Below are positions 1-64,000 of a stretch of DNA of 64,000 bases, piece by piece. A program made the position numbers and the translations under genes. The notes beneath the pieces were generated by a model, which was not told where the DNA came from, did no database searches, and saw only the letters and a list, made by a program, of their open reading frames with translations. Location of the stretch: contig CAZINT010000001.1 in assembly GCA_964540825.1 (NCBI GenBank), positions 142,735 through 206,734 of the forward strand, given 5' to 3'. Positions within the stretch are counted from its first letter, which is position 1. Each line of letters begins with the position of its first letter. This stretch comes from an uncultured Gammaproteobacteria bacterium (GTDB lineage: Bacteria; Patescibacteriota; Patescibacteriia; Magasanikbacterales; GWA2-37-8).

Positions 1-810
1 AACAATGGCGACACCTGGCAGGCAGCGACTCAGCTCGCGGGCAAGTATATTTATGGCGTAGCTGTTGATCGGCGCGACAAGTGTACGATTTTTGTCACTG
101 ACGGGCCGTCGATTTATAAAACAACAGACTGCAGTCGCAGCTGGCAAACCGTGTATACGGAAGGAAGGCCTGATCAGCGCTTAGTCGCGATCGCGGCTGA
201 TGTGCAAAATTCAAATATTATTTATGGTGCTTTAGTTGGCGGCGATATTCTGATGAGCAGTGATTCGGGGGCAAGTTGGCGTGTTGTAAAACGCTTTGGG
301 GTTAATGTGGAAGATTTGGTGGTTGATACCGGCACTCCAGGGCGAATGTATGTGGCTACGTACAAAGACGGACTTTTTCGCTCGGATGATCGAGGCACGA
401 CGTGGTCTAATGTGAGCGCTGGACTCAATGCTTTTACGGGCAGTACGCAATTTTATCGCTTGATAATTAATCCGAGTCGACGCAATAGCTTGTTCTGGAT
501 CTCTAAATATGGCATCCTGCGCTCAGACGACGCCGGGGCCAGCTGGACTGACCTCAAGTTGATTACTCCGCCGGGAAGTGTTAATATTTATGCCTTCGCG
601 GTCAATCCGGCCAATGAGAACGAAGTATATTATACGGGCACCATTTTAGGCGATAAAAACGCTAATGTTCGCTCTACGTTCTACCGTTCGACCGACGGAG
701 GTAAACAATGGGTCACCAAGAAACTGCCCACCAACACTATCCCCGTTGGGATCGTTATTAATCCCAGCCAGCCAAATATGCTCCTTATGGGCTTCACTAC
801 AGCTAACTAA
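1..810 (+). CDS. BNR/Asp-box repeat protein (sialidase/Ycf48-like beta-propeller), 5' end truncated by window
   Basis: Frame 1 is open from nt 1; repeated S-x-D-x-G-x-T-W Asp-box motifs (SSDSGASW, RSDDRGTTW, RSDDAGASW, RSTDGGKQW). Confidence 0.7.
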   Translation, partial: NNGDTWQAATQLAGKYIYGVAVDRRDKCTIFVTDGPSIYKTTDCSRSWQTVYTEGRPDQRLVAIAADVQNSNIIYGALVGGDILMSSDSGASWRVVKRFGVNVEDLVVDTGTPGRMYVATYKDGLFRSDDRGTTWSNVSAGLNAFTGSTQFYRLIINPSRRNSLFWISKYGILRSDDAGASWTDLKLITPPGSVNIYAFAVNPANENEVYYTGTILGDKNANVRSTFYRSTDGGKQWVTKKLPTNTIPVGIVINPSQPNMLLMGFTTAN

Positions 811-817
811 TATAGAT

Positions 818-1366
818 ATGAATATTACCGATTTTAAAAAGGATTTTGAAGACGTGGTCGAATTTTTTAAGACCGATATCACGGCGCTCCGTACTGGTCG
901 CGCGTCTACAGCCATTGTTGAAAATATCATGGTCGAGGCGTATGGTACGAGCCAACAGCTTAAGGGCACGGCTTCAATCACGGTCGCTGACGCTAAAACA
1001 CTCACGATTGAACCGTGGGACAAAGGGCTTCTTGCCGCTGTTGAAAAAGGAATACGTGACTCTGGACTCGGGATTAATCCAGTCAATGATGGGCGCCTTA
1101 TCCGCCTTTCACTTCCCGAGCTTACCAGTGATCGCCGCGCCGAACTCGTTAAAGTGTTACACCAAAAAATTGAGCAGGCTAAAATTTCGGTACGCAAAGT
1201 TCGTGAAGATATTCGTGGCATGATCGCAAGCGAAGAAAAGGAAAAGAATATTACCGAAGATGATAAATATAGTTTACAGGAAGCGTTGGATAAAGTTGTC
1301 AAAGAATATAACGAAAAAATTGACGCACTTGGTGCAGCTAAAGAAAAAGATATAACAACGGTTTAA
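818..1366 (+). CDS. frr: ribosome recycling factor
   Basis: 183 aa from ATG 818 (MNITDFKK...); full-length similarity to RRF. The listed ORF start at 665 overlaps the upstream gene and is an artefact. Confidence 0.9.
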   Translation: MNITDFKKDFEDVVEFFKTDITALRTGRASTAIVENIMVEAYGTSQQLKGTASITVADAKTLTIEPWDKGLLAAVEKGIRDSGLGINPVNDGRLIRLSLPELTSDRRAELVKVLHQKIEQAKISVRKVREDIRGMIASEEKEKNITEDDKYSLQEALDKVVKEYNEKIDALGAAKEKDITTV

Positions 1367-1376
1367 TAATTTTAGT

Positions 1377-2762
1377 ATGCCTGAAGCTCACGAGAAAGAA
1401 AATGTAATGGAAAAAATAATTTCACTGTGTAAACGCCGCGGGTTTATCTTTCCGGGGTCGGAAATATATGGCGGACTGGCCAATAGTTGGGACTATGGCC
1501 CGCTTGGTCATCAGTTAAAACAAAACATTAAAGCCGCTTGGTGGAAATTTTTTGTGCAGGAGCGCGATGACATGGTCCCTATGGACACGGCGATTATTAT
1601 GAACCCAAAAGTTTGGGAAGCTTCGGGGCATCTTCAGAATTTTAGCGATCTTTTGGTCGAATGTAAGAGCTGCCACCATCGTTTTCGCGAAGATCATCTG
1701 CTCGAAGCTAAAGCGCTCGAGCCAGAGTATGACAAAGAGAAAGCCTTGTCGATTAGTGAAATTGATTGTCCGGATTGCGGCGGCAAACTCACTGCGCCAA
1801 AGAGCTTTAACCTCATGTTCAAAACATATTTGGGTGTAACCGAAGATACGCAGTCAGTGGCCTATCTCCGCCCGGAAACAGCTGCCGGAATGTTTGTGAA
1901 CTTCAAAAATGTTGTTCAAGCCACGCGCCGCCGCTTGCCATTTGGTATTGCCCAGATCGGTAAAAATTTCCGTAACGAAATTACTCCCGGTAATTTTATT
2001 TTCCGCACCCGTGAGTTTGAAATCGGTGAGTTTGAATATTTTATTCGGCCAAGCGACTGGGAACAATTATTTGAAATGTGGCTCTCGGAAATTAAACGTT
2101 GGTGGAAAGATGTCATGCAGATTAACATGGATAATTTGGTTTGGCACGAGATCCCCGATGGCGAACGAGCCCACTACAGTAAGCGCACGATGGATATCGA
2201 ATACAAATATCCATTTGGCGTAAAAGAATTGCACGGTATTGCCTACCGTACTGATTTTGATATGCAGCGCCACCAGACTATGAGCGGTCAGGATTTGACC
2301 TACCAAGACCCCGAAACGAACGAGAAGTTTTTGCCGCACGTGATTGAGCCGACGTTTGGTATTGATCGCATGTTGCTTGTTTGTCTCCTTGAAGCGTACC
2401 GCGAAGAAGCTGCGCCAACCGCCACCGAAGGCGAGACGGATATGCGTATCGTGATGAAATTTCCAAAACATCTGGCACCAATCAAAGTGGCTATTTTGCC
2501 GCTGTCCAAAAAAGAAGAATTGTCCTCGGTTGCCAAAGGTTTGGCTAAAGAATTGCGTAAACATTTTACAGTTGATTATGATGAGACGCAAAGCATTGGT
2601 AAGCGCTATCGCCGTCAGGACGAAATTGGTACGCCGTATTGTGTAACTGTTGATTTTGATTCTTTGGAAGATAAAAAAGTAACGGTACGCGATCGCGATA
2701 CTATGGAGCAGGAGCGTGTTGCGATGAGTGATCTGACTGCATATTTACAAGCTAAGTTCTAA
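1377..2762 (+). CDS. glyQS: glycine--tRNA ligase (class II, dimeric GlyQS type)
   Basis: KRRGF..PGSEIYGG..NSWDYGP, class II motifs. Alternative start at 1407 (MEKIIS). Confidence 0.9.
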   Translation: MPEAHEKENVMEKIISLCKRRGFIFPGSEIYGGLANSWDYGPLGHQLKQNIKAAWWKFFVQERDDMVPMDTAIIMNPKVWEASGHLQNFSDLLVECKSCHHRFREDHLLEAKALEPEYDKEKALSISEIDCPDCGGKLTAPKSFNLMFKTYLGVTEDTQSVAYLRPETAAGMFVNFKNVVQATRRRLPFGIAQIGKNFRNEITPGNFIFRTREFEIGEFEYFIRPSDWEQLFEMWLSEIKRWWKDVMQINMDNLVWHEIPDGERAHYSKRTMDIEYKYPFGVKELHGIAYRTDFDMQRHQTMSGQDLTYQDPETNEKFLPHVIEPTFGIDRMLLVCLLEAYREEAAPTATEGETDMRIVMKFPKHLAPIKVAILPLSKKEELSSVAKGLAKELRKHFTVDYDETQSIGKRYRRQDEIGTPYCVTVDFDSLEDKKVTVRDRDTMEQERVAMSDLTAYLQAKF

Positions 2763-2768
2763 AACTGT

Positions 2769-4064
2769 ATGTACCACGTTTCCACGCTTAAAAATGGCAT
2801 TACGCTCATAACTGTTCCTGTTAAAGGTACCAAGGCGACTACGGTGTTAGCCATGTTTCCGGTTGGTTCGCGCTATGAAGATCCGCGTATTTTGGGTTGT
2901 TCGCATTTTGTAGAGCATCTCATGTTCAAAGGAACGATCAAGCGCCCCACCACACTTGATATTTCGCGCGCGCTTGATTCGTACGGTTCACAGTACAATG
3001 CTTTTACCAGTAAAGAATACACGGGCTACTACATTAAAATTGCCGGTAACAAGCAAACGGTTGCGTATGATATTTTGTCGGACATGCTCTATAATTCGCA
3101 GTTTGTAAAAGAAGAAGTAGAAAAAGAGAAGGGTGCGATTGTGGAAGAACTTCGCATGTACAAAGATAATCCGCTCATGGATATTGAAAATATTTTTGAG
3201 TCACTGCTTTTTGGCGATACGCCGCTCGGCCGCGAGATTGGCGGCAGCGAGAGAACGGTCCGTGGCGTCACCCGTGAAGAGCTTTGGGAATACTATCAGA
3301 AGCACTATTCACCCAAGAATATGGTGGTGGTCGTCGCGGGCGAGGTTGATCGCAAAAAAATTAAGGCAGTCCTGCCAAAACACTTTGCAACCAAAGAAGC
3401 ACCTAAAGGTGCGTTTAGTTTAAAGTATTACAAAAAGGATTTTGAAAAAATTGAGTATTTTAAAAAGAAGCTGCCGATCGCTGAGCGTGTGCATGTGCAC
3501 CAGAAAAAAGTCGATCAGTCGCAGATTATGCTCGGTTTCCCGGGTCTGGCGTATAACAGCAAGCAAGAAGACGTGCTTGATGTTTTGTCGACCATTCTTG
3601 GCGGTGCAATGAGCTCGCGTCTTTTTATCGAAGTCCGTGAACGCCGTGGGCTCGCGTATATGATCAGAAGCGGTGGAACCTTCTTCCGAGATACCGGAGC
3701 GGTGTACATCCAAGCAGGGCTTGATCCGGCGCGTATGGCTGAAGCGATCAAAGTCATCAAAGAGCAGCTCCAAAAAATGAAAGATGAAAAAGTCACCGAA
3801 AAAGAATTGGAGGACGCCAAGAACAATATTGCCGGGGGCATTGCATTAACCATGGAAGATTCCCACAATCAGGCAAATTGGTTTGCGGAAGAATTTATTT
3901 TCGCCAATAAAATTGAAACACAAGAAGAAAAAATTAGAAAAATCAGAAAAGTAACCGCTGGGCAGATTCAGAAATTAGCTCAGGAATTATTTGATTTCGA
4001 TCAATTGCGCGTTGCTGCGATTTCAACTGTCTCTAAAGAAAAAATAGTCGACATGCTCACATAA
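2769..4064 (+). CDS. M16 family zinc peptidase (pitrilysin-like)
   Basis: Inverted zinc motif HFVEHLMFKGT (HxxEH); ~430 aa two-domain architecture. Confidence 0.8.
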   Translation: MYHVSTLKNGITLITVPVKGTKATTVLAMFPVGSRYEDPRILGCSHFVEHLMFKGTIKRPTTLDISRALDSYGSQYNAFTSKEYTGYYIKIAGNKQTVAYDILSDMLYNSQFVKEEVEKEKGAIVEELRMYKDNPLMDIENIFESLLFGDTPLGREIGGSERTVRGVTREELWEYYQKHYSPKNMVVVVAGEVDRKKIKAVLPKHFATKEAPKGAFSLKYYKKDFEKIEYFKKKLPIAERVHVHQKKVDQSQIMLGFPGLAYNSKQEDVLDVLSTILGGAMSSRLFIEVRERRGLAYMIRSGGTFFRDTGAVYIQAGLDPARMAEAIKVIKEQLQKMKDEKVTEKELEDAKNNIAGGIALTMEDSHNQANWFAEEFIFANKIETQEEKIRKIRKVTAGQIQKLAQELFDFDQLRVAAISTVSKEKIVDMLT

Positions 4065-4068
4065 TATT

Positions 4069-4842
4069 TTGCCTATGGAAAACGCTGTCCGACCACTGTA
4101 TGTATTGGCTAATTGGAAAATGTACTTGGACTATGAGGAAAGTCTAGCTTTAGCTCGTAGTTTACAAACCATGAGTGACGTTCCGGAAACGCTCCGGCTG
4201 GCCGTGTTTCCGAGCGCCTTGGCTTTGGCGGGCGTTCAGAATTTGCTTGCAAAGACGCCTGTTAGGACGGGTGCTCAGAATATCCATTGGGTTGATAAAG
4301 GCGGATATACCGGCGAAATTTCGGCGCCTATGTATGAACGCCTGGGGGCAGCGTATGCTTTGGTCGGACACTCTGAACGACGTCATTTATGCGGCGAAAC
4401 CAATCATGATGTGCGTCAAAAAATGGAAGCAGCCCTTCTTGCTGGGCTGACGCCGGTTTTGTGTGTGGGCGAAACAGCCGCTGAGCGTGAAAAAGGTCAG
4501 GAGGTAGAAGTGGTCGAAGCGCAGCTTCGGGCGGCCTATACCGGTATTGTTTGGCCGGCTGACAGATCGATTGTGATTGCCTACGAACCGGTTTGGGCAA
4601 TTGGAACTGGCCTTGCCTGCGATCCTGAAGAAGCTGGGCGCATGCATACGCTGATTGCAACTTTTGCCCGTGCTCTTGTGTCCACGGGCGAGATGAGTGT
4701 GGTCTATGGCGGAAGTGTACGGCCCGAAAATGTGCTGGGATACTTTAGGCAACCGCAAGTGAGCGGGGTATTGATTGGTGGAGCTTCGCTAAAGCCGGAA
4801 AGTTGGGATGGAATCATGGCGCAAATCAGAACACTGTTTTAA
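4069..4842 (+). CDS. tpiA: triosephosphate isomerase
   Basis: ANWKMY..VGHSERR..AYEPVWAIGTG..GGS motifs. Confidence 0.9.
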   Translation: MPMENAVRPLYVLANWKMYLDYEESLALARSLQTMSDVPETLRLAVFPSALALAGVQNLLAKTPVRTGAQNIHWVDKGGYTGEISAPMYERLGAAYALVGHSERRHLCGETNHDVRQKMEAALLAGLTPVLCVGETAAEREKGQEVEVVEAQLRAAYTGIVWPADRSIVIAYEPVWAIGTGLACDPEEAGRMHTLIATFARALVSTGEMSVVYGGSVRPENVLGYFRQPQVSGVLIGGASLKPESWDGIMAQIRTLF

Positions 4843-5754
4843 TTGTTTTTTATGCTTGCTATTTTTTTGACGGTCATTTTTGTTGTGGCGCTGCTGGGTA
4901 TTGGATACATTATTGCACGTCGTTTTCCCCAGTTGTCTAACCTCGACGTTCAGGGGCTTCCAGAAGAGCAGGCAGCACGCAAGAAACGAGAAATTATCGG
5001 CAAACGTGTTGACGAACAGACGCGAAATTTTCAGTCCGTACTCAGCAAGCGTTTGCAGCCGCTCGCAACACCATGGCGTAAACTGCAACTGCGCTTCAGG
5101 GTATATGTTGGTAAAATGGAGCGCTTGTGGCATCACGAAGAAGCAATTAAAAAAGCTGCTAACCCACCTGAGCAGCTTAACGATGCCGATAAAGAACAAA
5201 AATTACTGCAGCTTATTCAAGAAGGAAATAATAGCCTCAATCATGAACATTATGAGCAGGCCGAAGAGTCATTTATTGCCGCAATTAAGATTAACCAAAA
5301 CTCAGCCGCAGCATATCGCGGGTTAGCCGATACATATTTTGCCAAAGAAAATTATACCGAAGCCAAAGAGACCTACCGGTTTTTGCTGCAGCTCGAACCG
5401 GACAACGATAGTGTTCTTGCGAAGCTGGGTGAAATTGCCGAGCAGCAGGGTAATACTGAAGAGGCGATTGAGTGTTACCAGCAAGCGGTAGTCCTGAACG
5501 ACCTCTTGTCGCCGCGGTTTTATCACCTTGCTGAACTCCTTATAAAGGTTAAAGAGCCGGCAGCTGCCCTCGAGGCGCTGCGATCGGCTATTGAGCTTGA
5601 GCCCAAGAATCCAAAATATCTTGACTTATTAATTGAAGTTGCTATACTACTTGGCGACAAGAAACTGGCCTCGGAAGTATATAGCGAACTTCGGCTGGTC
5701 AATCCGGAAAATCAGAAACTTGATAGTTTTAAGAGCCGGATAGAGGAATTATAG
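4843..5754 (+). CDS. TPR-repeat protein with N-terminal transmembrane anchor
   Basis: N-terminal hydrophobic helix followed by several tetratricopeptide-like repeats. TTG start at 4843 or ATG at 4852. Confidence 0.6.
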   Translation: MFFMLAIFLTVIFVVALLGIGYIIARRFPQLSNLDVQGLPEEQAARKKREIIGKRVDEQTRNFQSVLSKRLQPLATPWRKLQLRFRVYVGKMERLWHHEEAIKKAANPPEQLNDADKEQKLLQLIQEGNNSLNHEHYEQAEESFIAAIKINQNSAAAYRGLADTYFAKENYTEAKETYRFLLQLEPDNDSVLAKLGEIAEQQGNTEEAIECYQQAVVLNDLLSPRFYHLAELLIKVKEPAAALEALRSAIELEPKNPKYLDLLIEVAILLGDKKLASEVYSELRLVNPENQKLDSFKSRIEEL

Positions 5755-5761
5755 TCTTTTT

Positions 5762-5843
5762 GGGCAGTTACCCAAGCGGTCAACGGGGGCAGACTGTAAA
5801 TCTGCTGGCTCAGCCTTCCAAGGTTCGAATCCTTGACTGCCCA
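5762..5843 (+). tRNA. tRNA-Tyr (GTA), long variable arm
   Basis: Acceptor GGGCAGT/ACTGCCC, anticodon loop cuGUAaa, long variable arm, T-loop TTCGAAT. Near-identical architecture to E. coli tRNA-Tyr. Confidence 0.85.
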
Positions 5844-5877
5844 CACGCTACGAGTCGTGAAAATACTCACATACCAT

Positions 5878-5953
5878 GCCGCCTTAGCTCAGCTGGTAGA
5901 GCAGCTGTTTTGTAAACAGCAGGTCGTCGGTCCGAGCCCGACAGGCGGCTCCA
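5878..5953 (+). tRNA. tRNA-Thr (TGT), CCA encoded
   Basis: Acceptor GCCGCCT/AGGCGGC, anticodon loop ttTGTaa, 3' CCA present. Confidence 0.85.
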
Positions 5954-5972
5954 ATAAACGTTGGAAACGAAT

Positions 5973-6045
5973 GCCGATGTAGCTCAGTTGGTAGAGCACG
6001 TCCATGGTAAGGACGGGGTCAGCGGTTCAAATCCGCTCATCGGCT
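5973..6045 (+). tRNA. tRNA-Thr (GGT)
   Basis: Acceptor GCCGATG/CATCGGC, anticodon stem CGTCC/GGACG with loop atGGTaa, T-loop TTCAAAT. Confidence 0.85.
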
Positions 6046-6053
6046 CTAAAGAA

Positions 6054-6089
6054 AATGACTATTTCTCAAAATAGTCATTTTTTATTTTT
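6054..6089 (+). terminator. intrinsic terminator after tRNA cluster
   Basis: Hairpin AATGACTATTT/AAATAGTCATT followed by a T-run. Confidence 0.5.
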
Positions 6090-6157
6090 AAGTTTGATAT
6101 TTATATAATTGTGGCGTACACTTGGTGGTGTAAAAGTATTTTTAAAAATACTGTGCT

Positions 6158-6601
6158 ATGAAAAAATTTATTCAAAAAAACGTTTTGTATGTCGCCTTTG
6201 GTCAGGCATTTGTGGCCATGATGACGAGCTTATATTTTAGTGAAGTCATGAAATTGCCGCCGTGCCTGCTGTGCTGGTACCAGCGTATTGCTATGTATCC
6301 GCTGGTGGTTATTTTGTTAGTAGGTTTTGTTGAAAAAGATGCCAAGGTTGTTCGCTACGCGTTGCCATTCTCGCTCGCCGGGCTTGGAATTTCGATCTAT
6401 CATAATTTGTTGTATTACGGGATTGTACCCGAGAGCCTTGCTCCGTGTACCCTTGGAGTTTCGTGCACGACGAAATTTTTTGAATGGTTTGGTTTTGTCA
6501 CTATTCCATTTCTTTCATTCCTGGCGTTCATGATTATCACTATCTGTTTAATTATTGCGGCTACGTATAAAAAAGAATCGAATCCTGAACCGGCAGTATA
6601 A
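6158..6601 (+). CDS. disulfide bond formation protein B (DsbB/BdbC family)
   Basis: Four-TM protein with CLLC and a second Cys pair (C..C) in loops. Typical DsbB/BdbC layout. Confidence 0.75.
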   Translation: MKKFIQKNVLYVAFGQAFVAMMTSLYFSEVMKLPPCLLCWYQRIAMYPLVVILLVGFVEKDAKVVRYALPFSLAGLGISIYHNLLYYGIVPESLAPCTLGVSCTTKFFEWFGFVTIPFLSFLAFMIITICLIIAATYKKESNPEPAV

Positions 6602-6612
6602 AACTGAAATTA

Positions 6613-6642
6613 AAAAACTCACCCTTCATTGGGTGAGTTTTT
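6613..6642 (+). terminator. intrinsic terminator of the dsbB-like gene
   Basis: CTCACCC-ttcatt-GGGTGAG followed by TTTTTT. Confidence 0.55.
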
Positions 6643-6761
6643 TAGCATAGTGCGTTTTCCACTCCGCCCTATCACTGGCCTAAATTATTTTAGATAAGTG
6701 ATAGAGCGGACGGAGTGGGAGGTCCTCTGCCGCGTCCGTGGGGAGGGTGTAGAGAGCGTTG

Positions 6762-7349
6762 CTAGCGCATGATGAGTGCGATGGCGCCGCTGATTGTCGC
6801 CGCCAGCAGGGTCCCGACGGCACAGGCCGAGACCAGGTGCCTCCGATTCCAGACCTCGCCCTGATCGAACTGGTCGATCGGGATGATCTGGGGGGTGATG
6901 GTCGTCAGTGCCTCGGCGCGAGGCAGCACCGTCGTTGGGCGAAGCGCCGCGGGCATGGGGCAGGTCTTGCCATCATGCAAGACCTGCCGCAGCCTCTCGA
7001 CTGCGGGAGTCTCGATCACCTCGACATGGTGATCGCGTCGCGCAGTGGTCACCGGCAGGGGCTGGGTCGCCGCGGTCGTGCTGACCTTCACTTGGGCCAT
7101 CTGCTGGGTCGTAGCGACCTTGCTGACGACCTGGGGCAGCTGCTGTGTGGAGCTGCGCCGGAGTTGGTGAAGGATCAGGAACTCGTCGCGCTTCTCGTAT
7201 CGCTCATTGGTGAGCGGTTCGGGAGCCATCGCACAGATTCGGCGTGCCTCGTCTGAGTCGTGAGCGACCTGTTCTGCTGGGGTTTCGTACCCCAACAACT
7301 CCCACGCCTCGCGCGGGTCAGGACTACCATTCAGGTTTTGACTGGACAT
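6762..7349 (-). CDS. hypothetical tail-anchored membrane protein in GC-rich islet
   Basis: ~62% GC ORF. Probable start at MSSQNL (7349), preceded by a GGGGG RBS. Single C-terminal TM (LVSACAVGTLLAATISGAIALIM). No recognisable domain. Confidence 0.5.
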   Translation of the reverse strand: MSSQNLNGSPDPREAWELLGYETPAEQVAHDSDEARRICAMAPEPLTNERYEKRDEFLILHQLRRSSTQQLPQVVSKVATTQQMAQVKVSTTAATQPLPVTTARRDHHVEVIETPAVERLRQVLHDGKTCPMPAALRPTTVLPRAEALTTITPQIIPIDQFDQGEVWNRRHLVSACAVGTLLAATISGAIALIMR

Positions 7350-7665
7350 GGGTAAAACCCCCTTCTTCGGGAGAACATTTGGAATCGTAGCGGTGGACTC
7401 GACTAACATATATTAGCCAAATTCACCGCTCAGATTTTTTAAAGGTGCAAAATCAAATTAATTGGCCTAGTAAGGCTTGTATAATTCGACAACCGAGTCT
7501 AGCACAAAATCGGTGTTTTGTCAAGGGGTATTTGGGATATTTTGGCTAATTTTTGGCTTTTTAGTCTAGTGGAGCTGGAATATAAAAGCGGAAAGCAACC
7601 TTTTTTGGCTTGAGAGTAGCAATAGGTTGGTGGTACAATGAATATCTATTCTTGTATAATGCTCT

Positions 7666-8604
7666 ATGCGTCGTTCATCTGAACAAGGCAGAAACCCCGA
7701 ACAAAAACCTCTTTTTAAAGATTATTACGCCGTCCTAGACCTAGAGTTTTTGGCGGATGCTGATGAAATTAAAAAAGCGTATCGCCAAAAAGCCCTAGAA
7801 CTTCATCCTGATAGAGGAGCTAGTTCGGATGAAAAGCGTTTCAAAGAGGTTGCTGAAGCATATCAAATACTTTCGAAACCAGAGAGTAAAGTGGCTGTGG
7901 ACCGGGGATATATCGAACATCGTTCTGAAGAAATGTTTGCCAGATTAGAGCAGAGTGGTTTCAGAGAGTTTACGAATAAACCTGCGCATTACGAAACGCT
8001 TGCACGCGACGAAGAAACATTTTTTACTAAACTTTTTCCCAGCGCTTCGGACCAAGCCAAGGCTACTGAAGTTCTAGAAGGCGTGGGGTTCAAGCGGCCG
8101 ATAAAAATGGAAGAACGCTTTCCGTACCAGTTTGTCACTGAGTACCCGTCTGATTTGGATCCTAAGAGTCGATTTTACGAGGACGAAGGAATGTTTATTG
8201 TCTACTCACCGGGGACAGTACGCGCCTACGCGGAAGCATGTGCGCGCGCCAAGAACCGTTTGCAAACCACCATGGATGAACACGGTTTATTTGAAAAAAT
8301 AAGTCTTTTGCCAAAGGTGCAGGAATATCTTGAAACTGCCTCGCGTAAATTTTTTACGGATCAGGTGATTCGTTTCAGTGAAGCCGTAACGGCTTTGTAC
8401 GGATCAAAAGAAAAGCGAAAAAAAACGGAAGCGCTTTTAGTAGAGCGTGACGCCTGGATACAGAAGGTTCAAAGCTATGACGATGCTGATCTTGTGAATC
8501 AGTTAAATTCAGAAGAATATTCGCATGATAGAAAGCAGCAATTGATTCAAGAAATGAAAACAAAAAAACAAGGATACATTGCGCTTCTTAAAACTTTCGA
8601 TTAA
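7666..8604 (+). CDS. J-domain (DnaJ-like) protein with uncharacterised C-terminal region
   Basis: [32 protein letters not shown] contains the HPD motif. No Gly/Phe region or zinc-finger repeats. Confidence 0.8.
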
Positions 8605-8610
8605 TCTTCT

Positions 8611-9069
8611 ATGCCAAAACTTTTTGTTGACAAAACCATTGAGATCAACGCCCCAGCCACTCGTGTTTGGGATGCTCTTACGAAACCAGAATATACCAAC
8701 GAATGGGCGAAAGAATTTTCAAGCGGCGGACCGATGTTCCACATCAAGTCGAAGTGGGGAATGGGGGACAGGGTCGAATGGAAAGCAGAAGATGGTACCG
8801 TGATTGTGGAAGGCACGGTTACCAAACTCGAGCCGCTTAAACTGCTTCGCTACACTGTGGCTGACACACGCAGTGAAAAAATGAAATTTTCTGATGAAGA
8901 CGGCATCACCTATGAACTTCATGAAAATTTAGGGGTAACGAGTTTGCATATTTTGCACGGTGATTTTTCGGTGATGCCAGAAGGCGAAAAATATTGCCGC
9001 ATGTCCGCGGAGACGTGGGAGCGCGTGCTACCGAAAGTGAAAGAGTTTGCCGAGCGCTCGACAAAATAA
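8611..9069 (+). CDS. SRPBCC superfamily protein (AHSA1/Bet v1-like)
   Basis: ~150 aa; N-terminal INAPATRVWDALTKPEYTNEW is typical of AHSA1-type SRPBCC domains. Confidence 0.7.
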   Translation: MPKLFVDKTIEINAPATRVWDALTKPEYTNEWAKEFSSGGPMFHIKSKWGMGDRVEWKAEDGTVIVEGTVTKLEPLKLLRYTVADTRSEKMKFSDEDGITYELHENLGVTSLHILHGDFSVMPEGEKYCRMSAETWERVLPKVKEFAERSTK

Positions 9070-9115
9070 GGGGGTTACAGTACTAAAGAAGGGGTTTATT
9101 CTTAATATTACATAT

Positions 9116-9547
9116 ATGATGAACTACGATCTTACCGCAACAAATACAATTACTTTCAATGCCCCGGTTGAAAAAGTTTGGGATGCACTTGTTAACCCGG
9201 AAAAAATTAAACAATACCTCTTTGGCACGAATGCTGTATCCGACTGGAAAGAAGGAAGTGATTTGTTTTTCCGCGGCGAGTACAGTGGCCAAACCTACGA
9301 AGATAAAGCCAAGATTATTACCCTTCAGCCAAACAAGAAATTTGAATATACGTACTGGAGCGCTTTCTCAAAGTTGCCGGATGTACCCGAAAATTATAGC
9401 CACCTCACGTTTGAGCTGGAAGGTGCTGGTGACACCACGACGCTTACCTATACACAAACTGGCTTTGCGAATGAAGAAGGCCGTGATCATTCGGTGAAGA
9501 ATTGGGAGAGTGTGATGGAAGGGATGGAGAAGGTGGTGGAAGGATAA
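9116..9547 (+). CDS. SRPBCC superfamily protein (AHSA1/Bet v1-like), tandem paralog
   Basis: Start at MMNYDL (9116), after an AAGAAGGGG RBS. FNAPVEKVWDALVNPEKIKQY is parallel to the upstream gene. Confidence 0.7.
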   Translation: MMNYDLTATNTITFNAPVEKVWDALVNPEKIKQYLFGTNAVSDWKEGSDLFFRGEYSGQTYEDKAKIITLQPNKKFEYTYWSAFSKLPDVPENYSHLTFELEGAGDTTTLTYTQTGFANEEGRDHSVKNWESVMEGMEKVVEG

Positions 9548-9568
9548 AAAGTTTAAAGTTATTATTTT

Positions 9569-10138
9569 ATGGTTCAAATTTTTAATTTTTTTTCGTCTAT
9601 CTTCAATTTATTAGATTCCAGCGAGGGGGGCTTTTTAGCAAAAAATGCATCAGACCCTAAAAAGGAATATTTTTTAAAGCGAGCCGACTTTTGGTTGGAT
9701 GAGTTTGTTCACCTTCGCGAAATTACTAATTCTTATTCTGAAAAATTTGGCCGTCTCCAAATAGAGATTTCCTCTATTCTTATAGGTTTTTCTTCTGTAA
9801 TTATTCCTCAACTTTCAAGCCCGCAGGATAAAGGTTTTATAAATTGGGTATTTTTATCTTCTTGGTTATGTTTAATCCTTTCATTATTTTTTGGTTTAAT
9901 AAATTTAAAAATAAAAAGGGCTTTTTGGGAGGTGTTGACTGATAAGTCTCAACAAATAAATAGTCTTTGGTTTGATTATAGAAAAGGCGTGATTGCTGGC
10001 CCAGAAGTTGAAAGAGTTATTGCGGCTTTGTTTAATTCTAAGTTAACATCCCCGGGTATTTACTGGAAATTACAGTCTTCATTTTTATTTTTAGGGGTAT
10101 TGTTAATACTCGTTTTTACTGCGATTAAGATAACTTGA
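9569..10138 (+). CDS. hypothetical membrane protein (AT-rich)
   Basis: ~30% GC ORF with two or three hydrophobic helices. Convergent 36-bp overlap with the yibE/F-like gene. Confidence 0.4.
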   Translation: MVQIFNFFSSIFNLLDSSEGGFLAKNASDPKKEYFLKRADFWLDEFVHLREITNSYSEKFGRLQIEISSILIGFSSVIIPQLSSPQDKGFINWVFLSSWLCLILSLFFGLINLKIKRAFWEVLTDKSQQINSLWFDYRKGVIAGPEVERVIAALFNSKLTSPGIYWKLQSSFLFLGVLLILVFTAIKIT

Positions 10139-11254
10139 TCCTCTCGTCATCCACCAGCTCGCCAAAATCGTCGTCAGCGGTACGGCAAGTACCAGCACCG
10201 AACTTCCAACTAAGGTGCGAATTAATTCTTCGGCAATAAAATTACTATTGAGAGTGACCCACAGCTCCGTAGATTTTTGCATGTTGTAGAGAAGAAATAG
10301 AGGAAACGATGCGCCAACGTAAGCAAGTACCAGCGTATTCACGAGTGATGCAATATGTTCGCGGCCAACTGATAGACCGCTTTTGTATAATTGTGCGAGA
10401 CTGACGCTTGGGTTGGCAAGGTAAATTTCTTCAACAGTGGCAGCTTGCGCGGTGGTAATATCGTCCAGTACGCCCAAGACGCCGATCAGAATGCCGGCGA
10501 GGAGTACTCCGCGCAGATCAATCGTCCCTGTTCCGATTTGAAGATAAAATGCTTCTTCGCTGCCGGTGCCAGAAAGTTTGGCAAACGTGACAAAAGCGAT
10601 ATCCATAAGTATGGCCCCGCCGAGGGCGAGCAGGGTGCTGACCATCGCGATAGTTGTTCGGCGATTGAAGCCGTGGGAGAGAAAAAGCGAGAGGAAGGTA
10701 ATGGCTAGGGCAGCAATAATAGCTGCTCCGAGCGGCGGGTGCCCGCTGATGATACGCGGAATAAGAAACCAGAAAATTACGCTGGCGCTAAAGAGGAGTC
10801 CGATAATTGACGTGAGACCGCGCTTCCGGCCAAAAAATATTGCGAGGCCAAAGAATATGACGACCAGGATGAGAACGTTTGGCAAGCGGTACTTGTCGGT
10901 AATGTAATAAAAATCCGGAATGGGCGACGAGCTGGGTTTGGTAATAACTACGGTTTCACCGGGCTGTACTTTTTGATACTCCTGAATAGCAAAGGTTGCC
11001 CCGTGATCGATGATAATTTTTTTACCTTTCTCGTCGCCATTAAGAATCTCCAGCTGCAATTTTTGATGAAATTGTGAAACGCCGTCAACATCAATGTTGC
11101 CACTTTCCAGAATTTCTACGACCCGGGCACGGTAATAAGTGTCGGGTGTGGGCGCTTCTATGGCAGACTCGCCAACTTGCGCCAAGCTTATCGCTGGCAG
11201 GAGGGCGGTTATGCAGGCAATGAGGGCTGCGACAAAAAGCAATGTTTTTTTCAT
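10103..11254 (-). CDS. YibE/F family membrane protein
   Basis: Signal/TM N-terminus (MKKTLLF..), a soluble domain, then a multi-TM region with GVLGVLDDITTAQ typical of YibE/F. Confidence 0.65.
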   Translation of the reverse strand: MKKTLLFVAALIACITALLPAISLAQVGESAIEAPTPDTYYRARVVEILESGNIDVDGVSQFHQKLQLEILNGDEKGKKIIIDHGATFAIQEYQKVQPGETVVITKPSSSPIPDFYYITDKYRLPNVLILVVIFFGLAIFFGRKRGLTSIIGLLFSASVIFWFLIPRIISGHPPLGAAIIAALAITFLSLFLSHGFNRRTTIAMVSTLLALGGAILMDIAFVTFAKLSGTGSEEAFYLQIGTGTIDLRGVLLAGILIGVLGVLDDITTAQAATVEEIYLANPSVSLAQLYKSGLSVGREHIASLVNTLVLAYVGASFPLFLLYNMQKSTELWVTLNSNFIAEELIRTLVGSSVLVLAVPLTTILASWWMTRGSSYLNRSKNEY

Positions 11255-11383
11255 AGGAAATAATCTAGTCGAATATACAATAGTATAGCATGCTTTGCGG
11301 TTAAAAAAACAAGCGACCACCAGGTGTAGTGGCGGTCGCGTGTTCTCTATGACCTTCGAGGTCGATCGAAGGACGTGTTTATT

Positions 11384-11404
11384 ATATGCAACTTAGTTGC
11401 ATAT
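11384..11404. promoter_or_regulatory. palindrome ATATGCAAC-tta-GTTGCATAT (putative Zur box, copy 1)
   Basis: Perfect inverted repeat GCAAC-N3-GTTGC with extended arms. Shares its core with two copies in the zur divergent promoter. Confidence 0.5.
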
Positions 11405-11426
11405 GTCAAGGTGGGGTGTGGATACT

Positions 11427-11789
11427 TTAGTACCCCCAGTATGCGCCGTAGTAGACGACGCGTCCGCTGTAGCGCGGAAAGGATCGCAGACCTCGTGCTG
11501 AGGAGGGTGTTGACCAGCTATACATCACAGTGCGTGAGGCAGTGTATGCCGGGGCTGGTGCGGGGACGTAGCGCGTGCCGTAGGCTTGGATCCCGCTGCT
11601 GCCCGGTGACTGAGTGTGTGAATGCGTATCGGATCGATCTTCAGAACTGCTGCTCGCTTCGGTGTGGTCATGGTCGCCGTGACTGTCTACTTCTGGACTC
11701 GCGGTACTAAGGATGCGCGCGCTGACAGTGTGCGGCAAGACTACTGCTGCGAAAGCCACGAGTCCAATAAAAATAATACTTTTTTTCAT
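11427..11789 (-). CDS. secreted His-rich protein (putative metal binding), GC-rich
   Basis: Signal peptide MKKSIIFIGLVAFAAVVL, followed by HGDHDHTE..HSHTQ. Overlapping plus-strand Cys-rich ORF judged spurious. Confidence 0.5.
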   Translation of the reverse strand: MKKSIIFIGLVAFAAVVLPHTVSARILSTASPEVDSHGDHDHTEASSSSEDRSDTHSHTQSPGSSGIQAYGTRYVPAPAPAYTASRTVMYSWSTPSSARGLRSFPRYSGRVVYYGAYWGY

Positions 11790-11870
11790 AAGAGTATATA
11801 TAAATAAGTATCAAGGATCTGCAAAATTTTTCCAAAGCCTGGATACAAGGGCACCCGCAGGTGCCCGTAG

Positions 11871-12509
11871 TTAGTTGAACGAGAAGGTAAGGCCTGGTTT
11901 GAGAGCTACCTCCCATTCCCAGTACTTATGAAACCCGGGTGGAGCTACAACAGCCTCCACATCCAGGCCGAGCCATACCTGCTTGAACAGGCGTACGCTG
12001 ATGGTGGGGCTGAGTCCAAAGATGAAGGCGCTCCCTGTTTCGGGTTTGGTGAGTTTTTGTCCTGAGAGCGTCACCATCCGCCGTTCGCCATGGTAGCCCA
12101 TGAGCGGACCGATCCCGAGCCGGAGACGGTCGGCGATTGTTGCGGCGAATACGACACCGCAGTGGATGCCCCAGCTGTAGTTGCCGTCATCTTTGTTAAA
12201 GATGTCTCCGCCGCAATTTGCTTCGAACCATTCCGCGGACGCGGGGTGCAGTCCGATGTGGAACCAAGCGCCGTGGCCATCCTCAAGCCCGCCGCGAAGC
12301 GGGGGAGGGACGATAAAGCCGTTTCTGGCGTACGCGTACCCGCCGCTGATGTCGGCATGGACACGTTGCCCCGGCGTGTGTGTATGACCGTTGTGGATTT
12401 CTTTTTCAGGCGCTTCGTGGTGATCGTGCTCGTCGGCGGACGCCAGCAAGGGTGTAAGACTGGCCAGGGCGAGAGCGCAGAGGAAAATGAACGTTTGGCA
12501 CGTCCGCAT
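11871..12509 (-). CDS. secreted His-rich protein (putative zinc-responsive), GC-rich
   Basis: ATG at 12509 after a GGAG RBS. Signal peptide, then DEHDHHEAPEKEIHNGHTHTPGQRVH. Zur-box-like palindrome lies 11–31 nt upstream of the start. Confidence 0.6.
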   Translation of the reverse strand: MRTCQTFIFLCALALASLTPLLASADEHDHHEAPEKEIHNGHTHTPGQRVHADISGGYAYARNGFIVPPPLRGGLEDGHGAWFHIGLHPASAEWFEANCGGDIFNKDDGNYSWGIHCGVVFAATIADRLRLGIGPLMGYHGERRMVTLSGQKLTKPETGSAFIFGLSPTISVRLFKQVWLGLDVEAVVAPPGFHKYWEWEVALKPGLTFSFN

Positions 12510-12519
12510 CTTTTTCTCC

Positions 12520-12540
12520 AAATGCAACTAAGTTGCTTAT
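12520..12540. promoter_or_regulatory. palindrome AATGCAAC-taa-GTTGCTTAT (putative Zur box, copy 2)
   Basis: GCAAC-N3-GTTGC immediately upstream of the His-rich protein gene, in the zur divergent intergenic region. Confidence 0.55.
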
Positions 12541-12566
12541 GTGGTACCATACATCAGGGTAGTTGT

Positions 12567-12587
12567 CAATGCAACAAAGTTGCGTTT
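12567..12587. promoter_or_regulatory. palindrome AATGCAAC-aaa-GTTGCGTTT (putative Zur box, copy 3)
   Basis: Third GCAAC-N3-GTTGC copy, ~65 bp upstream of the zur ATG. Confidence 0.55.
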
Positions 12588-12651
12588 ATCCACAGGTGAG
12601 GCTTGAAAAAAGCTGAATTTGGTGCTATACTAAGGGCATAAATAATGTTAT

Positions 12652-13095
12652 ATGGCCAAGACAACTGAAGAGCTGCTCGAGAATCTTAAAGAAAACGGTG
12701 AGCGCATCACGACTGTTCGGCGTGCGCTGATTCAGATTTTGTCAAAAGATCATCAGCCGGTATCTGTTCAGGAAATTCTTAAAAAATTAAAATCAAGCGC
12801 CATCGCTGCCAACAAAACCACGGTATATCGCCAGCTCGAAACCCTTTTGAAATATAATTTTGTTCATGAGGTGCGCCTGTCTGATCGTTCCGTTTTATAT
12901 GAATTAGCCAATGGCAATGACCATCACCACCACCTGGTGTGTCTTGGTTGCGGGTCAATTGAAGATGTTTCGTTTCGTGATGACTTGGAGCGCCAAGAAA
13001 AAAATATTACAAAAACTAAAAAGTTTAAAATTATTCGCCATTCGCTTGAATTTTTCGGCTGGTGTTTAAAATGTCAGAAAAAATATGGAAAATAA
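12652..13095 (+). CDS. zur: Fur family transcriptional regulator, probable zinc uptake regulator
   Basis: Fur-like winged helix, HHHH motif, CLGCG and CxxC metal sites. Heads a znuACB-like operon. Confidence 0.8.
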   Translation: MAKTTEELLENLKENGERITTVRRALIQILSKDHQPVSVQEILKKLKSSAIAANKTTVYRQLETLLKYNFVHEVRLSDRSVLYELANGNDHHHHLVCLGCGSIEDVSFRDDLERQEKNITKTKKFKIIRHSLEFFGWCLKCQKKYGK

Positions 13096-14017
13096 AATGC
13101 TTAAAAAAATAGTCGGAGTAATCATCGGCGTCACTGGTATTGTTTTGGCGGGCTATTATATGTCTGGACGGAATGTGGTGGTTGCGCCGTCAAACAATGC
13201 GGTGAGTGTGGTTACCTCTTTTTATCCCTTGTACTTTTTTGCATCCGAAATTGCCGGCAATAGTGCGGAAGTATATACCATAACACCTGCCGGAGCAGAA
13301 CCGCATGAATATGAGCCGACTACTCAGGATATGGTTAAAATGCAGAAAAGTGACCTGGTAATTCTTAATGGGGGAGGCCTTGAGCCGTGGGGCGATGACG
13401 TGCGGAGCTCTTTATCAGGCAGCTCGCCGCGGGTGATTACCCTTGGAGCCACGCTCGCGGACCGTCAATTTATGGAAGACGGGACTTTAGTCCAAGATCC
13501 TCATGTTTGGCTTTCACCGGTGCTTGTCAAGGAAGAAGTCAAAGAAATTCTTGCCGGTTTTATAGCTGTTGACCCGGCACGCGCAGGTATGTATGAAAAG
13601 AATGCAGCAGCGCTGCTGGAGAAGCTTGATGCACTCGACACTGATTTTAAAAACGGCTTGGCACAATGTGCTCGTCGCGATATTGTTACGTCACATGCCG
13701 CGTTTAGTTATTTGGCAGCGGCATATGGTTTGCAACAAGTGCCTATTGCCGGCCTGTCACCGGAAGGCGAGCCCTCACCTCGGCAGTTGGCTGGGGTAGC
13801 TGATTTCATACGAAAAAATAAAATTACTCATATCTTTTTTGAAAGTTTGGTCAGTCCGAAATTTTCTGATACGCTGGCTCAAGAAGTGGGTGTAAAGACG
13901 CTGGTGCTGAACCCGCTCGAAGGGCTTACTCGTGATGAGATTGCGGCCGGTAAAACATATCTCACGGAAATGCGTCTTAATCTCGCTCATTTACGAATCG
14001 CACTCCAATGCCAGTAG
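13085..14017 (+). CDS. znuA: metal ABC transporter substrate-binding protein (ZnuA/TroA family)
   Basis: N-terminal TM/signal, FYPLYFFASEIAG, ITPAGAEPHEYEPT. Alternative start at 13097. Confidence 0.8.
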   Translation: MENKMLKKIVGVIIGVTGIVLAGYYMSGRNVVVAPSNNAVSVVTSFYPLYFFASEIAGNSAEVYTITPAGAEPHEYEPTTQDMVKMQKSDLVILNGGGLEPWGDDVRSSLSGSSPRVITLGATLADRQFMEDGTLVQDPHVWLSPVLVKEEVKEILAGFIAVDPARAGMYEKNAAALLEKLDALDTDFKNGLAQCARRDIVTSHAAFSYLAAAYGLQQVPIAGLSPEGEPSPRQLAGVADFIRKNKITHIFFESLVSPKFSDTLAQEVGVKTLVLNPLEGLTRDEIAAGKTYLTEMRLNLAHLRIALQCQ

Positions 14018-14772
14018 ATCATACTAAAAATATACTCGAAGTAAAGAATGTTTCGTTTGCCTATGGGGCTAACGAGGCGGTTTTAACGAACATTTCACTC
14101 AATATTCATTCGGGTGATTATTTGGGCATTATTGGTCCCAATGGTGGCGGCAAGACGACACTGCTCAAAATTATGTTGGGATTGCTCCGGCCGACTCAAG
14201 GCAGTGTTTTTTTGTTTGGTAAAGAGCTTAATGATTTTAAGGACTGGCCATCTGTGGGGTATGTGCCCCAGAAAGCGGTCCATTTTGAAGCGACTTTTCC
14301 CGCTACGGTAGAAGAAGTTGTCGCGATGGGGCGTTTTGGTAAGCGTGGCCTGCTGCGGATGTCGACCGGCGAGGATGTAAAAAAAGTCGCCGAAGCACTT
14401 CGGCACGTCGACATGTTGGATTTTAAAGACCGGCTTATCGGGGATTTGTCGGGCGGGCAACAGCAGCGGGTATTTATCGCCCGTGCCCTGGTTACGGAGC
14501 CAAAGATTATTTTTTTGGATGAGCCAACTGTGGGCGTTGATGTGGGGACTCAGGAACAGTTTTATCGCTTGCTTGAAAAATTAAACCAGACGCTCGGGCT
14601 AACGCTTGTTTTGGTGTCACACGATATTGATGTAATTGCCAATGAGGCTACGGAGCTTGCCTGTATTAACCAGACGCTTGTGTACCACGGAAGTCCGAAA
14701 GAATTTGTAAAAGGCGAATACCTCAAACAGCTTTACGGTAAAAACATCAAGTTTATTTTGCATGATCATTAG
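14008..14772 (+). CDS. znuC: metal ABC transporter ATP-binding protein (ZnuC-like)
   Basis: Walker A GPNGGGKTT, signature LSGGQQQR, Walker B IIFLDEP. Confidence 0.85.
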   Translation: MPVDHTKNILEVKNVSFAYGANEAVLTNISLNIHSGDYLGIIGPNGGGKTTLLKIMLGLLRPTQGSVFLFGKELNDFKDWPSVGYVPQKAVHFEATFPATVEEVVAMGRFGKRGLLRMSTGEDVKKVAEALRHVDMLDFKDRLIGDLSGGQQQRVFIARALVTEPKIIFLDEPTVGVDVGTQEQFYRLLEKLNQTLGLTLVLVSHDIDVIANEATELACINQTLVYHGSPKEFVKGEYLKQLYGKNIKFILHDH

Positions 14773-14780
14773 GTTGGCGT

Positions 14781-15581
14781 ATGTTTTTAGAAATTTTTCA
14801 GTATACGTTTATTCAACGCGCTCTTGGGGCGGGTATTCTGATTGCCATTATTGCGCCGCTCATTGGTATTTTTTTGGTACTTCGACGGTATTCGTTGATT
14901 GCCGATACGCTGGCGCATGTTTCACTTGCTGGAGTAGCGGTCGGCCTGTTGGCAGGTATTAACCCGATTATTACTGCACTGGCTACTTCTGGTACGGCAG
15001 CCCTGGCGATTGAAAAATTACGTAGCACCAAGAAAGTCTACGGTGAGACCGCTTTATCTATTTTTCTCTCAGGCGGTCTGGCGCTTGCTGTGGTTTTGAT
15101 AAGTTTGGCCCATGGGTTCAATGTGAATTTACTGAGCTACTTATTCGGCAGTATTGTAACGGTAACGGCGCAGGACGTGCGTTTAGTAGCGATAGTAGGG
15201 CTTATTATTATCGTGTTGCTATTCTCTTTTTATAAAGAGCTGGTGTATATCTCGTTCGATGAAGAGGCTGCTCGGGTAAGCGGCATTCCGGTTAAAGCGA
15301 TAAATTTTATTTTTATTCTGCTCGCAGCCATGACGGTAGCGCTCGCTATCCCAATTGTCGGTATCCTGCTCATTTCCGCGCTCGTGGTCATTCCGGTGGT
15401 AACCGCCTTGCAACTGAAGAAGAGTTTTAAGAAGACGCTTTGGTATGCAGAGGGTTTTTCTTTGTTTTCCGTGGTGAGCGGTATACTCGTTTCCTTTTAT
15501 TTCGACTTGTCTCCCGGGGGTACGATCGTGTTGATTGCCTTGGCTTTGTTTAGCCTAATTTTACTTTTTAAACGCTCCTAA
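14781..15581 (+). CDS. znuB: metal ABC transporter permease (ZnuB-like)
   Basis: 8-TM permease; family-typical segments IADTLAHVSLAGVA and TVTAQD. Confidence 0.85.
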   Translation: MFLEIFQYTFIQRALGAGILIAIIAPLIGIFLVLRRYSLIADTLAHVSLAGVAVGLLAGINPIITALATSGTAALAIEKLRSTKKVYGETALSIFLSGGLALAVVLISLAHGFNVNLLSYLFGSIVTVTAQDVRLVAIVGLIIIVLLFSFYKELVYISFDEEAARVSGIPVKAINFIFILLAAMTVALAIPIVGILLISALVVIPVVTALQLKKSFKKTLWYAEGFSLFSVVSGILVSFYFDLSPGGTIVLIALALFSLILLFKRS

Positions 15582-15674
15582 GTTGGGTTACTTGATTAAT
15601 TTTAACCCCTGTGGTACACTGCTTTCGAACTTGAAGCGCTTTATAGAAGCTGCGCTCGTTAAGTAATTTTATAT

Positions 15675-15830
15675 ATGTCACAAGATAATCTGGTAAAAAT
15701 GGAATGTTCGGTCTGCAAACGCACGAACTATTTCACCAAAAAAAATAAAAAAACCCTCAAGAACCGCTTACTTCTGACCAAGTATTGCAAGCACGACAAG
15801 AAACATGTCGAGCACAAAGAAACCAAATAA
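15675..15830 (+). CDS. rpmG: 50S ribosomal protein L33
   Basis: 51-aa ORF below the ORF-track length cutoff: MSQDNLVKMECSVCKRTNYFTKKNKKTLKNRLLLTKYCKHDKKHVEHKETK. L33 pattern C-x2-C..KKNK..KYC..K..HKETK. Confidence 0.8.
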   Translation: MSQDNLVKMECSVCKRTNYFTKKNKKTLKNRLLLTKYCKHDKKHVEHKETK

Positions 15831-15840
15831 GGGTTGATCA

Positions 15841-15872
15841 AAAGCGAGCTCTTTGCTCGCTTTTATCTCTTT
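15841..15872 (+). terminator. intrinsic terminator after rpmG
   Basis: AAAGCGAGC-tcttt-GCTCGCTTT followed by T-rich tail. Confidence 0.5.
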
Positions 15873-15882
15873 AAAAATACTT

Positions 15883-16737
15883 ATGAATTTTTTTCGTTCT
15901 CTCTATAACAGCCTCTTCAACGTTGAATGGCTCCGTGCCCGGTTTTTGTTTCCGGCCCAGGCTTGGGGATATTTTTTTCTCCTCGCGCTTTTTTTAAGCG
16001 TCTTTTCGCTCATCCCGGTGGTGGCGGTGGTGCCGGGTGCTATCCGGTTAGTCAGAAGCAGTATCGAAACAAAAGTGCCGAATTTTGATGTAACAGTACA
16101 AGACGGTGTTTTGTCTGTAAGCGGTATAGCTAATCCGTATAACGTTTCAAGTGAAGAAAGCGGTAAAAATGTAACGTTGTATGTTGATACGGTCGCTACG
16201 ACTACGTTTGACGCCCGCGAGCTAGCGCAAGGCCCGAACGGTGCGGTTATTTTGGCCACCAAAGACGCGCTTGAAATTTACGATAAGGAACAAGGGCGTG
16301 ATCAGGTGGTTCTTTGGAAAAACGTTGGTGACTTTTCGTTTACCAAACAAATGTTGATCGAACGCTTTGACCGCTATACTTCACCGGCTGTATTGCCGTT
16401 TATCGGTCTGTTGGTGTTGGTCATTACCTATGTTGGATTTGTAATTGCCAAGCTTATCAGTATTTTGATCGTTACGTTGATTGTGCTCGTTGTCTGCCGT
16501 ATTGCTGGTCGCCCGTGGCGTTTTGGCCAGCTCTATACGATCGGACTCTATGCTTTTACGCTGCCATCGTTGATCGCTTTGGTGCTATTCTTGATTGGTA
16601 TCCCGGTTGCTTCAATTCACTTTTTAGCCCTTCTGTCGTTTATGCTGGCAATTGTGTTTACCCGCGACCGTTCTATAGCACAGCCGGTGGCAGAAGAAGC
16701 AGCTGAAAAGAAAATGGATTTGGATTTGGAAAAATAA
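15883..16737 (+). CDS. hypothetical polytopic membrane protein
   Basis: ATG at 15883; two N-terminal TM helices, a ~120-aa loop, then three or four C-terminal TM helices. Confidence 0.55.
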   Translation: MNFFRSLYNSLFNVEWLRARFLFPAQAWGYFFLLALFLSVFSLIPVVAVVPGAIRLVRSSIETKVPNFDVTVQDGVLSVSGIANPYNVSSEESGKNVTLYVDTVATTTFDARELAQGPNGAVILATKDALEIYDKEQGRDQVVLWKNVGDFSFTKQMLIERFDRYTSPAVLPFIGLLVLVITYVGFVIAKLISILIVTLIVLVVCRIAGRPWRFGQLYTIGLYAFTLPSLIALVLFLIGIPVASIHFLALLSFMLAIVFTRDRSIAQPVAEEAAEKKMDLDLEK

Positions 16738-16770
16738 GGCGGTCTCCAAAATATTGTTTTTGGAGTCCAT

Positions 16771-17235
16771 ATGCAGTACAATAGTACTACTATGGATTTC
16801 AAATTTTGTTCAAAATGTAGTGCGAGCAAGCCAGTGGAAGAATATAACTGGCGCTATGAAGAAAAAGGTCGCAGACATTCTTTTTGCAAAGAGTGCCATT
16901 CAGCCTATCGACGGGGACATTACATTAAAAATAAATCTAAATATCTTGCAAAAGCGAAAGTGTGGAATGCGAAACAAACACCATGCCTTAGAAAGTTTAT
17001 TGTTGAGTATCTCAATACTCATAATTGTGTAGATTGTGGAGCAGAAGATATCCGGGTGCTGGATTTTGATCATGAACAGAATAAATATATGGGAATTGCG
17101 AATATGATTCGCAATTGCCATTCGCTTGATTCTGTACGACAAGAGATAAAAAAATGTAAGGTCAGGTGCGCTAATTGTCATCGTATAAAAACGTTTGTAC
17201 GAGGAAATTATTGGAAGAATAAAATGGGCCTGTAG
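16771..17235 (+). CDS. HNH endonuclease
   Basis: CVDCG..DFDHEQNK..NCHSL..CKVRCANCHR is the HNH zinc-finger nuclease motif; N-terminal extra C4 cluster. ~33% GC. Confidence 0.75.
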   Translation: MQYNSTTMDFKFCSKCSASKPVEEYNWRYEEKGRRHSFCKECHSAYRRGHYIKNKSKYLAKAKVWNAKQTPCLRKFIVEYLNTHNCVDCGAEDIRVLDFDHEQNKYMGIANMIRNCHSLDSVRQEIKKCKVRCANCHRIKTFVRGNYWKNKMGL

Positions 17236-17297
17236 TTTCAATGGTAAAACATCGGTCTCCAAAACCGAGGTTCCCAGTTCGAATCTGGGCGGGCCTG
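17226..17297 (+). tRNA. tRNA-Trp (CCA)
   Basis: D-stem GTTT/AAAC, anticodon stem TCGGT/ACCGA with loop cuCCAaa, T-arm CCCAG-TTCGAAT-CTGGG. Acceptor GGGCCTG/CGGGCCT has two G·U pairs. The 5' end overlaps the last 10 nt of the HNH ORF. Confidence 0.75.
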
Positions 17298-17302
17298 CAA
17301 AA

Positions 17303-17336
17303 AAAGAGTTCGGTTTTTTAAACCGAACTCTTTTAC
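17303..17336. terminator. bidirectional intrinsic terminator
   Basis: Perfect 12-bp hairpin AGAGTTCGGTTT/AAACCGAACTCT, flanked by A-run and T-run. Confidence 0.55.
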
Positions 17337-17337
17337 T

Positions 17338-19647
17338 TTACGCAACGCGGCTGATTGGCAAGCGGGGTGGTTTTTTGCTTTTCTTGGTTGGTTGAGGTTT
17401 GCTTTGGATTTTTTTGAGCGTTGTTTTTATTACTTGAACCGTTATATCATCGGCAAATTTGTCAGATGTACGGAATGTATCAGATCGGTCTGCGTGTTTT
17501 TCTTGTAAGTAGGCCTTGAGAAGTTCGGCTGGGCTCGTGCCTGGTAGGCTGTCTTTTTCGAGGGCGCTGAAATGGGCGAGTGAATCGTGGTACATATTTT
17601 GCGCCATATCCTTAAGGCCCTGAGCCAATTGTTCCGGAGAAAGTGTTGGATTTTTGCGCAAGAATTCGGCAATCTGCGGGAGAGATAAGGCGTCAGTGAG
17701 TCCGTCTGATGAAGGAATAAGTATTTCACCCGGGGCAAGCTCGCGAATAACATGATCGATATTCTCTCGTTCGGGAGCGTCTGAGTGGCCGGCAATTGCT
17801 TTAGCTGTGGTGTTGCGTTTAAACATTTTAAGGATTGGGCGGATATTTTTGCTTATAGTTTCGGCATAATCAGAAGTTCCCGGGTAAAAAACTACTTCAA
17901 GTAGGAACTTTTTATCTTGAGGGGTAACAGGTCGACCGTTGGCATAGGTTAGTTTTTTGGCATCGTGCGCATTGTCGATAATCCATTCCAAATCTTTAAT
18001 GAGCGCATCGCTGAGGCCGAGTTCTCTCAGCATTTCAGGTTTAAGGTTATGTACGGCATAATCGATTGCAGAGGCGGGTTTAAGTGCCCACTCTACACTT
18101 CCGGTCGAGGGATTAAAAGACAATAAACCGCTATCGCCATAGCTTGCTGCGACCAGATGCTTCCCGTTAATTTTGAGTGCCAGGCCTGTCGTGCCCATCG
18201 ACGCGATATCGTGGGTAAGCGCATAATTTTTTATTTCTCTGTGAGCGTCCAGAAAAGCGTCTTCCATTTCTTTTACAACGCCGGCGAGTTCTGCTTGATC
18301 TAAAGTTTCATTTTTACTAAGGAGTGAGTTCGGCGCTTTAGTTTTTTCGCTCAGTATTTTAGTTAAGATACGTGAAGCGATCGCTCCATCGCTATAACCG
18401 CCCAGGCCGTCAGCTAAACCAAAAACTTGCTTTTCGCGGTCCTCAAACGAACTATCCTCATTGCGGTCAGGATGTTCAAGAGATGCTTCCGTAGCCATGC
18501 CAATCTTTACATCAGCAATTTCATGGGTTTCAGGAGTGATATCTTCAAGATCGCCATCGTTTACGGGATTTTCGACATCGGCAGCGCGGGCAAGATAGGC
18601 TTCGTACCTGCTGGTATCGCTCTGCAGTTTTTGGTGTGCTTCCCAGAAAGCAAGCGCTTCAGTTTCGTCAGGGGTTAGCTTTGCTCGGTCTAAAAAGGGA
18701 TAGAGAAGTTCGATTTGTTCCGGGCTGTAATCAAGTGTTTTTTCCAACTCTTCATTTTGAAGCACTTGTGTGGCGCGGCGTTCGATAAGGCCGCGAAGTG
18801 CTTGTTTTTGCTCCGCGGTGTATTTCTTGGCTTGTTCAAGAGAGAGGTTTTTTATTTCGGCGTCTAACGATTTTTGTTCTTCAGTGCTAAAAGCGCTTTC
18901 TGGCTTCGCGGTACTTTTAATAACTTTTGACCGTGGGCTTGTAAGCTTTTCTTTTTCGCGACGCAGCGCTTGGTGTTTGGCGTATTCTTCCGCCACGCTC
19001 GGCTTGTATTTCTTGCTTTTAGCAAAATCTATCGTCTGGGGGTGGGGTTTAGTGTGCGTGGCTATACCCGTCTTTTTAATTTCGGCTGGACTAACTGCGA
19101 TAAATTGCTTTTTCTCAATTCCGCTACGCCGGTTAATTTCTTCAAGGGCGGCAACTTCAGCTTCACGCTCTTCTTTAAGCGCGTGGTTTATAACCGGTAA
19201 ATCAAGATTGTACTCCTTGCTTAGGCGCTGCAGTCCAGCTTCAAGTTTAGCTCGCTGGGCAGCAGGATCAATTTTAGGCAAAGTGTTTTTAGCGGGCGGT
19301 ACAGGTTCCGAACGCCGTTTTTCTCGTCCGTTGAGCGCATCCAACAAGTTTTCACTTATTTTTTTCATTCGAGCGGTAAAGTTTGACCACAGTCCCTGTT
19401 CTTTTTTCTTAAGAATGCCCAGTTGCAGTACCTCCGTATCGTTTAAATTCCGGCGCATTAAATCACTATCCATAAGGCGCTCAAAAGAAGCTTGTTCGCG
19501 TCTGGCTTTTTGTGCAACTTCTTGGAGTGCTACGGGCGCTTGCGCTTCGTATGCTTCGGGTGAAATTTCGACTTTATTTTTTTCGTGGCTGGCTTCTGGT
19601 GATACGATTACTTTTTCGATCCGATCGTTTTGAGCTTTTTGGGCCAT
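17338..19647 (-). CDS. large coiled-coil protein with C-terminal PP2C-type Ser/Thr phosphatase domain
   Basis: ~400 aa Lys/Glu-rich low-complexity N-terminus. PPM motifs FGLADGLGGYSDGAIAS, MGTTG, YGDSG, SDGLTDAL, DDITVQVI. Confidence 0.7.
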   Translation of the reverse strand: MAQKAQNDRIEKVIVSPEASHEKNKVEISPEAYEAQAPVALQEVAQKARREQASFERLMDSDLMRRNLNDTEVLQLGILKKKEQGLWSNFTARMKKISENLLDALNGREKRRSEPVPPAKNTLPKIDPAAQRAKLEAGLQRLSKEYNLDLPVINHALKEEREAEVAALEEINRRSGIEKKQFIAVSPAEIKKTGIATHTKPHPQTIDFAKSKKYKPSVAEEYAKHQALRREKEKLTSPRSKVIKSTAKPESAFSTEEQKSLDAEIKNLSLEQAKKYTAEQKQALRGLIERRATQVLQNEELEKTLDYSPEQIELLYPFLDRAKLTPDETEALAFWEAHQKLQSDTSRYEAYLARAADVENPVNDGDLEDITPETHEIADVKIGMATEASLEHPDRNEDSSFEDREKQVFGLADGLGGYSDGAIASRILTKILSEKTKAPNSLLSKNETLDQAELAGVVKEMEDAFLDAHREIKNYALTHDIASMGTTGLALKINGKHLVAASYGDSGLLSFNPSTGSVEWALKPASAIDYAVHNLKPEMLRELGLSDALIKDLEWIIDNAHDAKKLTYANGRPVTPQDKKFLLEVVFYPGTSDYAETISKNIRPILKMFKRNTTAKAIAGHSDAPERENIDHVIRELAPGEILIPSSDGLTDALSLPQIAEFLRKNPTLSPEQLAQGLKDMAQNMYHDSLAHFSALEKDSLPGTSPAELLKAYLQEKHADRSDTFRTSDKFADDITVQVIKTTLKKIQSKPQPTKKSKKPPRLPISRVA

Positions 19648-19656
19648 AGAAAAAAC

Positions 19657-19845
19657 TTAGAACTTAGTAATTCTAGATTTAAGATTGGTAATTTTTTGTT
19701 CAGCTTCCCGTGCACTGGCGGCAGCGCTGATTTTTTGTTCTTCTTTTTTTATTTCGGCGACGCCGCGAATAAAATCAGCTAGGGCAGCATAGGCCTCTTT
19801 AAGGAGTCGTTTAATTTTTTCAAAGGTGTTTGTGTCGGCTGACAT
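19657..19845 (-). CDS. small hypothetical coiled-coil protein
   Basis: 62 aa from MSADTNTF; immediately upstream of and co-oriented with the PP2C gene. Confidence 0.35.
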   Translation of the reverse strand: MSADTNTFEKIKRLLKEAYAALADFIRGVAEIKKEEQKISAAASAREAEQKITNLKSRITKF

Positions 19846-19905
19846 AATGCACAAATATTTTTCGTAAAACCAGCGTATGGCTACAGTATACTAAAAAAAT
19901 AAATC

Positions 19906-20724
19906 CTATTCAATAATAATTGACCTCATCGAAATACTTTTAAAAGTCAGTCCCTCAGCGAAATAGGTGACTTGCTCATCTGATTCTTGGAGCGCCAGTG
20001 TGTAGAGAAGCGGCCAAAAATGTTCGGGAGTTGGGATGGATAAATGAGCTGCTTCGCCTAATTTTTTGTAGTTGATGAGCGGCAGATGGTCGCCTGTAGT
20101 AATATAGTTTTTAGCCAGTTCGTCAAACTCAATAGCCCAGTCATACGGCTTAACATTTTCGTCAAACGTAATAAGTCCAAGATTATGTACGATGTTCCCG
20201 CTGCCGATAATAAGAACGCCTTTGCGCCGGAGATGGGCAAGTTCTTTAGCCAGAGCATAATGAAACTGGGGCGGTTTGGTAGCGTCGAGACTGAGTTGAA
20301 AAACAGGAACATCCGCGTTAGGAAAAAGATGACGAATCACTACCCAAGCACCGTGATCGAGTCCCCAGTCTTCGTCCCACAAAATATTCGTTGTAGTAAT
20401 TGTGTTCTGGATTTCTTTGGCTAATTCTGGTGCCCCAGGGCAGGGATAGGTAAGGGCATACAGTTCGGGAGAAAATCCGTAATAGTCATGAATAGTTTTG
20501 GGCTGCCTTGCTCCGTGCACAAATGATCCGTCCGTAAACCAATGAGCCGAAATACAGAGTATCGCATTTGGTTTAGGTAATTGTTTGCCGACGCTGATCC
20601 ATTCCCGGGTAAATTCATTATCTTCAAGTGCGTTTGCCGGACTTCCGTGGCCGACAAATAGTACCGGCAGACGCGGGGTTGGTGGAAATGAGTCGGTAAT
20701 AGTAGCGAAAGTATGAAGATTCAT
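19906..20724 (-). CDS. class III extradiol ring-cleavage dioxygenase (YgiD/LigB, DOPA-dioxygenase-like)
   Basis: VLFVGHGSP..ISAHW..LIIGSGNIVHNL, typical of the YgiD family. Confidence 0.8.
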   Translation of the reverse strand: MNLHTFATITDSFPPTPRLPVLFVGHGSPANALEDNEFTREWISVGKQLPKPNAILCISAHWFTDGSFVHGARQPKTIHDYYGFSPELYALTYPCPGAPELAKEIQNTITTTNILWDEDWGLDHGAWVVIRHLFPNADVPVFQLSLDATKPPQFHYALAKELAHLRRKGVLIIGSGNIVHNLGLITFDENVKPYDWAIEFDELAKNYITTGDHLPLINYKKLGEAAHLSIPTPEHFWPLLYTLALQESDEQVTYFAEGLTFKSISMRSIIIE

Positions 20725-20806
20725 AACAACATATTAGCATAAACTATATATTGACGTACAAGTGATTTTTTTATAAGATGATCGAACACTATTTTTAAAT
20801 ACGTAT

Positions 20807-21688
20807 ATGCGTCGACCACGATTCGCCGAGTTAGGTTTAGCGGCAGCTCTGTCTATGGGGGTGTCTGAAGCAAAACAAGAAGTACCGGCGGCCAAGATGG
20901 AAACAAGAACACAAAAAACTTCACCGCTGCAAGAAGTATTTGACCGGCTTGCCCCTCAAGAACGGCAAGCTGTTTTTCAAGCCGCCGAGGCACGTGAAGC
21001 CGATTGTATTGATGAGCGTGCTGCGCCAGGATCGGTGCGTCTTCCGGGAGCCGGTATACTTATGGAAAGCGTTGATGCGGCTGCTGATGCGCTTCATCAT
21101 AAAGGGGTACGGGTAATCGATGCCCACGAAGGCTGCGGAGCAGCTGCTTTAGCGACTCAGCAGATTGAAGAAAAGTTGCAGGCCGACCCAGGTTTTAAGG
21201 CCCCAACGTGGTTTAAACCTGCTGATCCGGAAGGTAATGCACAGCGTTTTGTGAATGCGGTTGCCAGCCGAATGAACGAGAAATATCAGGTTGGGGCACA
21301 GGCCAAGTATCTAACCTTTGAAAATGGCGGTATGAAAGGTGACCATCATGCTCATAAGGCAGAAGTTATTTATTACGATCGAACCGGACAAGATTTTAAT
21401 CGTTACGGCGCTCCTGACAAACTTCCCCTTGGTTTTACCGTTACGGCGCTGGAGGCAAAAACTGATGTAGCGAGTATCGTGCTAGCGGCCAAGATTGCTT
21501 TTGGCAGTCACGGCCAGCCCCAGGCGTATACCGCCGAACATCCCTTGCGGGTAGAGGTATTGGCTACAACACCTACAGAGTTGTCTGAAGTCATTAAGCA
21601 AACGAGGGATGCGCTGGGGCGTGCTATACCTCAGGCAACTGATAAAATTATTGTTGAAGGAGTCGTAGTTACAGCAAAAACAATGTAG
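20807..21688 (+). CDS. hypothetical protein with beta-carbonic-anhydrase-like CxDxR / HxxCG motif pair
   Basis: ADCIDERAAPG and VIDAHEGCGAA resemble the two zinc-ligand motifs of beta-CA. Remainder unrecognised. ~55% GC. Confidence 0.45.
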   Translation: MRRPRFAELGLAAALSMGVSEAKQEVPAAKMETRTQKTSPLQEVFDRLAPQERQAVFQAAEAREADCIDERAAPGSVRLPGAGILMESVDAAADALHHKGVRVIDAHEGCGAAALATQQIEEKLQADPGFKAPTWFKPADPEGNAQRFVNAVASRMNEKYQVGAQAKYLTFENGGMKGDHHAHKAEVIYYDRTGQDFNRYGAPDKLPLGFTVTALEAKTDVASIVLAAKIAFGSHGQPQAYTAEHPLRVEVLATTPTELSEVIKQTRDALGRAIPQATDKIIVEGVVVTAKTM

Positions 21689-21728
21689 TGCTTAAAAAAG
21701 CCATCAGATGCGGCAGCTCATAAAATAA

Positions 21729-22952
21729 TTATTTTTTCTCTATATAGTACAGGGCTCCATTAAAATCATCGGTTACGAAAAACGATTTTTCATCGTTGAC
21801 CAGGATGCCGGCCGGCCGTCCTGTTACCGCCGTTCCTTGCTGGAAGCCGGTTAAGAACGGGGACACTGTGCCATTTTGACCCGCGCTCACGACGGCATAG
21901 CCGGTTTGTAACTTTTTATTTCCCGAACCATGCAGGGCAATTAGGAGTTGTTTATCAAAATACGCGATACCAAGCGGTGCACTGTGTGGGGGCAGCTCAA
22001 TGTCGGCCAAGGGGGCGGTGCCGCAGTCAAAATTCTTAGTCCATTTTTTGCTTGTGTCAGCTTCGATTTTTTTATTAAATTCATAACAATACGGCCAGCC
22101 GTAATTTTTGCCTTCTAATACTTCGTACACAGTATCAGCCGGCCTATCGTCGCCAAGATGATCGGCATTATTATTGGTGGCAAGCAGGGCGTTGCCCACA
22201 AACGTAAGCCCAACTGCATTGCGCAGGCCGGTTGCAAAAACGCGGCTATCACTGCCATCCGGATTCATTACCAAAATACTGGCACGGTTTGGTTCGGATT
22301 CTTTTTCTTCACACGAGTTACACGAACTCCCAACTGAGATATACAGTTTGTCGTTATGAATAACAATCGTGCGTGTTAGGTGCCAGCCGCCTTGTTTAAC
22401 AGACTGACCATACGCGGGGAATGTGGTAATGGTTTCGGGTTTTGTAGTCGGTGCGTTGTCGCCGGGTGTATATGCATAGCGAATTAATTTGTCGGTGAGG
22501 GCAATATACAGCCAGGTTGTATTATTTGCGTCAGTGTAAAATGTTAGACTGTGCGGGTTGCGGAGGTTTGAAAGATACGTGTGAACGCTGGTGAATTTTT
22601 TTGTCTGCAAATCAAAATCGTCAAAAACATAGATTTTCCCCTGTTGTGAATCATTAGCATTAAACATCTCGCCGACGAACAAGCGATTGTCTGGACTCTT
22701 GGCCATGAAGCGCAGGCGTTTGTAGCCTTCCGCGGCTACACTCAGGCTGTAATCATCAGGGTGGGTCAGGGAAAGCGTGCGACCATTTTTAAGCGTAAGG
22801 GTCGCGGTTGCCGTGGCAACAGAAGCCGCCGGAGTAGTTGCAGTGGTGGATAGTGAATTGGTAGGTGTCGCAGCAGGGTCAAAATAGTTTGTACTGCACC
22901 CAGCACCCATAAAAAGGAGGAATAGGGGAATGATAAGTGTTATTTTTTTCAT
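21729..22952 (-). CDS. lipoprotein, PQQ-dependent soluble sugar (aldose) dehydrogenase family
   Basis: Lipobox LFMGAGC. Six-bladed propeller motifs ..GNALLATNNNADHLGDDRPADTVYEVLEGKNYGWPYCY. Confidence 0.75.
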   Translation of the reverse strand: MKKITLIIPLFLLFMGAGCSTNYFDPAATPTNSLSTTATTPAASVATATATLTLKNGRTLSLTHPDDYSLSVAAEGYKRLRFMAKSPDNRLFVGEMFNANDSQQGKIYVFDDFDLQTKKFTSVHTYLSNLRNPHSLTFYTDANNTTWLYIALTDKLIRYAYTPGDNAPTTKPETITTFPAYGQSVKQGGWHLTRTIVIHNDKLYISVGSSCNSCEEKESEPNRASILVMNPDGSDSRVFATGLRNAVGLTFVGNALLATNNNADHLGDDRPADTVYEVLEGKNYGWPYCYEFNKKIEADTSKKWTKNFDCGTAPLADIELPPHSAPLGIAYFDKQLLIALHGSGNKKLQTGYAVVSAGQNGTVSPFLTGFQQGTAVTGRPAGILVNDEKSFFVTDDFNGALYYIEKK

Positions 22953-22977
22953 ACAGCAAAAATCAAAATTTTAGATA

Positions 22978-23010
22978 AAAAATGATGGTAGTATCCTACC
23001 ATCATTTTTT
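22978..23010. terminator. bidirectional hairpin terminator
   Basis: AAAATGATGGTAG-tatc-CTACCATCATTTTTT. Confidence 0.55.
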
Positions 23011-23120
23011 GGTTGCAGCCAATAATTATTTTTGGGCAAGCAATCGTTCTTTTTCTTCAGCCATAGCCCGACCGATTTGTTCGAGCTCTTCTTGGGAGAG
23101 GGCTTTCTCCATTTTTTTGT

Positions 23121-23456
23121 TTAAGAGCCAAGTGTACCGATATGGAAGTTGGTTAGTTCGCTTTCCGGCTCGCGCTGTCCATTATGCTGAGCGGTAAAGG
23201 CAGCTGTCCCGTCCTTGCCGCAAACACTGAGGATGTTTTCGGCGCCGCCCGGGTGCTGATTAATCCAAGTGGTCAGGTCGTACACTTGACCGCGAACGGC
23301 TGTCCAGCAGCTGGCAGCATCTTTATGGGTCGCAATTTCGGCCATGGTGTAGGTGCCGTTGGTGTCAACGATGGGGGTAGTTTTTGAGCACCCCGCGCCC
23401 ATAAGCACCACTACCGCGGCCACAGCAATGCCAAGTGACGTCATTTTTTTGTTCAT
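23121..23456 (-). CDS. lipoprotein with cytochrome b5-like heme-binding domain
   Basis: Lipobox LMGAGC. WINQHPGG (b5 HPGG motif) and second His in AQHNG. Confidence 0.7.
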   Translation of the reverse strand: MNKKMTSLGIAVAAVVVLMGAGCSKTTPIVDTNGTYTMAEIATHKDAASCWTAVRGQVYDLTTWINQHPGGAENILSVCGKDGTAAFTAQHNGQREPESELTNFHIGTLGS

Positions 23457-23551
23457 ACGATCATGATTACTACGCTAAATAATAAATCCTACTACATAGT
23501 ACACCTCGGAGTTTATTTTATTTCGAGGGGTGTAGCTCGATATTGTTTTTT

Positions 23552-23581
23552 AGTCATTCTTAGTATATGCTAAGAATGACT
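23552..23581. promoter_or_regulatory. 12-bp perfect inverted repeat AGTCATTCTTAG-tatatg-CTAAGAATGACT
   Basis: Lies ~20 bp upstream of the 23602 gene. Operator-like. Confidence 0.4.
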
Positions 23582-23601
23582 TTAGTACAATTTGATAACG
23601 T

Positions 23602-24003
23602 ATGCAGCAGCGTTTGTTTCACTTTTTTTCTTCGCTTATCCTAACTATTTTTTTAGTTGTCACGCTGATTGGTTTAGGTGTAGGCATTCGGATGCAAACC
23701 TATGGCCATTTTACGCTCTGCCCGGTAGAGCATGGTAAAAGTGTATATTGTCTGATGGAAATTGTCGGCACCATTGAAGCGTGGCAAAAAATTTTTACGG
23801 CCACACTTGCGGAAGCGTCTTTAAGCGTGCTCGCCGTAGCAGCTGTTATTTTTTTGGGAAAATTTTTTAGTCGCGGGTTGGCTGCGGGGCAATTGTTGGC
23901 AGGCTATAAAAAATATGGTACAGTCTCTTCGTTCTTTTCAGGGTATAATTATCTTAGGGCCCTTTTGGCCCAGGGTATTATTAACCCGAAAGTTTACGCC
24001 TAG
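23602..24003 (+). CDS. hypothetical membrane protein
   Basis: 133 aa with two hydrophobic helices and two Cys in the loop. Confidence 0.45.
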   Translation: MQQRLFHFFSSLILTIFLVVTLIGLGVGIRMQTYGHFTLCPVEHGKSVYCLMEIVGTIEAWQKIFTATLAEASLSVLAVAAVIFLGKFFSRGLAAGQLLAGYKKYGTVSSFFSGYNYLRALLAQGIINPKVYA

Positions 24004-24045
24004 GTCGAATCATGTAACGTAGCTACTCAATTATTACTTTTTCTT

Positions 24046-24810
24046 ATGGAATCAGATAACCAAAAGACTTTTTTTGAACAACTTTCCCCAAAAAGCGCTA
24101 TGATTGTCGGTCTTGTCGGCGGTGTTATGGCGCTTTGTACGATTGGTTTCATCGTTTTGCTTACGATGTTTTTGGGGGGAAGTACCCCTAACCGTGCTGG
24201 AAATCAGCCGGTTGCTGTACAGCCTTCGGGCACAGATACAACCGGTCAAGCTCCTGCACCAACAGGTCCGGTTGACGTTGGTGTCGGTCATTTCCCAGCC
24301 AAGGGTAAGAGCGACGCTCCAGTAACCATTATTCAATTTGCTGACTTCCGCTGCCCGTTCTGCGAACGCTACTTTACTGACGCCGAGCAGGGGATTATGA
24401 AGGACTATGTTGCGACCGGTAAAGTAAAATACTATTTCCGCAGCTTTGCCTTCCTGGGACCTGAATCAACGTTGACGCATGAAGCTGTTGAATGTGCTAA
24501 TGACCAGGGTAAGTTCTGGGAATTCCACGACTGGCTCTATAAAAACCAAGCTCCGGAGTCCGATCTGGCTTACTATTCTCAAGATAATTTGATTAAGTAT
24601 GGCGTCGGTATCGGTCTTAACAAAGCAAAATTCACTGATTGTCTTACTTCTCACAAATTCGCAGCCAAAGTTCAGGAAGATTTGAACGAAGGCCAGGCAG
24701 CTGGTGTCAATGGAACCCCTACTACCTTTATTGATGGTGTAGCGATCGTTGGTGCCCAGCCATATGCTACGATCAAACAAGCGATTGATCAGGCGTTGGC
24801 TGGAAAATAA
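24046..24810 (+). CDS. DsbA-like thiol:disulfide oxidoreductase (thioredoxin fold), membrane anchored
   Basis: N-terminal TM; active site FRCPFCERYF (CPFC); DsbA-like length. Confidence 0.8.
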   Translation: MESDNQKTFFEQLSPKSAMIVGLVGGVMALCTIGFIVLLTMFLGGSTPNRAGNQPVAVQPSGTDTTGQAPAPTGPVDVGVGHFPAKGKSDAPVTIIQFADFRCPFCERYFTDAEQGIMKDYVATGKVKYYFRSFAFLGPESTLTHEAVECANDQGKFWEFHDWLYKNQAPESDLAYYSQDNLIKYGVGIGLNKAKFTDCLTSHKFAAKVQEDLNEGQAAGVNGTPTTFIDGVAIVGAQPYATIKQAIDQALAGK

Positions 24811-24814
24811 AAAA

Positions 24815-24858
24815 TAATTAATAACTCCGATCTCAACCATCGGAGTTATTTTTTTAAA
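24815..24858 (+). terminator. intrinsic terminator
   Basis: AATAACTCCGAT-ctcaacc-ATCGGAGTTATT followed by TTTTT. Confidence 0.55.
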
Positions 24859-24924
24859 CACACCTTTACATTTTCAGGTATCGGGGGTACGCTTACTTTA
24901 CTTATTATTCTTAAGCGCGAAGCT

Positions 24925-25509
24925 ATGAAAAAAGCGGTCTACGCATTGGTTATTGGGGTTTTATTTATGGGGGCCGGTTGCGGCACTACAACAAATACGT
25001 CCCAAACAGGAAATACGGAAACTAAAACGTATGAAAATTCTCTGTATGGTTTTCATTTTAATTATCCTGCAAATGCTCAAGAATCTGTTTTAACCCTGGG
25101 AAATTTAGATGAAAAATTAGTGCAGTACGAATTACCCGTTGACCAGTATCCGTCAACTAATTTAGCCGAAGCACATTTTATTGTTACAGCGCTTCCCCTT
25201 GATGAATTAAAGAGCTGCCTGACTGTTGCTTTGCCTGATGATTCGGTTACATTTGATACTGCCAACAAAATAGTTATCAATGGCCAGGATTTTTATGCCG
25301 CTACGGTTACTGATCAAGACAGTGAGGATTTATATGAATCTCGGTTGTATCGAGCTTTTAACGATTACGAATGCTTCGAATTTGAAGAATTTGTTCATAC
25401 TACAAATGTAGCCGAGGGAAGCGCTGTAAAAGAAGTAGATAAGCCGGCGGTATGGAAGTCGCTCGACACCATGCTTCAATCGGTAACGTTTGACAGGCCA
25501 AATGTTTAA
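24925..25509 (+). CDS. hypothetical lipoprotein (family member 1)
   Basis: Lipobox FMGAGC. Shares Y.F.F.YP..GTN..NG..FY..YRAF..CFE..HTTNVA..V.EV.K..W..L..QS.F with the next gene. Confidence 0.55.
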   Translation: MKKAVYALVIGVLFMGAGCGTTTNTSQTGNTETKTYENSLYGFHFNYPANAQESVLTLGNLDEKLVQYELPVDQYPSTNLAEAHFIVTALPLDELKSCLTVALPDDSVTFDTANKIVINGQDFYAATVTDQDSEDLYESRLYRAFNDYECFEFEEFVHTTNVAEGSAVKEVDKPAVWKSLDTMLQSVTFDRPNV

Positions 25510-25544
25510 AATCAGAAGTAGTATTATTCATTAAGCTCAGGTAT

Positions 25545-26162
25545 ATGAAAAAACTATTGTTTGGACTTTTTGCTGCGGTTCTCATTGGAGGCGCAGGCTG
25601 CAGTAGTACCCCGTTGCCGGTCGAACCAGCCCAGCCCCCGGTTACTACGCCAGAAACACCGACTACAACGCCTGCTGCTGATTTGCAGGTGTACAAGAAT
25701 GTCCAATACAACTTTGAATTTTCCTATCCTAAGGGTTTAGGATTTGCGGCGCCAAATTATGCCAATATGGATAATAAGATTGTCCAGGTACAACTCTCTG
25801 CCGATGCTTACCCTGGCACAAATTTTCGAGATGGCGGCGTGGCTGTAAGTTCGGGCTCTGCCGATATCCTTAATGGCTGTTTGGCCCAAAGCCCAATTGC
25901 TGGCGGAAAAGGATTTAAGAATAAAGTCACTATTAACGGTGTAGAGTTTTACACCGATGAAGGTATTGATGCTGGGGCTGGGAATTTCTATGTTTCCAAG
26001 GCTTACCGCACGTTCCACAACTCGCAGTGTTTTGAAATTGTGGAAACAATTCATACTACCAATGTTGCCAACTACCCTGATGGGACGGTCAGTGAAGTCG
26101 TTAAAGAACCAATTTGGGCTGAGCTTAATAGTATTGTGCAAAGTTTCAAATTTAATTCTTAA
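25545..26162 (+). CDS. hypothetical lipoprotein (family member 2, tandem paralog)
   Basis: Lipobox IGGAGC; same conserved skeleton as 24925..25509. Confidence 0.55.
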   Translation: MKKLLFGLFAAVLIGGAGCSSTPLPVEPAQPPVTTPETPTTTPAADLQVYKNVQYNFEFSYPKGLGFAAPNYANMDNKIVQVQLSADAYPGTNFRDGGVAVSSGSADILNGCLAQSPIAGGKGFKNKVTINGVEFYTDEGIDAGAGNFYVSKAYRTFHNSQCFEIVETIHTTNVANYPDGTVSEVVKEPIWAELNSIVQSFKFNS

Positions 26163-26172
26163 AGAGTGTTTT

Positions 26173-26439
26173 ATGGTAACCACCTGTGAACACGTTTCAG
26201 AAATTAAAGCTGTAACGCCGGTTACTCCGGATGGTTGTACTGATTGTCTCAAGACCGGAGACGAATGGGTGGCACTTCGCTTGTGCCTATCCTGCGGAAA
26301 TGTTGGTTGCTGTGATTCTTCCAAAAATAAACACGCCACCAAACATTTTGAAGCAAGTGGTCACCCCATTATGCAAGCCTATCAAGAAGGTAAAGAATGG
26401 AAATGGTGTTATGTAGACAAGACGTATATCGAAGTATAA
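26173..26439 (+). CDS. UBP-type zinc-finger (zf-UBP) domain protein
   Basis: 88 aa from MVTTCEH: CEH..C..C..W.ALRLCLSCGNVGCC..H..H..KW.C pattern. Confidence 0.65.
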   Translation: MVTTCEHVSEIKAVTPVTPDGCTDCLKTGDEWVALRLCLSCGNVGCCDSSKNKHATKHFEASGHPIMQAYQEGKEWKWCYVDKTYIEV

Positions 26440-26585
26440 ATAAAAAAATAATCCCGAAATACATCGGGATTATTTTTATTAAGAAGACTGTCCTCGCTCT
26501 AGGTACAAAATATATACGCAGAGCGAGAGTCAGGACAGCCTTGGGGTAGGCAGCCTTTCTCCTAAGACAAAGAAAGGATGGTAGG

Positions 26586-26984
26586 TCAGGCCGCGGCGCG
26601 CTGCTCGAGGGTCTGAGTGATGAGCTGCGCGAGCTTGTCGGTGTCGGCTGGCTTGGTGAAGACATCCATGAAAACGCCTGAGTTCTTGTAGCGGCTGTCG
26701 CCGGTCACGGCGATGGCCGGAAGCGACGGGTACTCCTTGTGAAGCTCCGCCACCAACGCCGCGCCATCATGGTTGCCCGCCAGTCCGAGATCGGTGATCA
26801 CGAGCGCGAGCTGAGAACCGAGCTTTTGTGCAAGTGCCACCGCCTCGTGATAGCCGTACACAGCGATGAAGCTGTAAGGAAGGCGGTGTCCAAGCGCAAA
26901 GCCGAGCATATCGGCATTATCAGGGTCGTCATCGACGACGAGGACGGTTGACCGAGGAGTTTGGGTAAGGATGTCGTCGTTCAT
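26586..26984 (-). CDS. stand-alone response regulator receiver domain, GC-rich
   Basis: Start MNDDIL (26984) after an AGGAG RBS. VLVVDDDPD..ITDLGLAG..; 132 aa with no output domain. ~63% GC. Confidence 0.7.
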   Translation of the reverse strand: MNDDILTQTPRSTVLVVDDDPDNADMLGFALGHRLPYSFIAVYGYHEAVALAQKLGSQLALVITDLGLAGNHDGAALVAELHKEYPSLPAIAVTGDSRYKNSGVFMDVFTKPADTDKLAQLITQTLEQRAAA

Positions 26985-27136
26985 GAACGCTCCTGGTGAC
27001 GAGTTTGTCACCCCACAAAATATCACAAGATACAACATTTGTCAATGATTGGAGGTGTTTTATTGAATTAAAAATAGAGCTGTGGTATTACTAAACAGCG
27101 ATTAGTTTTAGTATATTTTGTCGCTTTACTTTACGT

Positions 27137-27574
27137 ATGGAAATTACCCGCCACTTTACCGCCACAACTTTTATTGTCTATAACAAAAAAGTACTGCTGC
27201 ATCCGCATAAAAAATTGGGCATCTGGCTCCCGCCGGGCGGTCACCTTGATCGTGATGAATTGCCCGAGGTTGCCGCGCTGCGGGAAGTAAAAGAAGAAAC
27301 CGGGCTTGATGTGGAGCTGTATCAGGCACCAAGTAACTATGATTTTAAGGACGTCGGCGTACTCAAACAGCCGCAGTGTATTTTGCTCGAAGACATTAAT
27401 CCGTTTCATCAGCATATTGATTTTAATTATTTTGCCCGCGCTTCCACCGATGTGCTTAGCCCGCGCGCTGGCGAAGCTGCCACAATGCGCTGGCTGAGTC
27501 TTGAAGAAATTAACGCACTTGATGCGCCCGATGATGTGAAACGCCTCGCGACGGACGCTCTCACACTTTTATAA
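27137..27574 (+). CDS. NUDIX hydrolase
   Basis: Nudix box GGHLDRDELPEVAALREVKEETGL. Confidence 0.8.
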   Translation: MEITRHFTATTFIVYNKKVLLHPHKKLGIWLPPGGHLDRDELPEVAALREVKEETGLDVELYQAPSNYDFKDVGVLKQPQCILLEDINPFHQHIDFNYFARASTDVLSPRAGEAATMRWLSLEEINALDAPDDVKRLATDALTLL

Positions 27575-27578
27575 ACGT

Positions 27579-28205
27579 ATGGCTAAAAAAAGAACAGAAC
27601 TTCTTTCAGCGCGCACCACCTATCTACTCGGCGCAACCCTCATTGTGTTTGGGTTTGCTATTCGGGCGGTGTATTTTTTGCATCTTCCTGAAAGGTTTCG
27701 AAGTGTAGGGGCGACGAGTGTTCGGCCCGTGGTCACAAGTACACTGCTGAGCTTTGATGTAACAACTTCTACAGCAGTGCATCCTGAATTCACTGCCTCA
27801 ACTACGTATCGACTTATTATTCCGCGGATTGGCGTCGATATGCCGATCGTGGTTAATGAACCAAACGAAGCAAAGGGTTTGGCAGCTGGTGCGTGGCAAA
27901 TTTTGGGCACGGCGAGCCCTGATAATAGCGGGGGATATGGCAATATGGTGCTGAGTGCGCATCGGTATTTGTATACATCAGGCCCAAATACTTTTTTTGA
28001 TTTAGACAAATTGGAAGTGGGTGACAAAATTATAGTGTGGTGGCAGGGCAAAATGTATTCGTACACCGTAGACGCCAGTAAAGTTGTCCCGCCAAGCGCG
28101 GTTGAAATTTTGAATCCTTCGCCTACACCAGAATTAACGCTGTTTACGTGTACACCCGTGTTTACCACCAAAAACCGTCTGGTCGTAACCGCTCGTCCCA
28201 GTTAG
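27579..28205 (+). CDS. sortase (transpeptidase)
   Basis: N-terminal TM; VLSAHR His motif, LTLFTCTP (TLxTC) catalytic Cys; conserved Arg near C-terminus. Confidence 0.75.
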   Translation: MAKKRTELLSARTTYLLGATLIVFGFAIRAVYFLHLPERFRSVGATSVRPVVTSTLLSFDVTTSTAVHPEFTASTTYRLIIPRIGVDMPIVVNEPNEAKGLAAGAWQILGTASPDNSGGYGNMVLSAHRYLYTSGPNTFFDLDKLEVGDKIIVWWQGKMYSYTVDASKVVPPSAVEILNPSPTPELTLFTCTPVFTTKNRLVVTARPS

Positions 28206-28313
28206 CCGCATTCCTCTGAGGGCTCGAATAATATGGGGCTTGACAGACAAATTGATTTTATGGTCTAAAAAAGGTATTACTACGTTGCACTGAGTGCAAC
28301 GTATTTTACATAT

Positions 28314-29639
28314 ATGCAACAGAAAAAAACTATTTTATTTGTTACCAGACTTTTAACCGGATTATTTTTTGGTTTGTTAATTGCGATTATTGGAGTGCGT
28401 GTTACGAGGGCACAGGTTTTGTTTGAAGGCCTGGGACCTGAAGATGGTCATATTAGTATTTCTACTAATCTCGTAGGGGTTGGTCCTGCTACAGATAATA
28501 CAACAACTACTTTAACAATTATTGACAACGATGCCAGCTCAACATATTCTCAGAGTATTAAAGTGGGAGGTCCTCAGTTAGAATTTGATGCTAGTTCAGG
28601 ACATTACACGTTAAAAGCAGAGCCGTTGCTGGGATATGAGGTTACTTACGGAGGTGAAGAGGAGGATGATGAAGATTGTGATAGATCAGGTCTTATTGAA
28701 GTTGTTGAGGGTGGTGCGGTTTTTTGCACAATAACTCAAAGTTTTGTTGGATTTCCAGATCCGCCTCCAACCCCAACAACCGGCAACCTACGCATCAATG
28801 AAGTTATCATTAACGACAATGGTGACACTAAAACAGTTGCCGATTTTCCTTTTGATGTAGTTATTGGTGCATCGAGTTCAACATATGATGGCGCTGCTTC
28901 AACTACCATTGCGGATGTACAGGGCGGTACGACTTTCCGTGTAGAAGTAACAGTGCCGGATAGTTATAGCAAAACGTTGGAAGGTTGTTCTGGAACAATT
29001 GTCGCCGGCGAAGAAAGTGTTTGTACGATTACGCTTGATGATCAAGAATTGGTGTTGTCAAATATTTCTACCGAAGTCCTTGGGTCAACGTCGGTTCGTT
29101 TGAACTGGACAACAAGCCATTCGGCGACCTCGCGCGTGGTGTACGACACGGTATCGCACAGCGCTACCGGCACCTTGCCGCTCTATGGCTATGCTTTGGG
29201 CACTACAGAAGACAGTACCCTCACCCTCGAACATCATGTTACGATTACTGATCTAACTCCAGACACGACATACTTCTTGCGCGCCGTATCGCACGGCTCG
29301 CCCGAAGTAACCAGCGCTGAAGTTTCGGCGACCACGGGTTCGGCTGCTGTGGGCGGCGGTAATAATTTTAGCGTTGGGCCAGGCACTAGCGGGGGAGTGG
29401 CGGCTGCACCAGCTCCGGTAGTAATTCCTCCTTCTGCACCAGAACCGCCTCAAGCTGTTTTAGGAATAAAAATTGAAGACCCGATCGCAGTACCAGCTCC
29501 CGTTGCCCCGCAGGCTGTGCTTGGGTTTAAGACGCTGCCCGTAGCGGGTGGGGGAGATGCGAGTGCTATGCGCTTTGTAGCGGGGCTTTTGATGGTGTAT
29601 GGAAGTGTACTCGTTGTTAAGGCGCGCATGAGTGCGTAA
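28314..29639 (+). CDS. cell-surface protein with FN3-like domain and C-terminal LPVAG sorting signal
   Basis: N-terminal signal/TM. C-terminus KTLPVAGGG + hydrophobic FVAGLLMVYGSVLVV + KAR tail. Directly downstream of the sortase. Confidence 0.65.
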   Translation: MQQKKTILFVTRLLTGLFFGLLIAIIGVRVTRAQVLFEGLGPEDGHISISTNLVGVGPATDNTTTTLTIIDNDASSTYSQSIKVGGPQLEFDASSGHYTLKAEPLLGYEVTYGGEEEDDEDCDRSGLIEVVEGGAVFCTITQSFVGFPDPPPTPTTGNLRINEVIINDNGDTKTVADFPFDVVIGASSSTYDGAASTTIADVQGGTTFRVEVTVPDSYSKTLEGCSGTIVAGEESVCTITLDDQELVLSNISTEVLGSTSVRLNWTTSHSATSRVVYDTVSHSATGTLPLYGYALGTTEDSTLTLEHHVTITDLTPDTTYFLRAVSHGSPEVTSAEVSATTGSAAVGGGNNFSVGPGTSGGVAAAPAPVVIPPSAPEPPQAVLGIKIEDPIAVPAPVAPQAVLGFKTLPVAGGGDASAMRFVAGLLMVYGSVLVVKARMSA

Positions 29640-29657
29640 TTAAATTTTATATTTTAA

Positions 29658-29690
29658 AAAACAATCAGTACATACTGATTGTTTTTATTT
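29658..29690 (+). terminator. intrinsic terminator of surface protein gene
   Basis: AACAATCAGTA-cat-TACTGATTGTT followed by TTTTATTTT. Confidence 0.6.
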
Positions 29691-29744
29691 TACTAATACC
29701 AGAGTTATAACTAATTAACTTTCCTTTCCACTCCTTTGTGCGGA

Positions 29745-30150
29745 CAAAGGGTGGAGCCCAAAGCCGCCGAGCTACTGTCCGCCGTTGGTACTGCCATCGG
29801 TTCGTTCTCACTGCAGCACTAAGACTCGTTTCACTCAAACAATTAGTGTCGCTGCAAAAGCACCGTTCAAACTCGCTGGGCCAGTACGGGTCGTGTCCAA
29901 GTGCTCGGAGAGCCTAGCGAAGTACGAGGCCAACAATTCGCTTCCCGAGCGCTTGAGCGTTGAGCTCGGCAGTTCGAGATGAATTGGAACGTTCCGAAGG
30001 ACACCGGCCACGGTCGCGTCAAAGCGACATTGGCCGGTGAGTGACAATGAATCTGAACTGGCCGCGAAATGATCATCAGCTCGGCAGTTTTGGGCTCCAC
30101 CTTTTTGCTGTCAAAAAGGTGGTAAAGAAAGTTTGTGCGCTAAACTTTTT
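29745..30150 (+). repeat. GC-rich noncoding element A (candidate structured ncRNA); 3' half repeated, inverted, at 55076..55264
   Basis: No credible ORF. 29749-29759 is complementary to 30092-30101. Hairpins at 30004-30037 and 30097-30122. Ends in hairpin 30128-30148 followed by a T-run. ~75–80% identity to the minus strand of 55076-55264. Confidence 0.55.
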
Positions 30151-30152
30151 AA

Positions 30153-30181
30153 TTGACAGTAAAGGAGATTCTCGCTATACT
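30153..30181 (+). promoter_or_regulatory. sigma70-like promoter TTGACA-17-TATACT
   Basis: Consensus -35 (30153-30158) and near-consensus -10 (30176-30181), upstream of the CAP-domain gene. Confidence 0.55.
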
Positions 30182-30222
30182 TGCCTGTTTCGAAGAAACA
30201 AAAAATAGTATATACTATCGCC

Positions 30223-31482
30223 ATGAAACGCGCTTTCAAAAAATATTTTATCCCTCATGCGGAAAACAATTATCATCCGCATATTTTGCATACCAAGCGA
30301 GCGATCGCGTACTCGCTGCTGTTTATTGGCATCAAAGCTTTTGTTGTTGGTGCGATTTTACTCGTACCGCTGCCTGCATTTGTCGCGCCTGATGTTTTGG
30401 CTGCGGAACAAAGTCGGCTGGTCAGTTTGATAAATAATTTGCGTGCTACCAAAGACCGTCCGGCACTCAAGACCCAAAGCATTCTCAATCGTTCGGCCGA
30501 AATCAAGGCAGAGGACATGGCGACGCAGCAATATTTTAGTCACACCGGGCCAGGCAATCATGACCTCCAATATTTTTTGAAACAAGCCGGATATAGGTAT
30601 CATATTGCGGGCGAAAATTTGGCAATGGGTTTTTTTAACGCCGATGAAGTACTGGCAGCGTGGATCAAAAGCCCGACACATTATAAAAATTTGATTGATA
30701 GCGATTATGCAGAGCTCGGCACCAGTATGGTGAGCGGGTTGTATACCGATATCCCGACTGCCTATGCTGTGGCGCATTTTGGATCACCGGAAAGCGGCTC
30801 AGCTAGTGCAGCAGCTACCGTTCCTGATACAAAAGTAGCTATTGCCGCCGCCCGCCCGATCGCGGCAACCACTACGCCGCCTGTTGCGGGTAGTGCTCAA
30901 AAAACTCCAAATCCAAAACCGCCAGCGTCGCCAAAAATTCCGACACCGGTGGCGTTTGCCCCAAGCAAGCTCGGATACGACCCTAATCGCTCCGCAGTTG
31001 CCTGGAAAGCAGTCGAAGGGGGAGTGGAGGTTCGCGTTACCGCGGCGATCAGCGGGTCTGTACAGCAAGCGAGCGTCGAATTTTCAGACAAAACACTACT
31101 CCTTGCACCGACCGACACAGCTGGTGTTTTTTCTGGCACCACCGTACTCTCAACGTCACCGAACGAACTCTTTCGCGTTATCGTTCCGCCGACGATTAGT
31201 ATAGAAGCCGTTGGCGGCGAAAAGTTGGTCGACGCTATTGCCTGGCAAAATCCGGCAATCGTCTCGCCCACACCCCTAACGCGATACCTGACTGCAGCTA
31301 AGAGCGTACCTTTGGCTGCTAGTTTGTTTACTTTTTCCCGCAGTATTTATATTGGCTTTTTAATCATTTTTGGTCTTTCCTTGGTTGGCCTTGTGGCTAT
31401 CGAAATCCGCAAGCAACACCCTCATATTATTGTGCAAACCCTTGGTTTAATTGGTCTTTTGATGGTTTTAGTTTTGATATAA
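30223..31482 (+). CDS. CAP/SCP/PR-1 domain protein with Pro/Ala-rich linker and C-terminal TM helices
   Basis: N-terminal TM. CAP motifs in ..HTGPGN..GENLAMGF..LAAWIKSPTHYKNLIDSDYAELG. Alternative TTG start at 30181. Confidence 0.7.
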   Translation: MKRAFKKYFIPHAENNYHPHILHTKRAIAYSLLFIGIKAFVVGAILLVPLPAFVAPDVLAAEQSRLVSLINNLRATKDRPALKTQSILNRSAEIKAEDMATQQYFSHTGPGNHDLQYFLKQAGYRYHIAGENLAMGFFNADEVLAAWIKSPTHYKNLIDSDYAELGTSMVSGLYTDIPTAYAVAHFGSPESGSASAAATVPDTKVAIAAARPIAATTTPPVAGSAQKTPNPKPPASPKIPTPVAFAPSKLGYDPNRSAVAWKAVEGGVEVRVTAAISGSVQQASVEFSDKTLLLAPTDTAGVFSGTTVLSTSPNELFRVIVPPTISIEAVGGEKLVDAIAWQNPAIVSPTPLTRYLTAAKSVPLAASLFTFSRSIYIGFLIIFGLSLVGLVAIEIRKQHPHIIVQTLGLIGLLMVLVLI

Positions 31483-31494
31483 GGCAGCCAGGGG

Positions 31495-31523
31495 TTGACA
31501 AAAGTGGTGTTTTATGCTATAGT
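31495..31523 (+). promoter_or_regulatory. sigma70-like promoter TTGACA-17-TATAGT with ~90-nt leader
   Basis: Consensus hexamers upstream of the csp gene. A long 5' UTR is typical of cold-shock genes. Confidence 0.55.
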
Positions 31524-31616
31524 ATAAACACTTAAGAAGTCTTCAAGTAGAGATCCCGTCGAATTTCTACCTAGGACACATTGTCTTATGTCTTTATTCA
31601 CTCTATCTTTACTACT

Positions 31617-31814
31617 ATGAAAGGTACAATCAAACGCTTAACAGATCGTGGATTCGGCTTTATCGCTCCTGAAGGAGAATCGAAAGACGTTTTCTTCCAC
31701 TCTAGCGATTTGAACGGCGTGCAGTTTAACGACTTGCAGGTTGGTCAAATGGTAACTTTTGAGATCGCTCAGTCTGACAAAGGTCCAAAAGCAGTAAACG
31801 TAACTTTGGCGTAA
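31617..31814 (+). CDS. cold-shock protein (CspA family)
   Basis: 65 aa from MKGTIKRLTDRGFGFIAPEG..DVFFHSSDL..KGPKAVNV, carrying the RNP motifs. Confidence 0.85.
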   Translation: MKGTIKRLTDRGFGFIAPEGESKDVFFHSSDLNGVQFNDLQVGQMVTFEIAQSDKGPKAVNVTLA

Positions 31815-31828
31815 GCCGGAGGTTCTAC

Positions 31829-31866
31829 AAAAGTCGTTCCAGTGATGGAACGACTTTTTGTTTTTT
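31829..31866 (+). terminator. intrinsic terminator after csp
   Basis: AAAGTCGTTCCA-gtga-TGGAACGACTTT followed by TTGTTTTTT. Confidence 0.6.
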
Positions 31867-31922
31867 GCCAAAAATAAAATCGAATGATATGCTATCTAAG
31901 TCGTATTTAAATATTTTTTAGT

Positions 31923-32264
31923 ATGCACCATCCTGATAGCGCACCGATACAACCTCCTTCAGATGCAAGTAAAAATAAAGCGAGCGGACAGATTTCTGAA
32001 GAGCAGCGAGAGCGCGAACGAGCCTACGCACTGCGTGGAAAAGTACAGGATTTAGTAATACGCGAATTAACTGAAATGAAGCCCGATGACTCTGTGGAGG
32101 TAATGAACGCTAAAGCAATAGACTATACCATAAAGTACGCTGCTTTATTCAAAGAAGTCTTTGAAAAACCCGAGATCATGGCTTTGGCCGTTACAGACTA
32201 TACTGCTGCAGCACGTGAGATACTTAGGCAATTGCGCGAAGGGGCGCAACAAAATATCCATTAA
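31923..32264 (+). CDS. hypothetical protein
   Basis: 113 aa, no recognisable motif. Confidence 0.4.
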   Translation: MHHPDSAPIQPPSDASKNKASGQISEEQRERERAYALRGKVQDLVIRELTEMKPDDSVEVMNAKAIDYTIKYAALFKEVFEKPEIMALAVTDYTAAAREILRQLREGAQQNIH

Positions 32265-32284
32265 TTTTATAAGTGCTGTTTGCT

Positions 32285-32842
32285 ATGGACACCCCACTTA
32301 AAATTGTCGGCATAGCTGGCAGTTTGCGCAAAGATTCTTTTAATAAGGCCCTCTTGAATGCTGCCAAAGAATTAGTGCCCGAAGGCGTTGAGCTTGAAAT
32401 TTTAGATATTGGTACGTTTCCGCTTTTTAACCAGGATATGGAACAAAACATGCCGGCGGACGTGGTTGCTTTCAAAGAAAAAATTAAAACCGCGGATGCA
32501 GTCTTGTTTTCAACGCCTGAATATAATTATTCAATTCCGGGCGTTTTAAAAAATGCAATTGATTGGGCGTCACGCCCCTATGGGCAGAATAGTTTTAACG
32601 ATAAACCGGTTGCGATTATGGGCGGTTCGGGCGGCACTGTGGGTACTGCTAGGGCGCAGTATCACCTTCGGCAAACTTTTGTGTTCCTTAATATGCATGC
32701 CGTGAATAGGCCCGAAGTTATGGTAAGTGCGGTACACGAAAAAATTGATGCAACTGGCAAAGTTACCGACGCGCATACCCGTGACAAAATAAAAGAACTG
32801 CTCGAAGCACTTGTTGCATTTACCAAACGTTTAGATAAATAG
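32285..32842 (+). CDS. NAD(P)H-dependent FMN reductase family flavoprotein
   Basis: LKIVGIAGSLRKDSFNKAL..FSTPEYNYSIPGVLKNAIDWASRP, flavodoxin-like fold. ATG at 32285 or 32273. Confidence 0.75.
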   Translation: MDTPLKIVGIAGSLRKDSFNKALLNAAKELVPEGVELEILDIGTFPLFNQDMEQNMPADVVAFKEKIKTADAVLFSTPEYNYSIPGVLKNAIDWASRPYGQNSFNDKPVAIMGGSGGTVGTARAQYHLRQTFVFLNMHAVNRPEVMVSAVHEKIDATGKVTDAHTRDKIKELLEALVAFTKRLDK

Positions 32843-32885
32843 TACATAAAAATCCGTTAACACTGTAACGGATTTTTTAGCCCTT

Positions 32886-33563
32886 GTGTTTGATAGAAGT
32901 ATTATTTTTGGTATACTTATGGTGTTTAATTTTTCTGGTATGCAACATTTTGGAATCGATGTGCCAATGCTCATTAAAACCTTTGGTTACGTGGGCATCT
33001 TTGCTATTACATTTGCTGAGTCAGGATTATTTATTGGTTTCTTTTTGCCGGGGGATAGCCTCTTATTTACCGCAGGGTTCTTGGCTTCGCAAGGGTATTT
33101 GTTTTTACCGCTTTTGATTTTGGTGGTTTGGCTTGGTGCGACGCTGGGGGACAGCTTTGGATATTTTTTTGGTAAAAAAGTCGGGCCAAAGATTTTTACT
33201 AAAGAAGATTCGCTATTGTTTAAAAAAGCATACGTTGAAAAAGCCCGGGCGTTTTATGAGGTCCATGGCCCTAAAGCGCTTGTGTTAGCTCGTTTTATGC
33301 CTATCGTGCGTACCTTTGCCCCGATTGTTGCGGGAGTTGCCGGGATGCGGTATCGATCGTTTGTTATTTATAACATCGTTGGAGCGACTATTTGGGCTGT
33401 AACTCTCCCTACCGCAGCCTATTTCCTGGGGAGTGTTATTCCAAATTTTGACCGCTATATTGGTTGGGTAATCGGTGCTATAATTATTGCCTCTGTTGCT
33501 CCTAGCGTTTGGCATGTTCTAAAAGACCGGTTGCAGAGGGGTAAGGTTGACAAAAACCTATAA
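32886..33563 (+). CDS. DedA family membrane protein
   Basis: FAESGLFIGFFLPGDSLLFTAGFL..ARFMPIVRTFAPIVAGV signature. Confidence 0.8.
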   Translation: MFDRSIIFGILMVFNFSGMQHFGIDVPMLIKTFGYVGIFAITFAESGLFIGFFLPGDSLLFTAGFLASQGYLFLPLLILVVWLGATLGDSFGYFFGKKVGPKIFTKEDSLLFKKAYVEKARAFYEVHGPKALVLARFMPIVRTFAPIVAGVAGMRYRSFVIYNIVGATIWAVTLPTAAYFLGSVIPNFDRYIGWVIGAIIIASVAPSVWHVLKDRLQRGKVDKNL

Positions 33564-33605
33564 ATAAGCTAAAATAATCCGTTCTCAATTAATTAGTCAG
33601 TACGT

Positions 33606-34328
33606 ATGAAACAAGTCTATCAGCCAGCCTATATTGACCCTTCTACCAAAAACAGGCCGGGGTATTATAGTGTCATCGAAGTTTTCGCCGTTGCCATATT
33701 TACGGTTTTTATGGTTTTGCTGGGATTAAAGCTTATAAAAGCTGTGGGCGCCTTCGATTTTACCCTTATTGCTTTGGTTTTAACGTTTTTAATGCCGATT
33801 CTTGGCTACATTTTGGCTGACTTTTTCTCTGGTTTTGTGCATTTTTTGGGCGATACCTTTGGCAGTGAAGAAATCCCTTTTTTTGGGCCAAATTTTATCC
33901 GCCCCTTCCGTTCGCACCATATTGATGAAAAGGAAATTACCCGTCATAAATTTTTGGAGGTTAACGGAACTAACTGTTTGGTATCATTGTTTGTCTTAAT
34001 TCCAGTATATTTCTATTTGCCGGTAATGAGCTCGTTTGGCTATTTTTTTACCGGTGAAGTTGTTTGGTTCTTAATTTTGTCTATATTTTTGACCAATCAA
34101 ATTCATAAATGGGCCCACCAAGACAACCCGCCGTCACTGATACGTTTCTTGCAGCGCTACCGAATTATTTTGTCGCCTGAGCACCATCAGGTGCACCACA
34201 CCGCCCCGTTTGCCACGTATTATTGTATTACTTCCGGGTGGCTCAATGCGCTTTTAGCGAAACTTCGCTTTTTTGACAGTATTGCCAAACTTTTCCACGC
34301 TAAACCGCCAGAAAAGCGGTTGGGTTAA
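33606..34328 (+). CDS. membrane desaturase-like protein (CarF/TMEM189/FAD4 'Kua' family-like)
   Basis: Four TM helices. His boxes HFLGDTFG, RSHHIDEKEITRH, HKWAH, EHHQVHH are arranged as in the CarF/TMEM189 family. Confidence 0.5.
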   Translation: MKQVYQPAYIDPSTKNRPGYYSVIEVFAVAIFTVFMVLLGLKLIKAVGAFDFTLIALVLTFLMPILGYILADFFSGFVHFLGDTFGSEEIPFFGPNFIRPFRSHHIDEKEITRHKFLEVNGTNCLVSLFVLIPVYFYLPVMSSFGYFFTGEVVWFLILSIFLTNQIHKWAHQDNPPSLIRFLQRYRIILSPEHHQVHHTAPFATYYCITSGWLNALLAKLRFFDSIAKLFHAKPPEKRLG

Positions 34329-34347
34329 AAACTAAAATAGAGTTTAA

Positions 34348-34383
34348 CAAGACCTTTTGCAGCCTAGCAAAAGGTCTTTTTTG
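34348..34383 (+). terminator. intrinsic terminator
   Basis: AAGACCTTTTGC-agcctA-GCAAAAGGTCTT followed by TTTTT. Confidence 0.55.
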
Positions 34384-34459
34384 GCTTAACCTAAGCCTTG
34401 TCTTTTTCAACGAATGATGATAAAATGAGCTAGATTTTAACTATCCTGATTAGCTGCCT

Positions 34460-37294
34460 ATGTCTTTTTTAACGAAAATTTTTGGCGATCCGAATGCCAA
34501 AGTGCTTAAAGAAATACAACCATTAGTTCAAAAAATTAATGAACTCGAGGCATCGCTTGCGCCGCTTTCAAATACTGAGCTCCAGGCCAAAACCCCGGAG
34601 TTTAAAGCCCGTCTTGCTAAAGGCGAAACACTTGACGATATTTTACCGGAAGCCTTTGCAGTTGTTCGTGAAGCGTCAAAACGCCTTACGGGCATGCGTC
34701 ATTTTGATTCGCAGTTGATCGGTGGTATTGCGCTCCATCGCGGCAACATTGCGGAAATGCACACGGGGGAAGGTAAGACGCTTACGGGAACGCTGCCGGT
34801 GTATTTGAATGCGCTTGCGGGTAAAGGTGTGCATGTTGTTACGGTCAACGATTACCTCGCCAAGCGTGACGCGGTTTGGATGGGGCAAATTTATGATTTT
34901 TTAGGACTCAGCGTTGGTATCATCCAAAATCAGTTGGTGTCATATCGTTATAACGCACTCGCCAAAGCAACGCCGGCGCTCGCCGAAGGAAGCGCGGAGG
35001 ACGCCGAGCGAGACCAAAAAGGAATGTTTAAGGTTGAGTATGATTATTTGGATGCTTGCTCGCGCCCGGCTGCGTACCAGTGTGATATTACCTACGGAAC
35101 CAACAATGAATTCGGTTTTGATTATTTGCGCGACAACATGGTGCAGTCGCTCGACGACCGGGCGCAGCGTGAATTGTATTTTGCTATTGTCGACGAAGTC
35201 GATTCTATTTTGATTGATGAAGCGCGTACCCCGCTCATTATTTCGGCTCCAGCCGAAGAGGCGGCGGATATGTACTACCGTTTTTCAGATTTAGTTGCGC
35301 AGCTGAATAAAACAGAAGATTATGTGGTAGACGAAAAGCTCCGCTCGGCAACGCTCACCGACGAGGGTATTAAAAAAATGGAACAATGGCTTGGCATTGA
35401 AAATATTTATGCTGAGGGCGGTATCACCACGGTGCATCATGTGGAGCAAGCGCTCCGGGCACGAGCGCTGTTTCAGCGTGACCGCGATTATGTTGTAGAA
35501 AATGGCGAGGTCGTGATCGTGGACGAATTTACCGGCCGCAAAATGCCGGGGCGCCGCTACAGTGAAGGCTTGCATCAGGCTATTGAAGCCCAGGAACGCG
35601 TTAAAATTCAGCGCGAGAGCCGTACGATGGCAACGGTCACGTTCCAGAATTATTTCCGCATGTATACGAAACTCTCCGGTATGACAGGTACGGCTGTAAC
35701 CGAAGCGGAAGAGTTCGGTAAGATATATAAGCTTGAAGTTGTCGTTATCCCAAGTAATAAAAAAAGTCAGCGCGTCGATCATCCTGATCGTATTTACAAA
35801 ACTGAAGACGCTAAATTCAGGGCAATCGCCAAACAAGTTCGGCTTTTGCAAGACAAGGGTCAGCCGGTTTTGATCGGTACGATCTCGGTACAAAAAAATG
35901 AACAATTAGCCGTGTATCTCGAGCAAGAGGGTGTGCAGTACCAAATGTTGAACGCCAAGAACCATGAACGCGAAGGTGAGATTGTGGCTCAGGCTGGCCG
36001 CCCGGGCGCTGTAACACTGGCCACCAACATGGCTGGTCGTGGTGTTGATATTATTATGGGCGGCAACCCGCCAGAAAAAGAATTGGCCGAAAAGGCGCGT
36101 AGCAGCGGCGGTTTGTTTGTTATTGGTACCGAGCGCCATGAATCACGCCGTATCGATAATCAGCTCCGCGGACGTTCTGGCCGCCAGGGTGACCCGGGTG
36201 AAACGCAGTTTTATCTTTCGACCGACGATGATCTCATGCGTATCTTTGCTGGAGAACGTCTTAAGCGTGCTATGGAAGCGCTCCGCGTGCCGGATGATAT
36301 GCCGATTGAGCAAAATACCATCACACGCCTTATTGAATCGGCGCAGCGCAAAGTAGAGGGTTTTCATTTTGATACGCGTAAAAATTTGCTTGAATACGAC
36401 GATGTTTTGAATCGTCACCGTGAAGTTATTTATGGCATGCGTTATCAGATTTTGAAAAGCTATAAGCAAGAAAAAGATCGTTTGGCCAGTGTAGTAGCAA
36501 CCACCCCTGCGACAAACCTGGATGTACAGGAGGTTGAAGTGAACGGTGAAGCAGCGCTGCGGCAGCGTATTTTCCAGATGATTGAAAGTGAGATTGAGCA
36601 GCTTGTTTCGTTCCACACCAATGCCGAAGACAAACATGATTGGCAGATGCAAGAAATTTATCAGACTGCGGCTACTATTTTTCCATTTTTCCCGGAAGAA
36701 AAAGAACAGCTCCTCAAGTTTGGTTCGTGGGGTGAACAGAAATTAGAAGCGGTCGAAGAACGTACCCGGGTGATAACCTTTTTGACTGATTTGGCAAAAC
36801 AAAAATACGAAGATTTGCTCGTCAAAAAAGCGGGCAAAGCTGAGTTTGTGCTGGAGATCGAAAAACAAATGCTGCTGCGTTCAATTGATAATTTATGGAT
36901 CGAACATTTGGTGGCGGTGGATTATCTGCGCACCGGTATCGGGCTGCGCGGCTATGGCCAGCGTGATCCACTCGTCGAATACAAAAAAGAAACCTTCCGT
37001 ATGTTTAACGAGTTGCTGAGCCTTATTCAAAAAGAAGTAGTCTACACGATTTTTAAAGTCAGTATCGGTATCGAGCTTGCTCCGAGCGTAATGGCTGCAA
37101 ACAATATGCAATTTCAAGGCGCTGAAAAGACGATGGGCGGAGAAATTACAAGTGCTGTTAATCGTGAACCAAAAAATGAAACCGGAGAAACGATTGGGCG
37201 CAACGATGTTTGTTTCTGCGGCAGCGGGGTTAAATATAAACGGTGCGGCATGGTGAACAGCGCCGAACATCAAAAATTTTTGGCCAAAAAATAA
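34460..37294 (+). CDS. secA: preprotein translocase ATPase SecA
   Basis: 944 aa; DEAD-like motor motifs (MHTGEGKT, DEVDSILIDEAR), C-terminal zinc motif CFCGSGVKYKRC. Confidence 0.95.
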   Translation: MSFLTKIFGDPNAKVLKEIQPLVQKINELEASLAPLSNTELQAKTPEFKARLAKGETLDDILPEAFAVVREASKRLTGMRHFDSQLIGGIALHRGNIAEMHTGEGKTLTGTLPVYLNALAGKGVHVVTVNDYLAKRDAVWMGQIYDFLGLSVGIIQNQLVSYRYNALAKATPALAEGSAEDAERDQKGMFKVEYDYLDACSRPAAYQCDITYGTNNEFGFDYLRDNMVQSLDDRAQRELYFAIVDEVDSILIDEARTPLIISAPAEEAADMYYRFSDLVAQLNKTEDYVVDEKLRSATLTDEGIKKMEQWLGIENIYAEGGITTVHHVEQALRARALFQRDRDYVVENGEVVIVDEFTGRKMPGRRYSEGLHQAIEAQERVKIQRESRTMATVTFQNYFRMYTKLSGMTGTAVTEAEEFGKIYKLEVVVIPSNKKSQRVDHPDRIYKTEDAKFRAIAKQVRLLQDKGQPVLIGTISVQKNEQLAVYLEQEGVQYQMLNAKNHEREGEIVAQAGRPGAVTLATNMAGRGVDIIMGGNPPEKELAEKARSSGGLFVIGTERHESRRIDNQLRGRSGRQGDPGETQFYLSTDDDLMRIFAGERLKRAMEALRVPDDMPIEQNTITRLIESAQRKVEGFHFDTRKNLLEYDDVLNRHREVIYGMRYQILKSYKQEKDRLASVVATTPATNLDVQEVEVNGEAALRQRIFQMIESEIEQLVSFHTNAEDKHDWQMQEIYQTAATIFPFFPEEKEQLLKFGSWGEQKLEAVEERTRVITFLTDLAKQKYEDLLVKKAGKAEFVLEIEKQMLLRSIDNLWIEHLVAVDYLRTGIGLRGYGQRDPLVEYKKETFRMFNELLSLIQKEVVYTIFKVSIGIELAPSVMAANNMQFQGAEKTMGGEITSAVNREPKNETGETIGRNDVCFCGSGVKYKRCGMVNSAEHQKFLAKK

Positions 37295-37297
37295 ACT

Positions 37298-37756
37298 ATG
37301 GCTGCACAAAAATATTGGCTCCTTAAAAGTGAACCGTCCGCATATTCAATTGATGATTTGAAGCGTGATGGAACAACGATCTGGGAAGGGGTGCGCAATT
37401 ATCAGGCGCGCAATTTTATGCGTGATGAGATGCGAGTGGGGGATTTATTTTTGTTCTATCATTCCAATACAGACCCAACAGGTGTTGTGGGTATAGGCAA
37501 AATTGCCGAAGTTGGCGTGCCAGACCCAAGCGCGCTTGACTCAAAAAGTGAATACCATGATCCCAAAGCGACAAAAGAAAAAAATCCTTGGATTACTGTG
37601 CGTGTTCAGTTTGTAAAAAAATTGCCCAAACTTATTTCACTTGAAACGATCAAACAGCACGCTGTGCTTAAAAAAATGTTGGTGGCACAGAAGGGAGTGA
37701 GACTTTCAGTGCAGCCAGTCATACATGAAGCATTTGATATAATTACTGCAATGTAA
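37298..37756 (+). CDS. EVE (PUA-like) domain protein
   Basis: YWLLKSEP..Y.I..L..DG.T.WEGVRN.QARN.MR..M..GD.FLFYHS. Confidence 0.7.
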   Translation: MAAQKYWLLKSEPSAYSIDDLKRDGTTIWEGVRNYQARNFMRDEMRVGDLFLFYHSNTDPTGVVGIGKIAEVGVPDPSALDSKSEYHDPKATKEKNPWITVRVQFVKKLPKLISLETIKQHAVLKKMLVAQKGVRLSVQPVIHEAFDIITAM

Positions 37757-37761
37757 AAATT

Positions 37762-37790
37762 AAAAAACATCCCCACGGATGTTTTTTAAT
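37762..37790 (+). terminator. intrinsic terminator
   Basis: AAAACATCC-ccac-GGATGTTTT followed by TTAATT. Confidence 0.5.
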
Positions 37791-37883
37791 TCCCTTATTT
37801 TAGCGACGAATAGGCATCGCCATAATAGGGGAGGAGAACGTGCCATCCTCCCGTTTAAAAGGTGGAGGCGAGATTTCTCCTTA

Positions 37884-38339
37884 TCAGCGAAGCTGGGAGT
37901 ATATTTGGTGCACCGCCAGACCACCCAAGAGAACCATGATCCCGAAGGCTGTTGCGACGAGCGTGTCGTCGAGGCGAAAGCCGGTTACGTTATAGAACCG
38001 TTTTTCCAGACTCACTCGCCGAATAGGCGGAGGGAGTGGTGTGACCTGTTGGGTAGGTGTTGCATCGCGGCCAGCACTTGTTGCTGCGACCACCAAGGTG
38101 CTCTGGCGAGTACTCCTGGTATTGATGTCGAGCTTGAGGGTGTCACGCTGCGAAGGTGGCAGCGCGTCTTGCGCAGGCAGAACCGGTGGCGCCGCCGGCG
38201 GTGTTGGTAGGGTAAGGGCGTCTGGATTGTTGCCGGGGGCTGCGTCAGCCTTCTTTCCAAAGGGCACGGGCACCATACGGCGAGTGCCGCTAGGGCCGTA
38301 GTGGTCCACAAGTGGGGGTCTGCGGCGATATTTTGCCAT
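37884..38339 (-). CDS. hypothetical Pro-rich tail-anchored membrane protein in GC-rich islet
   Basis: ATG at 38339 with perfect GGAGGT RBS. MAKYRRRPP.., Pro-rich middle, single C-terminal TM IMVLLGGLAVHQIY. ~58% GC. The longer listed ORF (to 38831) overlaps the UDG gene and is rejected. Confidence 0.5.
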   Translation of the reverse strand: MAKYRRRPPLVDHYGPSGTRRMVPVPFGKKADAAPGNNPDALTLPTPPAAPPVLPAQDALPPSQRDTLKLDINTRSTRQSTLVVAATSAGRDATPTQQVTPLPPPIRRVSLEKRFYNVTGFRLDDTLVATAFGIMVLLGGLAVHQIYSQLR

Positions 38340-38492
38340 GGTTACCTCCGTAATTTTTCCGGTTGGCACGAGGCGTAAAATGCGCTTCAGGCTAACCGGA
38401 CAAATGGAGTAATAACGCGTAAGAATACTATTAATGGCACTGCCTGTCAAGTATGGTTGCTCTTGACGTGACACTCTGATAGGCTTAAGGAT

Positions 38493-39101
38493 ATGGTAAA
38501 AATTTCTTCTAAAATACAAAAAAAACAGCAATCGCTCAATGCCATAGCGGCGGAAATCGCCTGCTGCAAAATATGTCAGAAAAATAAAATTGGTGTATCG
38601 GTACCAGGGGAAGGCAACCCTGACGCTGCTATAGTTTTTTTGGGTGAGGCGCCCGGTAAGCAAGAAGCGATCACGGGCAGGCCGTTTATCGGTCGCTCCG
38701 GAAAAGTGTTGCGCGACCTCATTGGCGAACTTGGGCTTACTACCGAAGAAGTCTTTATAACCAGTCCGGTGAAGTATTTGCCAGAGTATGTAACACCCAC
38801 TCCCGAGGATATTGTTCATGGTAAAGTGCATTTAGAAAAACAATTGGCAATTATCGAGCCTAAAGTGATTGTGCTCTTAGGGCGCGTGGCAGCACTCGCC
38901 GTACTTGGTAATGTAGGAGCAGTTCTTAAAAATCACGGCACAGTCATAGAACAAGATGGGCGAAACTATTTTGTCACCATACATCCTGCAGCACCGCTGT
39001 ATGCCCCCAAACTTAAATCTGTTTTAGTTGCTGACTTTAAAAAATTGAAGCTTTTTTTAAAGCGCCAAGCTACGCCAGCTAAGTCGGGCTCTAAAAATTA
39101 A
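38493..39101 (+). CDS. uracil-DNA glycosylase, family 4
   Basis: GEGNPDAAIVFLGEAPGKQEAITGRPFIGRSGKVL (GEAPG motif) and a C-terminal HPAAPLY-type motif. Confidence 0.8.
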   Translation: MVKISSKIQKKQQSLNAIAAEIACCKICQKNKIGVSVPGEGNPDAAIVFLGEAPGKQEAITGRPFIGRSGKVLRDLIGELGLTTEEVFITSPVKYLPEYVTPTPEDIVHGKVHLEKQLAIIEPKVIVLLGRVAALAVLGNVGAVLKNHGTVIEQDGRNYFVTIHPAAPLYAPKLKSVLVADFKKLKLFLKRQATPAKSGSKN

Positions 39102-39201
39102 ATAATGGCTTAAGAAAGACCTTTTTTAGGGCGTATAATCCACTTGCCAAAATGCGCGAGAAAGAGTAAGATGCTGGAGAAATTAGTTATTAATAACCCC
39201 T

Positions 39202-41253
39202 ATGCCTGTTAAACCCATGCGCGCTAGCAAGACGCCAACTCGCTCCCAAGTGAAGTCTCGATTGGCTGGTATTTTGATTCTCGTTGTTTTTTGTGCAATT
39301 GTTGCGGCTCCGAGTGTGGCTAATAAAGGAATAGATTGGGTAAACACCAAAGCCAACCTTGGTTTACCGCGCTTACCGGATAAAGGGTATAATTTAGGCC
39401 TTGATCTGCAAGGCGGCGCACATTTAATTTATCAGGCAAAGACCGACGCTATCCCCGAGGCTGATAAAGCCAGTTCCGTGGAAGGTGTGCGTGATGTTAT
39501 TGAACGCCGTGTGCGCGGCGGCCTTGGAGTAGCTGAACCGCTCGTCCAGACAACGAAAGTTGGCGGTGATTATCGTATTATTGTTGAGCTTCCGGGTGTT
39601 ACGGATGTAAATGAGGCAATCAAGAGTATCGGTGAAACACCGGTTTTGGAATTTAAAGAGGCAAATAACGAACCGCCCCGCGAGCTTACTGCCGAGGAAA
39701 CTAAACAATTAACAGCATTTAATAAAGCCGCCGACACCAAGGCAAAAGAAGCGCTGAGAGCCGTGCAAAAAGGGATGAATTTTGCCGAAGCCGCCACAAA
39801 ATATTCTGAAGACGACACGACTAAGGCAGTGGGCGGTGATCTTGGTTTTATTGACGACACGCTCTATCCAGAAATTTTTGCTTGGGCAAAATCTCATAAG
39901 ATTAATGAAGTAAGTTCAGCTCCGATTAGCGGCTCGACAGGACTTAATATTGTTAAGAAGTTAGCCGAAAAAGATGGCGAAAAAGAAGTAGCTGCTTCCC
40001 ATCTACTTATTTGTTATAAAGGCGCTGAACGCTGCGACAACCCGCAGTATCAGACCAAAGAAGAAGCCCTCGCTAAAATTCAGGAAATTCGCAAAACAAT
40101 TACTGCCAAAAATTTTGCCGAAATGGTTAAGAAATATTCTACTGAACCAGGAGCGGCAACCAGCGGAGGTGTACTTGGTACCTTTAAAAAAGGAACTATG
40201 GTCACAGCGTTTGAAAATGCTGTTTGGGATCAGCCGGTTGGTACTATTACCGAGCCGGTCGAAACGCAGTTTGGCTATCATTTGATCTATAAAACAGGGG
40301 AGACGATCAGTAAGCAATATCAAGTTGCCCGTATTTTGGTAAAAACTAAAACCAAAGCGGATATCGTTCCTCCGGCTGAACAGTGGAAATCGAGCGGCCT
40401 TACCGGTAAGCAGCTTAAGCGTGCCGAAGTTACTCAGGATCAGCGCACTGGTGAAATTCAGGTCAGTTTGAACTTTGATGACGCAGGGACGAAATTATTC
40501 GGTGAAATTACCGGACGAAATATCGGTAAATCAGTAGCGGTATTTTTGGATGGTGAAATTATTTCGGCTCCGGTAGTGAATGCTGCAATTACGACAGGTA
40601 GCGCGGTTATTACCGGTGGATTTAGCCTTAGCGATGCCAAGTTACTTGCGCAACGTCTTAATTCCGGTGCGCTTCCTGTACCAGTTGAACTCTTAAGTCA
40701 GCAAACTGTGGACGCTACGCTCGGTGCTGATTCGCTTACGAAGAGTTTCCGCGCAGGTATCTATGGACTTATTGCGGTTATGCTGTTTATGATTGTGTAC
40801 TACCGCTTACCGGGTCTTTTATCGGTATTTTCATTGGCATTTTACGCGCTTCTGAGCATGGCTGTCTTTAGGCTGATTGGCGTTACGCTAACGCTGTCTG
40901 GTATAGCCGGGTTTATTTTGTCGATTGGTATGGCGGTTGACGCGAACGTGCTTGTGTTTGAGCGCCTAAAAGAAGAATTAATCGGCGGCCGTACGCTTAA
41001 AGCCGCAACCGAAGAAGCCTTCTTACGCTCCTGGCCATCGATTCGCGATAGCCATATTACCGCGCTTATCAGCTGCGTGTTCTTGATCTGGTTTGGCAGC
41101 GGCTTTATTCAAGGTTTTGCCGTTATCTTGGCTGTTGGTACGCTTATTAACCTGTTCACTGCGATTACCGTTACTCGTACGATCATGCGTTTCATTTTTG
41201 ACCATATTAATGAAAAGGCGAATGCTTTATTCTTAGGCCACCGAGCACAATAG
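39202..41253 (+). CDS. secD: protein translocase subunit SecD with two parvulin-type PPIase domains inserted in the periplasmic head
   Basis: SecD signatures GLDLQGG and C-terminal 6-TM domain (GMAVDANVLVFERLKEE). Residues ~155–395 carry two PpiC/parvulin domains (..KYSEDDTTKAVGGDLGFI.. and ..HLLI..KKYSTEPGAATSGGVLGTF..MVTAFE..TQFGYHLIYK). Confidence 0.85.
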   Translation: MPVKPMRASKTPTRSQVKSRLAGILILVVFCAIVAAPSVANKGIDWVNTKANLGLPRLPDKGYNLGLDLQGGAHLIYQAKTDAIPEADKASSVEGVRDVIERRVRGGLGVAEPLVQTTKVGGDYRIIVELPGVTDVNEAIKSIGETPVLEFKEANNEPPRELTAEETKQLTAFNKAADTKAKEALRAVQKGMNFAEAATKYSEDDTTKAVGGDLGFIDDTLYPEIFAWAKSHKINEVSSAPISGSTGLNIVKKLAEKDGEKEVAASHLLICYKGAERCDNPQYQTKEEALAKIQEIRKTITAKNFAEMVKKYSTEPGAATSGGVLGTFKKGTMVTAFENAVWDQPVGTITEPVETQFGYHLIYKTGETISKQYQVARILVKTKTKADIVPPAEQWKSSGLTGKQLKRAEVTQDQRTGEIQVSLNFDDAGTKLFGEITGRNIGKSVAVFLDGEIISAPVVNAAITTGSAVITGGFSLSDAKLLAQRLNSGALPVPVELLSQQTVDATLGADSLTKSFRAGIYGLIAVMLFMIVYYRLPGLLSVFSLAFYALLSMAVFRLIGVTLTLSGIAGFILSIGMAVDANVLVFERLKEELIGGRTLKAATEEAFLRSWPSIRDSHITALISCVFLIWFGSGFIQGFAVILAVGTLINLFTAITVTRTIMRFIFDHINEKANALFLGHRAQ

Positions 41254-41254
41254 T

Positions 41255-42163
41255 ATGAAATTTCCTTTTATCCGTTATACCAAAGTTTGGCTTACCATTG
41301 CCTCGGCTACAGTCGTTATTTGTCTTGCGATGGTTATTGGTTGGGGTTTAAAGCCGGGTATCGATTTTACCGGGGGTTCGCTCATGGAACTAACCTTCTC
41401 TAAGAATCGCCCCGATGTCGCCCCGATGCAAAAGATTTTTGAAGATTTAGGTGAGAAAGATACTATCATTCAAAAATCTGGTGACAATAAAATGCTGGTT
41501 CGCACAGGTTTTCTTCAGGAAGATCAGCACCAGAAGGCCCTTAAAGCTGTAAAAACGGCCTTTGAGAAAGACGGGGCTACTGTTCGCGAAGATAGTTTTG
41601 AAACGATTGGTGCGGTTGTCAGTCAGCAGCTTCGCCAGCGTTCTATTTGGGCTATTAGCTTGGTATGTCTCAGTATTATTTTGTACCTTGCTTACGCGTT
41701 TCGTAAAGTTTCCAAGCCGATTGCTAGTTGGAAATACGGCCTCCTTGCTGTAGTTGCCCTGGTGCATGATGTCATTTTGGTGCTTGGTGTATTTGCTGCC
41801 CTCGGTCACTTCTTTGGTGTTGAGGTAGATATTGCGTTTGTGGTTGCTATCCTTACGGTGCTTGGGTACTCGGTAAACGACACTATCGTAGTATACGATC
41901 GTATTCGTGAAAATTTACAGCGTCATAGCTCGCCTGATTTTGGCGAAGTTGTAAATAACGGCTTAAACGATACTCTGGCGCGTTCAATCAATACGACACT
42001 CACGGTACTTTTGCCGCTGTTTGCTCTATATTTCATTGGTGGTCCTACGATTCATAACTTTGCCTTAGCACTTCTTATCGGTATGGCTAGTGGTGCGTAT
42101 TCTTCCATCTTCATTGCTAGTCCGCTTTTGGTAGTTGCCGAACGTTTGCAGCGCCGGGCATAA
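41255..42163 (+). CDS. secF: protein translocase subunit SecF
   Basis: 6-TM SecF with GIDFTGGS and the periplasmic loop. Confidence 0.9.
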   Translation: MKFPFIRYTKVWLTIASATVVICLAMVIGWGLKPGIDFTGGSLMELTFSKNRPDVAPMQKIFEDLGEKDTIIQKSGDNKMLVRTGFLQEDQHQKALKAVKTAFEKDGATVREDSFETIGAVVSQQLRQRSIWAISLVCLSIILYLAYAFRKVSKPIASWKYGLLAVVALVHDVILVLGVFAALGHFFGVEVDIAFVVAILTVLGYSVNDTIVVYDRIRENLQRHSSPDFGEVVNNGLNDTLARSINTTLTVLLPLFALYFIGGPTIHNFALALLIGMASGAYSSIFIASPLLVVAERLQRRA

Positions 42164-42174
42164 AAAGCATTTTC

Positions 42175-42212
42175 AAAACAATCTTACTCTTAAGAGTAAG
42201 ATTGTTTTTTTT
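42175..42212 (+). terminator. intrinsic terminator after secDF
   Basis: AACAATCTTACTC-ttaa-GAGTAAGATTGTT followed by a T9 run. Confidence 0.65.
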
Positions 42213-42293
42213 TCTTGTGCATGGTATATTTTACAACAGTAATGATCGATAAAAGAGTAGCTTAAAATTTTTTTCTGGCAATTTACTTTTTGT

Positions 42294-42455
42294 ATGAGTG
42301 ATTCCTTCATCCGTCATCTCGTGGCCATCATCGCCACTATTATCTGTCTTCTAGCCTATTTTGCCGGCTATATCTCCGGTCAAAATGGCTGGTGGTGGAC
42401 TGCGGTAATGGTGCTTGTCATCTACGGCGGCGTCTATCGCATTATTGATAAATAG
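42294..42455 (+). CDS. small hypothetical membrane protein (53 aa)
   Basis: MSDSFIRHLVAIIATIICLLAYFAGYISGQNGWWWTAVMVLVIYGGVYRIIDK; two hydrophobic helices. Below the ORF-track cutoff. Confidence 0.3.
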   Translation: MSDSFIRHLVAIIATIICLLAYFAGYISGQNGWWWTAVMVLVIYGGVYRIIDK

Positions 42456-42548
42456 CTGATAGCTCGAAATTGGTAATGTGAAATATGCACTGAAGCAGCG
42501 TGTGAGTCCCTGCAGAACAAGCTACAAGATTTGAGTTACAAGAGTATT

Positions 42549-44021
42549 ATGGAAAGTTTTTTAACACTCCCTTTTGGTATAAATCTGAACCTGTCGTTTT
42601 GGCAGAATCTTTTTTTGTTGCCGCCGTATGAGTTAATTATTTTTTTGTTTGGCCTGGGCGGCTGGACCGCGCTCGCACTCATCTTTTTTTTCATGGGTTC
42701 CGAGCTGTGGAAAAGTTATCGCCAAGATAAATATTCCAAAAAATGGCAGTGGGTAGTGCTTGCGGTTGATGTCCCTGCGCTCTTTATTCAAACTCCAAAG
42801 GCAGTCGAACAGATTTTTGTCCACCTGAGTGGTGCCCGGGTTGCTCCTAATATCGGCCAAAAATATTGGCAAGGACAAAAGCAAAAAAGTTTTAGTTTTG
42901 AAATTGTCAGTATCGAAGGATATATTCAGTTTTTAATTCGCACGGAAATTGAATTCCGTGATCTGGTTGAAGCAGCTATTTATGCCCAGTATACTGAAGC
43001 CGAAATTACTGAAGTGGAGGATTATGTGGATAATATTCCGTCGCATTACCCGCACCCTAATTATGATATGTATGGCATCGAATTTGCGCTCGAGGAGCAT
43101 ACTGCTTTTCCGATCCGTACATATCCAAGCTTTGAATACAATTTGAGTAAAGATGCGGTGTTTAGCGACCCTATGGCGGCGATACTTGAAAACTTTAGCC
43201 GTATTGGCCGGGGAGAGAATTTTTGGATGCAAATCATTATTGAGCCAACCAGTAATAGCTGGAAAAAAGAAGGTATTGAACTTGTTAAAGCCTTTGTTGC
43301 CGGTAAAGGGAGTGTGGGGCATGGTGGTCATGGCGGACACGGAGGTGGTGGTGTGCTGAGCAGTGTGTTGTCGGGAATTATGAGTGTGGCTAATACCATA
43401 ATTAAAGAAATTGGGACAGCGCTTTTGGGCGGCGGTGAGGATCACCACGATGCCGGTGGGCACGATGCGCATGAAGAGGGTAAACTAAGCGACTTGTCGC
43501 CGGGTAATAAGGCGGTTATCGAAGCGATTGAACAGAAAATTGCTAAAATCGGCTTCAAAACCAAACTGCGCATACTCTATGCTGCCCGTAAAGAGGTGTT
43601 TAACCCTGGAAAATGTGTGGGCGGGTTTGTGGGTGCTATGAATCAATTTCATGTTCAGAACAGTAATGCGCTTGTGCCGCACCATGATACGTCAGCCCAT
43701 TACCTATGGGCTAAGTCGCGAACTGATCACCACAAACATCATTTTACCGGAGCGTTTAAGAAACGAAAGTTAAAAGCACTTGGTAATCCGTATATTCTGA
43801 ATATTGAAGAATTAGCTACTATTTGGCACTTCCCACTACCATTTGTCAAAACACCGCTTATCCAAAAAGCCGGTGCCAAACGGGCCGAACCTCCAATGGG
43901 TCTGCCGGTCGAAGCCAGCGAAAGCCCGCTCAAACGCCGTACACCGGTGCCACAAGGGCCTGCAACACCCCCACCAGCTGCTGTGGTACCCGAAGCCCCC
44001 GAAGATCTGCCGTATGGCTAA
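42549..44021 (+). CDS. hypothetical membrane protein, paralog of the N-terminal domain of the 50872..53424 ATPase
   Basis: N-terminal TMs. Blocks FEIV..RDLVEAAIYAQYTEAEITEVEDY and ATIWHFPLPFVKTPLIQKAGAKRAEPPMGLP align with the ATPase N-domain. His/Gly-rich insert GHGGHGGHGGGG..HHDAGGHDAHEEG. Confidence 0.55.
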   Translation: MESFLTLPFGINLNLSFWQNLFLLPPYELIIFLFGLGGWTALALIFFFMGSELWKSYRQDKYSKKWQWVVLAVDVPALFIQTPKAVEQIFVHLSGARVAPNIGQKYWQGQKQKSFSFEIVSIEGYIQFLIRTEIEFRDLVEAAIYAQYTEAEITEVEDYVDNIPSHYPHPNYDMYGIEFALEEHTAFPIRTYPSFEYNLSKDAVFSDPMAAILENFSRIGRGENFWMQIIIEPTSNSWKKEGIELVKAFVAGKGSVGHGGHGGHGGGGVLSSVLSGIMSVANTIIKEIGTALLGGGEDHHDAGGHDAHEEGKLSDLSPGNKAVIEAIEQKIAKIGFKTKLRILYAARKEVFNPGKCVGGFVGAMNQFHVQNSNALVPHHDTSAHYLWAKSRTDHHKHHFTGAFKKRKLKALGNPYILNIEELATIWHFPLPFVKTPLIQKAGAKRAEPPMGLPVEASESPLKRRTPVPQGPATPPPAAVVPEAPEDLPYG

Positions 44022-44024
44022 AAA

Positions 44025-44062
44025 TAAAAACCGTTCCATGCTGGAGCGGTTTTTATTTTGGG
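44025..44062. terminator. bidirectional hairpin terminator
   Basis: AAAACCGTTCCATG-c-TGGAGCGGTTTT, flanked by A-runs and T-runs. Confidence 0.5.
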
Positions 44063-44074
44063 GGAGGGGAATCG

Positions 44075-44929
44075 TTATTTTTCCTGGTACTTTTGTTCGG
44101 CAGCCAAAAGTGTGTTGTAGAGAAGTAAGGCAATCGTGATAGGCCCTACACCGCCGGGGGTTGGCGTAACGCCAGCTGCTTTTTTGAGCGCTTCTGATAC
44201 GTTTACGTCGCCATACATTTTATTGTTCTCGTCAAAGGCAACTCCGGCATCAATAACAATTGCACCGGGTTTGATCATGTTCCCCCGAATAAGATCTTTT
44301 TTGCCAACGCCGCTAATAATAATGTCGGCGCGCAAACATTTTTCTTTCAGGTGTTTAGTTTGACTGTTGCAGGTGGTAACGCTCGCTTTAAGGTTCGGCA
44401 GGAGAATACTCAGCGGTTTTCCAACCAGTATGCCCATCCCGACAAGACAAATATCTTTGCCAGCCACATCGATTTTGAGGCTTTCGAGGATCTTAAGGAT
44501 CGCGCCGGCCGTTGGCGGTACGAGTACATTTGTTTTGAGAACCATTTTACCGATGGTTGTTTCGTTTAAGCAATCAATATCAATGTCTGGGTGCACGGCA
44601 TTGAGCAGGGCGGGAGTATAGAGATGCTCCGGAACAGGCAGTTGTACAATGAGACCGGTTAGTTTTTTGTTTCGCTGAATTGCGGCTATTTTTTTAAGCA
44701 GTTCGGTCTGGGTGATCGCTTGAGGAAAACGATGTAGGGTAAAATCAAAACCAAGTTTGCGGGCCATTACTTCTTTCTTGCGCACGTACGTTTCGGATGG
44801 GGCGTGTGACCCAACCAAAACAACACCCAGGTGTGGGGTGCAGCCATTTTGTTTGAGTACGCGTGTGCGGCGCCCCGTAACACGGTGCAGTTGATCCGCA
44901 ATTTTTTTTCCATCAATAAGAATTCCCAT
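44075..44929 (-). CDS. folD: bifunctional methylenetetrahydrofolate dehydrogenase/cyclohydrolase
   Basis: Full-length FolD similarity (..GKDICLVGMGILVGKPL.., Rossmann NAD(P) site). Confidence 0.9.
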   Translation of the reverse strand: MGILIDGKKIADQLHRVTGRRTRVLKQNGCTPHLGVVLVGSHAPSETYVRKKEVMARKLGFDFTLHRFPQAITQTELLKKIAAIQRNKKLTGLIVQLPVPEHLYTPALLNAVHPDIDIDCLNETTIGKMVLKTNVLVPPTAGAILKILESLKIDVAGKDICLVGMGILVGKPLSILLPNLKASVTTCNSQTKHLKEKCLRADIIISGVGKKDLIRGNMIKPGAIVIDAGVAFDENNKMYGDVNVSEALKKAAGVTPTPGGVGPITIALLLYNTLLAAEQKYQEK

Positions 44930-44980
44930 GGAAGTATTTTTTGGCAGTATAGCAGTTTTTGGTAGAATAGTAAACGATAC

Positions 44981-46237
44981 CTACCGTACGGTGGGTAGCT
45001 CTTTAAGTGAAGTTGTAAACCGCTGAGAGGTATGGTCTTTGCGCATACTCCACTCTTTTTTGATCCCACTCCCAGCAATAAACAGGGTGTCTTTGCCAAA
45101 GTGACGATTCACTCGGTCAACCGCTTGCATGAGGCTATTGTTTTTTTCAAATGCGACCGGAGTAAAGAGATTTTGTTGCACTGTTGTCTCGGGTAAAAGC
45201 CCAACGCAGCACACGCCAGCTTTAAAGTAGCGATACCCATCGCGGTATACGGCATCAACCAGCTCCATAGCTTTGCTTACAAGGTACGGCGTGTATGAAG
45301 AAGCCACCGGTAGGTGAAAGCCTTTGCTGCCAGTATATTTTTTATCAAGGTTGAAACGGTTGGTTCGGATGTAAATATAAAAATACGAGGTGACAAGGCC
45401 TTCTTCGCGTAATTTTTCAGCTGCTCGTTCGGTATACGTGGCTACAGCCTCTTTGAGCGCGTCTTTAGTGGTGACGGCCTTGCCAAATGAACGCGTACAC
45501 ATAATTCCTTTTTTGGGCTCAGGATCATCGTCCAATTTGAAGCAGGGGATGCCGCGCAGTTCGTAGGCAATATGAAGGCCGGTAATACTAAGGTGTTTTC
45601 TGATCCAGGCGTCCGAGTGTTCGAGGAGTTGTCCGGCAGTAGTAACCCCAAGCGCCTTTAATTTTTTCGTGGATTTCCGGCCAATTCCCCAAAGTTCTCC
45701 AACGGGTAAATCATGGAGAATAAAGCTAACGTCTTCGTGCGTGATATCGCAGACACCATTAAAGTGGGGGTATTTTTTGGCCATATGGTTGGCGACTTTC
45801 GCGAGGACCTTGGTGCTGGCGATGCCAATCGATACGGGAATGCGCGTCCACTGCCGAACGGTTTGACGAATGGTTTGACCGAGCGCTTCATTACTCGTAC
45901 CTCCGGGCAACTTTAGAAAAGCTTCGTCGATCGAATAGACTTCGAGTTCATCTGTAAACTCCTCAAGTGTCGTCATGACCCGCTGTGACAAGTCGCCGTA
46001 CAGTGAAAAATTTGAGGAAAAGACTTTAATATTATTTTTTTGAACAATATCTTTGTATTTAAAGTATGGTGCTCCCATAGGAATACCTAAGTCTTTTACT
46101 TCTTTGGAACGTGAAATAAAACAGCCGTCGTTATTCGACAAAACGGCTACCGGTACTTTTTCAAGAGCAGGCTGAAACGCTCGTTCACACGAGACAAAAA
46201 AATTATTGCAATCCACCAGGGCAAAGACTTCGGGCAC
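44981..46237 (-). CDS. umuC: Y-family translesion DNA polymerase (UmuC-like)
   Basis: FALVDCNNFFVSCERAF..VAVLSNNDGCFISRS N-terminal palm motifs. Confidence 0.8.
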   Translation of the reverse strand: MPEVFALVDCNNFFVSCERAFQPALEKVPVAVLSNNDGCFISRSKEVKDLGIPMGAPYFKYKDIVQKNNIKVFSSNFSLYGDLSQRVMTTLEEFTDELEVYSIDEAFLKLPGGTSNEALGQTIRQTVRQWTRIPVSIGIASTKVLAKVANHMAKKYPHFNGVCDITHEDVSFILHDLPVGELWGIGRKSTKKLKALGVTTAGQLLEHSDAWIRKHLSITGLHIAYELRGIPCFKLDDDPEPKKGIMCTRSFGKAVTTKDALKEAVATYTERAAEKLREEGLVTSYFYIYIRTNRFNLDKKYTGSKGFHLPVASSYTPYLVSKAMELVDAVYRDGYRYFKAGVCCVGLLPETTVQQNLFTPVAFEKNNSLMQAVDRVNRHFGKDTLFIAGSGIKKEWSMRKDHTSQRFTTSLKELPTVR

Positions 46238-46242
46238 AGAGG

Positions 46243-46680
46243 TTATTTTACTTGACGAACCACACCGGTCACGACGCCGAGAATGGTAAAATTGTCGTCG
46301 GGATTAATAAGAAGTGGGGCATAGTCCGGGTTTTCGGCTTTAAGCCAGGTTTTGCCTTTATCCTGCCAAAAGCGTTTCACGAGAAATTCGCCTTCTACAG
46401 CCGCCACTACAATTTTATTGTGCACGGGGCGAAGCGATGCGTCAATAACGAGCAAATCGCCGTCGCAAATAGCTGCTCCCTCCATGGAAGACCCGCTGAC
46501 GCGAACCAGATACGTCGCTGGGCGATTGTGGATGAGGAGGTCATTAAGATCAATCGCATCTTCCACATAATCATCAGCGGGGGACGGAAAACCCGCGGAG
46601 AGCGGGCTGGAGTAGAGGGGGAGTGTGCTGGTTTTACTGGTGCGGGGAAGAAAAATTTTAGTTGCTTTTGATAACTCCAT
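46243..46680 (-). CDS. umuD: S24 peptidase (UmuD/LexA C-terminal domain-like, no HTH)
   Basis: VRVSGSSMEGAAICDGDLLVID..KRF, with Ser-Lys dyad. Gap of 5 nt to umuC. Confidence 0.75.
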   Translation of the reverse strand: MELSKATKIFLPRTSKTSTLPLYSSPLSAGFPSPADDYVEDAIDLNDLLIHNRPATYLVRVSGSSMEGAAICDGDLLVIDASLRPVHNKIVVAAVEGEFLVKRFWQDKGKTWLKAENPDYAPLLINPDDNFTILGVVTGVVRQVK

Positions 46681-46682
46681 AG

Positions 46683-47708
46683 CTATACTTGTATATCGAT
46701 TTTAGTTAGCAGCTTAATAAATTCTTTCGTATATTTTTGGGGATCAAGCGAAACACGGAAATGGTTTTCGGAAATAGGGCGAACGAGATTGAAGGGAGCT
46801 TTTTCTATGGTGCGTTTAAATATTTCGCGGATAGCCTCGTCTGGTTTAATAAGCACAAATGTCGCGTCCGATGGGTAGGCGGTAAAATGTTTGAGGTTAT
46901 TAAGAGCGGTAATAAAGTTGGTCCGGTCCTTAATGATGCGTTCGCGTAGTTTTTTATAATACCCGGTCGCGCCAAGGGCGGCAAGAGCCGTTTCTTCTAA
47001 GATGCGGCTAAACCCTAAGTAATAGGGCTGGTATCCGAGCAATTTCTGCGCTTCGCTGCCAGAGAGGCAATAGGCGATACGCAGGCCCGCTAATGCATAG
47101 AGTTTAGAAAACGTTCGGGTAATGATGAGGTTTTCGTAAGTGGTAACCAGTTTTGTGGTAATTGCATCTTCGTTTTTTCCGGCTAGTCCCGCGTAAGCGC
47201 CATCAATAATTACTAACGTTTTTTTAGAAATAGCGGTAAGTAATTTTTCTAAATCGCGCACGGCCACAGAGTTGCCGGTTGGGTTGTTAGGGGATGTGAT
47301 CAAGATAATTTTTGGTTTGGTTTTTTTGTATTGCTTGATGCAGTCGTCGATATCAAAAATAAATTTCGCACCGGTATCAGTCAGTTTAAAAGTATGTAAT
47401 TTAAATCCACGAGCGGCCGCATATTTTTCGTAATAGACGTAGTGGTACTCGTGTGTCAGTACAGAATCTTTTTGTGGGTCAAGACTATTAAAGACAGTAC
47501 GCAAAAAATCTTCACTTCCGTAGCTAAGCGCAATTTGGTTTTCGGGGAGCTTAAATTTTTGGGCGAGCTTGGGAACAAGGAGTGAGGTGTAGTATCCGGC
47601 TAAGTACTGCGAAGCGTGGCTTGGTTTAAAATTTTTGAGTACTTTTAAACAGGCCGGAGCAGGCCCCACGGTCATTTCGTTGCGATTGAGGAGGATCTGT
47701 TTTTTCAT
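46683..47708 (-). CDS. class I/II PLP-dependent aminotransferase (histidinol-phosphate aminotransferase-like)
   Basis: ITSPNNPTGNSV and TFSKLYALAGLRIAY (PLP lysine). Confidence 0.75.
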   Translation of the reverse strand: MKKQILLNRNEMTVGPAPACLKVLKNFKPSHASQYLAGYYTSLLVPKLAQKFKLPENQIALSYGSEDFLRTVFNSLDPQKDSVLTHEYHYVYYEKYAAARGFKLHTFKLTDTGAKFIFDIDDCIKQYKKTKPKIILITSPNNPTGNSVAVRDLEKLLTAISKKTLVIIDGAYAGLAGKNEDAITTKLVTTYENLIITRTFSKLYALAGLRIAYCLSGSEAQKLLGYQPYYLGFSRILEETALAALGATGYYKKLRERIIKDRTNFITALNNLKHFTAYPSDATFVLIKPDEAIREIFKRTIEKAPFNLVRPISENHFRVSLDPQKYTKEFIKLLTKIDIQV

Positions 47709-48148
47709 TAGATTTTACTCAGATTTTCATTAATGACGATAGGCTTTGTTCCGCGCAGTTCTTCGCTGTAGGACATTTCCGGGATTGGTTTATAGAAGTA
47801 GATTTTTTTATTAAGGTGAAAAGCAAGGCCAATTTCCATGAGGGTGTTCGCACCGACATACCCGGGAATACTATTTTTATCATAATTCAAAACAAGAATA
47901 CCATCTGCCCAGGCAACTTTATTGAAGTGGGCTCTGATTGCTTTTTCTTTCATATCCCAAATTTCGGTATCGGCTCGGCCCGCGGCTTTACGTACACGGT
48001 AGTATTCGGTCACCGGCATTTGTGTTCCGTCGGCTGCGGTAACGGTTGCCGGGGGTAGCTTTACTTCGTGGCCCAGAGATTCTAAGCTCTTTTGAGCGGC
48101 GAGCATTTCAGGGTAGAACGCAATACTGCCGCAGAGGGTTATTTTCAT
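47708..48148 (-). CDS. nucleoside 2-deoxyribosyltransferase-like small Rossmann-like protein
   Basis: 146 aa: ITLCGSIAF..ADGILVLNYD..GYVGANTLMEIGLAFHLNKKIYF pattern. Low confidence. Confidence 0.4.
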   Translation of the reverse strand: MKITLCGSIAFYPEMLAAQKSLESLGHEVKLPPATVTAADGTQMPVTEYYRVRKAAGRADTEIWDMKEKAIRAHFNKVAWADGILVLNYDKNSIPGYVGANTLMEIGLAFHLNKKIYFYKPIPEMSYSEELRGTKPIVINENLSKI

Positions 48149-48310
48149 AGTTTAAATTATAATTTGAGGTGTAGTATGGTCCTCTCCTGTAAGGTACTAT
48201 ACCTTCCTTAAACGCATTATTCAAGAATATATTCTGTGTAATTGCCTGCTTTTTGACGTATAAAAGATGGGTCAAAATAAAAAGAAGTCCTGTAGACTTC
48301 TTTTATATAG

Positions 48311-48381
48311 CTCGGGGACCTGGATTCGAACCAAGATACACAGCTTCAGAGGCTGTAGTCCTACCATTAGACGATCCCCGA
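48311..48381 (-). tRNA. tRNA-Gln (CTG)
   Basis: Minus strand reads UCGGGGAUCGUCUAAUGGUAGGACUACAGCCUCUGAAGCUGUGUAUCUUGGUUCGAAUCCAGGUCCCCGAG. U1:A72 pair typical of tRNA-Gln; anticodon loop cuCUGaa. Followed by hairpin + T-run (48281-48308). Confidence 0.85.
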
Positions 48382-48397
48382 ATTTAGTTTTTCACTC

Positions 48398-49126
48398 TTA
48401 TTTTTGGCTTGTAAACAGCACTGTTGGCACGCCACTGGTTTTTTTGGTGACATGGCTATAGTCGCGCAATGTGTCCAAAATTGTAGCATATGGATAGCGC
48501 GAGTCAAGCCCTCCCTCCCACCCGTTATCATTGACAATAAACTCCTGTTTTTGTTCGTCAAAACCAACCAAAACCATCATATGGTAAGAAGATCCTGTCG
48601 GTACAAAGTTCAGTTCAGGGTTATTAAGGCCAAAACCGTAATGAAGTGAGATGACCGGACGGCCGGCTGCTAACTCGGCCTTAATTGCGGCAAGGGTGGG
48701 GTTCTGTTGCACGGTCGCTTTAAATGATGTTGCTTCGTTGATGAGGCGGGCGGTTTCAGCGGCAGTTGTGTTGGCGTTATAGCCAAATTCTTTGTTTTCC
48801 CAAGCAACGAGTTTTAAGATCAATTTTTCCTCGTCTGCCCGATTGGCCGGTTTAGTACCCTGGTAGAAATATTCCACCATGGCAACACTGGCTTCTTCGC
48901 AAGCGTTATTCCAGGGTTTGGACCAATTATTATTGACTACTTCGGGTATAAAAGGAACATCTAAAGTAACCTTTTCAGGAGGAGTGTTCGGCGCTTTGGT
49001 GGGGGTAAGGGGCCAGGGATCCGTTGAAGAAGTAGTTTGATCAGGGGTGGCTGGCCAAGGTAAAAGGGTTGTTGTGCAGCCGGTCAACCAGCAAAAACCC
49101 AGAGCAACAACGATTATTTTCTTCAT
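48398..49126 (-). CDS. lipoprotein with papain-like (C39_2/YvpB-like) cysteine peptidase domain
   Basis: Lipobox WLTGC. Catalytic-type Cys in WNNACEEASVAM; His/Asn in SYHMMVLVGFD..VNDNGW. Confidence 0.55.
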   Translation of the reverse strand: MKKIIVVALGFCWLTGCTTTLLPWPATPDQTTSSTDPWPLTPTKAPNTPPEKVTLDVPFIPEVVNNNWSKPWNNACEEASVAMVEYFYQGTKPANRADEEKLILKLVAWENKEFGYNANTTAAETARLINEATSFKATVQQNPTLAAIKAELAAGRPVISLHYGFGLNNPELNFVPTGSSYHMMVLVGFDEQKQEFIVNDNGWEGGLDSRYPYATILDTLRDYSHVTKKTSGVPTVLFTSQK

Positions 49127-49131
49127 AGAGT

Positions 49132-50772
49132 TTAAGCCACCACTTCGCCGCCGAATTCAGAAGCGAGATTGGTAAGCGAAGTGTCTGGGGCAGGAGTGGC
49201 GTAGGGGGAAGCGGCGGGCACGACACGAGAATTCAAAAATATTTTTTCATTAAACAGTTTTTCGAGCACGTCTTCGATGGCGCGTCTATTTTTGACCTCT
49301 TCTAATTTTTCGCGATGAAAAGCATAGGGGACTGTCAGATGGAGTCCTTCATGATCAATTTTTTCGATCGCAGACATTTTGAGAATGAAGGTGAGAGAGT
49401 GGTTTGTTTCGGAAAGTTTAGTCATGAATTCGGTCCACCTTTTTTCAATTTCGGGGAGGGTAGTTACTGGAGTATGATGGCCGGTAATAGTTGAGATGGC
49501 TGATTTTATGGATTCGCCAATAGTAGGCCGCACAACCTCGCTGGTTGTGGCTAAAGGAGTGCTGGCAGTTTCAACTTTTGCTGGTGTTGGAATGGGCGCG
49601 GGCGAAGCTGCTGCAACCGGTGCGCTAGCACGGCGGCCTACAGTAGTGGATATAACGGATGTAGTCGCTGATTCAGGCGCGGCACAAAACTCAACAGCCA
49701 AAAGTTCAAGTGGCAAATGTGGCAGTGGTGCGGTCTTCATCTCCGCTCGGCGTTTTAGAGTAAGGTCAACGAGGCGCACCAGCGAAGCGGCGCTGAGTGA
49801 GCCGGCTACTTTTTGGAGTGCGGCAAGTGTTTCAGGGCTATAGAGCCCGGAGAAAAAAGTAGTGTCGTGGGTGCTGTGAATAATGAGTAGGGTGTGTAAA
49901 AGTTCGACAAGATCGAGTCCAAATTGATTAAGATTTGTTCCTTCGGTATGGAGTCGGCCCAAAAGTACCACGGCAGCCTTCGTGTCGCCGGCAACTATAT
50001 GTTCAATAAATTCAAGTACGCGAGCGGTGTCAGACGTTGGCAGAATCATTTCCGCATCGTTGTGTGTAATTGTACCGCCCGTTGTGGTGAGTGAGAGAAC
50101 CTGACCGAGCAGGCTTTCGGCATCACGCAAGCCACCTTCACTCTTGCGAATAATGCGATCAAGCACGGCTTCTTCAACAGTAATATTTTCGGCTTTAGTA
50201 ATATTCTGCAAACATGTTTTCATGAGGTCGTACGGAATATTTTTGAAATGAAACCGTTCGCAGCGGGAAACAACGGTGGCTGGTAATTTTTGCAATTCAG
50301 TGGTAGCCAAAATAAAAATAGCGTGGGCTGGTGGTTCTTCCAAAGTCTTCAGGAGGGCGTTAAACGAACTCGTGGAGAGCATGTGAACTTCGTCGATAAT
50401 GAAGATCTTGTATTTTGATGAAGTCGGTTTAAATTGAGCGTTTTCAATAATATTTTCACGAACATTATCGACTCCAGTTTGTGAAGCGGCATCTACTTCA
50501 ATAACATCGATACTACGACCGGCCGTAATTTCGGTGCAGGATTTACACGTATCACACGGTTCAGCACTGTCCGCTGTGCGATTTTGGCAGTTAATTGCCT
50601 TGCTGACGAGGCGGGCGATGGTGGTTTTACCAGTTCCGCGCGGCCCATAGAAAAGATACGCGTGGGCCGGAGTACCGCGTTTGATTTCGTTTTGAAGCGT
50701 TTGGAGAATATATTCTTGACCGAATACGGAAGAAAAAGTTTGAGGGCGATATTTACGGTAGAGGGTTGTCAT
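49132..50772 (-). CDS. dnaX: DNA polymerase III subunit gamma/tau
   Basis: AAA+ clamp loader: GPRGTGKTT, zinc module C..C..C..C, DEVHML, SRC motif. Confidence 0.9.
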   Translation of the reverse strand: MTTLYRKYRPQTFSSVFGQEYILQTLQNEIKRGTPAHAYLFYGPRGTGKTTIARLVSKAINCQNRTADSAEPCDTCKSCTEITAGRSIDVIEVDAASQTGVDNVRENIIENAQFKPTSSKYKIFIIDEVHMLSTSSFNALLKTLEEPPAHAIFILATTELQKLPATVVSRCERFHFKNIPYDLMKTCLQNITKAENITVEEAVLDRIIRKSEGGLRDAESLLGQVLSLTTTGGTITHNDAEMILPTSDTARVLEFIEHIVAGDTKAAVVLLGRLHTEGTNLNQFGLDLVELLHTLLIIHSTHDTTFFSGLYSPETLAALQKVAGSLSAASLVRLVDLTLKRRAEMKTAPLPHLPLELLAVEFCAAPESATTSVISTTVGRRASAPVAAASPAPIPTPAKVETASTPLATTSEVVRPTIGESIKSAISTITGHHTPVTTLPEIEKRWTEFMTKLSETNHSLTFILKMSAIEKIDHEGLHLTVPYAFHREKLEEVKNRRAIEDVLEKLFNEKIFLNSRVVPAASPYATPAPDTSLTNLASEFGGEVVA

Positions 50773-50786
50773 AAACTAAGCAGATT

Positions 50787-50852
50787 AAGCAGAGTAGGCA
50801 GAGTAAGAGTAATAAGCATAGTGCAGGCTTACTTACTCTGCCTGCTCTGCTT
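50787..50852. repeat. 21-bp inverted repeat with 24-nt spacer between the ATPase gene and dnaX
   Basis: AAGCAGAGTAGGCAGAGTAAG ... CTTACTCTGCCTGCTCTGCTT (1 mismatch); also a local TAAGCAGA direct repeat. Confidence 0.5.
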
Positions 50853-50871
50853 AGAACTTATTCTGCTTCAA

Positions 50872-53424
50872 TTAGAGCGTCGCTTCGCTAAAATCAATAT
50901 CTTCGCCTTTTGGTGAACCGAGTTGCGCCCGATCCATAATTTCGGCATTAACGATTTCTCGCGGGCGACCGTACTTGAGGCGGGACAGTTCTTTGATCGC
51001 GGCTGCTAGCTCTTTGTTACCTTCTTTAGGCCCGTATGTCAACATATTAAATGGTTTCGCAGCAGTATTATCAATGAGGAGTTTGATGTAGGCAGTGTAC
51101 TGCTCTACGTTAATCAGGTCATACGCACCAAATACCGGAGCAAATTCTTTGGCTAAGACTTCGGCGTCTTCCACACCAATACGGAAACTGACGAGTGTGC
51201 CGGCATTACCCAGCACCGCATCGCGCACCGTGGTTTTGCCTTTGTTGTCTTCGAGCTGTTTCATGTATTGGTGAGCAATAATCAGTTCCAGGCGGTATTT
51301 ACGGGCTTCAGAAAGAATAGTAGCGATTGAATCGGTAATAAAGTTTTGGAACTCATCGATATAGAGAAAGAAATCATGGCGCTGGTCCTCGGGGAGTGAA
51401 GCGCGCTCAAGAGCGGCCATTTGGAGTTTGCTGACAATAATCATACCCATGAGGTTGGCGTTAATTTCACCCACCAAACCTTTGGCGAGATTAACCAGTA
51501 AGATTTTTTTGCCATCCATGACTTCGCGGAAATTAAAGCCCGATTTTGATTGGCCAATAATGTTGCGAACCATTTCGTTTTCCACAAAGCGGCCGACTTT
51601 GGAGATAAGGTAACCGAGCATTTCTGATTTATGAAAATCAGACGTTTTGGCCATTTCTTTGTCCCAATACGCGCGAACGACCGGATCTTTAAGTTTTTTC
51701 TTCCATTGGTTGACGAACGTGTCGTCACTAAACATGCGCGGAATTTCGGCGATTGTGCCGGGGGCTTCAAGGTCTGACATAAGCGTCAACATAACGTTGC
51801 GCATGTTATGCTCAAACATCGGGCCGATCATGGACGGGTCAGTAACCATTTTATAGAAAATGGAAATCATTTCCTGGGTAGCAAAATCTTTTTGCTCTTC
51901 GCTTTTTACTTCCAGCATGTTGAGCCCGATCGGGCGTTCAATATCAGATGGGTTGAAATAAATAACGTCGTCAGCGCGTTCCTTAGGGACATGCTGCAAG
52001 ACGTATTCGACGAAGTCGCCGTGCGGATCAATAACACAAACACCTTCGCCGTTTTGGATATCTTGTACAGCCAAATTCTGGATAAAGACCGATTTACCGC
52101 CGCCAGATTTACCAATGACATACAGGTGGCGGCGCCTATCAGATACTTTCATTTTGACGAGGGTTTCTTCACCGCGGTAGACGGCGCGGCCAAGTAGGAG
52201 GCCTTCTTTTGGCATGTTGGCCGGCGGGGGAGCCTTGCGAGCGCCGAGCCAATTAATGTGTGGTGTTTCCGTGTGCGGAACAGGCAGGTGCCAAAAACTG
52301 GCCATTTCTTCTGTGTTCGCAACCATATAATATCCTTCCCGCATGGAGCGATAGATGGATTCTTGGATAAGCGACGTTTGGCGGCGGGGGATGGCAGCGC
52401 CAAAGGAATTGCCGTAGCGGTAGATGTTGTACTGACTAAATGAATTAATGATGTTTTCGAGGTTAAGCTGGGCCTTTTCTTTGCTGCTGGCTGAACTAAT
52501 CAGGCGGATGGTCATCTCAAGTCCGCCGTGACTGATTTTTTCTTCCATGTTTTTGACCATTTCTTCTTCCATCTGGGTCAAGGCATATTTTTCGGATGGC
52601 TTACTGGGATCATGTTTTTTAGGAAAAAGAAGTTTGCCTAATTTCGAGATGCTGTGGAAAAAAGCGATGCGGTTGGCAACATTTTCAAATTTTTCTCCAC
52701 TGCGAATTTCACGAATGATGTGGACGGCTTCATGTCGCCATTTACCGCTCGCGGGACGAACTACGTATTGAATCATCGCGCCTTCATCTTCGGCGATTTT
52801 ACTGAGCGGATTAAGAATGGATAGGAGCGGGTCAGCATCCATTTTTTTGTACGTTTTGAAAGGAAAAATGGATTTATGCTTGAACCATAGATAAGCGCCG
52901 ACAACGTGACTGGTCGGTTTGAAAATATTGTAGTCGGTTTCTTCGGTAATTTCGGCGTGCGGGTATTGTGCGTTGATTTGTTGTTCGATTAAATCCCGGA
53001 TTTTGTCCGGGACCGCGACGTAGAAAGAAATTTTACTGTCTTTAACGACGATTTCAAACGCAATGTGGTCGTTGCGTCCGCGGAGCCAGGGACCAAGCCC
53101 TTTTTCTTTGTGTAAACCGGCAATAGCTGAAAAAAAGGTGTCAGCAACAGCAACTTGTTCACGGATTTGGTTAATGGTGTCTTCGTTGCCGCCTTCTTGT
53201 TTTTCGCTTTTACGTTCCTTGGGAACGCGAATAAGAAAGACTGTACGGTGAAAAGCCTTGCCCGCTTTATTTTTGGCATGGAGCACGCCGCGGATCGTAA
53301 AAAGAATTGCTAAAAGAATAGCCGCTACAATTGCAGCGAAAAAAATAGCTGTTGCTACGGGGTTCGCGAGAATGCTTGATAGCGCTTCGCGGGTAAAGTC
53401 TAGAAAGGCAGTAAAAATTTCCAT
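50872..53424 (-). CDS. membrane-anchored P-loop ATPase of the HerA/FtsK/TraD (DUF87-type) superfamily with large N-terminal domain
   Basis: N-terminal TMs. N-domain (aa 1–430) is paralogous to 42549..44021. Walker A HLYVIGKSGGGKS followed by VCVIDPHGDF. Walker B FFLYIDEFQNF, then LIIAHQY. Confidence 0.7.
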   Translation of the reverse strand: MEIFTAFLDFTREALSSILANPVATAIFFAAIVAAILLAILFTIRGVLHAKNKAGKAFHRTVFLIRVPKERKSEKQEGGNEDTINQIREQVAVADTFFSAIAGLHKEKGLGPWLRGRNDHIAFEIVVKDSKISFYVAVPDKIRDLIEQQINAQYPHAEITEETDYNIFKPTSHVVGAYLWFKHKSIFPFKTYKKMDADPLLSILNPLSKIAEDEGAMIQYVVRPASGKWRHEAVHIIREIRSGEKFENVANRIAFFHSISKLGKLLFPKKHDPSKPSEKYALTQMEEEMVKNMEEKISHGGLEMTIRLISSASSKEKAQLNLENIINSFSQYNIYRYGNSFGAAIPRRQTSLIQESIYRSMREGYYMVANTEEMASFWHLPVPHTETPHINWLGARKAPPPANMPKEGLLLGRAVYRGEETLVKMKVSDRRRHLYVIGKSGGGKSVFIQNLAVQDIQNGEGVCVIDPHGDFVEYVLQHVPKERADDVIYFNPSDIERPIGLNMLEVKSEEQKDFATQEMISIFYKMVTDPSMIGPMFEHNMRNVMLTLMSDLEAPGTIAEIPRMFSDDTFVNQWKKKLKDPVVRAYWDKEMAKTSDFHKSEMLGYLISKVGRFVENEMVRNIIGQSKSGFNFREVMDGKKILLVNLAKGLVGEINANLMGMIIVSKLQMAALERASLPEDQRHDFFLYIDEFQNFITDSIATILSEARKYRLELIIAHQYMKQLEDNKGKTTVRDAVLGNAGTLVSFRIGVEDAEVLAKEFAPVFGAYDLINVEQYTAYIKLLIDNTAAKPFNMLTYGPKEGNKELAAAIKELSRLKYGRPREIVNAEIMDRAQLGSPKGEDIDFSEATL

Positions 53425-53445
53425 GTCGGAAACTTAAAGATACAA

Positions 53446-53952
53446 TTATTCACGGTTTTTAATGCGGACAATACGATCAGTTTTGATTTTGGCTTCTTGC
53501 TCGAGGAAAAAGCGATTCACCCCAGGCAATAGTTTGAGCCACTCAAAAATAAGCTTAAAAATTTTTTTAGCTTTTATGTGGGTGGCGTTCATCAGGTCAC
53601 GTATTTTGACGGCAACTTCTTCGCCTTTAATTTTAAATTCTTGCTTGGCAACGGGTGAAAGGCGCTGGTAGGAGTCGCCAAGGCCTTCTTCAAGGACTTT
53701 TTCAATACTCAGGGTTATCTCATCGCGTTTGATCGGGATAACAACTTTTTTGGGTCGATGAAGGGTTGGAAAATGAAAACGTGCCTCGGCGGCAGGTTGC
53801 TCGCGGCTAGCTTTTTCGCTATTTTGCGGCTCTTCCGGAAGTGTTTCGCGGTTACTTTCCTGGTTGCCAACAGCACCCCCTTGTTCGTTTTGGGGAAGTG
53901 ATTTCGATTTTTCGAACCGAGAAGACGATGGTTGTAGTTCGTTGGCGCTCAT
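53446..53952 (-). CDS. hypothetical protein (likely co-transcribed with the ATPase)
   Basis: 168 aa with disordered Glu/Gln-rich N-terminus; 21-nt gap to the ATPase gene. Confidence 0.4.
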   Translation of the reverse strand: MSANELQPSSSRFEKSKSLPQNEQGGAVGNQESNRETLPEEPQNSEKASREQPAAEARFHFPTLHRPKKVVIPIKRDEITLSIEKVLEEGLGDSYQRLSPVAKQEFKIKGEEVAVKIRDLMNATHIKAKKIFKLIFEWLKLLPGVNRFFLEQEAKIKTDRIVRIKNRE

Positions 53953-54034
53953 AGTGCTCGTAGTATAGCATGTTTTTGACCGCTGGACAATGCATGTGGT
54001 GGAAGAAAAAATAAAAATGTGATATCATGTTTTT

Positions 54035-54961
54035 ATGAAATATTCTTCTGTTATTGAGCACAAAGGATTAGTCTGGATGAACGTTACCAGACAGTCTGAA
54101 AAAGAGCTTCAAGGGGTCCAAAAGAAGTTTGATTTGCAGGCGCAAGATGTTGAAGAATGTAAGCCCCATTTTCAACGCCCCAAACTGGTAAAACGTGACC
54201 ACTATTATTTTATCGTTCTCCATTTTCCGGTGTTCGATCGCAAAACCAGGCGTCTTGGGTTTACTGAGGTCGATTTTTTCCTCAGCCAGAACTATGTCGT
54301 AACCATTCACGATAATTCAATTGAATCGTTGGGTGCATTTTTGGAAATGTGTTCTAAAGAAGCTGGAAAGAAACACGTGTTTAAAGGTACGGCAGCACAT
54401 TTATTCCTGGAGATGCTGCGGCATATTTGCGATAGTATTTTCCCGAGTCTTCAGCATATTAATGAAGATATTAATGTTGTCGACGCTAACTTGTTTGCTC
54501 AAAAAATTCCCAACGAAAAGATGGCTAAAGAAGTTTTGCGGCTCAAAACAAATATTGTTAATTTCCGCCGGGCGATGCAAGGGCACCGAACAGTTTTGGA
54601 GCGCTTGGTTTTATATGGTGGTCGCGAATTAGATTTGTTTTCGTATCAGGCGGCGATTAATTCGCTGAAAGAAGAAATTAACGAAATTTGGCACATGCTG
54701 GATAATCAGAAAGATAGTATTAACGCGCTTCACGAAACGAATGAGTCGCTTATTAACTTGCGCACTAATGAAGTCATGCGCACGTTGACGGTTATTTCGG
54801 TGGTTACTTTCCCTTTGACGCTCATGGCGGCTTTGTTTGCCATTGCGGCACCAGATAACCCATTTGTGCATAATAAGAATGGCTTTTTGCTTATCGTTAC
54901 GGTTCTTTTGTGGGTAGCGGTATTTATGATTGTTTTCTTTAAGAAAAGGAAATGGATTTAG
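54035..54961 (+). CDS. CorA/MIT superfamily divalent cation transporter-like protein (GMN motif not conserved)
   Basis: Cytoplasmic domain plus two C-terminal TMs, as in CorA. The canonical YGMNF is replaced by ..AIAAPDNPF. Confidence 0.55.
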   Translation: MKYSSVIEHKGLVWMNVTRQSEKELQGVQKKFDLQAQDVEECKPHFQRPKLVKRDHYYFIVLHFPVFDRKTRRLGFTEVDFFLSQNYVVTIHDNSIESLGAFLEMCSKEAGKKHVFKGTAAHLFLEMLRHICDSIFPSLQHINEDINVVDANLFAQKIPNEKMAKEVLRLKTNIVNFRRAMQGHRTVLERLVLYGGRELDLFSYQAAINSLKEEINEIWHMLDNQKDSINALHETNESLINLRTNEVMRTLTVISVVTFPLTLMAALFAIAAPDNPFVHNKNGFLLIVTVLLWVAVFMIVFFKKRKWI

Positions 54962-54964
54962 AAT

Positions 54965-55008
54965 AAAAAAGAGCCTTTTGATTATCAAGAGGCTCTTTTT
55001 TATTTGTC
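54965..55008. terminator. bidirectional intrinsic terminator
   Basis: AAAAAAGAGCCTTTTGAT-tatc-AAGAGGCTCTTTTTTATTT. Confidence 0.6.
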
Positions 55009-55019
55009 ATTTTTTTATT

Positions 55020-55264
55020 AGCGTGTCATTCCTGCGCAGGCGGGAACCCAGGGTTCCAGGCGCATACCTAGCGCGTTACCTTTTTGGCAGCAAAAAGGTA
55101 ACCGAAAAACTGCCGAGCTGATGATCATTTCGCGGCCAGTTCGGACTCATCAATGCTCAACTGCCAATGTTCCTGCGCCGGAACCGTGGCAGTTGTCCTG
55201 CGGAACGCACTGATTCATCTCGAACTGCCTGGCTCAACGCTCAAGCGCTCGGAAGGCGAAGCGA
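55020..55264 (-). repeat. GC-rich noncoding element B, inverted partial copy of element A
   Basis: Core 55076-55264 (minus strand) aligns with 29939-30122 (plus). Hairpins at 55076-55102 and 55159-55194. Extra palindromes CCTGCGCAGG (55031-40) and GAACCCaGGGTTC (55044-56). Abuts the cysS stop codon. Confidence 0.55.
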
Positions 55265-55271
55265 GCGTTTG

Positions 55272-56687
55272 TTATTTTGACCGAACTTTAGTACCGTCTT
55301 TGGTATCTTCTACTTCGTAACCCAAACTTTCGATTTCTTGGCGGAGACGATCGCTTTCAGGCCAGTTTTTCGACGTCCGAGCCTCGTCACGTCGTTTGAT
55401 TAATTCTTGAATATTTTTTGGAACCGGTTGAGATTGAATATTTTCTAATTCTGCAACTGATTTTTCAATTTTTAAACCAAGGATCTTATCAAATTTATAA
55501 ATCGTTTCAGTTGTTAGTCTGGAAGCTTTTAGCTTTTCCCATAAATAAGCGATTGTACCAGGGGTATCAAGGTCGTTATTAATACAATTAAGAAATCCTT
55601 CTTCAGCTATTTTTTGCTCCTTGAGCATCACGTCTTCTTCATGAATATAATCATTTTTTTCTTCTAGTTTTTTTAATTTTTTAACCGATTCGTAAAGATG
55701 GTTTAATCCATTTTCAGCCGCCTTTAAAGCCTCCCATGAAAAACTCAGTTGCTTGCGGTAGTGTGCTTGGAGCAAAAAATACCGGTAGGCGAGGGGATTG
55801 ATACCTTTGTCTTTAATGGTTTGGAGGGTAATAAAATTCTCTCCCGATTTAGCCATCTTGTCATTGTCGATGAGCAAAAATTCACCATGCAGCCAATAGT
55901 TGGCGAGTGGCTTGCCTTCCGCGGCTTCGCTTTGGGCGATTTCGTTGGTATGGTGGACGGGAATGTGGTCGATACCGCCACAGTGGATATCGAAGGGTTG
56001 GCCGAGGTATTTGGTGGCCATGGCTGAGCATTCGATATGCCAGCCGGGGAAACCGATCCCCCAGGGGCTGTCCCATTCCATTTGACGCTTAGTATCGTAA
56101 TCGGAAAACTTCCAGAGGGCAAAATCGGTAGCATTCTTTTTTTCGCCAATGTCGACACGGGCACCGGCTTGGAGGTGTTTGAGATCAAGTTTGGCGAGCT
56201 TGCCGTAGTCGGAGAGTCGGCTGGTGTCAAAATAAATACCGTCAGGCGTGCGATAGGTAAAACCTTTGTGTTCAAGTTTTTGGATTACAGCGATTTGCTC
56301 AGGGATATGGTCGGTTGCTTTGCACCAGGTGGTCGGTTCAATGATATTGAGGGCTGCCAGGTCATCTTTAAAGGCGACGGTGTACGCGGCGGCGATGTCC
56401 CAAGCACTCTTGCCTTCACGGGCAGCGCCCTTTTCCATTTTGTCTATTCCGTCGTCAGCGTCGTCGGTGAGGTGTCCAACGTCGGTAATATTCATGACGT
56501 GATTAACCGTGAAGCCGTTGTACGTTAAAACACGTTTAAGGATGTCTTCAAAAACATAGGTGCGTAAGTTGCCAATGTGGGCATAGTTATAGACAGTCGG
56601 GCCGCAGGTATACAAACTAACCGCTTGTCGTACAAGCGGGTTAAATGGTTTTTTCTCTCGATCCATTGTGTTGTAGAGTTCAAGCAT
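55272..56687 (-). CDS. cysS: cysteine--tRNA ligase
   Basis: HIGH ([17 protein letters not shown]), KMSKS (KMAKSGENF) and zinc-binding Cys/His. Confidence 0.9.
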
Positions 56688-56903
56688 ACCGGGTTAGGTC
56701 TAGAAATGAGGCTAGTATACCTCCTGAGTATACTCGATATTCCGGTTCTTGACAAAGTCATAAAGACCCTTGATTTATTTTCAGTTATCAACAGGTATTT
56801 GTGGTCAGGGAGCGTATTTTTTGCTATAGTATCATTACTTCTGGTCCCTTTTTCTCTTGCTCTTGGCGAAGAATTGGTAAACGACTGGTAAGTATTTCAA
56901 TCT

Positions 56904-58079
56904 ATGTTTTTTTCTAAACCGAAGTCTTTTTTGGGGATCGATTTTGGAGCTGGCGGCATCAAGCTCGTCGAGCTCAAACAAGAAAAAAACCGTCCGGTCT
57001 TGTTTACCTATGCTTTAGCGATCGAAGCGCAAGATATTCATCGGGTACTATCACAACGGTCCGAACAAACCCCTGTTGATTTATTAAAAGAAAAAACGCT
57101 TGAGAATCGTTCGCCGGAAATTAAGGTCGGTGCGCCTGGCAATCAGGAATCGCTCGCTGAAGTTGATACTGAAAAAATTAAGCGCTATGCTTCTTTGATA
57201 AAAGAAGTCTGTCGCCAAGCACGAACGGTCAGCACAACGGCGGTGGTTAGTTTGCCTGTTTCGGCTGTTTTTCACACGATCGTTAATTTGCCTATTGTTA
57301 AGAAAGAAGAAGTCGATGCTCTTTTAAAAGCCGAAGTCAAAAAACTTTTGCCCTATAAGTTAGAAGATACCGCGCTTGACTATGAGCTTTTACCGCATGC
57401 ACCGGACGCTAAAGTCCAAACTGTCTTGGTCAATGCTGTCCCCAAAAGCATGGTTTTATTTTTTTCAAAAGTGTTCCAGGAAGCCGGTCTTAAACTGCAT
57501 GCGCTTGAACCAGAATCAGTAGCGCTTGCGCGCTCGCTTATTGGGCGTGATACAGCACTTACCATGATTATCGATATTGGGGCTGAGCGCACTAATTTTT
57601 TTATCATTGATCAGTCTGTGCCTATTACGCATCACAGTATTGAACTTGGGGGAACAAAAATTAATAAAGGACTTGCAGTTATGCTTGGTGTTGACGAGCA
57701 ATTGATAGAACGTATCAAAGAGGATTTGTTTAATCATCTGCTGCGCCGCCCGGAGCAATCCGGTATCAGCTCCGAAAAATTTTTGGCAGTGTTCACTTCG
57801 GTCATAGATCCTATAATGAAAGAAATTGCCTTTAGTTTTAATTTATATTTACGTCAAACATGGAATGAGACCAAGCGTCCGGAAAAAATTATTTTAACGG
57901 GCGGGGCGGGGCTATTTCCTTTCTTAGCCGGGTTTATTAGCGATACCTTTAAAATAAAATGTTATGTTGGTGACCCTTGGGGGCGTGTCGTTTATCAAGA
58001 GGCATTAAAGCCGGTCTTGCATGATATGGGGCCTCGAATGGCGGTGGCTATTGGCCTTGCGCTCAAGAATCTGGTATAA
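56904..58079 (+). CDS. pilM: type IV pilus assembly protein PilM (actin-like ATPase fold)
   Basis: FLGIDFGAGGIKLVEL N-terminus and overall PilM/FtsA-like layout. Confidence 0.8.
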   Translation: MFFSKPKSFLGIDFGAGGIKLVELKQEKNRPVLFTYALAIEAQDIHRVLSQRSEQTPVDLLKEKTLENRSPEIKVGAPGNQESLAEVDTEKIKRYASLIKEVCRQARTVSTTAVVSLPVSAVFHTIVNLPIVKKEEVDALLKAEVKKLLPYKLEDTALDYELLPHAPDAKVQTVLVNAVPKSMVLFFSKVFQEAGLKLHALEPESVALARSLIGRDTALTMIIDIGAERTNFFIIDQSVPITHHSIELGGTKINKGLAVMLGVDEQLIERIKEDLFNHLLRRPEQSGISSEKFLAVFTSVIDPIMKEIAFSFNLYLRQTWNETKRPEKIILTGGAGLFPFLAGFISDTFKIKCYVGDPWGRVVYQEALKPVLHDMGPRMAVAIGLALKNLV

Positions 58080-58128
58080 CTAAATCAGGATTCTGTGGTA
58101 TACTTAAATCATTCTTAAACTTTAATGT

Positions 58129-58509
58129 ATGGAAAAGGGTAAAGCTCATATTTTGCTGGTAGAGGATGATGTTTTTCTGTCCAATATCTATCAGAAAAAA
58201 TTCGAAATGGAAGGTTTTAAAATCAGCACAGCGGATAATGGCGAAAAGGGTTTGGCAGACGCGAAGCGCAAAAAGCCAGATATTATCTTGCTGGACGTAC
58301 TCTTGCCTAAGCTCGACGGTTTTGCAGTTTTAGAAAAATTGAAAGAAGATCCGGCTACTAAAGAAATTCCGGTAATTCTTTTGACTAACCTTGGTCAAAA
58401 GGATGACGTTGAAAAAGGTTTGGAATCGGGCGCAGCAGATTATTTAATCAAGGCTCACTTTAAACCTTCTGAAGTTGTGGATAAGGTGAAAAAAATATTG
58501 CAGCGCTAG
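58129..58509 (+). CDS. stand-alone response regulator receiver (CheY/PilH-like)
   Basis: HILLVEDD..DIILLDVLLPKLDG..ILLT..K; 126 aa; lies inside the pilus cluster. Confidence 0.8.
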   Translation: MEKGKAHILLVEDDVFLSNIYQKKFEMEGFKISTADNGEKGLADAKRKKPDIILLDVLLPKLDGFAVLEKLKEDPATKEIPVILLTNLGQKDDVEKGLESGAADYLIKAHFKPSEVVDKVKKILQR

Positions 58510-58578
58510 GTGCCGCGTGCTATACTTCATTTTGAACGCTATGACTGATTTTATCTTTCCACGAAAGGGGGTGACTCT

Positions 58579-59001
58579 ATGAATAAGAAAGGTTTTACAT
58601 TAATCGAGTTGCTGGTTGTTATCGCGATCATCGGACTTTTGTCCACGCTCGCAGTTGTCGCCCTGGGATCTGCCAAGGTAAAAGCAAGAGATTCTAAACG
58701 TCTCTCAGACTTAAAACAACTTCAAACCGCTTTGGAACTCTTTTATACTGATCAAAATACGTATCCTACAGGTACGGCTGTAACGCTCGGTGCAGGCATG
58801 TACGCATGTCTTAACGCCTCTGGTTGGGCGGCTACTGGTTGTGCTAACCCCTACATGGGTGTTGTACCGTCAGACCCACATGGTGGTGCGTACGTATATA
58901 CCTATGGCACAAACACCTATTCCATTGCCAACACTTTAGAAGGCAGTGTTAATGGCCTGTCTGGCACTATCCATCTTACCCCATCTGGTATTGGACCGTA
59001 G
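58579..59001 (+). CDS. type IV pilin / pseudopilin
   Basis: Prepilin leader plus GFTLIELLVVIAIIG class III signal peptide. Confidence 0.8.
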   Translation: MNKKGFTLIELLVVIAIIGLLSTLAVVALGSAKVKARDSKRLSDLKQLQTALELFYTDQNTYPTGTAVTLGAGMYACLNASGWAATGCANPYMGVVPSDPHGGAYVYTYGTNTYSIANTLEGSVNGLSGTIHLTPSGIGP

Positions 59002-59018
59002 TTTTTCTAAAATACTTA

Positions 59019-59050
59019 AAAACTCTCTGCAGCAGCAGAGAGTTTTTATT
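59019..59050 (+). terminator. intrinsic terminator after pilin gene
   Basis: AAAACTCTCTGC-agcag-CAGAGAGTTTTT. Confidence 0.6.
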
Positions 59051-59120
59051 TGGTAATTTTTACTTAAAATGCTTGTGCAGGCTCGTTGCGCTTGCTATAC
59101 TACGTTTAAATTACTTGTAT

Positions 59121-61942
<2,822 letters not shown>

Positions 61943-61955
61943 TGGTGGTTTTTTA

Positions 61956-62420
61956 TCAGTAGAGAACTTTTAGGGTATGTGCCAAAGTAGTCACTTTATT
62001 TTTATCGGGGCCAGTTACCGAGATAAAGTATTCGGGACTTGAGACATTGGCTTGAAAGCGTCCATTAAGCTCAAGTATTTGAATGTCTCCCTGGTTAAAA
62101 ACCCATTTTTGATCTTTGATCGGCTGTATAAGTACTGCTACGAGGCCCGCAGCATCTCCCCAGGCGTTTAACTCGGGGGTGGTCACCGTTTGGGTTGTAA
62201 AGTAAAAGATAGGTAATTTAAAACGACCCCCAGCTTCAGGGACTGCCTGCACCATTGAAAAACCGGCTTCTTTGACCATGTCAGTCGAAACAGGGGCATA
62301 TGGAAAAAGCTCGTTTTTTGTAGTCGATGTCGAGGTGGGCGTTTGGCTGAATACCGCTGCAAATGGAACAGCGGTCAGAACAAGCGCGCCGAAGAGTGTC
62401 GTAAAGGTTTTTAAAGTCAT
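61956..62420 (-). CDS. hypothetical secreted protein
   Basis: Signal peptide MTLKTFTTLFGALVLTAVPFAAVFS; no recognisable domain. Confidence 0.45.
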   Translation of the reverse strand: MTLKTFTTLFGALVLTAVPFAAVFSQTPTSTSTTKNELFPYAPVSTDMVKEAGFSMVQAVPEAGGRFKLPIFYFTTQTVTTPELNAWGDAAGLVAVLIQPIKDQKWVFNQGDIQILELNGRFQANVSSPEYFISVTGPDKNKVTTLAHTLKVLY

Positions 62421-62502
62421 AAAAGTAGTATAGGTAGAAAATGAGCTTTTGTCGAGGCCTGCATATTGACGCAAGACGATTATTTTGCTAAACTAAGGGC
62501 CT

Positions 62503-63963
62503 ATGACACATGGAGATGTAATTATTCGTTTCGATAAAGTGACGTTTGGGTATAGCCACAATAAGCCGCTTCTTGAAGAAGCGAGTTTTTCGGTGCGCGA
62601 AAATGCCAAGATTACGATCATGGGACAGAACGGTGCGGGTAAAAGTACGATTTTTAAGATGATTACGCGCGATCTTAAACCAGAAGAGGGCTCAGTACAC
62701 ACAGGAATTGACGCGACCATTGCAATTGCAACCCAGGTGATGAAACCGGAAAATTTAGATAAAACAGTCGAAGAATTTTTTGCGCAGGTTTTTGATAAAA
62801 AAATGTATGATTTACCGAAGCGGATTAAGTCTGTTTTGGATGTTGTACATCTGACTGCGCCGCTTGATAAAAAAATTCGTCAGTTCAGCGGGGGTCAGCA
62901 GGCCCGTCTTCTTTTGGCCTATGCCCTCATTCAACAGCCGGATATTTTGCTTCTCGATGAGCCGACTAATAATCTGGACGCCGAAGGTATTGGTCACCTC
63001 ACCCAGTTTTTGATGGAGTATCCGAAGACCTGTTTAGTTATTTCGCACGATGCCAATTTTTTGAATTCTTTTACCCATGGCGTTTTGTATCTTGATTCGT
63101 ATACGCATAAAGTAGAGCAATACGTCGGTGACTACTACGAAGTATTGGGTGAAATTGAAGCGCAGATCGAACGTGAACGCATGAAAAATGCTCAGCTCAA
63201 AAAAAGCATTCAAGATCGTAAAGATAAAATTAACTTTTTCTCGCACAAAGGTGGTAAGATGCGCGCTTTGGCGAGTAAACTCCGTGACCAGGTAGAAGAA
63301 GCTGAAGAAGAAATGGTTGATGAGCGTCAGGAGGATAAAACAATTAATGAGTTTACCATCCCTGCACAGCTCGATATTGTCGGGCCGGTTGTTACGATCG
63401 AATCCGTTGGAATTATGGTCGGTCACGAACCGGTTCGTAAACAGCTGGCGACGCCCTTGGAAGTTCGTAAAAAACAACGCCTCATTATTAAAGGCCCAAA
63501 CGGTATTGGTAAAAGTACCTTTTTAGCAGCGCTAGCGAGCGGTGAAGAAGTGGGGGCAAAAATCGCTCCCGGCGCCCGTGTCGGGTATTACCGCCAGGAT
63601 TTTTCTGGACTTGATTTTGATAAAACAGCCTACCAGGCACTCGAAGAAATGATGGATCGTCCGTGGAATCAGGAAATTTACGCAACTGCGGCTCAGTTCT
63701 TATTGTCTGCCGATACGCTTAAAAATAAAGTAGGGTCGCTCAGTGAAGGTCAGAAAGGTTTGCTCTGCTATGCGCGCTTTGTCTTGCAGAAACCAGGGCT
63801 TTTGATCATGGACGAGCCAACCAATCATATTAATTTTCGTCATTTACCAATTATCGCCAAAGCACTGGATGCTTTTGAAGGCGCAGTCATCGTCGTCAGT
63901 CACGCGCCGGAGTTCGTGGAAGAAATGAAATTTGATCAGACGCTTGACTTAGGTAGTTTATAA
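62503..63963 (+). CDS. ABC-F family ATPase (two tandem ABC domains, no TMD)
   Basis: Two Walker A sites (GQNGAGKST, GPNGIGKST) and two signatures (LSGGQQARL, LSEGQKGLL), separated by a charged linker. Confidence 0.85.
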   Translation: MTHGDVIIRFDKVTFGYSHNKPLLEEASFSVRENAKITIMGQNGAGKSTIFKMITRDLKPEEGSVHTGIDATIAIATQVMKPENLDKTVEEFFAQVFDKKMYDLPKRIKSVLDVVHLTAPLDKKIRQFSGGQQARLLLAYALIQQPDILLLDEPTNNLDAEGIGHLTQFLMEYPKTCLVISHDANFLNSFTHGVLYLDSYTHKVEQYVGDYYEVLGEIEAQIERERMKNAQLKKSIQDRKDKINFFSHKGGKMRALASKLRDQVEEAEEEMVDERQEDKTINEFTIPAQLDIVGPVVTIESVGIMVGHEPVRKQLATPLEVRKKQRLIIKGPNGIGKSTFLAALASGEEVGAKIAPGARVGYYRQDFSGLDFDKTAYQALEEMMDRPWNQEIYATAAQFLLSADTLKNKVGSLSEGQKGLLCYARFVLQKPGLLIMDEPTNHINFRHLPIIAKALDAFEGAVIVVSHAPEFVEEMKFDQTLDLGSL

Positions 63964-64000
63964 GATACAAAATAAAAAACACAAAGTAGTTCATGCTTTG

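Follow-up and report, generated by a model that had tools for sequence, protein, structure and literature searches.

A candidate zinc-starvation regulon with a GCAAC-N3-GTTGC operator in Patescibacteria

The locus described here, located within a 64-kb stretch of DNA (hereinafter, the window) from an uncultured, ultra-small, Magasanikbacteria-like member of the Patescibacteria (CPR), very probably represents the core zinc-starvation (Zur) regulon of this organism, with a Fur-family protein acting as the zinc sensor. Most likely, an operator distributed across the patescibacterial radiation controls the genes for a zinc importer, for an as yet uncharacterised membrane transporter and for two orphan secreted proteins rich in His. 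A zinc-starvation regulon had already been proposed in the preliminary description of this DNA, and this reading is now supported by the conservation of the boxes at orthologous promoters, their co-variation with the recognition helix of the regulator and their linkage to ZnuA, ZIP, YibE/F and His-rich genes.

Palindromic boxes and promoters of the locus

An exact scan of the entire window for GCAACNNNGTTGC (GCAAC-N3-GTTGC) yielded three copies (11388–11400, 12524–12536 and 12571–12583), all located within 1.2 kb and each on a promoter, compared to a mean of 0.09 copies and a maximum of one in dinucleotide shuffles of the window. The coordinates and sequences of the three palindromes noted in the preliminary description are therefore reproduced, and the rest of the window contains no further box-like site, the next-best 17-mers having three mismatches, which is the chance level. 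Box 1 (11384–11404; ATATGCAACTTAGTTGCATAT), a putative Zur operator, is a perfect 21-bp palindrome, ATATGCAACT-T-AGTTGCATAT, which fills the spacer of a perfect sigma-70 promoter on the minus strand (11381–11409; TTGACA at 11409–11404, a 17-nt spacer and TATAAT at 11386–11381, with 12 of 12 matches) facing a YibE/F-like gene; the location of this box upstream of that gene had been described originally. Box 2 (12520–12540; AAATGCAACTAAGTTGCTTAT) is located downstream of the −10 region and ahead of the GGAG ribosome-binding site (12519–12516) of a gene for a predicted secreted barrel, an arrangement that had also been pointed out before, and covers the expected transcription start of that gene. 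Box 3 (12567–12587; CAATGCAACAAAGTTGCGTTT) touches or overlaps a promoter element at each end, namely the barrel promoter's −35 hexamer and, at the opposite end, the TTATCCACA element belonging to the zur promoter. None of the three palindromes is assigned a strand.

The barrel-operon promoter (12541–12569, minus strand) consists of TTGACA (12569–12564), a 17-nt spacer and the extended −10 element TGgTACCAC (12549–12541), the latter being a weak, inferred element. The TTGACA hexamer immediately following box 3 is conserved in seven related loci (L001, L004, L005, L008, L009, L020 and L026). On the opposite strand, the zur-znuACB promoter (12603–12631, plus strand) combines TTGAAA and TGcTATACT across a 17-nt spacer (10 of 12 matches plus the TG extension). 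Box 3 lies outside this core promoter, approximately 18 nt upstream of its −35 hexamer; because the two do not overlap, autoregulation of zur is uncertain in this clade. A box upstream of the −35 hexamer can activate, as in the case of zitB of Streptomyces coelicolor (PMC9371925).

The TTATCCACA element (12586–12594, plus strand) is found 8 nt 5′ of the −35 hexamer of the zur-znuACB promoter and is retained beside the distal box in about 15 relatives. It accompanies promoters and keeps a fixed spacing to their −35 hexamer, not to the box; in relatives, the element is additionally found ahead of promoters located upstream of tRNA-Asp and of a DUF3800-V RNA. Given this constant distance and these additional occurrences, we rejected it as a part of the operator. 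The upstream element TATCCACA (11417–11424, minus strand), 7 nt 5′ of the −35 hexamer of the box-1 promoter and 2 nt past the stop codon of a 120-aa gene, resembles a DnaA box.

The Fur-family regulator, its putative box and the zinc assignment

The putative Zur (147 aa; 12652–13095, plus strand) belongs to the Fur family (PF01475; E-value 1.9e-24; 86.6 bits against a cut-off of 23.1; full length, positions 14–134) and carries the unusual recognition helix NKTTVYRQL, a DHHHH cluster and two CxxC pairs (97/100 and 138/141). Four orthologues show no change in the Cys residues expected to form the structural Cys4 zinc site (C97/C100, C138/C141) or in the His-rich sensing cluster (D90-H91-H92-H93-H94). 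A search with the pattern [DNE]DHHHHLV retrieves mycobacterial and streptomycete homologues, and the DHHHHLVC motif is common to the regulator and actinobacterial Zur-like homologues (pattern matches; 3mwm, 2o03). Nevertheless, the score against the Zur equivalog model NF008646 is only 50 bits versus a cut-off of 167, the NCBIfam Fur and PerR models slightly outscore Zur, with none of the three coming near its cut-off, and among PDB entries Fur of Helicobacter pylori is the best match. Sequence alone cannot assign a metal to this regulator or name it Zur.

The regulator gene overlaps the start of znuA and is translationally coupled to an AdcA-like operon comprising znuA (13085–14017; PF01297, 1.2e-80), znuC, which encodes the ABC ATPase (14008–14772), and znuB, which encodes the ABC-3 permease (14781–15581), all on the plus strand, so that the initial view of a Fur-family gene with HHHH and CxxC pairs heading a ZnuA/C/B operon holds. 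Among PDB entries, the binding protein is most similar to AdcA (4e-61), YcdH (2e-57) and Lmb, and in the alignment with AdcA (7jj8) it retains the three His ligands of Cluster A-I zinc-binding proteins (PHEYEP, DPHVW and (T/Q)SHAAF); it lacks a His-rich loop. The similarity to AdcA/YcdH and the retention of the three His ligands point to zinc as the substrate of this importer component. ZIP genes are found in the same operon or next to a box in L015, L039 and L093.

Across approximately 518 kb of patescibacterial loci, we identified 63 exact boxes, compared to 0.34 expected from composition; the box occurs in about 45 loci from many lineages. The matrix built from these 63 sites gives the consensus aAATGCAACTnAGTTGCATTt, a 7-1-7 repeat TGCAACT-n-AGTTGCA with the flanks aAA/TTt. 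Nearly all of the boxes are intergenic and located at promoters of fur-family, znuA, YibE/F, ZIP or barrel/His-rich genes, and the box is kept at orthologous promoters in every relative examined. For instance, the orthologue of box 1 is again embedded in a TTGACA-box-TATAAT arrangement in L001, L005, L008, L009 and L026, and box 2 is present at the orthologous position in these five loci as well as in L004 and L020. In Doudna-, Gottesman-, Sacchari-, Morani- and Curtissbacteria and in Microgenomates, TTGACAaat-BOX-attaTTAT directly precedes the regulator gene, a placement that has the appearance of the classic autoregulation pattern.

The box tracks the recognition helix of the regulator. Where the regulator has the helix NKTT[VI]YR[QE], its locus contains the box, either exact or with one mismatch, whereas the loci of homologues with a G[LM]xTVYRTL helix, from Actinobacteria, Omnitrophota and Syntrophomonadaceae, lack the box. 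This correlation is partly built into the sample, since NKTTVYRQ was itself the peptide pattern used to collect the related loci.

The preliminary description referred to a non-standard operator, which is accurate with respect to the sequence but not to the architecture. The latter is that of an ordinary Fur-family box, a 7-1-7 inverted repeat in which G2 and C14, the signature positions of Zur boxes (PMC9371925), are invariant across all 63 sites, and central position 8 is A or T. By contrast, the GCAAC/GTTGC core does not resemble the A/T-rich core of the described Zur-box consensus. The known Zur boxes of Bacillus subtilis and Actinobacteria do not fit the GCAAC/GTTGC motif, and neither does the Escherichia coli motif TRWNAYRWTATAWYRTNWCA as quoted in PMC6103462. 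A literature search for a CPR Zur motif and for GCAAC/GTTGC in connection with the Fur family recovered no description of this motif. As a positive control, the actinobacterial box TGAAAATnATTTTCA was sought in the retrieved actinobacterial loci, where only matches with two mismatches, at variable distances, were found.

Among characterised systems, actinobacterial Zur (ScZur of S. coelicolor and FurB/Zur of Mycobacterium tuberculosis) is a Fur-family dimer with the same CxxC/CxxC structural zinc site and DHHHH(LVC) sensing cluster as the regulator. The actinobacterial box is likewise a 15-bp 7-1-7 repeat starting with TG, ending with CA and carrying G2/C14 (PMC9371925), and its copies likewise overlap promoters of zinc uptake genes, several per promoter region. 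However, the two regulators share only ~35% identity, the recognition helix is NKTTVYRQ here but GLTTVYRT in actinobacterial Zur, the core of the box is GCAAC/GTTGC rather than A/T-rich, and central position 8 is A/T instead of the conserved G-C. In the Zur regulon of the monoderm B. subtilis, a Fur-family protein also represses an ABC zinc importer (YcdH/ZnuA-YceA-YcdI) at a palindromic box, and the binding protein from our locus is most similar to YcdH and AdcA. The B. subtilis box, TCGTAAT-n-ATTACGA, differs from the one described here, the binding protein of our locus differs in lacking the His-rich loop, and YibE/F together with the orphan exoproteins stands where B. subtilis has YciC/ZinT-type proteins; among the box-linked genes, there is no C-minus ribosomal paralogue. 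Finally, zinc starvation in streptococci induces, through AdcR, an AdcA-type importer along with His-rich surface or secreted proteins thought to pass zinc to the importer (AdcAII and the polyhistidine-triad Pht proteins). The analogy is functional only: AdcR belongs to the MarR family, in contrast to the Fur-family regulator of our locus, and Pht proteins are unrelated in sequence or fold to the barrel and its partner.

The secreted proteins, the leader RNA and YibE/F

The gene following box 2 (11871–12509, minus strand; ATG at 12509) encodes a 212-aa protein of an orphan family, with a signal peptide, a disordered His-rich tail and a predicted barrel. Its mature N-terminus, DEHDHHEAPEKEIHNGHTHTPGQRVH, is indeed His-rich, as is the second secreted protein that had been reported to follow it, a 120-aa His/Asp-rich partner (11427–11789, minus strand) composed of a signal peptide, AR-ILSTASPEVDSH, a stretch rich in Asp and His, YVPAPAPAY and a tail rich in Tyr and Arg. 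Partners with the same motifs are found behind the barrel gene in L001, L004, L005, L007, L009, L026, L095 and L097. Pfam and NCBIfam searches with both His-rich proteins produced no match. Word-index and full HMM searches recovered 5–6 members or representatives of the barrel family in 1.8–5.8 billion proteins and two matches for the small partner. The L026 gene is probably a distant member of the barrel family, and the first divergent gene of L009 was rejected as a member, given that it has no detectable homology.

The 212-aa protein was modelled as a closed OmpA/NspA-like barrel of eight long antiparallel strands. As in NspA, OmpW, OmpA, the OprF N-domain and Thermus TtoA, large hydrophobic residues alternate in the strands with small or polar ones. 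In several homologues (P0002, P0004, P0007 and P0009), the last residue is F or W, reminiscent of the β-signal of outer-membrane barrels; the protein from the window ends in FN. Identity to known eight-stranded outer-membrane proteins is only 6–13%, however, no Pfam outer-membrane protein family was matched, and the barrel is distinguished by its His-rich N-terminal tail and by conserved His, Glu and Arg on the small-residue face. Moreover, it has been proposed that Patescibacteria possess no outer membrane (PMC12102498).

Transcripts from the box-1 promoter would begin with a leader RNA (11303–11376, minus strand) that contains a 5′ hairpin (11372–11353) and a strong intrinsic terminator (stem 11339–11313 plus a U-run) between the promoter and the YibE/F gene. 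The terminator has a 10-bp stem with seven GC pairs, followed by TTGTTTTTTT, and is extended by A-tract/U-tract pairing; the minimum free energy of the leader fold is −35.5 kcal/mol (z-score −6.9). The two-hairpin leader recurs in L001, L005, L008, L009 and L026 with compensatory changes in the stems. An Rfam 15 scan of positions 10900–13200 at E ≤ 10 returned only chance-level matches (E above 4), and the leader was accordingly rejected as a known riboswitch or sRNA. Just past the terminator, ~28 nt before the YibE/F ATG, is an extended −10-like element, TGcTATACT (11282–11290, minus strand), which is retained as TGnTAT(A/G)CT in the same five loci.

The YibE/F-family membrane protein itself (383 aa; 10103–11254, minus strand; PF07907) was modelled with an N-terminal extracytoplasmic β domain and six long transmembrane helices, and the model resembles the transmembrane module of the RND superfamily (AcrB, CusA/ZneA, MmpL, SecDF, Patched/NPC1). 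One of the helices contains the invariant GVLDDxTT...E, which we take to recall the Asp-Asp proton relay in TM4 of RND proteins. Compared to these, YibE/F is half-size, with one six-helix module and a small β domain in place of 12 helices and large porter domains, shares only 8–16% identity and forms a separate Pfam family. YibE/F is a candidate RND-like transporter that would be driven by the proton motive force. A literature search on the function of YibE/F produced nothing relevant. YibE/F adjoins a box in L013, L014, L021, L023 and L026, and in three of four arbitrarily chosen loci it is linked to fur or zinc transporters.

Alternative explanations, proposed regulation and implications

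That the palindromes, instead of being protein operators, form RNA hairpins, act as terminators or represent mobile-element ends or remnants is exceedingly improbable. They are perfect inverted repeats, and a weak Rfam-style hairpin match spans box 2 (BSnc150, E 7.3), but a 5-bp stem with a 3-nt loop is too weak for a terminator, the boxes occupy promoter spacers and −35 edges on both strands, the sequence itself, beyond its pairing, is invariant over phylum-level distances, and neither transposase genes nor target duplications are found nearby. We also regard as very unlikely that the same operator and regulator respond to another metal or signal, through a Fur, Mur or PerR-type sensor controlling a manganese or iron importer. 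Such an assignment would agree with the sub-cut-off preference of the regulator for the Fur and PerR models and with the near-equal NCBIfam scores of the binding protein for the zinc protein AztC (157 bits) and the manganese protein MntC (153 bits); yet the PDB comparison ranks AdcA, YcdH and Lmb 20 orders of magnitude above manganese proteins, and the third ligand is His (TSHAAF), whereas in Mn-specific binding proteins it is Glu. Furthermore, ZIP genes belong to the box-linked regulon, His and Asp abound in the exoproteins, and no iron or peroxide genes were seen adjoining the boxes in the related loci.

The elevated GC content of the two His-rich genes (0.59 and 0.57, with GC3 of 0.68 and 0.58, for the 212-aa and 120-aa ORFs, respectively, versus 0.456 for the window) is as originally noted, but the conclusion drawn from it, namely, that these exoproteins were horizontally acquired, is not borne out. 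A recently acquired foreign island at 11400–12520, captured later by the local regulator, would account for this composition, the absence of Pfam matches and a barrel fold typical of diderm bacteria; we nonetheless consider it highly unlikely. The orthologues at the same syntenic position in L001, L004, L005 and L007 are also 4–12 GC points above their own genomes. Moreover, the genes keep the order barrel–partner–(box promoter)–YibE/F at 46–57% protein identity, all family members with readable context, including the most distant P0008 and P0009, are patescibacterial and box-linked, and no non-CPR relative was found among 1.84 billion representatives; no outside donor is visible. The barrel and its partner thus seem to make up a syntenic cassette that is under box control and confined to Patescibacteria, with high GC as a family trait. 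Also rather unlikely is the possibility that the box-1 promoter yields a free zinc-repressed sRNA of ~75 nt made up of the 5′ hairpin and the terminator, in the manner of RyhB or FsrA, which are repressed by Fur, and that the extended −10 promoter is the only one to drive YibE/F. The canonical terminator ~70 nt after a perfect promoter, the strength of the fold, the separate TGnTATACT promoter past the terminator in all six loci and the lack of a conserved anti-terminator or alternative fold among the leaders of related loci favour such an RNA. However, the promoter–hairpin module is present in all six loci with YibE/F downstream and missing from L004, which has no YibE/F and where the operon closes with a plain terminator; YibE/F is directly linked to a box in other lineages; and the RNA is almost fully base-paired with no obvious seed, is not conserved in sequence between subclades and has no Rfam match.

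From the observed sequence anatomy, conservation and co-variation with the regulator, we infer for the zinc-starvation regulon that the regulator binds in a zinc-dependent manner, in which direction it regulates and what the proteins do, as follows. When zinc is sufficient, a dimer of the regulator would bind the 21-bp palindrome. At box 1, it would exclude RNA polymerase from the TTGACA-17-TATAAT promoter. The barrel-operon promoter is bracketed by the other two boxes, of which box 2 covers the expected transcription start and box 3 adjoins the −35 hexamer. Because box 3 additionally borders the upstream element of the zur-znuACB promoter, which points the other way, this one site could damp both promoters. 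When zinc is scarce, the repressor would come off, and the ZnuABC importer, YibE/F, the barrel and the small partner would be made; the His-tailed barrel and the Asp/His- and Tyr-rich partner most likely would serve to capture zinc on the surface of the cell. Transcripts from the box-1 promoter would meet the 5′ hairpin and the strong terminator before YibE/F, and might be attenuated or ended as an RNA of ~75 nt, with YibE/F having its own extended −10 promoter as well. As an improbable extension, the cell, as an episymbiont, might place the secreted OmpA-like transmembrane barrel with its His-rich tail, which the zinc repressor would control together with a dedicated partner, in its host's outer membrane, or in some outer layer of its own that has gone unrecognised, and take zinc in this way, with YibE/F, as a half-size RND-like machine, acting as a proton-driven exporter or assembly factor for the pair.

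Patescibacteria encompass a large, mostly uncultured part of bacterial diversity, in which transcriptional regulation is almost unknown. The helix–operator pair (NKTTVYRQ and TGCAACT-n-AGTTGCA) would offer a handle for predicting zinc regulons in thousands of metagenome-assembled genomes and a natural experiment on the rewiring of Fur-family specificity. The YibE/F family (>7000 homologues) gains a first functional context, zinc starvation, together with a structural hypothesis of a half-RND module, and the orphan, apparently box-controlled barrel–partner cassette presents a predicted outer-membrane fold that conflicts with the assumed monoderm envelope of these bacteria.

Putative operator boxes and their probable regulator

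The three palindromes of the preliminary description are real: in the 64-kb window, GCAAC-N3-GTTGC is found at 11388, 12524 and 12571 only, against a mean of 0.09 copies in dinucleotide shuffles of the window. When extended, the first copy (box 1, 11384-11404) is a perfect 21-bp palindrome, ATATGCAACT-T-AGTTGCATAT. The gene content was also borne out. The Fur-family gene (PF01475; 12652-13095, +), the stop of which overlaps the start of an operon for ZnuA, an ABC ATPase and an ABC-3 permease, is divergent from two ORFs of 212 aa (11871-12509, −) and 120 aa (11427-11789, −), both encoding a signal peptide and a His/Asp-rich mature N-terminus, followed by the YibE/F gene (10103-11254, −).

Only four relatives of the 212-aa protein were found among 5.8 billion proteins. 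The relatives' contigs (L001-L007) are syntenic, with Fur/ZnuA divergent from the 212-aa homologue, then the small secreted gene and, usually, YibE/F; every one carries two boxes in the divergent region (box 2, 12520-12540, and box 3, 12567-12587, in the window) and a third in a TTGACA-box-TATAAT arrangement before YibE/F. A search with the regulator alignment, taking one genome per species, yielded 80 loci. Almost all patescibacterial loci among them (Magasanik-, Doudna-, Gottesman-, Sacchari-, Morani- and Curtissbacteria, Microgenomates) have an exact box next to the regulator gene, typically as TTGACAaat-BOX-attaTTAT, and no box was found at non-patescibacterial homologues. Exact sites total 63, compared to 0.34 expected from composition. 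The symmetrised matrix of the sites reads taAATGCAACTnAGTTGCATTta, a 7-1-7 repeat TGCAACT-n-AGTTGCA. Loci with the recognition helix NKTT[VI]YR[QE] carry the box or a one-mismatch form and those with G[LM]xTVYRTL carry none, in a sample for which NKTTVYRQ was one of two retrieval patterns.

In L007, L015, L019, L021, L023, L027, L030 and L031, the centre-to-centre spacing of the two boxes flanking the znuA/barrel promoter is nearly fixed at 67-73 bp, versus 43-50 bp in the window clade, an indication of two separate operator layouts. In many TPA MAG records whose title reads 'uncultured Gammaproteobacteria bacterium' (L008-L010, L016-L020, L022, L023, L026, L029, L030, L035 and L043), the regulators, boxes and gene order are Magasanikbacteria-like, and in L046, titled 'Eggerthellaceae', two boxes overlap at a distance of 17 bp; the labels or bins of these records look wrong. 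Read as codons, the box ATGCAACTNAGTTGC gives M-Q-L-S-C; predicted ORFs are therefore often extended through the operator and begin with a false N-terminus, as at window position 12527 (TTG start, 218-aa ORF), in P0007, in the first gene of L097 and in several further ORFs. MQLSC could thus serve as a handle for finding box-linked genes in protein databases.

Promoters at the boxes and the leader of YibE/F

Box 1 occupies the spacer of a minus-strand promoter that, in a consensus scan, matches sigma-70 perfectly (TTGACA 11409-11404, 17 nt, TATAAT 11386-11381). Downstream are a 5′ hairpin (11372-11353, −) and a strong intrinsic terminator with a U-run (11339-11313, −), and the 77-nt RNA containing both folds with −35.5 kcal/mol (z = −6.9). 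This promoter-hairpin-terminator module, with compensatory changes in its stems, is present in all six loci with YibE/F downstream (the window, L001, L005, L008, L009 and L026) and is missing in L004, which lacks YibE/F and closes the operon with a plain terminator. This distribution favours a leader or shared terminator over an independent sRNA made from the box-1 promoter. We nevertheless retain the sRNA as an unlikely alternative, given that no conserved anti-terminator was found in the six leaders and that a separate extended −10 promoter (TGcTATACT, −) follows the terminator, ahead of the YibE/F start codon at 11254.

For the barrel operon, encoding the 212-aa protein, the minus-strand order is TTGACA (12569-12564, directly after box 3), 17 bases, TGgTACCAC, box 2, GGAG and the ATG at 12509, so that the two boxes bracket the promoter. 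Right after box 3 lies the element TTATCCACA (12586-12594, +), and the zur promoter, TTGAAA-17-TGcTATACT (+), starts 8 bases past it; the same element, as TATCCACA (11417-11424, −), also precedes the box-1 promoter, with 7 nt between it and the −35 hexamer. These are the only sites in the window with the composite TCCACA-N6-10-TTGA[CA]. Across box-bearing loci, 18 of 39 occurrences of TTATCCACA lie no further than 60 nt from a box, in stretches that account for 1.6% of the sequence. Further copies precede TTGACA promoters ahead of tRNA-Asp (L005, L020, L026) and of a DUF3800-V RNA (L020), lying 7-10 nt upstream of −35 hexamers at L005:1706, L020:9458 and 3470, and L026:6895; what stays constant is the spacing from the −35 hexamer rather than that from the box. 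The element matches the DnaA-box consensus exactly. We read it as an activator site or an upstream promoter element specific to the lineage, and the copy at the zur promoter may be occluded by box 3.

The gene for ribosomal protein L33 (15675-15830, +), 93 nt past znuB and syntenic in L001, has its own promoter without a box (TTGATT-17-TGgTACACT); the protein retains the first CxxC, and the second pair is C-x3-D…H in place of CxxC, so that it may be either a zinc-sparing paralogue or the sole copy.

Metal specificity

The regulator scores below the cut-off of the Fur, PerR and Zur models, its best PDB match is Helicobacter pylori Fur, and it cannot be named from sequence alone. Zinc is indicated by the context: AdcA (4e-61), YcdH and Lmb are the best matches of the binding protein, in which the three His ligands are kept; a ZIP transporter gene adjoins the box or lies in one operon with the regulator in L015, L039 and L093; and the DHHHHLVC cluster of the regulator is common to actinobacterial homologues. 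The zinc regulon proposed initially is thus well supported by comparative evidence. The suggestion of a non-standard operator holds for the sequence but not for the design, which is that of the Fur family. G2 and C14, signatures of Zur boxes (PMC9371925), are kept, whereas the GCAAC core is unlike described consensus sequences; the motif was undescribed in the literature searched. The predicted operator thus keeps the standard Fur-family design with a new sequence, which is conserved across Patescibacteria.

The ZnuA/AdcA-like protein (13085-14017, +) has a gap in place of the His-rich loop of AdcA/YcdH, and a His-rich insert is present in ZnuA of L026. His-rich tails are found on the secreted proteins of the presumed regulon, which may thus supply the loop function in trans.

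YibE/F and the secreted proteins

YibE/F adjoins the box in L013, L014, L021, L023 and L026, and of four patescibacterial YibE/F loci picked arbitrarily, three show linkage to the regulator and to zinc transporters (znuACB-fur divergent from yibEF in L088, fur-yibEF in L090, and fur-ZIP-yibEF with a box in the promoter spacer ahead in L093). The model (pLDDT 87, 64-sequence alignment) combines a beta domain at the N-terminus with six long helices, and the invariant GVLDDxTT…E resembles the RND proton relay. YibE/F would then be a transporter driven by protons and made when zinc is scarce. A DUF6629 membrane protein adjoining the box or YibE/F in some lineages (L088 5171-5803; L027, box at 3124, minus strand) is a candidate further regulon member.

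The two secreted ORFs are GC-rich (0.59 for 212 aa and 0.57 for 120 aa, window 0.456), hence the earlier proposal of horizontal acquisition. Each orthologue is, however, GC-raised relative to its own genome; we therefore reject recent acquisition and regard horizontal transfer as unsupported. The variable, possibly mobile part of the neighbourhood looks to be, rather than this segment, the slot between the AHSA1 genes and YibE/F, with a low-GC ORF (9569-10138, +; GC 0.32, GC3 0.27) without a Pfam match; in L001 (6707-7691), it is occupied by SocA_Panacea and hypothetical genes, likewise of low GC.

In the model of the 212-aa protein (pLDDT 73.6, 5-sequence alignment), a His-rich, disordered tail precedes a barrel of eight strands, in which large hydrophobic residues alternate with small or polar residues. 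The family has invariant His, Glu and Arg positions, and the C-terminal residue of several homologues is F or W. Such a predicted outer-membrane-like fold is unexpected in Patescibacteria, for which the absence of an outer membrane has been proposed (PMC12102498). A full HMM search of 1.84 billion proteins recovered only six representatives. The most distant, P0008 and P0009, are box-linked on patescibacterial contigs, with the small partner (motifs xII(S/T)PA..E... and YVPPPAP) encoded 3′ of them, and barrel and partner are therefore an ancient cassette of two genes, restricted to this lineage and predicted to be controlled by the box. Deduced from models and genomic context, this outer-membrane-like barrel, the association of YibE/F with zinc together with its RND-like fold, and the promoter element that accompanies the boxes are the more surprising findings.

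Follow-up and report, generated by a model that had tools for sequence, protein, structure and literature searches.

The bcr1 element, one of the Group A bcr repeats of the Bacillus cereus group, is a transcribed intergenic repeat of approximately 155 bp whose structure is kept by compensatory changes and whose position varies between related strains (PMC3184786). It occurs in many copies, carries 5-bp direct repeats at its ends, and folds as a two-stem cruciform. ERIC and other repeats are often found at the 3' ends of genes, where some of them affect mRNA stability (PMC3184786). REPINs are inverted doublets of a palindromic unit that are mobilised by a single-copy RAYT transposase and inherited vertically (PMC3116915; bioRxiv 10.1101/2021.07.10.451892).

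The region considered here lies at positions 29745-30150 of a stretch of 64,000 nucleotides (the window) from a Patescibacteria bacterium, which homologs of its CysRS and CAP protein assign to Candidatus Magasanikbacteria or its vicinity, in the candidate phyla radiation. A first-pass annotation described it as a candidate structured ncRNA and not an obvious housekeeping RNA, transcribed from the plus strand as a single RNA of approximately 375 nt with one closing helix and its own terminator. The description as a structured non-coding element is upheld, and the element fits none of the known RNA families, whereas the single RNA is not supported. The region is an inverted head-to-head doublet of two modules of approximately 185 nt, A and B, and a third module stands alone downstream of cysS. 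These modules form a new lineage-restricted family of ~185-nt non-coding units with a strand-specific secondary structure under selection. The family has so far been seen only in this bacterium and its sister species, represented by the metagenome-assembled genome (MAG) CAZECR01 (assembly GCA_964510495.1). This MAG is labelled Gammaproteobacteria, which we regard as a mislabel.

Locus and gene context

The stop codon of the surface-protein gene and the ATG of the CAP-domain protein gene at 30223 are separated by 583 nt. The terminator of the former gene and the promoter of the latter, both recognised in the first-pass annotation, were confirmed (Table 1). Both are also found in the sister species, and the promoter starts 30 nt past the end of module B. 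They are context and lie outside the element. The G+C content of 29745-30150 is 53.4%, lower than the initial estimate of ~57%, and the window average is 45.6%.

The doublet forms an imperfect palindrome of approximately 395 nt centred on 29923-29938. With its flanks the palindrome spans 29717-30133, and its arms of 53-57 nt are 72% complementary, each with a hairpin of its own. The long-range complementarity noticed at first is real and larger than described, and the exact reverse complement within it is also real but covers 10 nt (29750-29759 with 30092-30101) and not 11. The reading of it as the closure of one domain of ~350 nt is not supported. The apparent closing helix arises because the homologous 3' ends of two modules face each other in inverted orientation. 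The folds proposed to be mutually exclusive have the same origin, because each 3' end can form a hairpin by itself or pair with its inverted twin.

Table 1. Positions of the modules, their parts and the neighbouring signals in the window
Feature	Position	Strand	Remarks
Surface protein, 441 aa	28314-29639		fn3/purple-acid-phosphatase-N domain; sortase gene adjoins
Intrinsic terminator of the upstream fn3/sortase-substrate surface protein gene	29657-29686 + T-run	+	Terminator scan
Left arm of closing helix	29717-29773		Complement of module A 3' end (P1 3' strand, linker, terminal hairpin) plus ~11 nt of flank
Module A, diverged family member	29728-29914	-	Covariance model 30 bits, E ~3e-5, model positions 1-183
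Module A 3' terminal hairpin	29729-29753	-	One bulged base
Module A linker	29754-29766	-	
Module A P1	29903-29908 with 29767-29772	-	Helix coordinates
Module A long hairpin	29813-29852	-	
Module A small hairpin	29853-29862	-	
Module A conserved 5' leader (TTCGC)	to about 29922	-	
Central spacer and 5' leaders between modules A and B	29923-29938		Read from sequence and module alignment
Module B, intact family member	29939-30122	+	Covariance model 208 bits
Module B P1	29945-29950 with 30079-30084	+	
Module B rod	29954-29990 with 30041-30075	+	
Module B small hairpin	29993-30001	+	
Module B long hairpin	30002-30039	+	Conserved 2x2 internal loop
Right arm of closing helix	30078-30133		Module B 3' end plus ~11 nt of native flank AAAGAAAGTT
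Module B linker	30085-30097	+	
Module B terminal hairpin	30098-30121	+	
CAP-domain protein promoter, TTGACA-17-TATACT	30153-30181	+	11/12 consensus positions
Bidirectional terminator after copy 2	about 54961-55005		Terminator scan
Solo module (copy 2)	55076-55258	-	Covariance model 221 bits

Architecture of the module

The common fold begins with P1, a helix of 6 bp (CCGAGC/GCUCGG). P1 is followed by a long rod with fixed internal loops, two of which are tandem G·A motifs. The rod leads to a three-way apex that carries a small hairpin of 3 bp (UCC-GNA-GGA) and a 38-nt hairpin with a conserved 2x2 internal loop. On the 3' side, a single-stranded U-rich linker (CAGUUUU) precedes a terminal hairpin of 11-12 bp. 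Module B and the cysS copy adopt identical folds. The nested hairpins described initially were recovered at 30002-30039 and 30097-30122. Module A retains P1, the linker, the terminal hairpin and both apical hairpins, although the sequences of the apical hairpins are wholly different. Within a single module the two arms of the rod are conserved asymmetrically, and the module ends are better conserved than the interior, module A included. The P1 helices of modules A and B lie approximately 38 nt apart.

Family members and conservation of the fold

A sensitive blastn search of the rest of the window detected a second copy at 55078-55260 on the minus strand, which matches 29937-30120 with 82% identity over 184 nt. 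This match corresponds to the right half of the region only. A single unit of ~375 nt is not supported by this arrangement, as the ~185-nt module behind cysS has no 5' half next to it. In the window, a covariance model constructed from three sequences recovers three modules and no others, also when its filters are switched off. In the region of module A the model gives zero matches on the plus strand and matches the minus strand only. The left half is thus a diverged module and not the 5' part of a plus-strand RNA. An additional ~14 kb of the same genome contained no further copies. The family therefore counts three modules in approximately 78 kb of the genome studied here, plus one ortholog in the sister species, and the label of a repeat family rests on these few copies. 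Assemblies of the same organism at the unitig level end inside a 37-nt block common to module B and copy 2, as is expected of a repeat.

Many of the differences between module B and copy 2, which are 81.4% identical, are compensatory changes. The 37-nt block, the internal loops and the tandem G·A motifs are invariant between these paralogs. Module A is 49-55% identical to the other family sequences, with 55% identity to module B.

The doublet folds far better than shuffled sequence on both strands, with z = -7.7 for plus and -6.2 for minus, and none of 100 shuffles was as good. Alone, module B gives z = -4.9, and module A has a weaker fold (z = -1.3). RNAalifold on three sequences predicted 62 pairs, eight of them with compensatory changes. 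Four sequences were then compared, namely modules A and B, the solo copy 2, and the sister-species ortholog of copy 2. In the alignment that includes module A, 95.5% of the cells pair and both sides change in 23 of the 62 pairs, counts that are inflated because the alignment was fitted to the structure of the model. None of 500 shuffles reached this number of double changes, and slid controls gave one to three such pairs. The modules thus share with bcr1 the compensatory changes that keep a structure. In all four sequences the named strand folds better than its complement, by 4-15 kcal/mol. The minimum-energy fold of the plus strand across the doublet contains a closing helix of 44 pairs, and this palindromic fold reaches -179 kcal/mol, compared with -149 kcal/mol for two independent halves. 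These results indicate that the fold is real and under selection, and the analysis does not distinguish whether it acts at the level of RNA or of single-stranded DNA.

The judgement that no credible open reading frame is present was upheld. On the sense strand of the modules no frame is open for more than 30 codons. Module B shows 34 differences from the cysS copy, and these are split 13/12/9 over the three codon phases, without codon periodicity. The antisense frames are open for 45-62 codons. A small peptide beginning MIISSAV was considered and rejected, as an indel of 1 nt shifts its frame between the paralogs.

Solo copy downstream of cysS

The solo module begins 13 nt downstream of the stop codon of cysS, which encodes a cysteinyl-tRNA synthetase of 471 aa, and lies on the cysS strand. 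The terminator scan found no terminator between cysS and copy 2, and co-transcription is therefore expected. The ortholog in the sister species occupies the same site, 13 nt after cysS, and is 97.8% identical. In 50-nt windows the solo module is 96-100% identical between the two species, whereas the flanking cysS and corA coding DNA is approximately 82% identical and the adjacent intergenic DNA 50-64%. Conservation covers unpaired as well as paired bases. The solo module is the best-conserved stretch in 7 kb, which indicates that it is under purifying selection; the alternative is very recent homogenisation. The cysS-downstream regions of four more distant relatives, whose CysRS proteins are 68-76% identical, carry other inserts and no module.

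Insertion of the doublet

At the CAP locus, the orthologous intergenic region lacks the doublet in each of the three relatives covered, namely the sister species and two others, and the locus is not conserved. The intergenic region measures 147 nt in GCA_964634875.1 and 128 nt in the third relative. In the sister species it carries a run of N with the same 54 nt flanking both sides, which we read as an unmerged overlap and not as missing sequence. This pattern indicates a lineage-specific insertion. On the right, the junction coincides exactly with the end of the module B hairpin, where the native flank AAAGAAAGTTTG follows, and the empty site in the sister species reads TTCCTTGATTTAAAAGAAAG. 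There is no target-site duplication: the element lies between ...CTTTCCTTT and TAAAGAAAGTT..., with no direct repeat. The flank AAAGAAAGTT in the right arm is likewise found in the sister species, which lacks the element.

The hairpin at 30128-30148, initially taken for the terminator of the element, was rejected as an intrinsic terminator. Such a terminator has a G+C-rich stem and a U-run, whereas this hairpin contains one G-C pair, has a folding energy of -5.9 kcal/mol and was not called by the terminator scan. It sits in native flank that is present in the element-free sister species, and it is therefore not a terminator belonging to the element. No promoter was found upstream of any module, and no canonical terminator after the 3' hairpin.

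These findings show that the inverted doublet was inserted recently, and only in this lineage, into the DNA that separates the surface-protein gene from the CAP-protein gene. At 55% identity, modules A and B have diverged too far for a recent duplication in place. The doublet thus arrived either as a composite or in two steps.

Searches for known RNAs and mobile elements

At the gathering threshold, a search of the whole window against Rfam 15 returned five tRNAs only. With E <= 10, the regions 29600-30300 and 54950-55350 gave noise or terminator matches only. The families covered include RNase P RNA, SRP RNA, 6S, HEARO, OLE, ROOL, GOLLD, raiA and ribozymes. A tmRNA has a tRNA-like acceptor and T-arm with a G·U third pair, together with a tag reading frame. 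It was considered because ...GGGCUCCACC resembles the tmRNA 3' end, and it was rejected: ARAGORN found none, and inspection by eye showed A-U at the would-be third acceptor pair and no T-loop. The original statement that this is not an obvious housekeeping RNA was thus borne out. Inspection by eye for a K-turn, a C/D-box, SRP helix 8 and the 6S central bubble did not find these motifs. The template and variable repeat of a DGR was rejected as well, as the differences are not adenine-specific and the copy is not located in a coding region.

Only one of 185,579 species-representative genomes, the MAG of the sister species, contains a 22-mer taken from the conserved core. The homology check thus yielded an ortholog of the solo copy in the sister species and none beyond it in these genomes. 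An exact 20-mer had 29 matches in the JGI metagenomes, all by chance; three were unrelated and 26 came from one coding gene, which we take to be surA-like from the peptide RREMIISRV. Three exact-pattern scans of viral contigs gave nothing or chance 17-mers, and blastn of phage and plasmid collections gave nothing. The scans of genomes, metagenomes and viral contigs detect exact matches of 15-24 bases, those of phages and plasmids blastn-level similarity, and distant members would be missed. The longest antisense open reading frame, of 77 aa, had zero relatives among 5.8 billion proteins, a search that would also have revealed spurious gene calls on other copies. Pfam analysis of about 59 ORFs of the window identified no transposase, integrase, recombinase, RAYT-like protein, TnpB, IscB or reverse transcriptase, and no tnpA, tnpB or iscB gene is present in the window. 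The neighbours of the modules encode the surface protein, the CAP protein, CysS and CorA, none of which is a transposase.

Comparison with known structured repeats

Like bcr1, the modules are intergenic and non-coding, fall within the range of approximately 150-190 nt, and vary in presence between close relatives. They differ in having no direct repeats at their ends, three known copies, and a rod with a three-way apex and a separate 3' hairpin in place of the cruciform. The two share no sequence similarity, and one module copy is under very strong conservation across species.

The resemblance to REPINs lies in the arrangement. Modules A (minus strand) and B (plus strand) form a head-to-head inverted pair that is able to fold as one long hairpin, and a solo copy exists that is comparable to a REP singlet. 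REPIN copies are vertically inherited and persistent, to which the solo copy may be likened (PMC3116915; bioRxiv 10.1101/2021.07.10.451892). In contrast, REP units measure approximately 20-35 nt, whereas each module measures ~185 nt and by itself adopts an elaborate fold. REPIN copies number in the tens to hundreds, compared with three modules in ~78 kb, and the units of the doublet are only 55% identical. No cognate RAYT is encoded among the ORFs of the window.

MITE-type repeats such as ERIC, Correia and RUP are likewise rods built as imperfect palindromes; they lie in transcribed intergenic DNA, frequently at the 3' ends of genes (PMC3184786). A MITE is bounded by terminal inverted repeats and by target-site duplications (TA in the case of ERIC), and it has a parent autonomous IS with matching ends, whereas no transposase is encoded in the window. 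In the doublet, possible counterparts of the terminal repeats are the inverted arms, which are the homologous 3' ends of two modules, and no duplication is present. The modules further differ from MITEs in the asymmetric conservation of the rod arms, in the fixed internal loops, and in the extra linker and hairpin outside the rod. The omega-RNAs of TnpB and IscB and the HEARO RNAs are structured, measure approximately 150-250 nt and end at a hairpin-marked transposon boundary, and the modules resemble them in these respects. An omega-RNA lies at the right end of an element with tnpB or tnpA. The modules, in contrast, have no adjacent nuclease gene and no Rfam match, and conservation is absent from the flank that would hold a guide. 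The modules fall outside the formal definition of a MITE by the missing target duplication and outside that of a REP unit by size. Their resemblance to REPINs, bcr1 and ERIC is best viewed as functional analogy and not as membership.

Nature of the modules

The explanation we favour, to which we give an even chance of being correct, is a non-autonomous structured intergenic repeat that is co-transcribed with its neighbours and acts in cis through the rod and the 3' hairpin. The modules would be transcribed passively within the 3' region of a neighbouring mRNA, where the rod and the 3' hairpin may serve as a processing or stability element. A factor whose gene lies elsewhere may duplicate or mobilise them, possibly by acting on single-stranded hairpin ends. 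The sequences of the basal rod, linker and hairpin are almost invariant, which suggests that a putative protein recognises them by sequence. A factor that recognises the module by sequence might also mobilise it through its hairpin ends. The closing helix would be a by-product of the inverted arrangement, forming only if one strand were transcribed across both modules. Nothing points to a transcript spanning both modules; the element follows a strong terminator and has no promoter. However, the modules are 5-8 times longer than REP units, and neither a target-site duplication nor a transposase among the ORFs of the window accompanies them. The identity of 97.8% at the orthologous site exceeds what a passive or selfish repeat needs, and such strict conservation fits a host-functional RNA at least as well.

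The last point leads to the main rival, in which the modules are genes for trans-acting ncRNAs that form a small paralogous family, for example one that provides a scaffold or partner RNA to a protein whose gene lies elsewhere. In that case the cysS 3' UTR would be the source of copy 2, and module B would have been acquired recently as a paralog. We regard this as possible but clearly less probable than the structured repeat. It would account for the very strong purifying selection on the solo copy, which extends to unpaired bases, for the invariance of the loops, the tandem G·A motifs and the 37-nt block between paralogs that are 81% identical, for the strong covariation and strand-specific folding, and for the apparently low copy number. 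It does not agree with the missing promoters and canonical terminators, and the ~38 nt between the two P1 helices leaves no room for promoters. Module A is degenerate (z = -1.3), the gene context differs between copies, and the doublet is missing in the sister species and hence dispensable.

Hairpins exactly at the element boundaries, one with a bulged base, and insertion without target-site duplication recall transposons of the HUH IS200/IS605 type. The modules could then be ends or remnants of such a transposon, a PATE-like doublet, or orphan guide scaffolds resembling omega-RNA, and the strand-specific folding and the conservation of the module ends above the interior, also in module A, would fit. 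This origin is nevertheless unlikely. The end hairpins of the doublet are inverted, whereas the ends of IS200/IS605 elements are in direct orientation. No tnpA, tnpB or iscB lies in the 64 kb, and neither HEARO nor any other Rfam family matches. The DNA just 3' of the module, the would-be site of a guide, is not conserved between species, and selection on the orthologous copy is unexpected for a remnant.

The model of the first-pass annotation, one plus-strand ncRNA of approximately 375-400 nt with a long-range closing helix and its own terminator at 30128-30148, is largely refuted and very unlikely. If the plus strand were transcribed throughout, the palindromic fold would indeed be favoured over two halves, in line with the z of -7.7. 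However, the 3' half exists alone and fully conserved at cysS, and the 5' half fits the family model on the minus strand only. The supposed terminator is weak native flank, a strong terminator precedes the element, which has no promoter of its own, and the same locus is empty in three relatives.

An inverton, in which the inverted repeats would flank a segment flipped by a site-specific recombinase near genes for surface or secreted proteins, is still more improbable. The inverted repeats of 53-57 nt with an exact core of 10 bp, spaced by approximately 300 bp between the surface-protein and CAP-protein genes, have the appropriate form, but the window contains no recombinase gene, the segment contains no promoter, and the conserved promoter of the downstream gene lies outside it. 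In addition, a homologous solo module with covariation of the RNA type exists elsewhere. A short protein-coding gene or pseudogene, suggested by the antisense frames of 45-62 codons, is refuted for practical purposes by the absence of codon periodicity among the substitutions, the 1-nt indel between the paralogs, the lack of relatives of the 77-aa antisense ORF, and the compensatory nature of the helix substitutions.

Beyond the favoured structured repeat, it can be tentatively hypothesized that the modules represent a new functional class of structured RNA restricted to a lineage of Magasanikbacteria, a proposal that we hold to be rather improbable. A dedicated protein would recognise the invariant parts, namely the basal rod, the tandem G·A loops, the U-rich linker and the 3' hairpin, and the variable apical hairpins would carry copy-specific information. 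Such a protein might belong to an RNA-guided or RNA-scaffolded system, or to a new hairpin-dependent mobilisation machinery.

Significance of the modules

The element was previously uncatalogued and matches no curated RNA family. Bacteria of the candidate phyla radiation have very small genomes, and to our knowledge almost nothing is known about their ncRNAs or repeat elements. Between two species, the solo copy has changed far less than the essential genes beside it, while another copy was inserted recently as an inverted pair. Host-level constraint together with mobility is what makes elements of the REPIN type interesting. If the modules are merely a structured repeat, the first reading of this locus is corrected and the assembly breaks at the module sites are explained. 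If they are a functional RNA or the substrate of a mobilisation system, they would open a tractable way to study such biology in bacteria that have not been cultivated.

Variation downstream of cysS

The space 3′ of cysS is a variation hotspot across the window, the sister species and the relatives L033, L038 and L036. The solo module is present downstream of cysS in the window and the sister species. At this position, L033 carries a GC-rich ORF of 251 aa, for which a Pfam search returned no match, and L038 carries two small ORFs, one of which is DUF6899. In L036, corA is gone from the position downstream of cysS. The window encodes an 850-aa protein similar to the coupling proteins of type IV secretion (TrwB/TraG, DUF87), and several relatives (L033, L036) keep it beside the cluster of cysS and pilus genes.

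Small palindromes near the modules

GC-rich short imperfect palindromes of the GTCATT...AATGAC type adjoin the ~185-nt modules or occupy their place in the window, the sister species (L039) and L036. The palindrome downstream of the solo module is CCTGGGTTCCCGCCTGCGCAGGAATGACA. The one found in the sister species, GTCATTGCGAGGCGCGGAGCGACGAAGCAATCC, occupies the intergenic region where the window has the doublet. These palindromes look like a small intergenic repeat family distinct from the ~185-nt modules.

Coordinates of features in the window and in relatives
Feature	Window	L039	L033	L038	L036
cysS-corA intergenic region	54962-55271		3851-4864	5408-6000	5378-5559
GTCATT...AATGAC-type palindrome	~55022-55060 (-)	4691-4723			~5455-5480
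100-N gap		4821-4920
zf-UBP protein	25957-26439 (+)	1015-1281
SecD protein	39202-41253 (+)
umuD/umuC-like pair	44981-46680 (-)
TrwB/TraG-like protein	50872-53424 (-)

Assembly breaks and the sister MAG

The starts of L041 and L043, two Logan unitig contigs from the same organism, fall within the 37-nt block common to module B and the cysS copy. These ends are repeat-induced assembly breaks and mark the block independently as repeated. The N gap of L039 is bordered on either side by an identical 54-nt sequence, which contains the CAP-gene promoter. It resembles two overlapping contig ends left unmerged more than a true loss of sequence. The sister MAG (CAZECR01, GCA_964510495.1; L001 and L039) is recorded as "uncultured Gammaproteobacteria bacterium", a label that is probably wrong because the MAG has the gene content and synteny of a Magasanikbacteria-like Patescibacterium.

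Other genes in the window

A zf-UBP (ubiquitin-hydrolase-type zinc finger) domain occurs in a bacterial protein that is conserved in the sister species. The 683-aa SecD protein has an inserted PPIC-type peptidyl-prolyl isomerase domain (residues ~249-364), which separates the N-terminal P1 segment of SecD from the P1 head. A translocon subunit is here fused to a foldase, an unusual combination. In the umuD/umuC-like pair, one gene encodes an S24 peptidase and the other a Y-family polymerase that carries a DUF4113 tail. Together they form an SOS-type mutagenesis module within a reduced genome.

What the first reader, a model, noticed from the sequence alone, without database searches (positions are those of the whole stretch)
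39664..40390. SecD carries two parvulin-type peptidyl-prolyl isomerase domains inserted in its extracytoplasmic head
The secD ORF has the normal N-terminal TM, the GLDLQGG base of the P1 domain and the C-terminal 6-TM bundle. Residues ~155–395 contain two PpiC/parvulin modules. The second is near-canonical: HLLI...KKYSTEPGAATSGGVLGTFKKGTMVTAFENAVW...PVETQFGYHLIYK. The first is partial: KYSEDDTTKAVGGDLGFIDD...PEIFAWA...APISGSTGLNIV. Parvulin foldases such as PrsA and SurA normally act on proteins emerging from SecYEG as separate proteins. A covalent fusion to SecD would couple translocation and prolyl isomerisation in one polypeptide.
Basis: partly seen in the sequence, partly recalled or inferred. 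Interest (0 to 1): 0.6.

Follow-up and report, generated by a model that had tools for sequence, protein, structure and literature searches.

The report
SecD translocase with built-in parvulin foldase
This candidate-phyla-radiation bacterium has two parvulin-type prolyl-isomerase/chaperone domains built into the outer part of its SecD export-motor protein, an architecture conserved in many related uncultured bacteria but, as far as I could find, never described in the literature.

Summary
The 683-aa secD ORF (39202-41253, +) contains two significant Pfam Rotamase hits (aa ~171-252 and 267-364). They lie between SecD_1st (aa 94-155) and an intact SecDF_P1_head (aa 397-493). The insert therefore sits at the P1 base/head junction and does not replace the head.

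It is not an assembly artefact. More than 130 homologues from independent assemblies share the architecture (Magasanikbacteria, Uhrbacteria, Parcubacteria; 41-100% identity).

Module 2 is a canonical parvulin with a conserved catalytic tetrad and an almost invariant Cys271/Cys278 pair. Module 1 has lost both catalytic histidines.

New findings:
- A sister class of about 560-aa SecDs carries one parvulin whose His-bearing beta1 strand follows the core, which indicates a circular permutation.
- AlphaFold2 (insert alone: pLDDT 94, pTM 0.79) predicts that module 2 is nested at the tip of the beta4/beta1' hairpin of a permuted module 1.

The most likely function is a translocon-tethered foldase/holdase acting on chains that the proton-driven P1 head pulls out. 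The closest analogues are non-covalent: SurA-SecDF, PpiD-YfgM-SecYEG, and the Mycoplasma PrsA-like dome on SecDF. No paper describing the covalent fusion was found. I rate it a new variant of a known kind, of moderate to high interest.

The parts
39202..41253 (+). secD ORF, 683 aa, including the stop codon
   Evidence: TIGR01129 secD scores 364 bits against a cut-off of 244. An identical protein was assembled independently on Logan contig L084 with the same neighbours.
39262..39318 (+). TM1 (aa 21-39)
   Evidence: Hydropathy 2.71; helix 14-35 in the AF2 model.
39385..39663 (+). P1-base N-terminal part (aa 62-154): GLDLQGG motif and SecD_1st, ending in the invariant LEFKE strand
   Evidence: Pfam Sec_GG and SecD_1st. 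Aligns to T. thermophilus SecDF residues 32-118. L149 and F151 are conserved in 132/132 homologues.
39664..39969 (+). Parvulin module 1, N-terminal portion (aa 155-256): Pro-rich linker, long alpha1 helix, and core with beta2-beta4. Catalytically degenerate (D204 kept; Asn249 replaces the beta4 His).
   Evidence: Rotamase E 1.3e-12, profile positions 12-94 of 97. N249 is N in 101, S in 19 and H in 2 of 132 homologues. AF2 pLDDT 84-98.
39976..40302 (+). Parvulin module 2 (aa 259-367): canonical beta1-loop-alpha1-core-beta4. Putative active site H267 (40000-40002), E315 (40144-40146), T355 (40264-40266), H360 (40279-40281). Conserved Cys271/Cys278 in the beta1-alpha1 loop.
40303..40353 (+). Return strand (aa 368-384, TISKQYQVARILVKTKT): inferred beta1' of permuted module 1, with Arg377 in the histidine position
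   Evidence: Collinear with the invariant C-terminal 'xHIL' strand of single-parvulin SecDs, where the His is present in 99/99. AF2 gives continuous strands 247-270 and 358-381. Position 377 is R in 110 and H in 13 of 132 homologues.
40354..40680 (+). P1 head (aa 385-493), intact
   Evidence: Pfam SecDF_P1_head E 1.6e-29. Aligns to T. thermophilus SecDF from residue 140 onward.
40684..41193 (+). TM2-TM6 (SecD_SecF_C, aa 495-664), including the conserved TM4 Asp580 (40939-40941)
   Evidence: Pfam and NCBIfam. D580 is invariant and aligns to the 'AVDGNVL' motif of TtSecDF.
41255..42163 (+). secF, 302 aa, starting 2 nt after secD
   Evidence: TIGR00966 scores 290.6 bits against a cut-off of 160.
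34460..37294 (+). secA, upstream on the same strand (genomic context only)
   Evidence: ORF translation. SecA Pfam domains are recorded on the identical Logan contig.

Best explanation
This is a genuine, vertically conserved variant of SecD from a Patescibacteria/CPR genome close to Candidatus Magasanikbacteria. A roughly 230-residue unit is spliced into the extracytoplasmic P1 domain, exactly where the last P1-base strand (LEFKE) hands over to the mobile P1 head.

The unit consists of two parvulin folds joined by a rigid two-stranded beta-ribbon.
- The proximal module (aa ~160-256 plus ~368-384) is circularly permuted and has lost its catalytic histidines.
- The distal module (aa ~259-367) is nested at the tip of the proximal module's beta4/beta1' hairpin. 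It is canonical and keeps the catalytic His-Glu/Asp-Thr-His network, the hydrophobic proline pocket and a conserved Cys-x6-Cys loop.

The SecD motor parts are intact: GG motif, P1 base, P1 head, TM4 Asp580, and the adjacent secF.

Inferred mechanism: SecDF uses the proton-motive force to swing its P1 head and pull unfolded chains out of SecYEG. The tethered parvulin pair sits next to that substrate-binding head. Module 1 would hold the chain, as SurA P1 and the PpiD parvulin domain do. Module 2 would catalyse prolyl cis/trans isomerisation. The protein thereby does in cis what PrsA, SurA, PpiD or the Mycoplasma Mdp proteins do as separate translocon-associated proteins.

Shown here: the architecture, its conservation, residue retention and the predicted fold. 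Inferred: PPIase or holdase activity, and any coupling to head movement.
For: - Domain architecture.
- Conservation: 120 of the 120 best homologues carry Rotamase plus all SecD domains at 63-100% identity, from NCBI, JGI, ENA and Logan assemblies. In genome contigs, 11 species have two modules, 6 have one, and 2 Peregrinibacteria have a divergent two-module form. SecDs of Saccharibacteria, Chloroflexi and Cyanobacteria have none. About 20 of the 150 best 50%-identity representatives found with the insert as query are SecD fusions.
- Catalytic residues of module 2: H267 131/132, E315 123 E plus 8 D, T355 124 T plus 8 S, H360 132/132, L325/M333/F337 at least 125/132, C271/C278 131/132.
- Topology: AF2 on the insert gives pLDDT 94 and pTM 0.79, with unbroken 24-residue strands 247-270 and 358-381. 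True hairpins in the same models show breaks. In the single-parvulin class, the His on the strand after the core is 99/99 and the beta4 His is 99/99, while the N-terminal strand is SecD's own LEFKE. Module 2 aligns from beta1 onward with a canonical free-standing parvulin at 46% identity.
- Motor intact: D580 and the secF motifs are present.
- Independent functional link: stand-alone membrane-anchored P1-head plus parvulin proteins exist.
- Literature: the P1 head binds precursor proteins and moves with the PMF (PMC5974789). AF2 places the SurA P1/P2 parvulin domains on the SecDF P1 head, and SurA binds the holo-translocon (PMC9987972). PrsA-like PPIC lipoproteins form a dome on SecDF-SecYEG in M. 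pneumoniae (10.1101/2025.04.25.650208; 10.1101/2024.09.05.611430).
Against: - No biochemical activity can be tested here.
- Module 2 has Glu, not the usual Asp or Cys, at the Pin1-C113 position. My mapping of residues onto the Pin1/Par14 catalytic network rests on motif knowledge plus HMMER alignments to PrsA and NmPin, not on a structure-based residue alignment.
- The nested topology is read from DSSP strings. A tandem-permuted alternative fits the conserved Asp258-Gly259 and the 17-18-residue His-to-His spacing.
- The full-length model has low pTM (0.38), so the position of the parvulin unit relative to the head, the base and SecYEG is unknown.
- Whether these genomes lack a separate PrsA-like foldase could not be checked. 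None lies in the 64-kb window or within 3 kb of secD in 80 loci.
Confidence: 0.72

Rival explanations
1. The parvulin unit is purely a chaperone or substrate-binding extension of the P1 head (a holdase or extra grip for the pulling motor). On this view prolyl isomerase catalysis is irrelevant, as with SurA, whose chaperone function does not need its PPIase activity, and with the inactive parvulin domain of PpiD.
For: Module 1 has lost both histidines. The best tandem match is SurA. The rigid two-domain unit (pTM 0.79) looks like a binding platform. The insert sits beside the substrate-binding head.
Against: The catalytic network and proline pocket of module 2 are almost invariant across 132 two-module SecDs, and the equivalent residues are almost invariant across 99 single-module SecDs. 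That is hard to explain without selection on the active site.
Confidence: 0.2
2. The insert is regulatory or structural rather than a foldase. For example, it could act in cis on conserved Pro-containing linkers (NEPPR, IVPP) to gate P1-head movement, or it could dock SecDF to another envelope component such as the cell wall, pili or YidC.
For: The insertion lies exactly at the base/head junction, flanked by Pro-rich conserved linkers. The P1 head must swing for SecDF to function.
Against: There is no direct evidence. The same parvulin subtype occurs in stand-alone P1-head plus parvulin proteins that have no motor, which argues for a substrate-directed role. Published parvulin-Sec associations are all foldase or chaperone systems.
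Confidence: 0.06
3. The fusion is an artefact: a mis-assembly or a frameshift joined secD to a neighbouring prsA-like gene.
For: None was found. The source is a metagenome-assembled genome.
Against: The parvulin sequence is internal, flanked on both sides by SecD segments in one continuous frame. More than 130 homologues from independent studies and assemblers share the architecture. An independent Logan assembly gives the identical protein. No separate parvulin gene lies next to secD in related loci.
Confidence: 0.01

Closest known systems
Canonical SecD/SecDF (T. thermophilus 3AQP/5YHF, D. radiodurans 5XAN)
   Same: It shares the GG motif, P1 base, P1 head, TM2-6 with the proton-relay Asp, and an adjacent secF. 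Foldseek E values are 3e-22 to 1e-19, and TIGR01129 is passed.
   Different: About 224 residues forming two parvulin folds replace the roughly 21-residue base-to-head connector.
SurA (E. coli, 1M5Y) and its proposed docking on the SecDF P1 head (Troman et al. 2023, PMC9987972)
   Same: Both have a tandem of an inactive-type and an active-type parvulin. The insert aligns collinearly with SurA P1-P2. Published AF2 models put the SurA parvulins on the P1 head.
   Different: The SurA N- and C-terminal chaperone module is absent. The link to SecD is covalent, not transient. Module 1 is permuted and module 2 is nested. The host lineage is generally considered to lack an outer membrane (my own knowledge). 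The NCBIfam SurA score of 61.6 is far below the 394 cut-off.
PrsA (Firmicutes lipoprotein foldase) and the M. pneumoniae PrsA-like Mdp444/436/489 dome on SecDF-SecYEG
   Same: These are extracytoplasmic parvulin PPIases positioned at the Sec exit in bacteria that lack an outer membrane. The best single-domain sequence matches of the insert are PrsA PPIase domains. Mdp444 crosslinks to SecDF.
   Different: Those are separate lipoproteins with a trigger-factor/SurA-like chaperone domain. Here there is no such domain and the parvulins are part of the SecD chain.
PpiD-YfgM at SecYEG (8ZHT)
   Same: It is a membrane-tethered parvulin-containing chaperone at the translocon, and its parvulin domain is catalytically inactive, as module 1 appears to be. 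Weak structural matches were found.
   Different: PpiD is a separate single-pass protein with one parvulin inserted in a chaperone domain.
Single-parvulin SecD of Buchanan-, Falkow-, Kerfeld- and Moranbacteria (about 560 aa)
   Same: It has the same insertion site, the same flanking LEFKE strand and 'xHIL...W' return strand, and belongs to the same CPR radiation.
   Different: It carries one permuted, apparently active parvulin (His/Asp/Thr/His all at least 97/99). The window protein adds a second, canonical parvulin, and its first module has degenerated.

Membership tests
SecD (TIGR01129 / Pfam SecD_1st + SecDF_P1_head + SecD_SecF_C) | Passes the curated family score | tested here: met
   TIGR01129 scores 364.3 bits against a cut-off of 244.4. 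All three Pfam domains score above their cut-offs.
SecD (TIGR01129 / Pfam SecD_1st + SecDF_P1_head + SecD_SecF_C) | TM1, a large extracytoplasmic P1 (base plus head), TM2-6 with a conserved TM4 Asp, and partner SecF | tested here: met
   D580 is invariant. secF starts 2 nt downstream.
SecD (TIGR01129 / Pfam SecD_1st + SecDF_P1_head + SecD_SecF_C) | PMF-dependent enhancement of protein export | not testable with these tools
   This needs genetics or biochemistry.
Parvulin PPIase (Pfam PF00639 Rotamase), module 2 | Sequence profile above the gathering score over the full domain | tested here: met
   79.8 bits against 21.7, covering profile positions 1-95 of 97.
Parvulin PPIase (Pfam PF00639 Rotamase), module 2 | Parvulin fold (4-stranded sheet plus helices) | tested here: met
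Parvulin PPIase (Pfam PF00639 Rotamase), module 2 | Catalytic His / Asp(Cys) / Thr(Ser) / His network | tested here: met
   H267, E315 (Glu in place of Asp), T355 and H360 are present and 93-100% conserved. The mapping uses HMMER alignments to PrsA and NmPin plus established motif knowledge.
Parvulin PPIase (Pfam PF00639 Rotamase), module 2 | Measured cis/trans isomerase activity | not testable with these tools
   An enzyme assay is required.
Parvulin PPIase (Pfam PF00639 Rotamase), module 1 | Sequence profile above the gathering score | tested here: met
   49 bits against 21.7, but only profile positions 12-94 are covered.
Parvulin PPIase (Pfam PF00639 Rotamase), module 1 | Catalytic dual histidines | tested here: not met
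   Asn249 and Arg377 occupy the His positions. Across 132 homologues, 249 is N in 101 and S in 19, and 377 is R in 110. Module 1 therefore has the parvulin fold but is probably not an enzyme.
Parvulin PPIase (Pfam PF00639 Rotamase), module 1 | Complete four-stranded fold in canonical order | tested here: inconclusive
   beta1 is absent N-terminally. AF2 DSSP and the single-parvulin class indicate that aa 373-381 supply it, giving a circular permutation. Coordinates were not inspectable.
SurA | N- and C-terminal SurA chaperone module flanking the parvulins; curated score | tested here: not met
   There are no SurA_N, PF13624 or PF09312 hits. NF008038 scores 61.6 bits against 394.
PrsA | Lipoprotein with an NC chaperone domain around one parvulin; curated score | tested here: not met
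   NF002846 scores 81 bits against 361. No lipobox or chaperone domain is present, and the parvulins are embedded in SecD.

The most novel reading that the evidence does not exclude
The parvulin pair is mechanically coupled to the proton-driven swing of the P1 head. Each power stroke would present the emerging chain to a tethered isomerase/holdase, making a PMF-powered 'pull-and-fold' machine. Alternatively, the isomerase would act on the conserved Pro-rich hinge linkers to gate the stroke. In either case the nested, circularly permuted double parvulin would be a new structural solution for inserting a foldase into a moving hinge. The fusion would also serve as direct evolutionary (Rosetta-stone) evidence that SecDF's general role includes handing substrates to parvulin chaperones.
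Probability: 0.15. Interest if true: 0.85.

Novelty: new variant of a known kind. Interest (0 to 1): 0.6.

Why it matters
How proteins leaving SecYEG are passed to folding factors is an open question. Current evidence for links between SecDF and chaperones is indirect: SurA-HTL low-resolution EM with AF2 models, PpiD-YfgM, and the Mycoplasma dome.

A natural, widely conserved covalent fusion of parvulin modules to SecD, right beside the substrate-binding P1 head, is independent evolutionary evidence that the two activities work together. It also offers a compact single-chain system (P1 domain or SecDF) in which to test this structurally and biochemically.

It further suggests how genome-reduced CPR bacteria may economise on envelope proteostasis. 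Finally, it provides a likely example of a circularly permuted and nested parvulin. I am not aware of one having been described, though I ran no literature search on parvulin permutation.

Tried and rejected
- Artefactual fusion was rejected.
- 'PPIase modules replace the P1 head' was rejected. The head is intact.
- 'Module 1 is a truncated relic' was rejected in favour of a permuted domain completed by aa 368-384.
- The insert-only word-index homologue search oddly missed the full-length fusions and returned mainly fragments and free parvulins. The exhaustive representative search was used instead.
- The AFDB50 fold library was unavailable.
- Model coordinates are not exposed, so no contact map could be computed.
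- Rfam scans of the window and of the 37.7-38.5 kb gap found only tRNAs.
- Five of the six literature searches covered SecD/SecDF with parvulin, PPIase, rotamase, PpiC, CPR and domain-fusion terms. They found no description of the fusion.
- A search for separate parvulin genes in the window and next to secD in 80 loci found none.
Full report
**Observation.** The window carries a 683-aa ORF at 39202-41253 (+). secF follows 2 nt downstream (41255-42163), and secA lies upstream at 34460-37294.

Pfam on the ORF gives, in order:
- Sec_GG at aa 64-83;
- SecD_1st at aa 94-155;
- two Rotamase/Rotamase_3 stretches (whole-protein E about 1e-34);
- SecDF_P1_head at aa 397-493;
- SecD_SecF_C at aa 495-664.

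NCBIfam TIGR01129 (secD) scores 364 bits against a cut-off of 244. PrsA, SurA and PpiC models hit only weakly, far below their cut-offs.

Scanned separately, aa 155-256 gives Rotamase E 1.3e-12 over profile positions 12-94 of 97. aa 257-396 gives Rotamase E 3.2e-22 over positions 1-95 of 97.

Three details need correction:
- The insert precedes an intact P1 head and is not within it.
- SecD has one N-terminal and five C-terminal TM helices.
- The reported end coordinate is one base past residue 396.

Against T. thermophilus SecDF (3AQP), query aa 62-154 match Tt 32-118 and query aa 379-667 match Tt 140-427. About 224 residues therefore replace a connector of about 21 residues between the last P1-base strand (LEFKE/LEFR) and the head.

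**Not an artefact.** The parvulin sequence is internal to SecD in one continuous frame. The 120 best database homologues (63-100% identity, from NCBI, JGI, ENA and Logan assemblies) all carry Rotamase plus every SecD domain. Where they are named, the names are 'protein translocase subunit SecD' of Candidatus Magasanikbacteria or Patescibacteria. An independent Logan assembly encodes the identical protein with the same neighbours.

**Distribution.** In one-genome-per-species contigs:
- 11 species have the two-module form. They are Magasanikbacteria, Uhrbacteria and Parcubacteria, plus several MAGs whose labels (Gammaproteobacteria, Binatia) look doubtful to me given that their SecDs sit among Patescibacteria sequences.
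- 6 species have a single module: MAGs labelled Buchananbacteria, Kerfeldbacteria and Moranbacteria, one unclassified Patescibacteria MAG, one labelled only 'bacterium', and one labelled Lysobacteraceae.
- 2 Peregrinibacteria have a SecD-SecF fusion with a divergent two-module insert.
- SecDs of Saccharibacteria, many other Parcubacteria, Chloroflexi and Cyanobacteria have no insert.

An exhaustive HMMER search of 1.84 billion 50%-identity representatives, using the insert as query, found 21,104 parvulin relatives. About 20 of the best 150 are SecD fusions. A search with a Buchananbacteria SecD returned mostly single-parvulin SecDs of about 560 aa, 94 of the 120 listed, all with the Rotamase domain.

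**Anatomy of the modules.** In 132 two-module SecDs, module 2 keeps:
- H267 (131/132);
- E315 (123 Glu, 8 Asp);
- T355 (124 Thr, 8 Ser);
- H360 (132/132);
- pocket residues L325, M333 and F337 (at least 125/132);
- a Cys271/Cys278 pair (131/132) in the beta1-alpha1 loop.

HMMER alignments to PrsA and NmPin put E315 on their Asp. They put T355 and H360 on the Ser/His of their 'S.FGYH' motif.

Module 1 keeps Asp204 but has Asn249 where the beta4 His should be (101 Asn, 19 Ser, 2 His). It has no N-terminal His strand. Module 2 is therefore a plausible enzyme, and module 1 is probably a non-catalytic binding domain. SurA shows the same inactive-plus-active pattern. SurA is also the best tandem match:
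- phmmer aligns query 22-209 to SurA 174-359.
- Foldseek gives E 8e-11.
- NCBIfam SurA aligns aa 176-363.

**Permutation and nesting.** In 99 single-parvulin SecDs, the strand before the parvulin core is SecD's own invariant LEFKE. An 'xHIL' strand follows the core about 20 residues after the beta4 His. Its His is 99/99, the beta4 His is 99/99, Asp is 97/99 and Thr/Ser is 99/99. A complete catalytic network exists only if that C-terminal strand is the missing beta1, which makes this a circularly permuted parvulin. A permuted domain of this kind has adjacent termini, which suits insertion into a loop.

In the window protein the collinear strand is aa 373-381 (YQVARILVK), with Arg377 in the His position (110 Arg, 13 His of 132). 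Both homologues that have His249 also have His377.

Two AlphaFold2 models were made:
- full length: pLDDT 77.5, with 84-90 across the insert;
- aa 141-410 alone: pLDDT 94, pTM 0.79.

Both give two unbroken 24-residue strands, 247-270 and 358-381. Genuine hairpins in the same models show two-residue breaks. I read this as one long antiparallel ribbon. At one end, the beta4 strand of module 1 pairs with aa 373-381. At the other end, the beta1 strand of module 2 (263-270) pairs with its own beta4 strand (358-364). Module 2 is thus a canonical parvulin nested at the tip of module 1's beta4/beta1' hairpin.

Further support:
- Module 2 aligns from beta1 onward, through the 'HxLIxYxGAxR...TKEEA' loop, with canonical repeats of the free-standing triple-parvulin protein P0127 at 46% identity.

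A tandem-permuted alternative (Asp258-Gly259 turn; His spacings of 18 and 17) is not excluded, because I could not inspect coordinates.

**Mechanism.** The SecD motor elements are intact: Asp580 in TM4, the P1 head, and SecF. Published work shows that the P1 head binds precursor proteins in an amphiphilic cavity and changes orientation (Super-F, F and I forms) with proton flow (PMC5974789). The parvulin unit is attached at the junction on which that head moves.

I infer that it acts as a translocon-tethered holdase (module 1) plus prolyl isomerase (module 2) for chains emerging from SecYEG. This is inference, and no activity could be tested.

Rivals:
- Holdase-only role: confidence about 0.2. 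It is disfavoured by the near-invariant active site.
- Regulatory or docking role: about 0.06.
- Artefact: about 0.01.

**Comparison with known systems.** The closest functional analogues are all non-covalent:
- SurA binds the holo-translocon, and in AF2 models its P1/P2 parvulin domains contact the SecDF P1 head (PMC9987972).
- PpiD-YfgM associates with SecYEG (PMC9643414, listed).
- The PrsA-like PPIC lipoproteins Mdp444/436/489 form a dome over SecDF-SecYEG in M. pneumoniae, with crosslinks to SecDF and measured PPIase activity.

The protein is a member of the SecD family, and its modules are members of the parvulin superfamily. It is not a SurA, PrsA or PpiD, because the chaperone modules are absent and the curated scores are not met.

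Five of the six full-text searches targeted the fusion and found no description of a SecD-parvulin fusion. Public databases label these proteins simply SecD.

**Verdict.** This is a real, conserved and apparently undescribed variant of SecD with an integrated parvulin foldase unit. Its topology is unusual: permuted and probably nested. I rate novelty as a new variant of a known kind, and interest as about 0.6. It would not overturn the field, but it gives independent evolutionary evidence for SecDF-foldase coupling and a compact system in which to test it.

Noticed in passing
L001 6001-6846 (also L002, L003); proteins P0132-P0135, P0137, P0287, P0353, P0378, P0388: These are stand-alone proteins of about 280 aa with an N-terminal TM, a SecDF P1-head-like domain and a parvulin. 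The parvulin is 50-58% identical to module 2 and includes the Cys-x6-Cys loop. P0388 has the two domains in the opposite order. In L001 the gene lies upstream of Zn-ribbon/TPR proteins and a 694-aa trypsin-like protease. This is a second, independent pairing of P1 head with parvulin.
   Followed up: partly
L016, L017, L019-L022; proteins P0390-P0509: A large class of SecDs of about 560 aa (Buchanan-, Falkow-, Kerfeld- and Moranbacteria) carries a single parvulin. Its invariant His-bearing beta1 strand follows the core, which implies a circular permutation. The hairpin loop is variable, usually 20 residues between the two histidines and up to 38.
   Followed up: yes
L015 865-4062 and L018 2989-6435: Peregrinibacteria encode a fused SecD-SecF (1066-1149 aa stop-to-stop). 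It carries a two-module insert whose first module is very divergent and has large extra loops.
   Followed up: no
window 37757-38492: About 740 nt lie between the EVE-domain gene and the UDG-family gene. The region contains only overlapping Arg/Pro-rich ORFs (37779-38210 +, 37884-38831 -). It has no Rfam match, even at a permissive threshold. In the Logan contig a 143-aa gene without any Pfam hit is called there.
   Followed up: partly
window 42531-44021 (+): A 496-aa ORF lies directly downstream of secF. It has N-terminal hydrophobic segments, a Gly/His-rich stretch (GHGGHGGHGGGG...HHDAGGHDAHEE) and a Pro-rich C-terminus. It has no Pfam hit.
   Followed up: no
L006, L007, L011, L014, L016 (record titles): Several MAGs whose SecD is clearly of the Patescibacteria parvulin-bearing type are titled 'uncultured Gammaproteobacteria', 'Candidatus Binatia' or 'Lysobacteraceae'. 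These are probably taxonomic mislabels in the source records.
   Followed up: no

Follow-up and report, generated by a model that had tools for sequence, protein, structure and literature searches.

The bcr1 repeats of the B. cereus group (~155 bp) have a non-conserved distribution, and their multi-stem fold is kept by compensatory changes at the RNA level (PMC3184786). The ERIC/IRU and Correia (NEMIS) sequences are imperfect palindromes of 100-160 bp that occur in the 3' regions of genes, are co-transcribed with them and form long RNA hairpins that alter the processing or stability of the mRNA (PMC3184786). Here, we describe a structured repeat and compare it with these families. It was analysed in the window, that is, the whole 64-kb stretch of DNA under study, where one copy (copy B) is a non-coding unit of ~190 bases on the minus strand, 3' of cysS. 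The closest named homologs of the CysS and CAP-domain proteins of the window come from Candidatus Magasanikbacteria or Patescibacteria, and the gene content of the window (sortase, type IV pilus genes and a coupling-protein-like ATPase) fits that lineage.

Only a few non-coding RNAs and repeat families have been described from the very small genomes of Patescibacteria. We know of no described counterpart of the present unit family in this group. For comparison we used a sister MAG (GCA_964510495.1, loci L005 and L020) and a more distant genome (GCA_964634875.1, locus L014), the CysS of which is 69% identical. The sister MAG is titled 'uncultured Gammaproteobacteria', which is probably a taxonomic mislabel, as both in its genes and in its synteny it agrees with a Magasanikbacteria-like genome of the Patescibacteria.

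RESULTS

Copy B lies between the cysS stop codon and an intrinsic terminator

An earlier note on this DNA had reported that an element present elsewhere in the window (locus A) recurs in inverted orientation at cysS with 75-80% identity. We confirmed this inverted copy by BLASTN of the A region against the window, where 29937-30120 (plus strand) aligned with 55078-55260 (minus strand) at 82.1% identity over 184 nt (E 2.5e-47), slightly above the claimed range. The three identical blocks and both hairpins also read exactly as they had been quoted. The features of the two loci are listed in Table 1.

Table 1. Features of the cysS locus and of locus A, with their coordinates in the window
Feature	Position	Strand	Remarks
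Copy B core unit	55075..55255	-	181 nt; covariance model 216.7 bits, E about 1e-46
Copy B 5' leader CAAACGCTCGCTTCGC	55256..55271	-	directly 3' of cysS stop codon; from alignments and direct reading
Copy B 3' tail GCGCTAGGTATGCGCC	55059..55074	-	partly homologous to L005 and L014 tails; putative boundary
cysS (471 aa)	55272..56687	-	Pfam tRNA-synt_1e and CysS_C matches, homologs, ORF
Bidirectional intrinsic terminator	54962..55004	.	common to corA (+) and to cysS and copy B (-); terminator scan
GC-rich palindromic segment GTCATTCCTGCGCAGGCGGGAACCCAGGGTTCC	55020..55058	.	separate from the repeat family; absent from copies A and L014
Copy A-right core unit	29942..30123	+	covariance model 202.5 bits; 80.7% identical to B; copy A of the earlier note
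Copy A-left	29727..29911	-	covariance model 43.1 bits, E 3e-8; inverted relative to A-right
Central spacer between A unit 5' ends	29912..29941	.	both 5' leader motifs, GCGAAGT (reverse complement) and AATTCGC; direct reading
Left 'terminal inverted repeat' of A dimer	29717..29773	.	A-left 3' module: hairpin and AAAGGAAAGTT tail
Right 'terminal inverted repeat' of A dimer	30078..30133	.	A-right 3' module: hairpin and AAAGAAAGTT tail
Bidirectional terminator of upstream 441-aa surface protein gene	29657..29686	.	A dimer follows
Near-consensus sigma-70 promoter of CAP-domain gene	30153..30181	+	TTGACA, 17 nt, TATACT; A dimer precedes

Copy B had been described as abutting the cysS stop codon and running into a terminator. 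The first part stood, as copy B begins 16 nt past the stop codon; the second did not hold for the terminal hairpin, which has no U tract and whose stem is followed by UAAAGAAAG in A or CGCGCUAGG in B. The real terminator is the one at 54962-55004, where the terminator scan found a 20-pair stem and then a T run, and there is none before it. Copy B is located between the stop codon and this terminator, and its modelled strand is the cysS strand. From this arrangement, copy B is probably in the 3' untranslated region of cysS and co-transcribed with it. Co-transcription is plausible only for copy B, because A-right and the L014 copy are downstream of terminators and A-left is antisense to both of its neighbours.

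The segment 55020-55058, which had previously been counted as part of copy B, turned out to be a separate GC-rich palindrome that is 80% conserved and carries a 20-nt indel in the sister genome. It sits between copy B and the terminator and is present once in the window. Palindromic units of this type start with GTCATTCC or GTCATTGC and end with GGGAAC, GGGAAT or GCAATCC (window 55020-55058; L005:2312-2370; L020:9690-9722). In the sister genome, a version ~20 nt longer occupies the matching place, and a related unit, GTCATTGCGAGGCGCGGAGCGACGAAGCAATCC, was observed at the otherwise empty A site. By its sequence, this palindromic unit looks like a second, REP-like repeat family.

On the other side of copy B, the 3' third of cysS (window 55350-55650) has 50-68% identity to the sister gene, with indels, and the remainder of the gene has 85-90%. 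Judged from these identities, the C-terminal region of CysS, adjoining the hyper-conserved copy B, is evolving unusually fast.

Base pairing is preserved where the copies differ

RNAalifold analysis of A, B and the sister ortholog yielded 66 pairs, 8 of which were changed on both sides. A-right and B differ at 37 positions, and 25 of these fall in paired columns. Among the pairs that are standard in A, we observed 8 doubly compensated changes and 4 one-sided changes that still pair, and none was broken. Pairing is hence kept where the two copies differ, as had been claimed, and the compensation is not limited to the two helices originally named.

The significance of this pattern was assessed by moving the A/B substitutions to random columns with a matching starting base. 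The permutations gave on average 1.06 compensated and 15.5 broken pairs, as against 8 and 0 observed, and none of the 20000 permutations reached the observed values (P<5e-5).

In a plain MAFFT alignment of four copies, 97.1% of the cells form standard pairs, and 13 pairs are changed on both sides compared with 4.9 +/- 1.4 in shuffles (0/500 shuffles reached 13). When the registers were slid by 1-3 columns, only 27-41% of the cells remained paired and at most 3 pairs were changed on both sides. With five copies, including A-left, aligned to the model, standard pairs made up 95.6% of the cells, and 29 of the 60 pairs were changed on both sides (shuffles, 11.3 +/- 2.4); sliding by 1-3 columns again left 27-41% paired and at most 4 such pairs. 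Fitting the five copies to the model biases the resulting pair counts in favour of the structure, a caveat that mainly concerns A-left. Further copies thus also preserve the pairs and their differences are not random, and the proposal that pairing and not sequence is under selection became stronger as copies were added. At the level of the aligned copies, these results show that the fold of the unit is maintained by compensatory substitutions.

The unit is an asymmetric, strand-specific rod

The unit is ~190-200 nt long. RNAalifold predicts an imperfect rod of ~150 nt with a three-way tip, which is followed by a U-rich linker and a 12-bp hairpin; a short purine-rich tail comes last. Upstream is a leader, ACUUCGCC, and the motif A(C/A)UUCGC(C/U) precedes all five copies. 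Conservation is highest at the two ends of the unit. At the rod base (CCGAGC/GCUCGG), which has conserved internal loops including two tandem G.A steps, the sequence itself is conserved. In the apical half, a three-way junction with a small and a long hairpin, conservation is confined to the pairing. The rod arms form an imperfect inverted repeat, but as a whole the unit is asymmetric, with a leader on its 5' side and a hairpin module on its 3' side.

The modelled strand of copy B has an MFE of -84.3 kcal/mol versus -68.6 kcal/mol for the opposite strand, and it is the modelled strand that has the lower MFE in 5/5 copies, by 4-16 kcal/mol. We counted 15 G.U cells against 3 A.C cells; a G.U pair becomes an A.C mismatch on the other strand. 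The lower MFE of the sense strand and the excess of G.U indicate that the structure belongs to a single strand, either RNA or single-stranded DNA, and is not a symmetric feature of the duplex.

No reading frame is open in all the copies, stops occur in every sense frame of A-right and B, and the indels of the L014 copy are not multiples of three. On these sequence grounds the unit is non-coding, and the suggestion that the copies might be remnants of a decayed protein-coding element was not borne out, since they have no reading frame in common.

We have also observed a match within the 3' part of the unit. The terminal-hairpin loop, CUGCC in B and CUGUC in A-right, is the complement of GGCAG on the 3' side of the rod base (55076-55120 and 30078-30122), and in A-left the rod-base segment and the loop change together (GCGG/CCGC). 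This match may represent an alternative pairing or a pseudoknot; its support is one covarying position, and it would form at the expense of the rod base. In addition, the leader of the L014 copy (L014:948-990) has a tandem duplication of ~13 nt (CAATCACTCAC / CAACGCTCAC) relative to B and L005.

Locus A consists of two head-to-head units

We searched the whole window, with filters off, using a covariance model built from four copies that did not include A-left. The search recovered A-left, which is only 48-52% identical to the other copies, and yet 53 of its 60 model pairs are standard. A-left also folds by itself into a rod and a 3' hairpin. The 417-nt 'element A' (29717-30133) hence comprises two units placed head to head, with their 3' hairpin modules pointing outward and their 5' ends 10-30 nt apart in GC-rich sequence. 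The earlier view of element A was right in that A-right matches B, and has to be revised in that the whole is a pair of inverted units and not one. The 57-nt 'terminal inverted repeats' seen by BLAST (29717-29773 against 30078-30133, a 79% reverse-complement match) are explained by this head-to-head arrangement.

From its organisation, the A dimer looks like the product of an inverted duplication or a nested insertion. We rejected the idea that A-right and copy B serve as inverted repeats of an inversion, since the distance between the CAP and cysS genes (~25-27 kb) and their orientation are unchanged in the L014 genome.

Copy B is the most conserved segment of the alignment with the sister genome

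The sister genome has an ortholog of copy B at the same place, 3' of cysS (L005, contig CAZECR010000018.1), in a region that is syntenic with 52.7-60.7 kb of the window at about 82% identity. The copy B core and this ortholog are identical at 184 of 189 positions (97.4%; 97.4-97.8% for the 181-nt core unit), whereas the identities of corA (83.7%), cysS (78.7%), pilM (80.6%) and other intergenic DNA (78-82%) are much lower. With 0.82 as the background identity, a binomial model assigns 184/189 a probability of 5.7e-11. Copy B is the most conserved segment of the 8-kb alignment, and none of the four differences within its 181-nt core affects a column that the model pairs. Together, this highest conservation and the avoidance of the helices by the substitutions indicate that purifying selection acts on the fold of copy B and also on much of its sequence. 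The near-identity of B between the species could partly be due to gene conversion from unseen copies.

The junction of cysS with copy B is identical in independent assemblies from two sequencing runs. Short-read contigs end 30 nt into a 37-nt block that is common to B and A-right, which is the expected outcome of a repeat-induced branch in the assembly graph.

The unit occurs at different sites in a few related genomes

The known family comprises five distinct copies (A-left, A-right, B and those of L005 and L014) from three genomes. The L014 copy is 74% identical to B and has further compensated pairs in the rod. It resides at another locus, where a terminator-like hairpin precedes it and a small GIY-YIG gene of the same orientation follows 45 nt downstream. 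We considered an association with GIY-YIG genes and rejected it, because the GIY-YIG gene of the window genome has no adjoining unit.

We found no unit 3' of cysS in five other loci (L009, L016, L017, L018 and L019). At the A site, two outgroups (L021 and L022) have only the terminator and the promoter, within 128-147 nt, and no unit is present at the A site of the sister genome (L020). Loss of the unit from the A site in the sister lineage is conceivable, because L020 keeps AAAGAAAGTTTG, the string that forms the A-right tail. Just upstream of the CAP gene, L020 also has an N run flanked by a duplicated stretch of ~60 nt (GAAAATTTGATTGACACTACAGG...TTTCGAAGAA; L020:9821-9920), a scaffolding artefact that slightly limits how the 'empty' A site can be read.

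The units thus occupy different intergenic sites in different genomes, always adjoining intrinsic terminators, and their presence or absence at orthologous sites differs between close relatives. This is the pattern of a dispersed non-coding family, as in MITE of the ERIC/Correia/bcr1 type, and not that of a pair of single-copy RNA genes.

Further copies were sought at several scales. The covariance model, with filters off, found none in the window beyond the three, and the flanking DNA of the window genome (5.4 kb to the right, 8.6 kb to the left) gave none, which makes 3 copies in ~78 kb in total. A second covariance model that included A-left found no new copies in 273 kb; from each of the related genomes, 20-40 kb was examined. 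A genome scan with exact conserved 18-22-mers, one genome per species, returned one true relative (L005) and four chance matches, and a metagenome scan with a word from the 37-nt block returned one chance match and nothing real. Both of these scans used the 37-nt block, and the 3'-hairpin pattern, which is conserved in L014, might have found more. Two viral scans with conserved 18-22-mers gave nothing, and phage and plasmid BLAST gave no match to the unit. The best reading of these data is that the family is restricted to a few related, Magasanikbacteria-like genomes of the Patescibacteria (CPR).

Several other features of these intergenic regions were observed. At the cysS-corA site of L009, where CysS is 76% identical, a terminator is followed by an ORF of 251 aa (L009:4005-4760) with 60-70% GC in a genome of ~40-45% GC and with no Pfam match; it is probably a foreign gene, which suggests that the site of convergent terminators between cysS and corA is an insertion hot spot. 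In L017, the 570-nt gap after cysS contains a small ORF with a signal-peptide-like N terminus and a Gly/Lys/Asp-rich tail, and GC-rich hairpins (L017:11533-11731), unrelated to the unit. The window itself has three intergenic gaps of 370-420 nt (26163-26585, 38832-39201 and 42164-42530) with no ORF of >=70 aa and no Rfam match at the gathering score. At 5762-6046 it has a cluster of three tRNAs (Tyr, Thr and Thr), and a short-read contig at the left end of the window stops inside this cluster, at ~5920.

Searches against described RNA and element families

At the gathering score, Rfam 15 detected only tRNAs in the window, and at E <= 10 with permissive filters no match overlapped the A or B core. 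A tRNA/tmRNA scan found nothing at the A and B loci.

Individual candidates were rejected on their own features. The unit is not a 6S RNA, as it has only internal loops of 1-3 nt, a branched tip and no Rfam match. It is not the repeat pair of a diversity-generating retroelement, as the substitutions affect all bases and are paired, and B starts past the stop codon. An integron attC site was dismissed, as the ends are CCGAGC... and ...GGTAAC or GGTGG, without core sites, and the neighbours are housekeeping genes and not cassettes. A CUGAUGA-like string reminiscent of the hammerhead ribozyme occurs in just two copies, B and L005, while A and L014 have other bases in its place, and there is no Rfam match. 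The string UGGCCGCG recalls a T-box, and here the unit is 3' of cysS and not in a 5' leader, again with no Rfam match.

We read the junctions of A, B, L005 and L014 for target-site duplications and found no direct repeat, the boundaries of the unit being uncertain. No transposase, reverse transcriptase or integrase was found in the 64-kb window, and neither the window nor ~270 kb of related loci yielded a cognate autonomous element or a transposase with matching ends.

DISCUSSION

Our results are best accounted for by a lineage-restricted family of structured repeats that spread in a MITE-like manner, is transcribed with its neighbours and provides a stable module at the RNA level. We give this combined reading a probability of about 0.5. 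In its descriptive core we have high confidence; the proposed mechanism of mRNA stability, which is drawn from analogy, is held with far less. The best reading of its past is that the family was formerly mobile. According to this combined reading, the units would have spread by a MITE-like or duplicative process and would be transcribed within the neighbouring transcripts, copy B in the 3' UTR of cysS, upstream of the 54962-55004 terminator. Once transcribed, the unit would act as a stable double-stranded RNA module (predicted free energy of the copy B rod, about -84 kcal/mol). By analogy with ERIC, Correia and bcr1, its likely role would be to protect or process the 3' end, or to offer proteins a binding platform, and in this way to influence host mRNA stability. 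The likely recognition surface would be the part that is conserved in sequence, namely the U-rich linker, the 3' hairpin and the base of the rod, internal loops included.

One alternative is that the copies are stand-alone small RNA genes, i.e. independent transcripts of ~200 nt that act in trans and whose copy number and location were changed by duplication and loss. Such an RNA might, for example, sequester a double-strand-binding or Sm/Hfq-like protein through its rod base, linker and 3' hairpin. The strand-specific fold fits this proposal, and so does a conservation across species that exceeds that of the protein genes, which is typical of RNA genes. The conserved leader motif is found upstream of every copy; however, a scan and direct reading revealed no convincing shared promoter-like site there, and the 5' ends of A-left and A-right leave only 10-30 nt of GC-rich sequence between them. 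Likewise, A-left and A-right each face a terminator-like hairpin on the 3' side, but the terminal hairpin of the unit is not followed by a U tract. It would also be unusual for a core RNA gene that related genomes have no copy in the 20-40 kb examined from each. We therefore regard stand-alone RNA genes as unlikely.

A non-autonomous DNA element is also improbable in our view. Here, the units would form hairpins of single-stranded DNA (IS200/IS605-derived or REPIN-like) and be moved in trans by a Y1 transposase encoded elsewhere, and what the compensatory changes maintain would be the DNA hairpins on which excision and insertion depend, and not an RNA. Since G.T pairs are tolerated in single-stranded DNA, the strand asymmetry agrees with this scheme as well as with RNA. 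The varying presence of the unit across orthologous sites is in keeping with it, although neither a Y1 nor any other transposase was found in the window or the related loci examined, and the junctions have no conserved target motif or duplication. The high conservation of the ends of the unit also favours it, and the inverted doublet at A resembles the organisation of REPINs, whereas the hairpins of REP or of IS200 ends are much shorter and simpler than the unit. Finally, an ortholog that is fixed at 97% identity between flanks of ~80% points to selection on the host copy, which is not predicted for a selfish element.

Chance similarity, an assembly artefact or decayed protein-coding fragments can hardly be entertained: the copies do come from metagenome-derived assemblies, with short-read contigs that break inside the repeat, but the A-B match is too strong (E 2.5e-47), two sequencing runs, assembled independently, both contain the cysS-B junction, the orthologous copy is present in a second species, and the copies share no reading frame and their substitutions cluster as compensated pairs and not at third codon positions.

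More speculatively, the units could belong to an undescribed functional or mobile RNA class specific to a lineage of Patescibacteria, an idea that we consider doubtful. They would then amount to more than a passive structured repeat. Such a class could be, for example, an RNA that sequesters a protein or guides processing, or a non-autonomous mobile element based on RNA, in which the rod base, the U-rich linker and the 3' hairpin could serve as the recognition handle for a partner. The conservation of B across species with its substitutions in unpaired columns, and the retention of the A-left fold at ~50% identity, are compatible with this idea.

A unit that is 97% identical between species whose genes differ by ~20%, and whose fold survives 50% divergence, is a well-supported candidate for a functional RNA or structured repeat in a group that is still poorly understood. 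The family also provides a concrete example on which to distinguish the selfish spread of repeats from selection at the level of the host. Its known distribution is narrow (three genomes), and its impact would be modest unless a partner or a phenotype emerges.

Comparison with known systems

Rod-shaped regulatory RNAs such as 6S are similar to the unit in size (~180-200 nt), in their rod-like fold and in the conservation of structure over sequence. In contrast to 6S, the unit has no large central bubble, its tip is branched, and it is multi-copy and absent from close relatives. REPINs resemble locus A, where two inverted units form a larger hairpin; however, REP units are 20-40 nt long and RAYT-dependent, whereas those described here are ~190 nt, and no RAYT was found in the available sequence.

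With the ERIC and Correia sequences, the unit shares the location 3' of a gene and the long imperfect hairpin. ERIC copies, as Wilson and Sharp reportedly noted in 2006, are unusually conserved between species. The ERIC and Correia families differ in having terminal inverted repeats, TA duplications and tens to hundreds of copies, whereas we observed 3 copies of the unit in ~78 kb and no TA or other duplication. As no target duplications were found and no cognate transposase is known, formal membership of the unit family among MITEs is not established.

The likeness to bcr1 is that of a dispersed, intergenic, structured repeat with compensatory changes at the RNA level. The bcr1 repeats are flanked by 5-bp direct repeats and are transcribed, while no duplication is visible at the unit, whose transcription is predicted. 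It is also longer, has a rod with a three-way tip and a separate 3' hairpin, belongs to another phylum and has no sequence similarity to bcr1. Hence, among known kinds, the unit comes closest to the structured intergenic repeats (bcr1, ERIC/IRU and Correia/NEMIS), with REPINs as the counterpart of the doublet, and the sequence family of the unit is new.
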